A stretch of 30,401 nucleotides of DNA from Dehalococcoidia bacterium (GTDB taxonomy: Bacteria; Chloroflexota; Dehalococcoidia; Lucifugimonadales; UBA3495). The position numbers and the translations under genes are program-made. Shown in pieces: positions 1-30,401 of the stretch. The stretch is taken from positions 1 through 30,401 of the forward strand of contig JASLXV010000099.1 of NCBI GenBank assembly GCA_030740155.1, read 5' to 3'. The first letter of the stretch is position 1. Every line of letters begins with the position of its first letter. The notes under the pieces are model-generated. The model did no database searches, was not told where the DNA came from, and saw nothing but the letters and a program-made list of their open reading frames with translations.

Positions 1-1
1 T

Positions 2-78
2 TGGTGGGCCGTGTGGGAATCGAACCCACGACACCCGGATTAAAAGTCCGGTGCTCTGCCTAGCTGAGCTAACGGCCC
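2..78 (-). tRNA. tRNA-Lys (anticodon UUU)
   Basis: Reverse complement reads GGGCCGTTAGCTCAGCTAGGCAGAGCACCGGACTTTTAATCCGGGTGTCGTGGGTTCGATTCCCACACGGCCCACCA: acceptor stem, D arm, anticodon loop CTTTTAA, GTTCGA T-loop, encoded CCA. Confidence 0.97.
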
Positions 79-187
79 GTGTCTGGCCAGTGCCGAGGCT
101 TCTCGATCAGAGAGGGCGTGGGACATCCTATCCGGCCGGAAACAGTGGATGAGGACCCCATACAATCGTACAGGCTAGCCGAACAGT

Positions 188-215
188 ATTCTATCATCTG
201 CCGTGCCAAGGGCAA
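188..215 (-). promoter_or_regulatory. Putative sigma70 promoter for tRNA-Lys
   Basis: Minus strand TTGCCC-N16-TAGAAT with extended -10 TG, about 110 nt upstream of the tRNA. Confidence 0.5.
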
Positions 216-705
216 GACGTCTTCGGCGTGGCGTTGCCCGCAAATCGGCTGGGCCGCTTCCTCGGTCACCGGCAACAGCCATAGGTGGCCGGTTTCCCGG
301 TAACGCCGGCCTGAGCGTCTATCCCTTACTGTTACTGCTTCTACTTATATAGATACCAACGTTACCAAAGCTTCCGAACTGAACCTCGGGCCGAACACCG
401 CGCTTCGACCGAAAGCAACCTCGCATTCAGGTTCCTCAGCCGGTCCAGGCGGGCCAAAGTCTGCAATATGCACATCCACTCGCTCCGCCGCGCCACCTTC
501 TCGCCCTACATTAAAATAGGTCGGTGATGGGGAAATAGGCCGGTAATGGGCGGAGATTTCTTCCCACCGCAACAAATCTCGGCCATCCGCGCTAGGACGA
601 TCCGGACTCGTGGATACAGCCCCACTCGGAGCCAGCAGCATTCCCCCGGCCACCGCCTCGCGATTTCCCCCAGACTGCAGATCGCCGGTGTTACCGCACC
701 GGCGC

Positions 706-734
706 TTGACACGCGGGCCAATTGGGCCTACATT
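706..734 (+). promoter_or_regulatory. Putative sigma70 promoter upstream of ABC binding protein
   Basis: TTGACA(706-711)-N17-TACATT(729-734). Confidence 0.55.
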
Positions 735-1099
735 CCTAATGGTCACGTCAGCATTGGAAGCATCGGAACTTATGATGTTATGGGCAGGTTTATATTCCGC
801 AACGCGGGTGAGGCTTGGCTTTCCGTCCAGCAATTGAAAGGCCCACCGAAAACCATTCCGGGGTGAGCCGGCCGGACCGAAGGCAGGCTTTTACAAGCAT
901 CGACTTGTAGCGGTGGGCGTTGTGACCCGAGTGTGAACTCCTTTGCTGCCGGGGCTTCCGGCATTACCGGGGTTGACCACCAGGATCTTCGAATAGGGCA
1001 TCCGCTCCACAACGTCCTCTCCTCTGTGTTTTCGAATGGTCCGCGAGGATTCTGCGTTCGTGCCTTGGTCAGACTTGGCACAAGATTAAGGAGGATAAC

Positions 1100-2791
1100 A
1101 TGGGTTCTGCACGACATTTCAGACCGCGAGGGCTGGCGCTTTTCCTTGCGCTGGCGCTGGGGGTGTTTGCCTTAGCCTGCGGAGCATCCGCGACGGCTAC
1201 TCCCCGCCCCACCGCCGTTCCCGCCGCCACGTCCGTGCCGGTGGCGACTGCCGTTCCCGCCCCAACCGAGCCGGTGGCCGAAGTTGCAACGGGCAGTCTG
1301 GTCATCGCCCTCCAAGACTTTGGGGTACAAACCTGGGAGCCCTGGATTGGGCCTTCGAGCCACGTCAGGGACTTCGTCTTGGAGCCGCCACTCTACAATG
1401 ACCCCGAGACCGGCTGGATCATACCCGGCCTCATCACCGAGTGGGACATGTCCCCGGATGGCAAAGTTTGGACCTACACCACCCGCGAGAACGTGAAGTT
1501 CCATGACGGTGGCGATTTCAGCGCCGAAGATATTGCGTACACCGCCAAGTTTGGCCTGGAAAAAGAAGACCTGACCATGGACGCCTTTGTCCAGATATCG
1601 AAGAACATGGCGTCGGTGAACGTATTGGGCCCCAATAGCGTGGAAATGGTATTCAACAGCCCCATGCCCACCTTTACGGTGGCTCAACTCTCCCAGCAAC
1701 ACGCCCGCTTCAACGTTTCAAGCAAGGCCTACTGGGAAGAAGTGGGAGAAGAAGTGGCGGTACGGGAACCCATAGGTACCGGACCGTGGAAGCTCGTGGA
1801 CCAGACGATCGGTTCTTCGGCGACCTTCGATGCCTTCAATGACTATTGGGGCGGGGTCCCACCCTTCAAGGACCTCGAGCTTCAGTTCATACCGGAACAC
1901 GCCACCAGGATTGCCCTTCTAAGTGCGGGCGAGGCGGATATCGTGGACCTGCCGTTGCTGGTGGTGGATGAGGTCGAGGCCTCCGGTTTCGATATCGTGT
2001 TGACCCCCGGTGTGATAACCCCGTTCATGGTGTTCGGCGGCAGCGATCGTGTGGACGCGGCCACCTACGATCCCGATCTCCCCTGGAACAAGGACGCGAG
2101 GGTGCGTGAAGCCATGGCCCTGGCCGTTGACCAGGACGCGATTATCCAGGGCATCTACAAGGGCCGGGCCCTGCCCGCGGCGGTCCCGTTCATGGCGGCT
2201 GGAGTCGTCGGTTTCGACAGGATCCAGCACCTAGAGCCATACCCCTTCGACCTGCCAAAGGCGAAGCAGCTTCTGGCCGATGCCGGCTATCCGGATGGCT
2301 TTGACGTAGAGATCCGCACCGTGTCCCTCGGCGGCGCCCCGGAGCTTCCGGAACTGGCCGAGGCAATGGCGATCATGTGGGAGGCTCTGGGCCTGAATAC
2401 CAGTATCCTGCCTTCCGACTGGAGGGCCCAGGTGGCCCCGGCCTTCAAGAAGCAAGAGCCAATGCCCTACCTGATAATGATGCGGCACAGCACCGTCCCA
2501 ATCCCTGATGTCAGGTTGGCGTCCTACTCCTCGAACTATTTCTACTTCGAGGCGGGGGCGGAAAACGACGAACTCGTGGCTCTTACCAAATCAGTTACCG
2601 ACGCGGTGGACATGGACGTGAAGTCTGATGCCATCGCCGCGCTCAACCAGTTCGTGTACGACCGGTACGCCACGATCCCCGTAGCCATTACGCCCACGGC
2701 GTTTGGCGTCAGCAAAAAGGTGGCGGCCTGGCCCACGGTACCCGGCGTGGTTTACATCCACAACATCCATCTGATCACGCCTGGCGAATAG
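1100..2791 (+). CDS. ABC transporter substrate-binding lipoprotein, peptide/nickel family (SBP family 5)
   Basis: SD AAGGAGG; lipobox ALAC; Pro/Thr/Ala linker; family motifs KFHDG, PIGTGPW, RVREAMALAVD, AKQLLADAGYPDGF. Confidence 0.93.
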   Translation: MGSARHFRPRGLALFLALALGVFALACGASATATPRPTAVPAATSVPVATAVPAPTEPVAEVATGSLVIALQDFGVQTWEPWIGPSSHVRDFVLEPPLYNDPETGWIIPGLITEWDMSPDGKVWTYTTRENVKFHDGGDFSAEDIAYTAKFGLEKEDLTMDAFVQISKNMASVNVLGPNSVEMVFNSPMPTFTVAQLSQQHARFNVSSKAYWEEVGEEVAVREPIGTGPWKLVDQTIGSSATFDAFNDYWGGVPPFKDLELQFIPEHATRIALLSAGEADIVDLPLLVVDEVEASGFDIVLTPGVITPFMVFGGSDRVDAATYDPDLPWNKDARVREAMALAVDQDAIIQGIYKGRALPAAVPFMAAGVVGFDRIQHLEPYPFDLPKAKQLLADAGYPDGFDVEIRTVSLGGAPELPELAEAMAIMWEALGLNTSILPSDWRAQVAPAFKKQEPMPYLIMMRHSTVPIPDVRLASYSSNYFYFEAGAENDELVALTKSVTDAVDMDVKSDAIAALNQFVYDRYATIPVAITPTAFGVSKKVAAWPTVPGVVYIHNIHLITPGE

Positions 2792-2811
2792 ATCCAAGCT
2801 AGACAATCGAG

Positions 2812-2855
2812 GTGGCCCTCCGGTTCCGCTGATCCGTCGGCGGGCCCGGGGGCAC
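2812..2855 (+). other. GC-rich stem-loop downstream of the SBP gene (possible mRNA stabiliser or terminator)
   Basis: CCGCTGA-TCCG-TCGGCGG core extended by CCGG/CCGG and CCC/GGG pairs; no U tract. Confidence 0.35.
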
Positions 2856-3248
2856 TCGAAGAATGTAACGAGGCCGACATACCGGCCAGACCAACCAATG
2901 GACAGGAAAGAGACGGCTGGCCCGGTTCACGGGATGGCCGTCTCTTCTCTATCATGCAGCCGCTTGCGGCCCAGCGGAGAAGGTGGCGGTGGCGGTGCAT
3001 CGGGTCCAGCGCATCGGAGGGTCTGCCTCTTGCCGTGCGGCGCCCCGGAGCAGGTTTGCCGCCGCCGTCTATAATGTATGTTCATTTGCCTTTCAATTTG
3101 AGGAAACGCTCAGAATACCTGGCCGGTGGCCAACCCGCGAGAATGCGGCTGGTTTGAGAGGGAGTCCTCCGACAGCCACGGGCCGGGCCGGCAGCAAAAG
3201 GGTAACGGGTAGGGTGAGTGACGAAGTGATCCCAGGGGATTAATCGCG

Positions 3249-4166
3249 ATGCAGAAGTACGCGTTACAGCGTTTTTTTCAATCCGTTCTCGCACTGCTAT
3301 TCCTGACGATGATTGTATTCGCCATGACTCATGCCACCGGCGATTCGGTCAACATGCTGGTCCATGAAGAAGCGACGTTAGAAGACGTGGAACGGGTGAG
3401 AAAGTCTTTGGGGCTTGACAAGCCCCTGGTAATACAATATTTCGTCTACTTGGGCGATCTTGCCCGAGGCGATCTGGGGGATTCCCTCCGGGAGCGCCGG
3501 CCGGCAACGGAAATCTTGAAGGAGAGAATACCCGCAACCTTCCAGCTTGGTCTCGTGGCTACTCTTTTCGCCACCATGATCGCAATTCCGGTTGGAGTCC
3601 TCTCGGCGGTGAAGAGAGGGACGGTGGTGGACCTCATGGCCAGGCTGTTCGCCCTGCTGGGGCAGGCCGTCCCCCCCTTCTGGCTGGGAATAGTCCTCAT
3701 CCTCATCTTTTCCGTCACCCTTGGGCTGTTGCCGGTTGCCGGCAATAAAGGGCCCCTCAGTTTCGTCCTACCCGCCATAACGGCCGGATGGTACATGAGC
3801 GCCGGCATGATGAGGCTTACCCGGTCCGCCATGCTGGAGGTATTGGACAGCGAGTACGTGAAGCTCGCCCGGGCCAAGGGCGCCTCCCGCCGCACCGTCA
3901 TCTGGAAGCATGCTTTCAGGAACACCCTCATCCCCGTCGTTACCTTCGGAGGCATGATGCTGGCGGGCCTGTTGCACGGCATCATGGTCGTTGAGATGGT
4001 CTTCGCCTGGCCGGGCCTTGGGAGGGCGGCACTGCAGGGGGTCTACGAAAGGGACACCTCCGTCGTGCAAGCCACCATCTTGGTGTTCGCTTTGCTCTAC
4101 CTGGGCATGAATTTCATTGTGGACATTCTCTACGCCTACATAGACCCAAGGATTCGATACAACTAG
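3249..4166 (+). CDS. Peptide/nickel ABC transporter permease (DppB/OppB-like)
   Basis: LGLDKPLVIQY, GDLGDS, EAA loop (SEYVKLARAKG), VEMVFAWPGLG, C-terminal DPRIRY. Confidence 0.95.
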   Translation: MQKYALQRFFQSVLALLFLTMIVFAMTHATGDSVNMLVHEEATLEDVERVRKSLGLDKPLVIQYFVYLGDLARGDLGDSLRERRPATEILKERIPATFQLGLVATLFATMIAIPVGVLSAVKRGTVVDLMARLFALLGQAVPPFWLGIVLILIFSVTLGLLPVAGNKGPLSFVLPAITAGWYMSAGMMRLTRSAMLEVLDSEYVKLARAKGASRRTVIWKHAFRNTLIPVVTFGGMMLAGLLHGIMVVEMVFAWPGLGRAALQGVYERDTSVVQATILVFALLYLGMNFIVDILYAYIDPRIRYN

Positions 4167-4258
4167 CAGGTTTCAAACGTGCGCCTTGAAAGAGCGAACC
4201 ACCCGATGGACATGACACTTTTACCTACCTACGGCCAGGCATACGGTCAGGTTTCAGC

Positions 4259-5158
4259 ATGAGTTCACCAGTACTTGCCCGGGGCTCGCAGGGCTGGCTC
4301 CAACTAATCGGGCGCCTCCTTAACGGAGTGCGACACGAGCCCGGCCTGGCGATTCCCTGCGGTCTACTGCTTTTGGCCGTGATGACCGCCCTGTTGGCTC
4401 CGGTTATCTCACCTTATTCCCCGACCGAGGGTTCTTTGCTGAAAAGCCTGCAGCCGCCCGTCTGGCAGGATGGCGGCAGCATGGATCACATCTTGGGGAC
4501 CGATTTCCAGGGCCGGGACGTGCTTAGCCGGCTGATCCATGGTTCCAGGGTATCCCTGGCCGTCGCCGCGGTGTCCATTTTCGTCGCGGGCTTCATGGGC
4601 CTGGTCTTGGGGCTGATGGCTGGATACTTCGGGAAAGCGGTCGATGCTCTGATCATGCGCATCGCCGATATGTTTTTCGCCCTGCCCATGATCTTGTTCG
4701 GCCTCCTGTTCGCCATGACCCTGGGCCCAAGCTTCCGAAACGTTATCATCGTGATAGTGCTCACCATCTGGGGAAGATTTGCCCGGCAGGTACGCGGCGA
4801 AGTGCTGAGCGTCAGGGAACGGGACTTCGTGGCGCTGGCCCGGGTCGCCGGCGCATCGAACAGGCGCATCCTGATAACCCACATCTTGCCCAACGTGGCG
4901 AACTCGATCATCGTTCTCGCCACCTGGCAGGTGGGCCTGGTCATTCTGATGGAGGCGTCCCTCAGCTTCCTGGGCGTGGGCATACCGCCGCCCACCCCTT
5001 CTTGGGGGACCATGGTAGCCGACGGCAGACTGTGGATAGCGAGCGCATGGTGGGTCTCCGTGATCCCCGGACTGGCGATCCTCGTCACCATCCTTGCCAT
5101 GAACATGGTTGGGGATTGGCTCCGCGACTACCTCGACCCGAGGCTCAGACAGCTTTAA
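4259..5158 (+). CDS. Peptide/nickel ABC transporter permease (DppC/OppC-like)
   Basis: HILGTDFQGRDVLSR, EAA loop (DFVALARVAGAS), EASLSFLGVG, PSWG, GDWLRDYLDPR; start position uncertain. Confidence 0.94.
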   Translation: MSSPVLARGSQGWLQLIGRLLNGVRHEPGLAIPCGLLLLAVMTALLAPVISPYSPTEGSLLKSLQPPVWQDGGSMDHILGTDFQGRDVLSRLIHGSRVSLAVAAVSIFVAGFMGLVLGLMAGYFGKAVDALIMRIADMFFALPMILFGLLFAMTLGPSFRNVIIVIVLTIWGRFARQVRGEVLSVRERDFVALARVAGASNRRILITHILPNVANSIIVLATWQVGLVILMEASLSFLGVGIPPPTPSWGTMVADGRLWIASAWWVSVIPGLAILVTILAMNMVGDWLRDYLDPRLRQL

Positions 5159-5541
5159 CGATGGCGTCTCCTGCGGGCTCCTCGGCGCTTCGCATCCCAT
5201 CTCGCCGGTACGGAGTGTAGTGGCGGCTTCGGTTGGCGCCGAACAACCGGGCGCTACCCGAGCCATAGCCGTTCCCCGTATCTGGGCCCTCGTCACCGGG
5301 CCCTCCGGGCGCCAACACGCCCAGCGGGACGCGGACCCCCCGCCGGTGGCGCCGTGGGTCGGAGACCTGAGTCGATTGCCCGCATCGAGCCGCTGGGAGG
5401 CCGCGGCTAAATGCCAACCTTCAACGCCGTTGGCCGCCCAGATGCCGCGGGGTATTCGCCCATCATCCCTTGGGGAGAAGGGGTCACCAGAAACTCCGTG
5501 CCGGACACTCACTATCCATGGAACACGTAGAGGAGGTAGTC

Positions 5542-6324
5542 ATGACCACCAATGAGCCGGTAGTCACCTACGAGAAACGGGGGCAGGTTGCCTACATAAC
5601 CCTCAACCGGCCCCGGGCCCTGAACGCGATCAACAGCGAACTCCAACAGCGCCTGAACGACGTCTTGATCGAGTTCCGGGATGAGGACGAGATGCTGGTC
5701 GCCGTCGTTACCGGTGAGGGCGGCCGGGCCTTCTCCGCCGGGGCCGACCTGAAAGAGATCAACCAGTCGCAGACCATTGGCCCCGCCCGGAGCCTTCCCT
5801 ACACCCCCTTGCGGGCGGTTAATCTCTGGAAGCCCGTCATCGCCGCCATAGACGGCTACTGCCTGGGTGGGGGCCTGGAGCTGGCCCTCCAGTGCGACAT
5901 ACGGATCGCCACCCAAAAATCGGTCTTTGGACTGCCAGAACCCCGGAACTCCGGAGGGCTGGCCGGTTTCGGCCTTTTCTACCTGTCGCGGACCATTCCC
6001 ATGGGAGAGGCCATGTACATGCACCTCACCGGAGCCCACATCGACGCCGATCGGGCTCTCCGCAATGGCCTGATCCAGAGCGTGTCGCCCGACCGGGATG
6101 CCCTCCTGCAGGAGGCGGACCGGATAGCCGAGGAGATTCAGCTTTGCTCGCCCCTGGCCATCCGCAGCATCAAGCAGGTCATATCCCAGACCCGTGACCT
6201 GCCCCTGGAATACGCCGTCAAACTCGCCGAGCCGGTTCTGGAGGCAATTCTAAAGACCGAAGACCGGAAAGAAGCGTCGAGGGCCTTCGTGGAGAAGCGC
6301 AAGCCCCAGTGGAAGATGCGTTAA
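5542..6324 (+). CDS. Enoyl-CoA hydratase/isomerase (crotonase) family protein
   Basis: AGGAGG SD before ATG 5542; TLNRP..LNA, AFSAGADL, GGGLELALQCD, FGLPE (both catalytic Glu positions present), AFVEKRKP. Confidence 0.93.
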   Translation: MTTNEPVVTYEKRGQVAYITLNRPRALNAINSELQQRLNDVLIEFRDEDEMLVAVVTGEGGRAFSAGADLKEINQSQTIGPARSLPYTPLRAVNLWKPVIAAIDGYCLGGGLELALQCDIRIATQKSVFGLPEPRNSGGLAGFGLFYLSRTIPMGEAMYMHLTGAHIDADRALRNGLIQSVSPDRDALLQEADRIAEEIQLCSPLAIRSIKQVISQTRDLPLEYAVKLAEPVLEAILKTEDRKEASRAFVEKRKPQWKMR

Positions 6325-6598
6325 CCGGAAAGGCTGAGGCGATATTAGGGATCCCGGGTCCTGGCGGTCCGGCCACCTGAGAGACCGCCATGATCGACGT
6401 CGCCGTCAAGCATCATGGCCCCAACCCCGAGTTGGCCGGCAAAGGTCGGCCAGCTCGGGGCGGATAGCGTGGAAAGTCGCCACTTACGCCCCACTATCAC
6501 CCAATTGCTCCAATAGGTGACCACGATAGGTCCAAGAAACGGTGGTATTGTTCCGCAAAAAGGGGTAGAATTCGGCAATACTCCGAGCGGGGTCCATC

Positions 6599-6627
6599 TG
6601 GACTTAGGGGGCCACCCGTACTATCAT
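6599..6627 (+). promoter_or_regulatory. Putative sigma70 promoter giving a leaderless rel transcript
   Basis: TGGACT-N17-TATCAT; -10 ends 5 nt before ATG 6633; no SD in between. Confidence 0.5.
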
Positions 6628-6632
6628 CAAGT

Positions 6633-8861
6633 ATGCAGGATGACCGGCATGGGGTAGCGACAAACGGCGTCACAGCCTTGATGGAGCGGGTAGCCGACTA
6701 CTTGCCCCACGATTTGACGGAGCAGGTCGGCAGGGCCTACGCCTACGCCGACGAGTGTCACCGCGGCCAAACGCGGAAATCTGGCGAGCCCTACATCGCC
6801 CACCCCCTGGAAACTGCCCTCTTCCTCGCCAACCTCCACCTGGATTCCAACACCATCATCGCCGCCCTACTCCATGACGTGGTGGAGGACTGCGACGTTA
6901 CCCTGGAGGACGTGGCGGCCCGGTTCGGCCCCGAGGCGGCCAAACTGGTCGATGGCGTAACCAAGCTGACCCGTTTGGACGTCCACCTCCACGATATCAA
7001 CGGCCGGGACCCAACCCACTTCGACGACCCGGACAACCTCCGCGCCGAGAGCCTCCGCAAGATGCTGGTCTCAATGGCGGAAGATATCCGGGTCGTGCTC
7101 ATCAAGCTGGCAGACCGGCTCCACAACATGCAGACCCTGAACGCGCTGTCCCCGGAGCAACGGAAGCGCATCGCCCAGGAGACGCTGGATATCTACTCGC
7201 CTCTGGCCCACCGCCTGGGCATTTGGGAGATCAAGTGGCGGCTGGACGATCTGGCGTTCCGCTTCCTGGACGAGGAGCACTACCGGGAGGTCTCCAAGAT
7301 GCTCGCCGCCAAGCGTGGAGAGCGCGAAGCGTACGTGGAGAAAGTCTCCGGCAGACTCCGGGAAGGAATGAAGGAGTTCGGGGTCACGGGAGAAGTGGCG
7401 GGGCGGCCCAAGGGCATCTACAGCACCTACCGCAAGATTCAGAAGTACGCCACCCAAGGCAAAGAGCTGCAGGACATTTACGACCTGTACGCCCTCCGGG
7501 TGCTAGTGGACACCACGGAGGACTGCTACAAGACCCTGGGCGTGATTCACCACCTGTGGCACCCAATCCCCGGCCAGTTTGACGACTACATCGCCAACCC
7601 CAAAGAGAACCTGTACCAGGCGCTGCATACCACGGTGATCTGCGACGGCGGCAACCCCCTGGAGGTGCAGATCAAGACCTACGAGCTGCACCAGATCGCC
7701 GAGTACGGCGTGGCGGCCCACTGGCGCTACAAAGAGGGCAAGTCCGGCGACAAGCGTTTCGAAGAGAAGATGACCTGGTTGCGCCAACTCCTGGAATGGC
7801 AACGAGAAGTGGTTGGCACCGACGAGTTCATCGAGTCGGTCAAGCATGACTTCTTCCGCGACCAGGTGTTCGTCTACACCCCCAAGGGGGACATCGCCGA
7901 GCTGACCGCGGGCTCCACCCCCATCGACTTCGCCTATAAAATCCACACCGAGCTGGGGCACATGTGTGCGGGCGCCAAGGTCAACGGCCGGCTGGTTGCG
8001 CTGGACACCACTTTGAAAAACGGCGACACCGTGGAAGTCGTGGTCTCCAAGGCCGGGCGGGGGCCCAGCCTCGACTGGCTCAACCCCAACCGGGGATACG
8101 TGGTCACGGCCAGCGCCCGCCAGAAGGTGCGCCTTTGGTTCCGGAAACAGGCCCGTGGCAGCAATATCCAACGGGGCCGGGAGCTGCTGCGCCGGGAACT
8201 TCGCCGGCTCCACCAGCGGCTGGGCGACGCGGAAGTTTTGGCCATCTGTAAGCACGACAATATGAATGACTTCCTGGCCGCCCTCGGCTCCGGGATCATC
8301 ACGGAAAGCCAGGTGGCCCACCGGCTGGCCCAGGCCCGGCAGGCCGCGGAGCCGTCCATCGAGCAAGCCAAGCCCAGCGTGCCCGTCTCCAGCCCCAGTT
8401 CAGGCATCACCGTCTTGGGTGTCGGGGACCTTTTGATTCGCGTGGGCCGGTGCTGCAACCCGATTCCGGGGGACGATATTCTCGGCTTCATCACCCGGGC
8501 CCGGGGGGTTACTGTCCACAAGAAAGATTGCCCCAGCCTGAGGAACGAGGACGAGCAGGAACGCATCGTGAAGGTGGAGTGGGGGGAGATTCGGGAGATG
8601 TACCCGGTCCGCGTCAAGATGAAGGCCTACGACCGGGTGGGACTGCTGCGGGACGTCACCGTGGCGGTGTCCGAAGAACACGTGAACATCGCCTCGGTGA
8701 TAACCCAGGAGCACCCCGACGGCTCGGTCACCATGGAGTTGACCCTCCACACCACCGGCCTGGACCAGCTTGGCAAGCTGTTCACCAAACTGGAACGGGT
8801 CCAGAGCGTCACCTCCGTCACCCGGGACCGCTCGAGCATTCCCGCCCCCACCCGTGGCTGA
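6633..8861 (+). CDS. rel: Bifunctional (p)ppGpp synthetase/hydrolase, long RSH
   Basis: RKSGEPYIAHP, intact HD motif AALLHDVVED, IKLADRLHNM, YQALHT, AEYGVAAHW, TGS domain (VYTPKG..DFAYKIHT), CC domain (RCCNPIPGD..HKKDC), ACT domain (DRVGLLRD). Confidence 0.97.
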   Translation: MQDDRHGVATNGVTALMERVADYLPHDLTEQVGRAYAYADECHRGQTRKSGEPYIAHPLETALFLANLHLDSNTIIAALLHDVVEDCDVTLEDVAARFGPEAAKLVDGVTKLTRLDVHLHDINGRDPTHFDDPDNLRAESLRKMLVSMAEDIRVVLIKLADRLHNMQTLNALSPEQRKRIAQETLDIYSPLAHRLGIWEIKWRLDDLAFRFLDEEHYREVSKMLAAKRGEREAYVEKVSGRLREGMKEFGVTGEVAGRPKGIYSTYRKIQKYATQGKELQDIYDLYALRVLVDTTEDCYKTLGVIHHLWHPIPGQFDDYIANPKENLYQALHTTVICDGGNPLEVQIKTYELHQIAEYGVAAHWRYKEGKSGDKRFEEKMTWLRQLLEWQREVVGTDEFIESVKHDFFRDQVFVYTPKGDIAELTAGSTPIDFAYKIHTELGHMCAGAKVNGRLVALDTTLKNGDTVEVVVSKAGRGPSLDWLNPNRGYVVTASARQKVRLWFRKQARGSNIQRGRELLRRELRRLHQRLGDAEVLAICKHDNMNDFLAALGSGIITESQVAHRLAQARQAAEPSIEQAKPSVPVSSPSSGITVLGVGDLLIRVGRCCNPIPGDDILGFITRARGVTVHKKDCPSLRNEDEQERIVKVEWGEIREMYPVRVKMKAYDRVGLLRDVTVAVSEEHVNIASVITQEHPDGSVTMELTLHTTGLDQLGKLFTKLERVQSVTSVTRDRSSIPAPTRG

Positions 8862-9054
8862 CCCTCAAGAGAGGAACGCCGCGCCATCCCCTGCCGTCGC
8901 TGCCCGTGCCTCCAGGTTCCCATGCCGGGCGCCTACCGGCGGCACCGGCCGCGTTTAACAAATGCGGCGTTCCCGTTGCTCCTAATGGATCCACCGAAGA
9001 ACGCCATGCGCTTGATGCGCCATCCGCCAGAAACGCCATCCGGAGGTGAGCCCA

Positions 9055-9450
9055 ATGCCAGGAAGAACACCGGTCATTCCCCCGGGAGCCGCCCCGAATC
9101 CGGCCCTCTCCCCCGGTATACGGATCGGGAATCTTCTGTTCGTCTCCGGCCACGTGGCCCTGGACGGCAGCGGCAAGCTAGTCGGGGCCGGCGACTGCGA
9201 GGCCCAGTCCAGGCAGGTCATGGCCAACATCCGGGCCGTGGTGGAGGCCGCCGGGGCCACCATGCAGGACGTGGTCAAGATCACCTGCTTCCTCACCGAG
9301 GGGGCCGACTACCGCGCCTATAGCAAGGTGCGTGCCGAGACCTTCCCCAGCGACCCGCCGGCCAGCAGCACCGTCTTCGTCGCCGCCCTAGTCCGGCCGG
9401 AGTTGATGGTTGAGGTGGAAGCGGTGGTGCACGTGCCCGGTGGCGAGTAA
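9055..9450 (+). CDS. RidA/YjgF/YER057c/UK114 family protein
   Basis: GGAGGTG SD favours ATG 9055; GNLLFVSG, AGATMQDVVK, PPASS, VEVEA. Confidence 0.88.
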   Translation: MPGRTPVIPPGAAPNPALSPGIRIGNLLFVSGHVALDGSGKLVGAGDCEAQSRQVMANIRAVVEAAGATMQDVVKITCFLTEGADYRAYSKVRAETFPSDPPASSTVFVAALVRPELMVEVEAVVHVPGGE

Positions 9451-9728
9451 GTGGAGGACCTAGTGGGGCAGCCGGGATCGCGGAGCCGGAATCTCGTAGA
9501 ATGTAGCGTGCGCCGGGAAATCGGTCCCAGCCTATGGTCCCGGCGCGCTCTCCTGGCGCCCGGCGGCAAGAATGGATACTGTTTGTGACCCCATCGCCAG
9601 CCGGAGGGCCCGTGGCGGAAGGCCGGGGCGGTGAAGAGGAGATTGGCTTCGCCTTTGAGGGCCCGGGCTACGGTTGGGAGACCAACCGCATCGCCCATTG
9701 CCCGAGGGGCCGCCAACGGGAGAGGTAG

Positions 9729-10895
9729 ATGCGCGAGCGGCTTTCGCCATGGATGCTGCTACTCTGCGCATTCCTCCTATTCTTTATCATCTATCTTACC
9801 GGGGCGGTATGGCCGGCTTTCATTAGCTCACGCGGCCTTCAGGAAGGAACTCTCGGCCTGATTATCGGTTTCTACGGCCTCGCCTTATTCGTGGCGCGCC
9901 TGCCCATCGGCTTTCTCTGCGACCTTCTGACGGGCAACCGCAGGGCTGTGATCAGCGCCGGCTTTCTCTGCATTGCCCTTGGGCTTGTATTGCCCGGCCT
10001 GTTTGAATCGGCCTGGCCGCTATTTGTTTCCCGCATCCTCTTGGGAGTGGGGGCGGGATCATTCGTGGCCATCGCTGTCCTTTACACGCTCTACTCTTCC
10101 CCTCGATCCGCCGGATTCGGCATGGCCGTGGTCGCATCATTCCTTGGCTGGGGCCAGATCTTTGCCAACCCGCTGGGAGGCTGGCTTGCCGACAGGTTCG
10201 GAATGCTGGCGCCGTTTTGGGTCTCCGCGCTGGTGGCCGTGGTGGGGGCGGTCTTGGCCCTCGCCATCGTGGAGCCACGCCCGGAACGAGTACCCACGCA
10301 AAGGGTGCTGCTCCCAAAGTCCGCCAATCTCTACATCGGCTCCCTGACGATGGCGGTGGTCTTTTTTGCCGTCTTCGCCACGGTGTACAGCGTGACTCAG
10401 CTTTACGCCGCGACCCAGTTGGGGATAAACAAGGCTACCCAGGGCTTTCTGCTGACGGCTTTCATCTCGCCTTTCGTCGGCGTGGTGCTGATCAGTCCGC
10501 TTCTCGCCAAGACCCTTGGGGTCACCGGCGTCGTTACCGCCGGCCTGGCTTTCCTGGGAGCCGGGGCGCTTCTCACCCCGGTGGCGAATCTGCCAGTGTT
10601 GTTCTTCTGTGAAGCACTATTGGGTGTGGGTTTTGGCCTCACCTTCGGCCTCCTCATGGCCTTGAGCGTTGAGGAGGTGCCGGCCGGACAGCGCTTCTAC
10701 GCCATGGGTATATTTCAGTCAATCTACGCCGCGGGTATGTTGCTTGGCCCGCTGACCGCGGGTTACGTCACCCAAGCCTTCGGATACCCGGCCGCTTTCT
10801 TGTCCGTGGGCGCCGTTGTCCTGCTGGCCGGCACGTGGTTTCTTCTGGTCCGGATTGGGGTATTCGCCGCCGGGGTGAGGCTGGCACGGGGCTGA
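9729..10895 (+). CDS. Major facilitator superfamily transporter
   Basis: About 12 hydrophobic segments; GFLCD..GNRR motif A-like loop, SRILLGVG, GGWLADRFG, GMLLGPLTAG. Confidence 0.9.
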   Translation: MRERLSPWMLLLCAFLLFFIIYLTGAVWPAFISSRGLQEGTLGLIIGFYGLALFVARLPIGFLCDLLTGNRRAVISAGFLCIALGLVLPGLFESAWPLFVSRILLGVGAGSFVAIAVLYTLYSSPRSAGFGMAVVASFLGWGQIFANPLGGWLADRFGMLAPFWVSALVAVVGAVLALAIVEPRPERVPTQRVLLPKSANLYIGSLTMAVVFFAVFATVYSVTQLYAATQLGINKATQGFLLTAFISPFVGVVLISPLLAKTLGVTGVVTAGLAFLGAGALLTPVANLPVLFFCEALLGVGFGLTFGLLMALSVEEVPAGQRFYAMGIFQSIYAAGMLLGPLTAGYVTQAFGYPAAFLSVGAVVLLAGTWFLLVRIGVFAAGVRLARG

Positions 10896-11293
10896 CCGCG
10901 CAGCTTCCAGGGCGCACCACCGGGGATGCCGGCGGGGACGGCCGACCTCTACTATGCATGCGCCCGGCAGTGACCCATTGACCGGAGATACCGCAGCCGC
11001 CCGCTGGGAAGGGTTGCCCCCCGGTGGCGAAGAGAGGTAGCATTGGGCAGATGAACGCCCGTCTCGCCAATACAACCGATCCCCATGGCGGTCGCGATCC
11101 GCTCCGCTGGGGGTGAGGGGGGCCGGGTCAGCCGGAGGCAGATACCCATTGCGCCTTCCCGAGATGGGCGTAGGACCGGCGGGACTTCGGCCCTGGCCAT
11201 CGTCAAAGGGCCCCATCGGGCGCAATCCGGTACTGGTGACGCCGGCGTCCGGTTCCCATCAACCGTTATCCGTGGGGAGCAGACAAGACTCGA

Positions 11294-11734
11294 ATGATTG
11301 AGGGCGGCCTCTACGCCTTCATGGTTCCTCTCGGCAGGTTGCTGGCCGGCCTAATTCTCGGATTGTTTCTGGGCATCCTGGGCGGGTGGGCCGCGGTGAT
11401 CTTCAACGCTATGGCCGAATACCCCTTCGCTCTGTCGGTCCACCGGAATATCTACCTGATGGGTGTCGGTCTGGGCGCAGGGACCGGCGCCTACCTGGCC
11501 TGGGCCAGCCTGGATTTGAGGCGGCTCTTGATAGCGATCTCAGTCCTCCTGGTGCTGGCCGGCGGTGTCGCCGGCACTTACCTGGGCTACCTTTACGGGC
11601 AGAACGTTGACCCTACGTATCTGGGGCGTACTTATACCATCGACAACAACATCCATCTGGGCGCGGCCCTCGGCGCTATAGCCACGGCGACCACCTTGGG
11701 CCTCATCAGCGCCATCCGCACTCCGGGCAACTAA
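11294..11734 (+). CDS. Hypothetical Gly-rich membrane protein (about 4 TM)
   Basis: 146-aa ORF with genome-typical GC3 and several hydrophobic segments; family not recognised. Confidence 0.7.
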   Translation: MIEGGLYAFMVPLGRLLAGLILGLFLGILGGWAAVIFNAMAEYPFALSVHRNIYLMGVGLGAGTGAYLAWASLDLRRLLIAISVLLVLAGGVAGTYLGYLYGQNVDPTYLGRTYTIDNNIHLGAALGAIATATTLGLISAIRTPGN

Positions 11735-12166
11735 CCCGGCTCCGTCGCGAAACTCCCGGCCGGCTTTCCGGCCAGCCTCGGAGCTGCTCCTGGTGGTGCT
11801 GCCACGATGGATCAAAGCTCTCGTCGAACCGATACCGCGTACCGGCATTGCCACGGTCATCCGCAAGCCGGCCGCTCCTGCTCTGCTGAGCCATCGAATT
11901 GGCGCCCACCGAAGGAGGAGCGGCTTGAGGCCTTGAACCGGGCTGGGGCCGGTGTGGGGAGGTGTTCGAGGGCCAGCCGCCGGGGCGGGCGTCCCGGGGA
12001 GGCCCCGGCTTACGAGGCCGTTTCAGATCGCGGCGCCAACGCAGGCCCCGGAGGGCCGCTAGGAGCCCAGGCACCAGGTTCCTGAAACAGTTCGGGCGCC
12101 TGAGGAAAGCTCAGTGTGCCAAAGGCTCCGAGCCGGGGATGGCCCGGAGCCTTTGGGTCACGTCCT

Positions 12167-13138
12167 TTACCCGGTGACGACGTTCTGGGGCCGGCCTTCA
12201 AGGAAGGCGATGACGTTGTCCACTGCGCCCGCGTTGAGGGCTTCAACCCCCTCGGGCGTCATGTCGGCAATGTGGGGAGTGAGGACCACCTGGTCGCAGG
12301 AGAGGAGGGGATGGTCCGCCGGTATCGGCTCCTTATCGAACACGTCGACCGCCGCGCCGGCCAGGTGCCCCGACTTCAGGGCGTTGACCAGGGCCTCGGT
12401 ATCCACCAGCCCGCCCCGGCCGCCGTTGACCAGCAGGGAGCCCGGCTTCATCATGGCCAGCTCCCTCTCTCCGATCATTTTATCGCTCTCGTCGCTAAGC
12501 CGAACGTTCAGGCTGATCACGTCGGACTGGCGTATCAGGTCGTCCAGCTCCACGAACTTGACGCCCAGCAGGGCGGCACGCTCCGGCGTCGGATTGTAGG
12601 TCCAGGCGATAACCTGCATCCCGATGGCGCCGCCCAGGCGCACGACCTCGGCCCCAATGTTGCCGGTGCCGATGACGCCCAGCGTCTTACCCTGCAGGAA
12701 GATGTTGTCTAGCTTGGTCCACCGGCCTGCCTTGAGTTCCGAGGTCTGGTAGGCGGCCCGCTTGGACGCGGCCATCATCAGGCCAAAGATGTGCTCCGCC
12801 ACGAATTTGGACGTTGCCTTCGGCTGGTTGCTGATGACGATGCCCATCTTGGTCGCCACTTCCAAGTCGTAGTTGTTGGTGCCGACGCCGCATGTGGTTA
12901 TCATACGAAGCTTGGGCAGGGCGCTGAGGGCCTCGCCCGACCAGGAGATCGCTCCCCGGGTGTTCAGCATGATGTCGGCATCCTTGACTCTCTCCAGCTG
13001 CTCCTCGGGGCTTGACGGACGGTCGGTGTACAGCGTCAGGTCTCCATAGGGCTTCAGCCGCTCGAGATGGGGCGAGCCCTGGATCTGGATGGGCATATCG
13101 CCGGGCACGACAAACTTTACGCGCTCCTTGGCATTCAT
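12167..13138 (-). CDS. D-isomer-specific 2-hydroxyacid dehydrogenase (SerA/GhrB-like)
   Basis: True start MNAKERVKF at 13138 after AGGAG; GVIGTGNIG Rossmann motif, LVNGGRGGLVD, DVFDKEP, LTPHIA. Confidence 0.93.
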   Translation of the reverse strand: MNAKERVKFVVPGDMPIQIQGSPHLERLKPYGDLTLYTDRPSSPEEQLERVKDADIMLNTRGAISWSGEALSALPKLRMITTCGVGTNNYDLEVATKMGIVISNQPKATSKFVAEHIFGLMMAASKRAAYQTSELKAGRWTKLDNIFLQGKTLGVIGTGNIGAEVVRLGGAIGMQVIAWTYNPTPERAALLGVKFVELDDLIRQSDVISLNVRLSDESDKMIGERELAMMKPGSLLVNGGRGGLVDTEALVNALKSGHLAGAAVDVFDKEPIPADHPLLSCDQVVLTPHIADMTPEGVEALNAGAVDNVIAFLEGRPQNVVTG

Positions 13139-13463
13139 TTCGAACACTCCTGAATCGAATTCAGCTCTGCGGGGTCTGGCCAACCGGAGACAGCCCTGGG
13201 GCAGTTTCCCACCATAAAGCCCATCGGTGGGAACCAAGAACCCGAAGGTGGACGTGGCCTTATCCCTCCGGGTATTTTTACCATTTGTTCGGTGGTCCCG
13301 CAAGGGGCGGCCTGGCCCCATTTCCGGTGCCGCCGGTAATCCCCCGGCCAGGAGAATGTTGCGTGGCCGGAGACGCGGCGCCGGCTGCCGGCCATTTCCG
13401 GTACGGCCGTGGCCAGCCCCGGGTTGCGCGCGGCGTACTGCCTGCGGGTATTGCCTGAGTGTA

Positions 13464-13492
13464 TTGACAGAAGAATTCCGGGTGAGTAGGCT
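13464..13492 (+). promoter_or_regulatory. Putative sigma70 promoter upstream of lactonase
   Basis: TTGACA(13464-13469)-N17-TAGGCT(13487-13492). Confidence 0.55.
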
Positions 13493-13738
13493 GCGCACAT
13501 AGGACGCGGCCGCCGGCCAGACAGGGGAAGAGTCCGCGAGACCTTCGAGAGCCTGACAAGACTCACTCGTCGGCGGCCTGAGAATCCAGAGCCAGGCGCA
13601 TTCTTGGCTCGATCTCCCGGATAATCTCTGGGGCCGGGCCGGGCGTTCTTGAATAGTCTGAGACGGCCCGCGGGGGCGCTCACGTGACGTGGCCGGCCAC
13701 CGGTTAGCCCGTCGAAGACCAGCAAGGGAGGAAGACAG

Positions 13739-14758
13739 ATGCCCTTTCGGATGTATGTTTCCCTACAAGAGGATGAAAAGATCTCGATTTTCACGATGGA
13801 CGCCGCGACCGGCAAGCTGGAACACGAGACTGAGGTGGCGGTAAGGGGCGGTCCCGCGCCGATGACGGTAGACCCGGAGCAGAATTTCCTCTACGTGGGG
13901 CGCCGGGGCAGCCGCCAGCTGTCGAGTTTCAAGATAGGTCAGGATACCGGCGGCCTCTCCCTGATCCGGTCGATACCTCTCGCCACCGATCCGTGTTACA
14001 TCGGCATGGACCGAAAGGGCAAGTTCGTGCTCTCGGCCTATTATGAAGGCGCGAGGATAACGGTCCATGCCATCGGCGACGACGGGGCGGCGGCCGCGCC
14101 ACCCGCCCTTTCCCTCGATACGGCCCGGGGGGCCCATTGTATTCAGACCGACCGGTCGAACCGGTTTGCCTTCGTGCCCCATATCGCCATCAAGGGACCC
14201 AGCGAGATCCAGCAGTTCAAGTTCGACGAGGGTACCGGGCAGCTCACCCGCAACTCGCCCCCCAGCGTCACACCCGGAGGCGACCTGGGTCCCCGGCACT
14301 TTTGTTTTCACCCAAACCGTGACATCGTCTACTGCACGAACGAACAGGGGTGCAGCGTGACCGCCTATCATCTCGACCCGTCGGCGGGAACCTTGACGCC
14401 CTATCAGACTGTTTCGACCCTGCCCGACGATTTCGAAGGCAAGAACTCCTGTGCCCAGATACAGATCTCGCCTTCAGGAAAGTCCCTGTACGCTCCCAAT
14501 CGCGGTCACAACAGCATCGCTTGTTTCTCCATCGACGACTCCACCGGCCAGCTAACGCCGGTTGGCCGGGTCTCCGCGGAGCCGGTGCCGAGGGTGGTCA
14601 GCCTGGACCCCAGCGGGAGCTTCCTCTATGCCGCCGGCCTGGAAACGGGCCGCATTACGTCGTACCGGGTCAACGGCGACACCAGCGAACTCGAGCCCCT
14701 GGAGACCTATGATGTCGGCAAGAGGCCCATGTGGATACTTTTCACCGGGCGAGGGTAA
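13739..14758 (+). CDS. 6-phosphogluconolactonase / cycloisomerase-2 family beta-propeller lactonase
   Basis: GGAGG SD; GAHCI, GPRHFCFHP, NE, LYAPNRGHNSIA, VPR motifs typical of YbhE/Pgl. Confidence 0.9.
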   Translation: MPFRMYVSLQEDEKISIFTMDAATGKLEHETEVAVRGGPAPMTVDPEQNFLYVGRRGSRQLSSFKIGQDTGGLSLIRSIPLATDPCYIGMDRKGKFVLSAYYEGARITVHAIGDDGAAAAPPALSLDTARGAHCIQTDRSNRFAFVPHIAIKGPSEIQQFKFDEGTGQLTRNSPPSVTPGGDLGPRHFCFHPNRDIVYCTNEQGCSVTAYHLDPSAGTLTPYQTVSTLPDDFEGKNSCAQIQISPSGKSLYAPNRGHNSIACFSIDDSTGQLTPVGRVSAEPVPRVVSLDPSGSFLYAAGLETGRITSYRVNGDTSELEPLETYDVGKRPMWILFTGRG

Positions 14759-14860
14759 CCGGCGAACTAACCAGAGGCTAGCTCGGAACCCGGGGTCTCG
14801 AAACCTTAAACGCTTTTCGGGTCCGCTGGAGCTTGGCATCGGGCCTCTCAAAGTCGGTGC

Positions 14861-15676
14861 TCATGCCAGGCTCCTCAGCAGCTCTCCGTACCCCTGAACC
14901 GGGCTGGTCCAACCCACCCTTCTCAGCGCCATCCAGATAGTGGCCTGGTTCACTGTGATCACCCTCTTCCCCAGCTTTTGCTCCAGCTCGTCCACCGCCT
15001 CCAGGGCCCGCCAGGCCGTCCCCGGCAGAAACACGGTATCCGCCTCATCTCTCACCACTGTGGGCACGAAATCCGCGATGACCCGGGGCTCCTGCACGTC
15101 GATGTCCCTGGGGTTCATGGAGTCCTGCATCCAGGGCTCGCCGTCGGCGCTGACCACCTCGAACCCCGCCTCTTCCAAGAAGGGCTTCAGCCGGTTCCGC
15201 AGGTGGAAGTTCCGGTAGGGACCGGCAACGCTGACGCGGCGGGCGCCCATGAACCGCATCGCCTCGAGACACGAGCCCACCGCGGTAATGGCGGGCGCGC
15301 CACCGGCCTGCTCCATGGCCTCGGACATCCGGCGGTCAAAAGCGAGGTTGCCCTTGTGCCAGGTCCCGGAAGTGCAGGCGTAGACCAAGAGGTCCGGACC
15401 TATGTTGGCCAGGGATCGAACGCCGCGTCCCACGTCTTCGTTCATCTTCGTTGCGTTGAACCCGAACAGTGCCCAGTCCACGGTGCCGGCCTCTTCACTG
15501 GTCAGCTTCACGCCGTACTGCTCATCGTCCGGCATCTCCGGCTGATTACCCCACCGGCCGTTCCACAAGCGCTCGAAATGCACGGTGATGCCCCGGGGAA
15601 CCACCGTATAGAAGTCGGGCTCCACAACCGGGTTGGTTGCGGGTAGCAGAGCCCCTATCCGCTTCGTCTCAGCCAT
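14861..15676 (-). CDS. Maleate isomerase / arylmalonate decarboxylase (Asp/Glu racemase superfamily) protein
   Basis: RIGALLPATNPVVEPDF, YACTSG, GARRVSVAGPY, LEQKLGKRVITVNQATIW; SD GAGGGG favours ATG 15676. Confidence 0.85.
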   Translation of the reverse strand: MAETKRIGALLPATNPVVEPDFYTVVPRGITVHFERLWNGRWGNQPEMPDDEQYGVKLTSEEAGTVDWALFGFNATKMNEDVGRGVRSLANIGPDLLVYACTSGTWHKGNLAFDRRMSEAMEQAGGAPAITAVGSCLEAMRFMGARRVSVAGPYRNFHLRNRLKPFLEEAGFEVVSADGEPWMQDSMNPRDIDVQEPRVIADFVPTVVRDEADTVFLPGTAWRALEAVDELEQKLGKRVITVNQATIWMALRRVGWTSPVQGYGELLRSLA

Positions 15677-15836
15677 GGCCAAATCCCCTCCGCTTCTCGT
15701 CCGCGACCCGGCGCCTCGCCATCGCCGGGGGACCAGCTATCCGGGCGCCCCGTTGTTGCGACGAACATAACCAAGGCCCTCGTCAGGCGCCAATTTCAGG
15801 CTGATGGCCCTCGTCGGATTTGATGTGCGGACGTAC

Positions 15837-17060
15837 TCAGATCACGCCCTCGCTACGGAGGCCATCGATCTTCTGACGCGACAGGTGCAGGTACTCCTGC
15901 AACACCTCCTCCGTGTGTTCGCCGAGTCTCGGGCCCCGCTGGTGCTCCATGGCCGAGTCACCGACTTTGATGGGGCTGGCCAGCTGCCGCACGGTCCCGA
16001 ACTCTGGGTGAGGGACTTCAAGAATCATCTGGTCTTCGGCCACTTGGGGGTCGGCGAGAGCCTCCTCCACCGTATTCACCGGGGCGCAGGGGACCAGTCC
16101 GGCAAGAAGCCGCAGCCATTGCGCGGTTGTCCTCTGCCGGGAAAGCTCTTTTAGGACCGGCACCAAAACCTCGCGGTTTTCGAGGCGGTCCGCGAAAGTC
16201 AGGAAGCGCGGGTCTTCCGCCAGGTGGGAGGCACCGAAGGCAGTCACCAGATTACGGTAGAATTTCTCCTTCGCGCACATCACTACTATCCATCCATCTT
16301 TGGTCGGCAGGACCTGGCAGGGCACTTGGGATGGATGCGCCGAATCAGGAAGCCTTTGCGGTTGAAAGCCCCTGGTCAAATGCCAAGCGCCGACGTAAGC
16401 CAGTTGGGAAAAGCCGGTATCGAAAAGGCTAACGTCCACGTCACAACCGGCGCCGGTGGCTCGCGCCCGGAGGATGGCGCTGACGGTCCCCAACGCCGCC
16501 ATCTGTCCTGCGCTCAAGTCGACGAGTGACAGACCGGACTTGGCCGGCGGCGCGTCCGGGTCGCCCGTCAGGCTCATCCAGCCGGCATAACCTTGTATCA
16601 AGTAGTCGTAACCTGGTTCAGCGGCGCGCGCACCACCCCGTCCGAAAGCCGACAGAGAGCAACAAACGATGGCGGCGTTGACCTCGCCGAGCGTTCGGTA
16701 GGTCAGGCCCAGTTGGTCCGGCAGGTCACCCCTCAGGTTGTTCAAGACGGCTTGAGAACCGGCCACCAGCGGGTGGAGGATCTCATTGCTCCGGGGATGC
16801 TTCAGATTCAGTGTGATGCTCTTCTTGTTCCGGTTGAAGCTCTGGAAGAACAGGCTATCCTGGTCGCCGGTGTAGGGAGGCACGTATCTGCCGACGTCGC
16901 CGCCCGTGTCCGGGTTTTCGATCTTGATGACCTCGGCCCCCAAGTCTCCCAAGAGCATCGTCCCCCAGGGCAAAGCCCCATACTGCTCTACCGCGACAAT
17001 GCGAACATCCGAGAGTAAGGGTCGAGGGCCAGACTTGCCCTCATTTGCGGACATATTCAT
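15837..17060 (-). CDS. Family III CoA-transferase (CaiB/BaiF)
   Basis: LGDLGAEVIKIE, FNRNKKSITLNLK, PGYD, catalytic Asp in SLVDLSAG, PRLGEHTEEVL. Confidence 0.94.
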   Translation of the reverse strand: MNMSANEGKSGPRPLLSDVRIVAVEQYGALPWGTMLLGDLGAEVIKIENPDTGGDVGRYVPPYTGDQDSLFFQSFNRNKKSITLNLKHPRSNEILHPLVAGSQAVLNNLRGDLPDQLGLTYRTLGEVNAAIVCCSLSAFGRGGARAAEPGYDYLIQGYAGWMSLTGDPDAPPAKSGLSLVDLSAGQMAALGTVSAILRARATGAGCDVDVSLFDTGFSQLAYVGAWHLTRGFQPQRLPDSAHPSQVPCQVLPTKDGWIVVMCAKEKFYRNLVTAFGASHLAEDPRFLTFADRLENREVLVPVLKELSRQRTTAQWLRLLAGLVPCAPVNTVEEALADPQVAEDQMILEVPHPEFGTVRQLASPIKVGDSAMEHQRGPRLGEHTEEVLQEYLHLSRQKIDGLRSEGVI

Positions 17061-17302
17061 ACCTGGCCGTTCCCGGTGTCAGGGCGCGGGACACCATCGG
17101 TCCCCTGCCCCGGTCGGCATTTGATTCGGCGGACCCAGGCCGGCACGCCGTCATGCCGGCTCTGCCTGGTTCTGCCTGGTTCTGTTGGATCGCCCCCACT
17201 TCCAGCCGGGCCTCCCCCCATTGCTGGGGATCGCTTCACCGTGAACTCAGCCGAGCGGTCTGGATGGGGCGCCAGGCCGTGCCGCAAGACCGAGCAAACT
17301 CC

Positions 17303-19264
17303 CTAGCCGCTTTGACTGCCCGTGACGCCCAGGTCCGGAAGGAACTCTTCCATGCCCAGCCGCTTCAGGGTTTCGGCAGTGGGTATCCCCGTATCCACGT
17401 TCCAACCCATCTGGCCGTAGTACTCGTCGACCATGGCGGGCAGATACGACTTGATGCTCAGACCCTTGGACGGGCCGGTGGGCGGCGCCTCCAGGTGTTT
17501 CTCTGAGATGTCGAACTCGTCCGACTTCTGAAATCCCCTCCTGGCGTACACTAACCGCATCAGGTTGGTGACCCGTTCGCCGATAGCCATGGCTTCTTTG
17601 GTGTCAAAGTCTTCCCAGCCCACGCCCTGGGCCAGACTCAGGCTGGTGAGGCGCAGGGAGTCATTGACCCCTCGCGCGCTGAACATGCATATTCCCAGGC
17701 TGTCCCAGAACAGCTTGGCGAACTGGGACCGGCGCACGGGTTCCACCTTGCTCAGGGCTTCGTCGGCGTTGTGGGCAACCCCCGGCGTGGCTTTGTCGTA
17801 TCCAATCTCAGGCAGGCTGTTCCGATCCGCACCCGCGCCCTGGATCGAGGGCCCGGTACCCGCCACCAGCTCGCCGAAAACCACGCTCCAGTATTGCCGC
17901 TGATCGTGGGTCACCACCCCGGCGCCCTTCACGTCCAGGATCTTGGCCCGCATCTGCTCCACCATTCCCTTCTCGCGGCCCAGGGCCTCGGGCATTGCCT
18001 TGGCGCCCAGGGCCAGCTTGGCCCCGATGCCCTCCCTCCGGACGGTCCGGTTGACCAGCTCCATGGCCGCTTCCCAGTTGCCCCAGGTCAGGTCCAGGCC
18101 GTCGGTGTCCTCCAGGGTGAGGATTCCCTCGCTGTACGCTTCGAACATCGCTCCCATCAGGGTGCCGAACTGGCCCGATTCCAGTCCCAAGCCGTCGAAA
18201 AAGTCGGTCATAATGACCACGGCGCTGGGGTCGTCCACGCCGATCATGGCGGCGGCGCCCTCCATGTTCTCGGCGCCTCCGCAGGGGCTTCCCACGAACC
18301 CGGCGTAGGGCCCGTCGGTGATCTCGACATTGTAAGCGCAGGAGATCTTGCAGTTGTAGGACGGCTGGGGGGTTATCTTCCAGCGGGCGCAGGCGTCGAC
18401 GTACTTCTGGGCGTACTGGGCGCCCCATTCAGGGTCGGTCATGTTCTTGGCCGCGACCCTCATGTTCTTGCCCAGGCTGTTGTAATAGTTGCGGGTAATG
18501 CCCCCGTCCTTCAGGCCAAACGCCGAGGCCAGAACGCCGGATGTGTTGGCGGGGTCGGGCAGCAGGTTCTCCTCCCACTCGGCGGAGGTTTCCACCAGCC
18601 CCTCGGGGTCGAATACAGGGACGGCGCCGGTGCCGCGCACGGCGATGGCCTTCAGGTTCTTGCTTCCCATCACGGCGCCCGGGCTGCCTTTGCCGGAGCC
18701 GTGGTTTCGGTCTGCCTTCACCATGGCTCCGGGCAGTCGCGCCTCGCCCGCGGGGCCGATGCTGGCCACGCTGATGAACTCCTCGTCGCCCAACTCCAAC
18801 TTGAGGCGCCGCTCGGTCTCCCTGGTGGTCAGGCCCCACAGGTGGCTGGCGTCGCGCAGCTCCACCTTGTCATCGTCGATCCAAAGGTATTGAGGCTTCT
18901 CGGCCCTGCCGGTGATGTAGAGGCCTTCATGCCCGGCATGCTTCAGGTAGGCCCCCCAGAAGCCGTGGCCGTGGCCCACCCCGGCGGCGTAAGGTATCAG
19001 GGGGTTGTAGCAGATGGTGGCCCAATCGGAAGAGTTGTTCGCGGGAGTCCCCGTCAGCGGCCCCGTCATGATGATGAGAGGCGCGTCGGCCGCGGTAGCT
19101 TCGGCCTTTGGGGGCGCGTCGCGCAGCAGCAAATATATGCCCAAACCCGTGCCACCCAGGTACTTGCGCAGGATACCCTCACTGGGCAGGGGCTCCCTGG
19201 TGATGGTTCCCTGGTCGAGGTCTATTCGCAGGTAGTGAGGCCGGTATCCGCCGCGAATCGCCAT
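17303..19264 (-). CDS. Aldehyde:ferredoxin oxidoreductase (tungsten AOR) family protein, divergent
   Basis: Start MAIRGGY at 19264 after AAGGAG; LRIDL, YLGGTGLG, GPLTG, ASIGPAGE, GAVMGSKNLKAI, WDSLGIC, DEYYGQMGW, PTAETLKRLG. Confidence 0.92.
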   Translation of the reverse strand: MAIRGGYRPHYLRIDLDQGTITREPLPSEGILRKYLGGTGLGIYLLLRDAPPKAEATAADAPLIIMTGPLTGTPANNSSDWATICYNPLIPYAAGVGHGHGFWGAYLKHAGHEGLYITGRAEKPQYLWIDDDKVELRDASHLWGLTTRETERRLKLELGDEEFISVASIGPAGEARLPGAMVKADRNHGSGKGSPGAVMGSKNLKAIAVRGTGAVPVFDPEGLVETSAEWEENLLPDPANTSGVLASAFGLKDGGITRNYYNSLGKNMRVAAKNMTDPEWGAQYAQKYVDACARWKITPQPSYNCKISCAYNVEITDGPYAGFVGSPCGGAENMEGAAAMIGVDDPSAVVIMTDFFDGLGLESGQFGTLMGAMFEAYSEGILTLEDTDGLDLTWGNWEAAMELVNRTVRREGIGAKLALGAKAMPEALGREKGMVEQMRAKILDVKGAGVVTHDQRQYWSVVFGELVAGTGPSIQGAGADRNSLPEIGYDKATPGVAHNADEALSKVEPVRRSQFAKLFWDSLGICMFSARGVNDSLRLTSLSLAQGVGWEDFDTKEAMAIGERVTNLMRLVYARRGFQKSDEFDISEKHLEAPPTGPSKGLSIKSYLPAMVDEYYGQMGWNVDTGIPTAETLKRLGMEEFLPDLGVTGSQSG

Positions 19265-19624
19265 TGTCTTTCTCCTTGTTTCGGGTTCGCCGCCGACAGC
19301 GCCGGTGTGGTGAGCGGTCGGGACCGTGGGACCGGTTGGCAAGCCTGGAATCGAGATTTCCGAGGACAAGTCTCTGGTCCTAACGAACTCTCGAGGGTCT
19401 CTCCCTTCGGCCGCCTCACGGGTTTGGGGCACACCGGAACGGAGGGGAAACGAGCGCGCCAATTGGGGGGAGTGGAAGCGGCGAGGTAGAATTCGAGGAA
19501 ACCGCGCCTCCCTTCCAAGCACCGCGCATCGGGCCGGGTCCTTTCCGCGACACCGCCATCGCCATGAAAGCCAAGATTCAGCTGAGTAAGCCATAGCGGA
19601 AACCGTGGGGGAGATGCCGCGTAG

Positions 19625-19653
19625 ATAATGACAGACCAGGGAGGAATAGTCAA
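19625..19653 (-). promoter_or_regulatory. Putative sigma70 promoter for the AOR gene
   Basis: Minus strand TTGACT-N17-CATTAT with extended -10 TG. Confidence 0.45.
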
Positions 19654-19728
19654 CGGGAGATGCCTCTGGGCGGAACGGCCACCAGGGTCTGGCCAAGACG
19701 GCCTGATGCTGCTCCAAGCCTCAGAAGC

Positions 19729-19923
19729 TCAGGTGGCCCCACACCCGACATCCAGCCCCCGGGCCCCTTCGGGAGTTAGCTCCTTCATCCTCCCAATCAG
19801 GTCCAGGTCGCCGGTGAGTCCCGGGTGAGAGACGTTGTTGTATATGGACTGTATGAACCCGTGGGACACTTCGGCATACCGTCGGGCGTGGCGGCTATAG
19901 AACTCTTCGGATGTCTTCTGCAT
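19729..19923 (-). pseudogene. Truncated class I SAM-dependent methyltransferase (N-terminal 64 aa)
   Basis: ATG 19923 with GGGAGAG SD; FYSRHARRY N-terminus and motif I LDVGCG followed two codons later by TGA; no methyltransferase-like continuation seen. Confidence 0.7.
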
Positions 19924-20202
19924 CTCTCTCCCGCATGGTAGGAAATTCAAGCCGTACCGGAGGGTGTGGCGGGGAAAAAGCTGTTGCGAGCCTATCGTGA
20001 CTCCCTCAAATTGGGTTCGACGGGTCCGCAAGTGCCTGCCTGCTGGGGCCGGATCTCCGTTGCCCGGTTGCTCGTGCGGTCCAGGCAAGGCCCGGGCTCA
20101 TTGCTCTCTGGTAGGTACTAGAACCCGACGCGGAAGTCAAATATTCGACGCTTGGGTGCCCCGGCCGCCGAGGGATGATGTATCATGTCTCGGGGGTGTG
20201 AC

Positions 20203-21888
20203 ATGACGTTGAAACCGAACAACCACGTCAGGACGGACGTCCTGGTCATCGGAGGAGGGGGAGCGGGCCTCCGGGCCGCCATCGAGGCCCAGGCACGCGG
20301 CGCCAGGGTGCTGGTGATCTCTCAGTCCCGCGTCGGCTATGGAAGCAACACTACGATTGCGGGAGGGGCCGTCGCCGCCGTCCTCAGCCCTTCGAAGGGT
20401 CGCCGTGATCCGCTGGATTCGACCGAGCAGCACCTGGCGGACACCGTTAGCAGCGGCCGGTTCATCAACGACCAATCCATGATGCAGACAGTAGCCGACG
20501 GAGCGGAAGAGGAAGTGGAGGCATTGCGGAATTTCGGGGTTGAATTCGCAGCCCCTGAAGCCCATCCTTGGTTACGCCTCTCCTACGACCCGGGTCACAG
20601 CCGCCGCCGGATAATACATGGCCAGACGTTCTTCGGGACTGATTTCACCTTTCCTTTGCGGCGGTACGCCCTGGCCCAGGGAGTAGAGTTCGGGGAAGGA
20701 CTCCTGGTAACCAGGCTGCTGATGAGCCGGGGCGCCGTGGTTGGGGCGATGAGCATCGACAGCAAAGGCGAGGCCGTCATGTTCGAAGCGCCGGCGGTGG
20801 TCCTGGCGACGGGGGGACTCGGCCAGGTCTACTCGCGTACCGACAACACCGGCGGGTCCACCGGGGACGGCTACGTCCTGGCATACAAGGCAGGGGCGGT
20901 CCTTCAAGACATGGAGTTCGTCCAGTATTATCCCGCCTGCATGGGCTTGGGATCACCGGCGCTGTTCTACGAGAGCCTCCTTATCGGGACCAAAGCCAGG
21001 ATTCTCAATTCCCGGGGCGAGGATATCGTGGAGAAGTACGGCCTTGCCGACCCGATGTCGATGACCCGGGACCGGCTGAGCATCGCGATCGGTAAAGAGT
21101 TGGACGCAAGTGAGGGCCTCGACGGCAAGGTGGTCCTGGACCTGGAACATTGCCCGCCGGACCGGATGGAGGTCATGTGGCCGGTCATGCCCAAGGCCGT
21201 CCTCAAGGGAGAGCGGCGGCTCGCGGTTGCTCCGGCCGTCCACTTCCATATGGGTGGTGTGATCGTCAACGGGCGGGCCGAGACCTCAGTGCCCGGCCTG
21301 TACGCCGCCTGTGAGGTAACCGCTGGCGTCCACGGGGCCAACCGGCTCTCCGGGAACGCGTTGACCGAGGCCTGGGTCTTCGGCGCCATCGCCGGCCGGG
21401 AGGCAGCCCTGCGGGCCAGAGAAACGGACGCCGGGCCACTGTCCAAAGATGAGATGTCCGCGGAAAAGGAAAGGCTGCAAGGGCTGACGCTGAGGCGGAA
21501 CGGGGAAGCGGCCAAGACCATGCTGCAGTCCCTCAAAGATAGCATGTGGAACAATGCCGGCCTTATCCGCGACGCCCACAGCCTGAACCAGGCGTTGGAC
21601 GTGATCGAGGGCCTGCAATCGCGCTTCGACGATGATACAGTGGGCGATGGCCGGAGGCCCCAGTCGGTGGTGAGGCTGGGCAACATGCTGGCCGTCTCGG
21701 AGATGATATGCCGCGCCGCCCTGTACCGGGGTGAAAGCCGGGGCGCCCACTACCGCCGGGATTGCCCCGAGCAAAACGACGCCGATTGGCTGCGGAACGT
21801 GGTGATCGCCAACAAGAACGGGAAGATGTCCTTGACCACCGAGCCGGTGAAACTGACCAAGGTGCAGCCGCCGGCCCGGGGAAGATAA
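20203..21888 (+). CDS. SdhA/FrdA/NadB-family FAD-dependent oxidoreductase (stand-alone)
   Basis: DVLVIGGGGAG, VVLATGG, STGDG, DMEFVQ, HFHMGG, HGANRLSGN, ESRGAHYR. Confidence 0.92.
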   Translation: MTLKPNNHVRTDVLVIGGGGAGLRAAIEAQARGARVLVISQSRVGYGSNTTIAGGAVAAVLSPSKGRRDPLDSTEQHLADTVSSGRFINDQSMMQTVADGAEEEVEALRNFGVEFAAPEAHPWLRLSYDPGHSRRRIIHGQTFFGTDFTFPLRRYALAQGVEFGEGLLVTRLLMSRGAVVGAMSIDSKGEAVMFEAPAVVLATGGLGQVYSRTDNTGGSTGDGYVLAYKAGAVLQDMEFVQYYPACMGLGSPALFYESLLIGTKARILNSRGEDIVEKYGLADPMSMTRDRLSIAIGKELDASEGLDGKVVLDLEHCPPDRMEVMWPVMPKAVLKGERRLAVAPAVHFHMGGVIVNGRAETSVPGLYAACEVTAGVHGANRLSGNALTEAWVFGAIAGREAALRARETDAGPLSKDEMSAEKERLQGLTLRRNGEAAKTMLQSLKDSMWNNAGLIRDAHSLNQALDVIEGLQSRFDDDTVGDGRRPQSVVRLGNMLAVSEMICRAALYRGESRGAHYRRDCPEQNDADWLRNVVIANKNGKMSLTTEPVKLTKVQPPARGR

Positions 21889-22132
21889 CGCCCGTTTTTC
21901 TCACCGTTTGAGTCTGCCTACCATGCCCTCGTGAGGTAACCACTCCCGTCCGGCATAACAGCCCAGAAGCTGCAGGGAGCCCCTCGTGAGCGCCAAACAG
22001 AGGGATGGACAGAAAAGTTGCAAATGCTTTTGCACTCAGGCCCTCCGCAACGCCATCCCGCCAGGATGCTCCGTATATCCACCTCCTGCCGGGTGGTAAG
22101 ATCTCAGTTGGGGATCCTGTGGGAGGGACCGA

Positions 22133-22606
22133 TTGAGAGTGACCGCGCTGGTTTTGACCCTGGTCAAGGGGATGGCTTCGCTGATGTGGACCCTGGCCAA
22201 GGGGATGGCGTGGCTATTGTGGACCCTGGCCAAAGTGCTGTTGGGTGCGATTCGTCTCGTGAGAGGTGGGCCGGGCCGGGGTGTTGGGCGTAGAATCGCC
22301 GGAAGGACCCCCGTTCGCGTCCGGCGGCAATGGGACGACCATCGTATCGGCGCGGTCCGATGGTCCGAATTGACCAATGTGCATTGGGACAGCGTGTCCG
22401 GCGGCACCCAGGTGGAGAGCCCGGAGCCGTACATTCATGCTTATGTTTGGTGCGATAAGGTCAAGGGCACCATCGCCCACTCGTGTATCCACGGTCCCGG
22501 CCCGCACAACATCAAAGTGTGCCTGGTCAAGAAGGACAATAGCGGAGAGGTTTGGAAGCGGATGTTGGAGTTAGCGGGGCCCAGACCGGCCAAACGTTTC
22601 TGGTGA
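22133..22606 (+). CDS. Hypothetical protein with N-terminal 11-aa hydrophobic repeats and a His/Cys-rich C-terminal domain
   Basis: GGAGG SD plus TTG start; C-terminal half has genome-typical GC3 codon usage. Confidence 0.7.
   Translation: MRVTALVLTLVKGMASLMWTLAKGMAWLLWTLAKVLLGAIRLVRGGPGRGVGRRIAGRTPVRVRRQWDDHRIGAVRWSELTNVHWDSVSGGTQVESPEPYIHAYVWCDKVKGTIAHSCIHGPGPHNIKVCLVKKDNSGEVWKRMLELAGPRPAKRFW
22156..22233 (+). repeat. 33-bp tandem repeat (about 2.4 copies), coding
   Basis: GACCCTGG(T/C)CAA starts at 22156, 22189 and 22222; encodes TLVKGMASLMW / TLAKGMAWLLW / TLAK. Confidence 0.9.
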
Positions 22607-22665
22607 GACAAGGGTACGGCCCTGAAGCTGAAAGCTAATCCTGATCGAAGGGTTGAATGACGGGC

Positions 22666-22693
22666 GAAATCCCCCTACATCCCCCTTTATAAA
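22666..22693. repeat. Left half of interrupted REP-like palindrome, including left TSD TTTATAAA (22686-22693)
   Basis: GAAATCCCCCT-ACA-TCCCCC-TTTATAAA is the inverse complement of 24689-24716 apart from a 3-nt internal loop. Confidence 0.88.
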
Positions 22694-22717
22694 GGCAATA
22701 ACATACTTGACACATCC
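22694..22717 (+). repeat. Left terminal inverted repeat
   Basis: GGCAATAACATACTTGACACATCC. Confidence 0.95.
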
Positions 22718-22735
22718 TTTGAACTGTGCTAGACT
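22707..22735 (+). promoter_or_regulatory. Transposase promoter with -35 inside the left TIR
   Basis: TTGACA-N17-TAGACT with extended -10 TG; AAGGAG SD precedes ATG 22760. Confidence 0.7.
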
Positions 22736-22759
22736 GAGCGTAGTTAAAGGAGAGTCGCA

Positions 22760-23704
22760 ATGAACGCACCAACCACATTGATGGAAGCAACCCGATACTT
22801 CGCAGACCCCGATGTTTGCCTCGAATACATGGTCAACATCCGGTGGCCCAAGGGAGTCGTAGCCTGCCCCACATGTGGTCGGGACGATGCCAATTTTCTC
22901 GCAGCCCGCCGGGTGTGGCAATGCAAGAGCAAGCACGCCAAACGGCAGTTCTCCGTCAAGGTTGGGACCATCTTCGAGGATAGCCCGATCAGCCTGGACA
23001 AGTGGTTGGTATCCGTCTGGATGATAGCCAACGCCAAGAACGGCATCAGCTCCTACGAGATTGCAAGAGGCATCGGCGTCACCCAAAAGAGCGCGTGGTT
23101 CATGATGCACCGGATTCGGTTGGCCCTCCAAACCGGCGACTGGCATGGCATGAAGGGCGAAGTCGAAGTGGACGAAACTTTCATTGGCGGCAAGGCCCGG
23201 AACATGCACAAGTCCAAGCGCCAAGCCATCATTAAGGGTCGCGGGACCGTCTCCAAAACCGTAGTCTTGGGGTTGATGCAACGGGGCGACGCCAACGCCA
23301 ACAGTACCGTCCAGGCTGAGATCGTCTCGAACACCAAGCGCAGGATTCTCTCTCCCGCCGTTCGCAGCCACGTTGTTCCAGGGTCCACCGTTTACACCGA
23401 CGCCCTCAGTTCCTACGCCGGCCTTGACGTGGACTACATCCACCAAGTGATTGACCACGCCCAGGCTTATGTGGATGGCAAGGTACACACCAACGGTATC
23501 GAGAACTTCTGGAGCCTCTTGAAGCGGGCCATCAAGGGAACTTACGTCAGCGTGGAACCCTTCCATCTGTTCCGGTATCTTGACGAAGAATCCTTCCGGT
23601 TCAACAACCGCAAAGACAACGATGCTGGCCGGTTCCACGACGCCGCCAAGGGCATCGCAGGGAAGCGCCTCACCTACAAGAAGTTGGTGGGGCAAACGGC
23701 GTAG
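22760..23704 (+). CDS. IS1595-family (ISXo2-like DDE) transposase
   Basis: RWPKG..CPTCG Zn ribbon, GTIFEDS, HTH (GISSYEIARGIGVTQKSAW), EVDETFIGG, YTDA, HTNGIENFWS, YLDE..FRFN. Confidence 0.97.
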   Translation: MNAPTTLMEATRYFADPDVCLEYMVNIRWPKGVVACPTCGRDDANFLAARRVWQCKSKHAKRQFSVKVGTIFEDSPISLDKWLVSVWMIANAKNGISSYEIARGIGVTQKSAWFMMHRIRLALQTGDWHGMKGEVEVDETFIGGKARNMHKSKRQAIIKGRGTVSKTVVLGLMQRGDANANSTVQAEIVSNTKRRILSPAVRSHVVPGSTVYTDALSSYAGLDVDYIHQVIDHAQAYVDGKVHTNGIENFWSLLKRAIKGTYVSVEPFHLFRYLDEESFRFNNRKDNDAGRFHDAAKGIAGKRLTYKKLVGQTA

Positions 23705-23727
23705 CCGTAAACGAGGGAGGCACAAGA

Positions 23728-23862
23728 ATGCCGAAAGACCACCCGCCACCAAAGCCAGAGACCGAGACGCCGTTTGAGCGGTTCCATCGGTTGATGCAGA
23801 AGATTGTGTCTGCGAAGAAACCCAAACCTGAGACACCGCCATCAAGGGGGTTAACTTCATAA
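23728..23862 (+). CDS. Small 44-aa ORF downstream of the transposase
   Basis: GGGAGG SD 7 nt before ATG; MPKDHPPPKPETETPFERFHRLMQKIVSAKKPKPETPPSRGLTS; below the ORF-track cutoff. Confidence 0.65.
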   Translation: MPKDHPPPKPETETPFERFHRLMQKIVSAKKPKPETPPSRGLTS

Positions 23863-24650
23863 CGGTTTCTCCGCTACCCTCGTGGACAGGGTTTGCATGA
23901 AACTGCGGGTGTTTTCAAAGATTTGTACGGCCTTGGACTCTGTGTACACATGCCCTGCGTGGGCCGTGCGGTTACGCCAAGCGTCTTTGACGTTAAACAG
24001 ATGGGCCGCCACATCAGAGTAGAACTGTTGATCGGTTTTTTCGTCTGGTGTTCCGTGGGGTAGTGCCCGCACAGCTTTCTCAATTTGCTCAATGGCGTTG
24101 TTCCAGTTCTCTTGGATGTTTGGAACACTGAGATTGTCAGCAAGCGCATACATCCCGAGTTCTAGTACCCGCATGAGATGAAATACACAAGCAGTGCTAC
24201 GGTCAAAGGCGATACATTGCGCAGCCTCCTCAATGTCATCTGTGGCGCGCGAGAACGCCCGTGCCACCACTTCGCCAAATTGATCAGGTGTGGTGGCGAA
24301 ATGAACCTTTTCCGGTTCCAAGAGGAAAATAACATCGCGTCCATTTCATCCGTGAGCGCTTGGGTCATATACACAGATGCATTAAGTAGAGATTCATTTG
24401 TTGCATCAACTTGATCGAGAATATCTTTCAGCCGCTTTGCTGCGACGGCGGTCACCCGCATACCAAGTCGTTGACTTTGATTCACAACCCACTGAGTGTC
24501 GTCTGCGAACTCTATTCTGTCGCTGTCCCTGAGAGATTGGTTAGAGCGCAACAGGGTCCGTAATTGTCCCAGGCGGTTTGAGAAATTAGCATAGCCTTGC
24601 GGGTCAAACTTCTTCAACAGCTCCTCCAGGGTGACGCATCCACTAATCAT
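23857..24650 (-). pseudogene. HEPN-like passenger protein, split by a single frameshift near 24326
   Basis: ORF 24650-24162 and ORF 24321-23857 join into one 264-aa ORF if one T is added to TTATTTTCC; C-terminal part has DIEEAAQCIAFDRSTACVFHLMRVLE and the Rx4H motif RNRTAH. Confidence 0.72.
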
Positions 24651-24664
24651 GAAGCATCCCCCCT

Positions 24665-24688
24665 GGATGAGTCAAATATGTTATTGCC
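24665..24688 (-). repeat. Right terminal inverted repeat
   Basis: Reverse complement GGCAATAACATATTTGACTCATCC. Confidence 0.95.
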
Positions 24689-24716
24689 TTTATAAAGGGG
24701 GACCGAGGGGGATTTC
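24689..24716. repeat. Right TSD (24689-24696) and right half of REP-like palindrome
   Basis: TTTATAAA-GGGGGA-CCG-AGGGGGATTTC. Confidence 0.88.
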
Positions 24717-24748
24717 CCCGATGCATTTAGTCTCTTCAAGGTCTGCCC

Positions 24749-25930
24749 CTATGCGGTTACCCCTGGGACCTTGAAGGAAGCGTCCATCCCAGCGAAACGC
24801 TCGGGCAGGAAAATCTCCAGCGGCGTGGTGACCTCCGCCCGGCCCTGGACGACGAAATCGGCGATTATCTTTCCGGTAATCGGGGCGAGGTGGATCCCCT
24901 TGTTGCGGTGGCCGGTGGCGAGGTACGCTCCCTCTAGGCCCGGCACCGGTCCGATGATTGGCATGCCGTCGGCAGATAGGGGACGTGGCCCCGCCAGATG
25001 GTCCACGACTTCCGCCCGCTCCAGGTCTGGGATAACGTATACGGACCGGTTGAGAATGAAATCGCGGCCCTCGGGGGTGCCTGCGGCGTCGAACTCCAGC
25101 CGCACAAGGTCGTCGTCGGTGTCGGCGAACCGGTTGGTCCCGGTGGCGCCAATACTGAGCAACCCGTCCTTACGGGGCGCGGCGCCGCCCCCGGAGGGAC
25201 GGTGAATCTCATGGGGAAAGGGATCTGGGTGGCGGACTCGGATCGTCTCCCCTTTTAGGGGCCGGACCGGAACCTGAAAACCGAGCCACTCCGCGGCTGC
25301 GCCTGACCAGGCCCCCATGGCCAACACCACCGCTCCGCAGGGAATCAGGCCACCAGGGTAGGAAACGCCGGTAACCTTGCCGTTCTGGATCTCCAGGCCC
25401 GTGGCCTTCCGAGTGAGGAACTCGGCGCCCTGTAACTCCGCGGCGCGGGCCTGGGCCAGGGTCAGCCGGTAGCCGTCGATCTGCGAGCTGCTGTCCAGAA
25501 CAGCCCCACGGACCACAGCCGGATTGATCCGGGGCTCCAGCTTGAGCAGTTCCTCGCGGCTGAGCCACTCGAGGGTAATATCTCCGTCACTGACCTCCAC
25601 ATCCCGCTCCAGAAACTTCAGATCCTCGTCGTCGAACACGGCCAGCAGCGTGTCAAACGTATGGAGTAGAGTGTCGATGTCCGTCTGCTCGTGGAGCTGA
25701 GGGACCACCTCATTCAGCAGTTCGCGGCCTTCCTTCGCGAACCGGTATTGAATCTTGTGATTCCAAACCATCTTCCACACCATTCCGGTCCCGTGGAGGG
25801 AAGCCCCTGAGCCTATGGCATTGCCGTCGATGACCGTTACTTTTATGCCTCGCCCGGTCAAAAAGTAGGCCACGGCGGTCCCAACGACACCCGCACCGAT
25901 CACCACGACATCCGACGATGAAGTGAGCAT
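24749..25930 (-). CDS. Glycine oxidase / D-amino acid oxidase family FAD-dependent oxidoreductase
   Basis: DVVVIGAGVVG, VVLAMGAWS, PVRPLKG, GPRPLSADGMPIIG, ATGH...GIHLAP; GGAGG SD. Confidence 0.9.
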   Translation of the reverse strand: MLTSSSDVVVIGAGVVGTAVAYFLTGRGIKVTVIDGNAIGSGASLHGTGMVWKMVWNHKIQYRFAKEGRELLNEVVPQLHEQTDIDTLLHTFDTLLAVFDDEDLKFLERDVEVSDGDITLEWLSREELLKLEPRINPAVVRGAVLDSSSQIDGYRLTLAQARAAELQGAEFLTRKATGLEIQNGKVTGVSYPGGLIPCGAVVLAMGAWSGAAAEWLGFQVPVRPLKGETIRVRHPDPFPHEIHRPSGGGAAPRKDGLLSIGATGTNRFADTDDDLVRLEFDAAGTPEGRDFILNRSVYVIPDLERAEVVDHLAGPRPLSADGMPIIGPVPGLEGAYLATGHRNKGIHLAPITGKIIADFVVQGRAEVTTPLEIFLPERFAGMDASFKVPGVTA

Positions 25931-25979
25931 TGCAACGTCCTCCTTTTGGCCGAACAGGGGATACTACTCGGATGGGTCC

Positions 25980-26417
25980 CTAATCCTCGGCTTTCTCCTT
26001 CGCCTTAAAGCGGACCAGGAAGCTGGCCTCCCCCAGGGGAGCGCCGTCGAGCAAGATGGCGGCGACATGGTCGCCGGGAGCCTGCACCGGTATCCGAAAA
26101 ACCTTGATCCAACGCTGAAAAAGTATCCCTTCCTCCCAGTCGATGCGTTGGGGTGGCGGCAGGTCCAAAGGTATTCCTGGGGCCTTGATGGCCACCAACA
26201 GGTGGTGGGAACCAGGTGGGGCCCCGCCGATGCAAAAGGCCAGGTGGAGGTCCAGCTCGGCCACCACCGGCCCGTTCGACGCCGGGTCATCCTCCGGCGC
26301 GGGAAGCTCAATCAAATCGACGATTCCCTTGAGACTCAGCTCGCTGTCCGGCCCCTCCTCAGTGTCCCGGCAGAAAAGTGCGTATTTCAGATAGGGCGGT
26401 GCGTCGCGGCAGGTCAA
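25980..26417 (-). CDS. Hypothetical beta-rich protein
   Basis: TTG start after AAGGGGGG; protein-like composition and GC3 bias; function unknown. Confidence 0.65.
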   Translation of the reverse strand: MTCRDAPPYLKYALFCRDTEEGPDSELSLKGIVDLIELPAPEDDPASNGPVVAELDLHLAFCIGGAPPGSHHLLVAIKAPGIPLDLPPPQRIDWEEGILFQRWIKVFRIPVQAPGDHVAAILLDGAPLGEASFLVRFKAKEKAED

Positions 26418-26612
26418 CGGGAATTTCCCCCCTTTCAGGTCATGGATGGGAAGTCGTAGCTGGGAAGTTACCCAATTCTAGCATGGAACGGGAACGACGG
26501 AAAACGGCTAGCTTCCCTGGTTCCCGCCGTGGCCCCCGCCGTTGCCAATCGGCCGCATTGCTGACAAACTGCCCCTACAAGCTGTTGGATCTTGAGACGG
26601 AGGCCCTTCGAG

Positions 26613-27239
26613 ATGCCGTTGTCCGAGCAGAAGCTTAGCCAGGGAATGACCACCGGGGAATACTTCGACCAGACCAGGGTTAACCGGCAACCGCTGATCG
26701 ACATTTACCAGGCCATCGAGATACCGGAGGAAACCAGGTCCTTCTTCGACGGCTTGGCCCAGCCACTGAGACTGGCGGTGTTCACCGCCGATTGGTGCGG
26801 GGACGCCATGAGCACCACGCCGGCCATCCTGCGCCTGGCCGAGAGCACCGGCAACCTCGGTGCAAGGGTCTTCAACCGGGACGAAGAGCTGGCCTTGACC
26901 AACAGCTTCTTGCCGGAAAGCCGGGCCGGCACGGTGCCGGTTTTCGTCGTGCTTGATCCCTCCCTGGGTGAGGTGGCCCGGTTCATCGAGACGGCCGGTG
27001 AGCTGGCGCCCGCCATAGACGCCATGAACGAGATCATTACTGCGGCGGTGGCCGGGGAGGCTCCCGAGGAAGCCAGGGCGTCGGTCCGTGGCAAGCGTAC
27101 CGCCTACCGGGTGGCCCACGCCAAAGAGTGGGGAGAGGTAATCCTGCACGCCTTCGGCCGGGCGGTGGCCGAGGGACTGGCGCTGCCGGCCAAAAGTCGT
27201 CCGGCGGTGGGCGGCACCAAATGGCCGCCCGAGGGCTGA
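26613..27239 (+). CDS. Thioredoxin-fold protein, monothiol WCGD type
   Basis: GGAGG SD; FTADWCGDA active site, cis-Pro loop TVPVFVVLD. Confidence 0.85.
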   Translation: MPLSEQKLSQGMTTGEYFDQTRVNRQPLIDIYQAIEIPEETRSFFDGLAQPLRLAVFTADWCGDAMSTTPAILRLAESTGNLGARVFNRDEELALTNSFLPESRAGTVPVFVVLDPSLGEVARFIETAGELAPAIDAMNEIITAAVAGEAPEEARASVRGKRTAYRVAHAKEWGEVILHAFGRAVAEGLALPAKSRPAVGGTKWPPEG

Positions 27240-27297
27240 GGCGCATGTCCCAACCGCCAGGCTCAGCAGATCGTTCAAGGCCCTGTGGGAAGCGCCA

Positions 27298-28401
27298 TCA
27301 CTCCACAGGCAGCGACAGGTGCTCTTCTGGTGGCTCGCCAGTGAGGACCGAGCCTTCCCGAACGGGGTAATATACCCGTGCACGGGTCTTTCCGACCGGC
27401 ACCAACGCTCCCGCCTCAACCATCTCCGCGAGGTCCCTTGAAGCCGTGACCGGTGAAACCCCGGTGATTTCGATGTACTCTGGTCGGGTGATTTTACCCG
27501 TTTGGAGGGCGAACCAGAGGCCATCAACTTGCCGAGGTACCCAGCCTTTCTCCGTTCCGACCCTGTACACTTCCTGCATCCGGCGATGCCAGTCGGTCAG
27601 GTATGCCACAAACTCGGAAACGTGCCGGTCCAAGGCCAGAGCGAAGAATTCGAGCCAAGGGGTTGCATCGTATCCCCGCGAGAAACTTGTCCCGAGCGTC
27701 CGCTCAATGGCGGTGAAATAGGAGTCACGATCCTGAAACAAGTAGTTTTCAAGGGCTAGAAGCTTTCTGAAGCTGAATGGCGACCTCTGCAGAATCAGGG
27801 TCGTAAGCCCCCGCGCGGTCCGGCCGTTTCCGTCCCAGAACGGATGGATCGCAACCGAGTGAATGTGGGCGATGCCTGCCCTGGCGACCGGATGCACGTC
27901 ATCCGTATCCTGCCGTAGCCAGAGGGCGAAAGACCGCATCAATCCCGGCACGCCCCCCTGGTCCGGAGGCGTGTAATTGCCCACCGTGTTTTGCCCTTTG
28001 CGGTACACGCCGGGCGTCACCGTATCGGGCGCGCCGGTCATGAAGAACCGGTTCAGTTGCCGCATAACCAACTCGTCGATGGGGATATCCGCCTGATCGC
28101 TCAGAAAATCGATGAAATCGTAGGCTTGGAGGGCATTGATGTTGGCCTGCTCGTCCGGGGTCGGATTCCTCACTCCCCCATCTCCGAGAAGGTTCCGGAC
28201 CCCCGTTTCGTCCAGGGTGGCTCCTTCAATCCGGGTGGTTCCGGCGGCGCGTTTGACTTTTATCTCCCGGCGCAGCCATGCTTCGTGCTTCGGCATCAGG
28301 AGCATGTTATTGACCAGCCAAAGCTGGCGCTCAATGTCTTCGATGGCTGAATCGATGGCCGGTGTGATGGTGTAATGAGGGGCAAAGATATTATCATTCA
28401 T
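27298..28401 (-). CDS. Fic family protein (class II) with C-terminal HTH
   Basis: Canonical HPFWDGNGRTAR; N-terminal inhibitory motif TTRIEG; C-terminal ITRPEY..TGVSPVTASRDL winged HTH. Confidence 0.93.
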   Translation of the reverse strand: MNDNIFAPHYTITPAIDSAIEDIERQLWLVNNMLLMPKHEAWLRREIKVKRAAGTTRIEGATLDETGVRNLLGDGGVRNPTPDEQANINALQAYDFIDFLSDQADIPIDELVMRQLNRFFMTGAPDTVTPGVYRKGQNTVGNYTPPDQGGVPGLMRSFALWLRQDTDDVHPVARAGIAHIHSVAIHPFWDGNGRTARGLTTLILQRSPFSFRKLLALENYLFQDRDSYFTAIERTLGTSFSRGYDATPWLEFFALALDRHVSEFVAYLTDWHRRMQEVYRVGTEKGWVPRQVDGLWFALQTGKITRPEYIEITGVSPVTASRDLAEMVEAGALVPVGKTRARVYYPVREGSVLTGEPPEEHLSLPVE

Positions 28402-28442
28402 GTCATATTACTGCTTATTAACATGTAGTATTGATATGAATT

Positions 28443-28471
28443 ATAATATCACGCCCAGTCGTTCGCGTCAA
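28443..28471 (-). promoter_or_regulatory. Putative sigma70 promoter for fic
   Basis: Minus strand TTGACG-N17-TATTAT with extended TG; overlapping TATAAT 3 nt downstream. Confidence 0.65.
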
Positions 28472-28576
28472 CGGTAATCGAGGGTTCGCCAAGCCCCGCG
28501 ATGGCAACTGCGGGAGACTCGCCAGGCTATCCGACCATGTGCCACGCTTCCGGGCGGCGGCTGTTTTCCCTACCTG

Positions 28577-28605
28577 TTGACAATTGTTGACCCTTGGCAT
28601 AGACT
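28577..28605 (+). promoter_or_regulatory. Sigma70 promoter of the leader peptide / reductase transcript
   Basis: TTGACA(28577-28582)-N17-TAGACT(28600-28605); leader ATG lies 8 nt downstream. Confidence 0.75.
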
Positions 28606-28613
28606 TTCTGTTA

Positions 28614-28697
28614 ATGAGTTCCGTAGTTATGGCCATGACCTGTTGCATGTGTTCTTGTCCCTGTACATTGGGGGGGCAGGAGGGTCATGTAATCTAG
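28614..28697 (+). CDS. Cys/Met-rich attenuator leader peptide (27 aa)
   Basis: MSSVVMAMTCCMCSCPCTLGGQEGHVI*; 5 Cys codons within 8 codons, 4 Met; sits between promoter and terminator upstream of a sulfite/nitrite reductase. Confidence 0.82.
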   Translation: MSSVVMAMTCCMCSCPCTLGGQEGHVI

Positions 28698-28725
28698 CAG
28701 CCTCGTAGACCGCTCTTCGCCCGCC
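28670..28725 (+). promoter_or_regulatory. Antiterminator (2:3) pairing
   Basis: GG-GGGC-AGGAG-GGTC (within 28670-28686) pairs with GACC-g-CTCTT-c-GCCC-g-CC (28708-28725), sequestering the 5' arm of the terminator. Confidence 0.75.
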
Positions 28726-28755
28726 AGTTTTTGACGATTGGCGGGTTTTTATTTT
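28720..28755 (+). terminator. Intrinsic terminator (attenuator 3:4)
   Basis: CCCGCCAGT-loop-ATTGGCGGG followed by TTTTTATTTT, about 22 nt upstream of the reductase start. Confidence 0.88.
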
Positions 28756-28777
28756 GTCTAATTCTCAGGAGGATCAG

Positions 28778-30401
28778 TTGAGCACTCGGACCAAGGCCAT
28801 TCAGGTACGCACCCAGGAGGAACTCTACCGGGAAAGCAAGCAGCTGGCCCAGACCTCCTCGGGGATCATTCCATTCATCGACTACGAGATAGAGCGCCTC
28901 GAAGAGGAGTCGGCCGCGTATGTCGCCGGAGAACTGGAGGACAGCCAGTTCATTCCCTTCCGGCTCCGGCAGGGCGTGTACGGGCAACGGCAACCCAACG
29001 TGCAGATGGTGCGGGTAAAGATCCCTGGTGGCATCCTCACGCCTGAGGCGCTGGAAACCCTGGGGACCATAGCTGAGGAGTACGCCCCTCTGGGCAAAGG
29101 CCACGTCACCACCCGGGAGAACTTCCAGTTCCATCACGTGCCGCTGGCCAGGTGCCCTGAGGTGCTGCGGCTGCTGGGCGAAGTGGGTTTGAGCACGAGG
29201 GAAGCCTGCGGCAACTCGGTCCGCAACGTGATCGGATCCCCGGTTGCTGGGGTATGCGCCGACGAGGTCTTCGACCCGACACCCTATCTCGCGGCTTACG
29301 TCCGTTTCGGGGTGCGCCACCCGATTACTCAGAACTTCCCCCGGAAGTTCAAGACAGCCTTTACCGGCTGCTCCAGCCACGACAGCGTCGCCGCCGCTAT
29401 CCAGGACCTGACCTACGTCTCCCAGCTGCGAGTAGAGGGAGGCGTCGAGAAGCGGGGCTTCAAGGTCTACGTCGGGGGTGCGACCTCAATCATGCCCCGG
29501 CTGGCCAAAGCCCTCTACGAGTTCGTGCCCGAAGAGGACTACCTGCGGGTGGCCCTGGCCATCTGGACGGTGTTCAACGACGCGAACATGCTGCGGAAGA
29601 ACCGCATGATGGCCCGGCTGAAGGTCCTCATCGACCGGATCGGTCTCGACGCCTTCCGCGAGTCGGTGGACGCTGAGCTGGAGAAGATCGGCCCCATCGA
29701 CCCTACACTCCTGATGGCCGCCGAGGAGATACAGAGAGAGACGCCGCCCGGGCTGGGGCCAGTTTCCGGTCTGGTGGTCGGGGCGAACGGGCAGATCAGC
29801 AATGGCGGCGGGGAGCACGGCCGTTGGGTCGAGTCCAACGTTTCAGCCCAACGGCAGGAAGGCTACTACCTGATTCACGTAAAGCTGCCCCGGGGCGACG
29901 TCAACTACGCCCAGTTCCGGGGCTTGGCCGACATCGTCCGCCGCTACACGGGGGGGCGGGCCCGCACCAACCTGGAACAGAACCTGGTTCTTCGTTGGGT
30001 ACCGGGCTCCCACCTGAAACAGGTGTGGGAGGCCCTGAAAGCAATCGATCTCGCCGGACCCGGCGCCCGGTCTATCACGAACGTCGTGTCCTGCCCCGGC
30101 ACCGATAGCTGCAAATTGGGCATAACCTCCTCCATGGGGCTGGCCAAGGCGATCGGAGAGGAGATGGCGACCTGGAACGGCCTGGGAAGCGACGAAGAAA
30201 TTCAGAAGCTCCGCATCAAGATCAGCGGCTGCCCCAACGGGTGCGGGCACCACCACATCGCCAACATCGGCTTCCACGGCGCCGCCGTCAAGGGCCCGGA
30301 CGGGGGGCAGATACCGGCCTACGAGCTCTTTTTGGGCGGCAACTACGGCGGCAGCCGCATCGAAGATTCCCGTGTCGGCACCCGCGTCCCCAGGGTGAAA
30401 A
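28778..30401 (+). CDS. Siroheme/[4Fe-4S] sulfite (or nitrite) reductase, 3'-truncated by window end
   Basis: Absent from the ORF track (no stop in window). AGGAGG SD plus TTG; translates to RLRQGVYGQRQ, MVRVKIPGG, HVTTRENFQ, EACGNSVRNV, PRKFK, SCPGTDSCKLG and ISGCPNGCGHH. Confidence 0.93.
   Translation, partial: MSTRTKAIQVRTQEELYRESKQLAQTSSGIIPFIDYEIERLEEESAAYVAGELEDSQFIPFRLRQGVYGQRQPNVQMVRVKIPGGILTPEALETLGTIAEEYAPLGKGHVTTRENFQFHHVPLARCPEVLRLLGEVGLSTREACGNSVRNVIGSPVAGVCADEVFDPTPYLAAYVRFGVRHPITQNFPRKFKTAFTGCSSHDSVAAAIQDLTYVSQLRVEGGVEKRGFKVYVGGATSIMPRLAKALYEFVPEEDYLRVALAIWTVFNDANMLRKNRMMARLKVLIDRIGLDAFRESVDAELEKIGPIDPTLLMAAEEIQRETPPGLGPVSGLVVGANGQISNGGGEHGRWVESNVSAQRQEGYYLIHVKLPRGDVNYAQFRGLADIVRRYTGGRARTNLEQNLVLRWVPGSHLKQVWEALKAIDLAGPGARSITNVVSCPGTDSCKLGITSSMGLAKAIGEEMATWNGLGSDEEIQKLRIKISGCPNGCGHHHIANIGFHGAAVKGPDGGQIPAYELFLGGNYGGSRIEDSRVGTRVPRVK

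What the first reader, a model, noticed from the sequence alone, without database searches (positions are those of the whole stretch)
28577..28780. Leaderless poly-cysteine leader peptide with a complete terminator/antiterminator switch: candidate cysteine-sensing transcription attenuator on sulfite reductase
Seen: a TTGACA-N17-TAGACT promoter; an ATG 8 nt later with no SD; and a 27-codon ORF MSSVVMAMTCCMCSCPCTLGGQEGHVI. It has 5 Cys codons in 28641-28664, 4 of them TGT, whereas neighbouring genes appear mostly to use TGC. There are three mutually exclusive pairings. 1:2 is CATGACC 28634-28640 with GGTCATG 28683-28689, plus TCTTGTCCC with GGGGCAGGA. 2:3 is 28670-28686 with 28708-28725. 3:4 is the terminator 28720-28745 with a U tract. 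Known: this is trp/his-type attenuator logic, and Cys-rich leader sORFs regulate cysteine genes in Actinobacteria such as mycobacteria. Inference: ribosome stalling on Cys codons frees segment 2, forms 2:3 and allows read-through; translation to the stop at 28695 masks segment 2 and terminates. I do not know of a described example controlling sulfite reductase via an intrinsic terminator in a Chloroflexota-like organism.
Basis: partly seen in the sequence, partly recalled or inferred. Interest (0 to 1): 0.92.

Follow-up and report, generated by a model that had tools for sequence, protein, structure and literature searches.

The report
Cysteine-sensing attenuator before sulfite reductase
A tiny reading frame rich in cysteine codons, followed by a switchable transcription stop signal, sits in front of a sulfite reductase gene of an uncultured SAR202-type Chloroflexota bacterium and most likely turns cysteine-making genes on when charged cysteine tRNA runs short; the logic is textbook, but this cysteine version seems undescribed in print.

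Summary

- **Conservation upstream of the reductase.** I took 30 orthologous sulfite-reductase loci, chosen by protein similarity only. All 30 carry a TTGACA-N17-TAnnnT promoter, with an ATG or GTG 6-11 nt after it. This opens a short reading frame, usually 16 codons. The frame has 3 or more Cys codons in 23 of 30 loci and typically ends C-x-C-x-C-P-P-T-stop.
- **Hairpins.** The frame is followed by three conserved, mutually exclusive pairings. The terminator shows covariation.
- **Second copy.** The window's genome holds a second copy in front of a MoeB-like adenylyltransferase and a cysteine synthase. The core motif was scanned in one genome each of 185,579 species. All 80 listed hits are Dehalococcoidia, Chloroflexota or SAR202 assemblies, apart from one titled only 'uncultured bacterium'. 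Of these, 79 precede one of those two operons.
- **Folding.** Co-transcriptional folding with a ribosome parked on Cys codons sequesters the terminator's 5' arm. A ribosome parked at the stop codon does not.
- **This copy.** The window's copy is atypical: the usual stop codon is lost and the frame runs 9 codons longer.
- **Prior work.** Mycobacterial polycysteine leaders (translational control), and a predicted cysS leader in Rhodobacterales. This scan noted the same family earlier on other SAR202 genomes.
- **Side finding.** A second leader class has an invariant DDLFHLC peptide.

The parts
28577..28582 (+). -35 hexamer TTGACA
   Evidence: TTGACA with a 17-nt spacer is present in 30 of 30 orthologous loci.
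28600..28605 (+). -10 hexamer TAGACT. The inferred transcription start is about 28612-28614.
   Evidence: The TAnnnT box is followed 6-11 nt later by ATG or GTG in 30 of 30 loci. The start site itself is inferred, not mapped.
28614..28697 (+). Leaderless leader reading frame of 27 codons plus TAG: MSSVVMAMTCCMCSCPCTLGGQEGHVI
   Evidence: It is homologous to the roughly 16-codon frames ending CxCxCPPT-stop in relatives. This copy has TTG (28668) where relatives have the stop TAG, and runs 9 codons further.
28641..28664 (+). Sensor tract of five Cys codons (TGT, TGC, TGT, TGT, TGT)
   Evidence: Cys makes up 18.8% of codons in the 30 leaders, against 0.93% in the genome's long frames.
28652..28662 (+). 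Segment 1, the 5' arm of hairpin P1. It overlaps the last Cys and Pro codons.
   Evidence: Minimum-free-energy fold. The helix is conserved in alignment A1.
28667..28689 (+). Segment 2, G-rich. It pairs with segment 1 or with segment 3.
28704..28728 (+). Segment 3, the 3' side of the antiterminator. It overlaps the terminator's 5' arm at 28719-28729.
   Evidence: Constrained co-transcriptional folds. 91.3% of cells are paired in 23 sequences.
28719..28746 (+). Intrinsic terminator hairpin (segments 3:4)
   Evidence: Covariation is seen, for example, at alignment pair 121:146, which is A-U in 11 sequences and G-C in 10.
28747..28756 (+). U tract, TTTTATTTTG
28767..28772 (+). Shine-Dalgarno sequence AGGAGG of the reductase gene
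   Evidence: It is not paired with the Cys tract in the fold of 28614-28810.
28778..30401 (+). Nitrite/sulfite reductase family gene (start TTG), most likely an assimilatory sulfite reductase. It is cut by the contig end.
   Evidence: Pfam NIR_SIR and NIR_SIR_ferr; the NCBIfam NirA, CysI and sir models all score below their cut-offs. In 3 of 3 complete relatives examined it is followed by a uroporphyrinogen-III synthase-like gene.

Best explanation
This is a ribosome-mediated (trp/his-type) transcription attenuator that reads the supply of Cys-tRNA(Cys).

**Proposed sequence of events**
- Transcription starts about 28612-28614, so the mRNA begins at or next to the AUG of a 27-codon leader frame and initiation is leaderless (inferred).
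- When Cys-tRNA is plentiful, the ribosome runs to the stop codon and covers G-rich segment 2. If no ribosome is present, segment 1 holds segment 2 in hairpin P1. In both cases segment 3 is free, the terminator at 28719-28746 forms, and transcription ends before the reductase gene.
- When Cys-tRNA is scarce, the ribosome stalls on one of the first four Cys codons (28641-28656). It then covers segment 1 but leaves segment 2 free. Segment 2 pairs with segment 3, which includes most of the terminator's 5' arm, and RNA polymerase reads on into the sulfite reductase gene.

**Regulon**
The same device, with its own promoter, controls a MoeB-like adenylyltransferase plus cysteine synthase operon elsewhere in this genome. 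Together these form a small cysteine regulon in SAR202-type Dehalococcoidia.

**Shown and inferred**
- Shown: the sequence features, their conservation, the covariation of the terminator, the pairing potential of the antiterminator, and the gene associations.
- Inferred: the start site, translation of the leader, stalling, and the response to cysteine.
For: **1. Conservation found without looking at the leader**
- 35 of 41 related genomes have a sir orthologue.
- The 30 best places all have TTGACA-N17-TAnnnT with ATG or GTG 6-11 nt later, opening a frame of 12-28 codons.
- Cys codons per frame: 3 or more in 23 loci, two in 3, one in 3, none in 1.

**2. Codon-level signal**
- Cys is 98 of 522 leader codons, against 0.93% in the genome's long frames.
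- The Cys codons upstream of the hairpin vary synonymously (31 TGC, 12 TGT). The residues between them vary freely (T, S, R, A, I, L, V, M, F, N).

**3. Structure, alignment A1 of 23 sequences**
- P1 plus terminator: 83.8% paired against 43-51% slid. Ten pairs change on both sides, and 2 of 500 shuffles reach that number.
- Antiterminator: 91.3% paired against 36-60% slid.

**4. Switch geometry, transcript cut before the terminator's 3' arm**
- In the window, a ribosome on Cys codons 1-4 leaves 6-7 of 9 terminator-arm bases paired to segment 2. With no ribosome, or with a ribosome on the last Cys codon or the stop codon, the count is 0.
- 21 of 23 family leaders show 4 or more arm bases sequestered for at least one Cys stall. 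At the stop codon 0 of 23 do.

**5. Regulon**
- Covariance model R1 hits exactly two places in the window's genome: this leader, and one before a ThiF/MoeB-like gene and a cysKM cysteine synthase (369 bits, cut-off 344).
- 24 of 24 genomes of the same family have a hit, and 16 of them have two.
- I fetched 20 of the 22 non-sir hits. 19 of the 20 precede the MoeB-like plus cysteine synthase pair.
- An exact-pattern scan of one genome each of 185,579 species gave 90 stretches. All 80 listed are Dehalococcoidia, Chloroflexota or SAR202 assemblies, apart from one titled only 'uncultured bacterium'. Of those, 38 precede sir, 41 precede the MoeB-like pair, and 1 is cut off.

**6. Transcript**
One contig from an RNA library spans 28631-28882 with a single difference, in the terminator loop. 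It covers the leader, the terminator and the reductase start. This is weak support, because DNA can be present in such libraries.
Against: - There is no experiment. The start site, leader translation and cysteine response are all untested.
- Folds of the full-length leader with a masked ribosome always keep the terminator. The switch appears only under the co-transcriptional assumption.
- The antiterminator is conserved in sequence and shows little covariation: 3 pairs with changes on both sides, reached by 19 of 500 shuffles.
- In this window the antiterminator is interrupted by bulges.
- The same crude fold test is ambiguous on more divergent leaders. Only 24 of 53 pass a strict criterion.
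- Three of the 30 sir leaders have a single Cys codon and one has none.
- The TGT bias sits in the two Cys codons nearest the hairpin (49 of 55 TGT), so it may be structural and not a rare-codon device.
- The conserved Pro-Pro before the stop could slow ribosomes independently of cysteine.
- Terminator-like sites in this 1-kb stretch are no more frequent than in shuffles.
Confidence: 0.8

Rival explanations
1. A translation-independent RNA switch. On this reading the three alternative helices respond to a metabolite, protein or small RNA, and the reading frame is incidental.
For: The hairpin loop and the stop region are conserved at the nucleotide level beyond what coding needs. For example the Thr codon is ACA, which is only 5% of Thr codons in this genome. 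The Cys and Pro codons double as the C/U-rich arm of P1. No translation data exist.
Against: - A start codon lies at a fixed distance from the promoter in 30 of 30 loci, and the frame is open across a variable N-terminal part.
- Cys is enriched 20-fold, with synonymous TGC/TGT variation outside the helix.
- The number of Cys codons ranges from 1 to 6.
- No Rfam family matches.
- The two controlled operons are exactly cysteine-synthesis operons.
Confidence: 0.07
2. Attenuation driven mainly by something other than Cys-tRNA. Examples are stalling at the Pro-Pro-Thr-stop end (EF-P or release-factor dependent) or general translation capacity, with the Cys codons secondary.
For: The C-terminal PPT-stop is as conserved as the Cys codons in the family. 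A second leader class has a conserved peptide and often only one Cys codon.
Against: - The Pro codons form the C-rich arm of P1, which explains their conservation.
- The window's copy and several relatives (L010, L019, L020) lack the PPT-stop ending but keep the Cys codons.
- A stall at the stop codon masks segment 2 and favours termination in the folds: 0 of 23 show antiterminator pairing.
- The gene content of the regulon points to cysteine.
Confidence: 0.07
3. The short frame encodes a functional Cys-rich micropeptide (for example a metal or sulfur ligand). On this reading the hairpin is an ordinary or leaky terminator with no sensing role.
For: The CxCxC motif is conserved at the peptide level.
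Against: - The N-terminal half is unconserved and the length varies.
- Stop-loss variants are tolerated.
- The peptide would be made from two separate loci, each exactly in front of a cysteine-pathway operon.
- The conserved antiterminator complementarity would have no explanation.
Confidence: 0.04
4. Translational attenuation of the mycobacterial kind, in which the Cys tract masks the Shine-Dalgarno sequence of the downstream gene.
For: The leaderless polycysteine frame resembles the mycobacterial leaders (passages read).
Against: The reductase's Shine-Dalgarno sequence lies 21 nt beyond the terminator stem and does not pair with the Cys tract in the fold of 28614-28810. A canonical terminator with a U tract lies between them and is conserved with covariation.
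Confidence: 0.02

Closest known systems
Classical leader-peptide transcription attenuators of amino-acid operons (E. coli trp, Salmonella his and relatives; recalled textbook knowledge)
   Same: A short leader frame enriched in codons of the pathway's end product. Segments 1:2, 2:3 and 3:4 with an intrinsic terminator. A stop codon placed so that a terminating ribosome masks segment 2.
   Different: It senses cysteine. The leader appears to be translated without a 5' UTR or Shine-Dalgarno sequence. The stop codon sits in the loop of hairpin P1. The host is SAR202-type Dehalococcoidia (Chloroflexota), and the targets are a sulfite reductase and a MoeB-like plus cysteine synthase operon.
Polycysteine leaderless short ORFs of mycobacteria (Canestrari et al. 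2020, bioRxiv 10.1101/834739; passages read)
   Same: A leaderless short frame with a Cys-codon tract near its 3' end, upstream of cysteine-pathway genes, proposed to read charged tRNA(Cys).
   Different: The mycobacterial element acts on translation by masking the Shine-Dalgarno sequence and has no intrinsic terminator. Here a conserved terminator and antiterminator is present and the Shine-Dalgarno sequence is not masked by the Cys tract. Here the Cys codons mostly alternate (CxCxC), whereas the mycobacterial ones run consecutively.
uORFC-8-2 motif upstream of cysS in Rhodobacterales (Brewer et al. 2021, PMC8632094; passages read)
   Same: A predicted ribosome-mediated attenuator with Cys codons inside the first stem and a terminator with a U run.
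   Different: That motif has two tandem Cys codons, is found only before cysteinyl-tRNA synthetase, occurs in alphaproteobacteria, and is not described as leaderless. It was also predicted only.
Candidate Cys leader peptides of Actinobacteria (Seliverstov et al. 2005, PMC1262725; abstract and passages read)
   Same: Short frames with runs of Cys codons near the stop, upstream of cys operons.
   Different: Those were reported without terminators, and their mode of action was left open.

Membership tests
Leader-peptide (ribosome-mediated) transcription attenuator | [quoted passage not shown] | tested here: met
   5 of 27 codons are Cys in the window. In 30 orthologous leaders Cys is 98 of 522 codons, against 0.93% in the genome's long frames.
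Leader-peptide (ribosome-mediated) transcription attenuator | An intrinsic terminator between the leader frame and the first structural gene | tested here: met
   Stem 28719-28746 plus U tract. It is conserved with covariation in 23 sequences.
Leader-peptide (ribosome-mediated) transcription attenuator | An antiterminator that shares bases with the terminator's 5' arm and with a segment otherwise held by an upstream hairpin | tested here: met
   91.3% paired against 36-60% when slid. It forms in constrained folds in the window and in 21 of 23 family leaders. Covariation is weak, and the test is ambiguous in divergent groups, where 24 of 53 pass.
Leader-peptide (ribosome-mediated) transcription attenuator | A stop codon placed so that a terminating ribosome blocks the antiterminator | tested here: met
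   With a ribosome footprint on the stop codon, 0 of 23 leaders show antiterminator pairing. This holds for the window as well.
Leader-peptide (ribosome-mediated) transcription attenuator | The leader is translated, and read-through depends on charged cognate tRNA | not testable with these tools
   The only expression data are contigs from RNA libraries. One of them bridges the leader and the gene.
Mycobacterial polycysteine leaderless sORF attenuators | The Cys tract pairs with the Shine-Dalgarno region of the downstream gene, so control is at translation and no terminator is involved | tested here: not met
   The Shine-Dalgarno sequence at 28767-28772 is not paired with the Cys tract, and a conserved terminator is present.
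Mycobacterial polycysteine leaderless sORF attenuators | The transcript starts at the initiation codon (leaderless) | tested here: inconclusive
   The -10 box ends 6-11 nt before the ATG or GTG in 30 of 30 loci and no Shine-Dalgarno sequence is present. No start-site data exist.
uORFC-8-2 (cysS leader of Rhodobacterales) | Located upstream of cysS, with two tandem Cys codons at about positions 14-15 | tested here: not met
   79 of 80 loci precede sir or the MoeB-like plus cysteine synthase pair. The Cys codons mostly alternate.
Any curated Rfam family | A match reaching the family's gathering score | tested here: not met
   The best match scores 20.4 bits against a gathering score of 50, and it covers the terminator only.

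The most novel reading that the evidence does not exclude
The SAR202 cysteine-regulon leaders come in two kinds. Beside the codon-counting kind seen in this window, a second kind keeps an invariant peptide, DDLFHL, directly ahead of what is often a single Cys codon. That peptide is conserved through many synonymous changes.

The boldest reading not excluded is that this nascent chain acts inside the ribosome tunnel. It could be an arrest or sensitiser peptide that makes one Cys codon sufficient, or one that senses a sulfur-status metabolite in the way TnaC senses tryptophan (a recalled analogy). The family would then bridge classical attenuators and arrest-peptide sensors.
Probability: 0.2. 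Interest if true: 0.8.

Novelty: new member of a known kind. Interest (0 to 1): 0.6.

Why it matters
Cysteine is one of the few amino acids for which no classical leader-peptide transcription attenuator has been characterised. The tested case, in mycobacteria, works on translation, and the cysS case in Rhodobacterales is a prediction.

Here a complete attenuator is conserved in front of the two operons that make sulfide and cysteine. The lineage, SAR202, is uncultured; by recall it is abundant in the deep ocean and linked to sulfur cycling.

- It gives a sequence-only handle on when these cells sense sulfur or cysteine limitation. In metatranscriptomes, the ratio of leader to gene reads would report it.
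- It adds a regulatory argument that this NirA-family enzyme is an assimilatory sulfite reductase.
- It shows leaderless initiation coupled to terminator control outside the Actinobacteria.

Earlier notes of this scan report similar devices in Acidobacteriota and Bacteroidota. If those hold, cysteine attenuators would be widespread yet missing from Rfam and from the literature I could search.

Tried and rejected
- **Rfam.** The scan of 28300-28900 at E up to 10 gave only sub-threshold hits on the terminator.
- **Equilibrium folds.** Folds of the full leader with ribosome masks always kept the terminator. I therefore switched to transcripts cut before the 3' arm.
- **Divergent leaders.** The same automated switch test gave mixed results, with 24 of 53 passing a strict criterion. 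I do not count it for or against.
- **Model R1 outside the order.** R1 found nothing in 150 other genomes of the class at E <= 0.001, with only 21 candidates scored per genome. Looking upstream of sir orthologues in that class sample by hand, 6 of 29 loci, all from one family, had a promoter-proximal Cys-rich frame. Two further loci, L148 and L170 (the latter from another family of the window's own order), have Cys-rich frames that my filter missed.
- **RNA libraries.** No contig covered 28200-28607 in the four runs laid.
- **Shine-Dalgarno masking.** Masking by the Cys tract was checked and not seen.
- **Earlier notes by sequence.** The search of earlier findings by sequence found no look-alike window.
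Full report
**What is in the window**

- TTGACA lies at 28577-28582, followed by a 17-nt spacer and TAGACT at 28600-28605.
- An ATG at 28614 follows 8 nt later, with no Shine-Dalgarno sequence.
- The 27-codon frame reads MSSVVMAMTCCMCSCPCTLGGQEGHVI and ends at TAG 28695-28697.
- A terminator hairpin at 28719-28746 (11 pairs, loop of 6) is followed by TTTTATTTTG.
- The reductase gene starts at TTG 28778, behind AGGAGG at 28767-28772. It runs off the end of the contig, because the window is a whole contig of a 108-contig assembly.

The leader RNA folds at -53.9 kcal/mol, with z = -3.07 against shuffles. The Cys/Pro codons at 28652-28662 pair with G-rich 28672-28682, and the terminator stands beside them.

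No Rfam family matches.

The downstream protein has the NIR_SIR and NIR_SIR_ferr domains. It scores below the cut-off of every NCBIfam equivalog, including NirA, CysI and sir. Calling it a sulfite reductase therefore rests on context.

**Conservation upstream of orthologues**

I searched 41 related genomes with the reductase protein, and 35 have a match. I examined the 30 best places, which include the window, without any reference to leader sequence.
- All 30 have TTGACA, a spacer of 17 nt (18 in one) and TAnnnT, then ATG or GTG 6-11 nt later.
- That start opens a frame of 12-28 codons, most often 16.
- 23 frames have three to six Cys codons, 3 have two, 3 have one and 1 has none.
- The usual ending is C-x-C-x-C-P-P-T-stop, for example MMANIINLCSCTCPPT and MYLIGTCVCSCTCPPT.

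**Hairpins in the alignment**

In an alignment of 23 leaders (A1) the stop codon TAG lies in the loop of a hairpin. The hairpin's 5' arm is the last Cys codon plus the Pro codons, and its 3' arm is GGGGGCRGG.
- This hairpin plus the terminator is 83.8% paired, against 43-51% when the partners are slid.
- Ten pairs change on both sides. The clearest is a terminator pair that is A-U in 11 sequences and G-C in 10.
- The G-rich arm is also complementary to CCUGCGCCC, which begins the terminator's 5' arm. That antiterminator is 91.3% paired against 36-60% when slid, but it covaries little because both sides are conserved.

**Does the geometry work?**

Equilibrium folds of the whole leader keep the terminator wherever a ribosome is placed. 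The switch is therefore kinetic, if it exists.

I then cut the transcript before the terminator's 3' arm and masked 30 nt around the A site.
- In the window, a ribosome on any of the first four Cys codons gives an antiterminator. It runs 28667-28689 with 28704-28728 and holds 6-7 of the 9 arm bases scored.
- With no ribosome, with a ribosome on the last Cys codon, or with a ribosome on the stop codon, the count is 0.
- Across the 23 aligned leaders, 21 show the antiterminator for at least one Cys stall. The exceptions are L002 and L010.
- None shows it with the ribosome at the stop codon. 21 show none in free RNA; L014 shows 2 bases and L022 shows 5.
- On more divergent leaders the same crude test is ambiguous. 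The strict criterion is met by 3 of 5, 1 of 6, 11 of 25 and 9 of 17 in the four groups.

**Regulon and distribution**

A covariance model of the leader (R1) hits two places in the window's own genome.
- The first is this leader (77.9 bits).
- The second is on another contig (43.2 bits). Its frame, MKHTGLTLNYDCTCTCPPS, has its own TTGACA/TAGACT promoter and a terminator.
- The second copy lies in front of a ThiF/MoeB/MoeZ-like adenylyltransferase and a cysteine synthase of the cysKM subfamily (369 bits, cut-off 344).
- This gene pair recalls the protein-thiocarboxylate route to cysteine known from Mycobacterium tuberculosis. That comparison is recalled and was not tested.

Among relatives:
- All 24 genomes of the same family have an R1 hit, and 16 have two. 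In the other families of the order, 4 of 16 have a hit.
- I fetched 20 of the 22 hits not next to sir. 19 of the 20 precede the MoeB-like plus cysteine synthase pair.

An exact scan for the core motif in one genome each of 185,579 species found 90 stretches.
- 79 of the 80 listed titles name Dehalococcoidia, Chloroflexota or SAR202 metagenome-assembled genomes; the other reads only 'uncultured bacterium'.
- 38 precede sir, 41 precede the MoeB-like pair, and one is cut by a contig end.
- These 80 were selected by the motif, so I use them only for gene association and taxonomy.

Further context:
- In 3 of 3 complete relatives, sir is followed by a uroporphyrinogen-III synthase-like gene. This fits a need for siroheme.
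- Outside the order, R1 found nothing in 150 genomes of the class.
- By inspection, 6 of 29 sir loci from that class sample, all of one family, have a similar leaderless Cys-rich frame such as MIIKICSDYCSCICRL.
- The window's assembly is 93.7% complete. It shows no PAPS/APS reductase domain but does have an ATP sulfurylase.

**Codons versus RNA**

Cys is 18.8% of leader codons (98 of 522), against 0.93% in the genome's long frames. TGT is 19.6% of Cys codons genome-wide.
- In the 30 leaders the two Cys codons nearest the hairpin are TGT in 49 of 55 cases.
- The Cys codons further upstream, outside the helix, are TGC in 31 of 43 cases.

The upstream Cys positions are kept as Cys through synonymous change, which argues for selection on the codon's meaning.

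**This copy is atypical**

Where relatives have ACA-TAG-GGGGG, the window has ACA-TTG-GGGGGGG. The stop is lost and the frame continues for 9 codons (LGGQEGHVI) to 28695. PP has also become PC.
- Similar stop-loss variants occur in L010, L019, L020 and L036.
- The folds say the switch still works.
- A contig from an RNA library carries the same leader with one difference, in the terminator loop, and bridges 28631-28882. The variant is therefore not an assembly error, and the leader and gene can lie on one molecule. This is weak evidence, because such libraries may hold DNA and contigs show no ends.
- Near-identical contigs cover parts of the gene in four runs from four studies labelled marine, hydrothermal vent, seawater or plain 'metagenome'.

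**What is known**

| Source | What I read | What it says |
|---|---|---|
| Canestrari et al. 2020 | Passages | Leaderless polycysteine frames in mycobacteria attenuate translation by masking the Shine-Dalgarno sequence, without a terminator. The authors knew of no earlier uORF attenuation for cysteine. |
| Seliverstov et al. 2005 | Abstract and passages | Cys leader peptides predicted in Actinobacteria, without terminators. |
| Brewer et al. 2021 | Passages | A cysS leader predicted in Rhodobacterales, with two Cys codons and a terminator. |
| A 2026 paper on M. tuberculosis attenuation | Passages | Treats the cysteine case as translational. |

My searches found no description of a cysteine leader with a terminator before sulfite reductase, nor of any leader-peptide attenuator in Chloroflexota or SAR202. 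For the other hits I saw listings only. The library lacks most subscription journals, so this is absence from what I could search.

Earlier notes of this scan describe the same family on other SAR202 genomes, and similar devices in Acidobacteriota and Bacteroidota. My results agree with the SAR202 notes and were obtained independently of them. I did not check the other phyla.

**A second leader class**

Three sir leaders read MRYGDDLFHLCTAPPT, MRFEDDLFHLCMRPPT and MRFEDDLFHLCTRLLM (L002, L007 and L023). DDLFHLC is kept through synonymous changes at six of its seven codons, for example CTG against TTA.
- A degenerate pattern for this peptide occurs in 54 of 401 genomes of the order. There are 73 matches, against 2 for the reversed control.
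- The matches are concentrated in a few families, with 22 of 24 genomes in one of them.
- In the 30 loci fetched, the frames start next to a promoter and are followed by terminators.
- The genes behind them are sir (14), the MoeB-like gene (2), PAPS/APS reductase (4), a TauE/SafE-family permease, 1-Cys peroxiredoxins (2), and a weak cysteine-dioxygenase-like cupin with an enoyl-CoA hydratase. For that last pair I scanned 3 of 5 similar loci. Unknown proteins follow the rest.

This is again a sulfur regulon. What the invariant peptide adds is unexplained.

**Verdict**

- I put 0.8 on a ribosome-mediated, Cys-tRNA-sensing transcription attenuator.
- It is a new member of a known kind. The mechanism is textbook. 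The amino acid sensed, the lineage and the pairing with leaderless initiation are what is new.

Noticed in passing
L002, L007, L023 (sir leaders); L042, L052; L176-L205: A second leader-peptide class carries an invariant DDLFHLC motif, often with a single Cys codon, conserved through synonymous changes. It occurs in 54 of 401 genomes of the order (73 matches against 2 for the reversed control). It lies upstream of sir, the MoeB-like gene, PAPS/APS reductase, a TauE-family permease, 1-Cys peroxiredoxin and a cysteine-dioxygenase-like cupin. The role of the peptide is unexplained.
   Followed up: partly
Own genome, contig C25, 122449-122594, minus strand (locus L033): A second copy of the attenuator (frame MKHTGLTLNYDCTCTCPPS) lies in front of a MoeB/MoeZ-like adenylyltransferase and a cysKM cysteine synthase. 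The nusA-infB genes follow.
   Followed up: yes
window 28665-28697: The window's leader has lost the family's usual stop codon: TTG at 28668 where relatives have TAG, plus two extra G. It runs 9 codons further. Similar stop-loss variants occur in L010, L019, L020 and L036.
   Followed up: yes
window 28575-28599 and the same place in L004, L006-L009, L011, L014, L020, L022: The promoter spacer is itself conserved in two forms: TTGACAATTGTTGA (a near repeat of the -35 box containing the palindrome ACAATTGT) and TTGACAATTCCCGA. It could be an operator for an additional regulator or an extended promoter element.
   Followed up: no
L144:2079-2915, L145:2284-3150, L146:2090-2914: In 3 of 3 complete relatives the reductase gene is followed directly by a uroporphyrinogen-III synthase-like gene. 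Its scores are below the NCBIfam cut-offs. The pairing suggests co-regulated supply of siroheme.
   Followed up: partly
window 27298-28401 (-), 28418-28471: A Fic-domain protein is encoded divergently upstream. Its match to the Fic adenylyltransferase model is weak. Two promoter-like sites face each way in the AT-rich gap between it and the leader.
   Followed up: no
Own genome, contig C90, 2619-3239 (-): A second, partial reductase copy is 76% identical to residues 335-541 of the window's protein. The assembly has 7.65% estimated contamination, so the bin may hold two related strains, or this may be a paralogue.
   Followed up: no
Own genome (whole): No PAPS/APS reductase domain (PF01507) was found in the 93.7%-complete assembly, although an ATP sulfurylase is present on contig C32. 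Where the reductase's sulfite comes from is open.
   Followed up: partly
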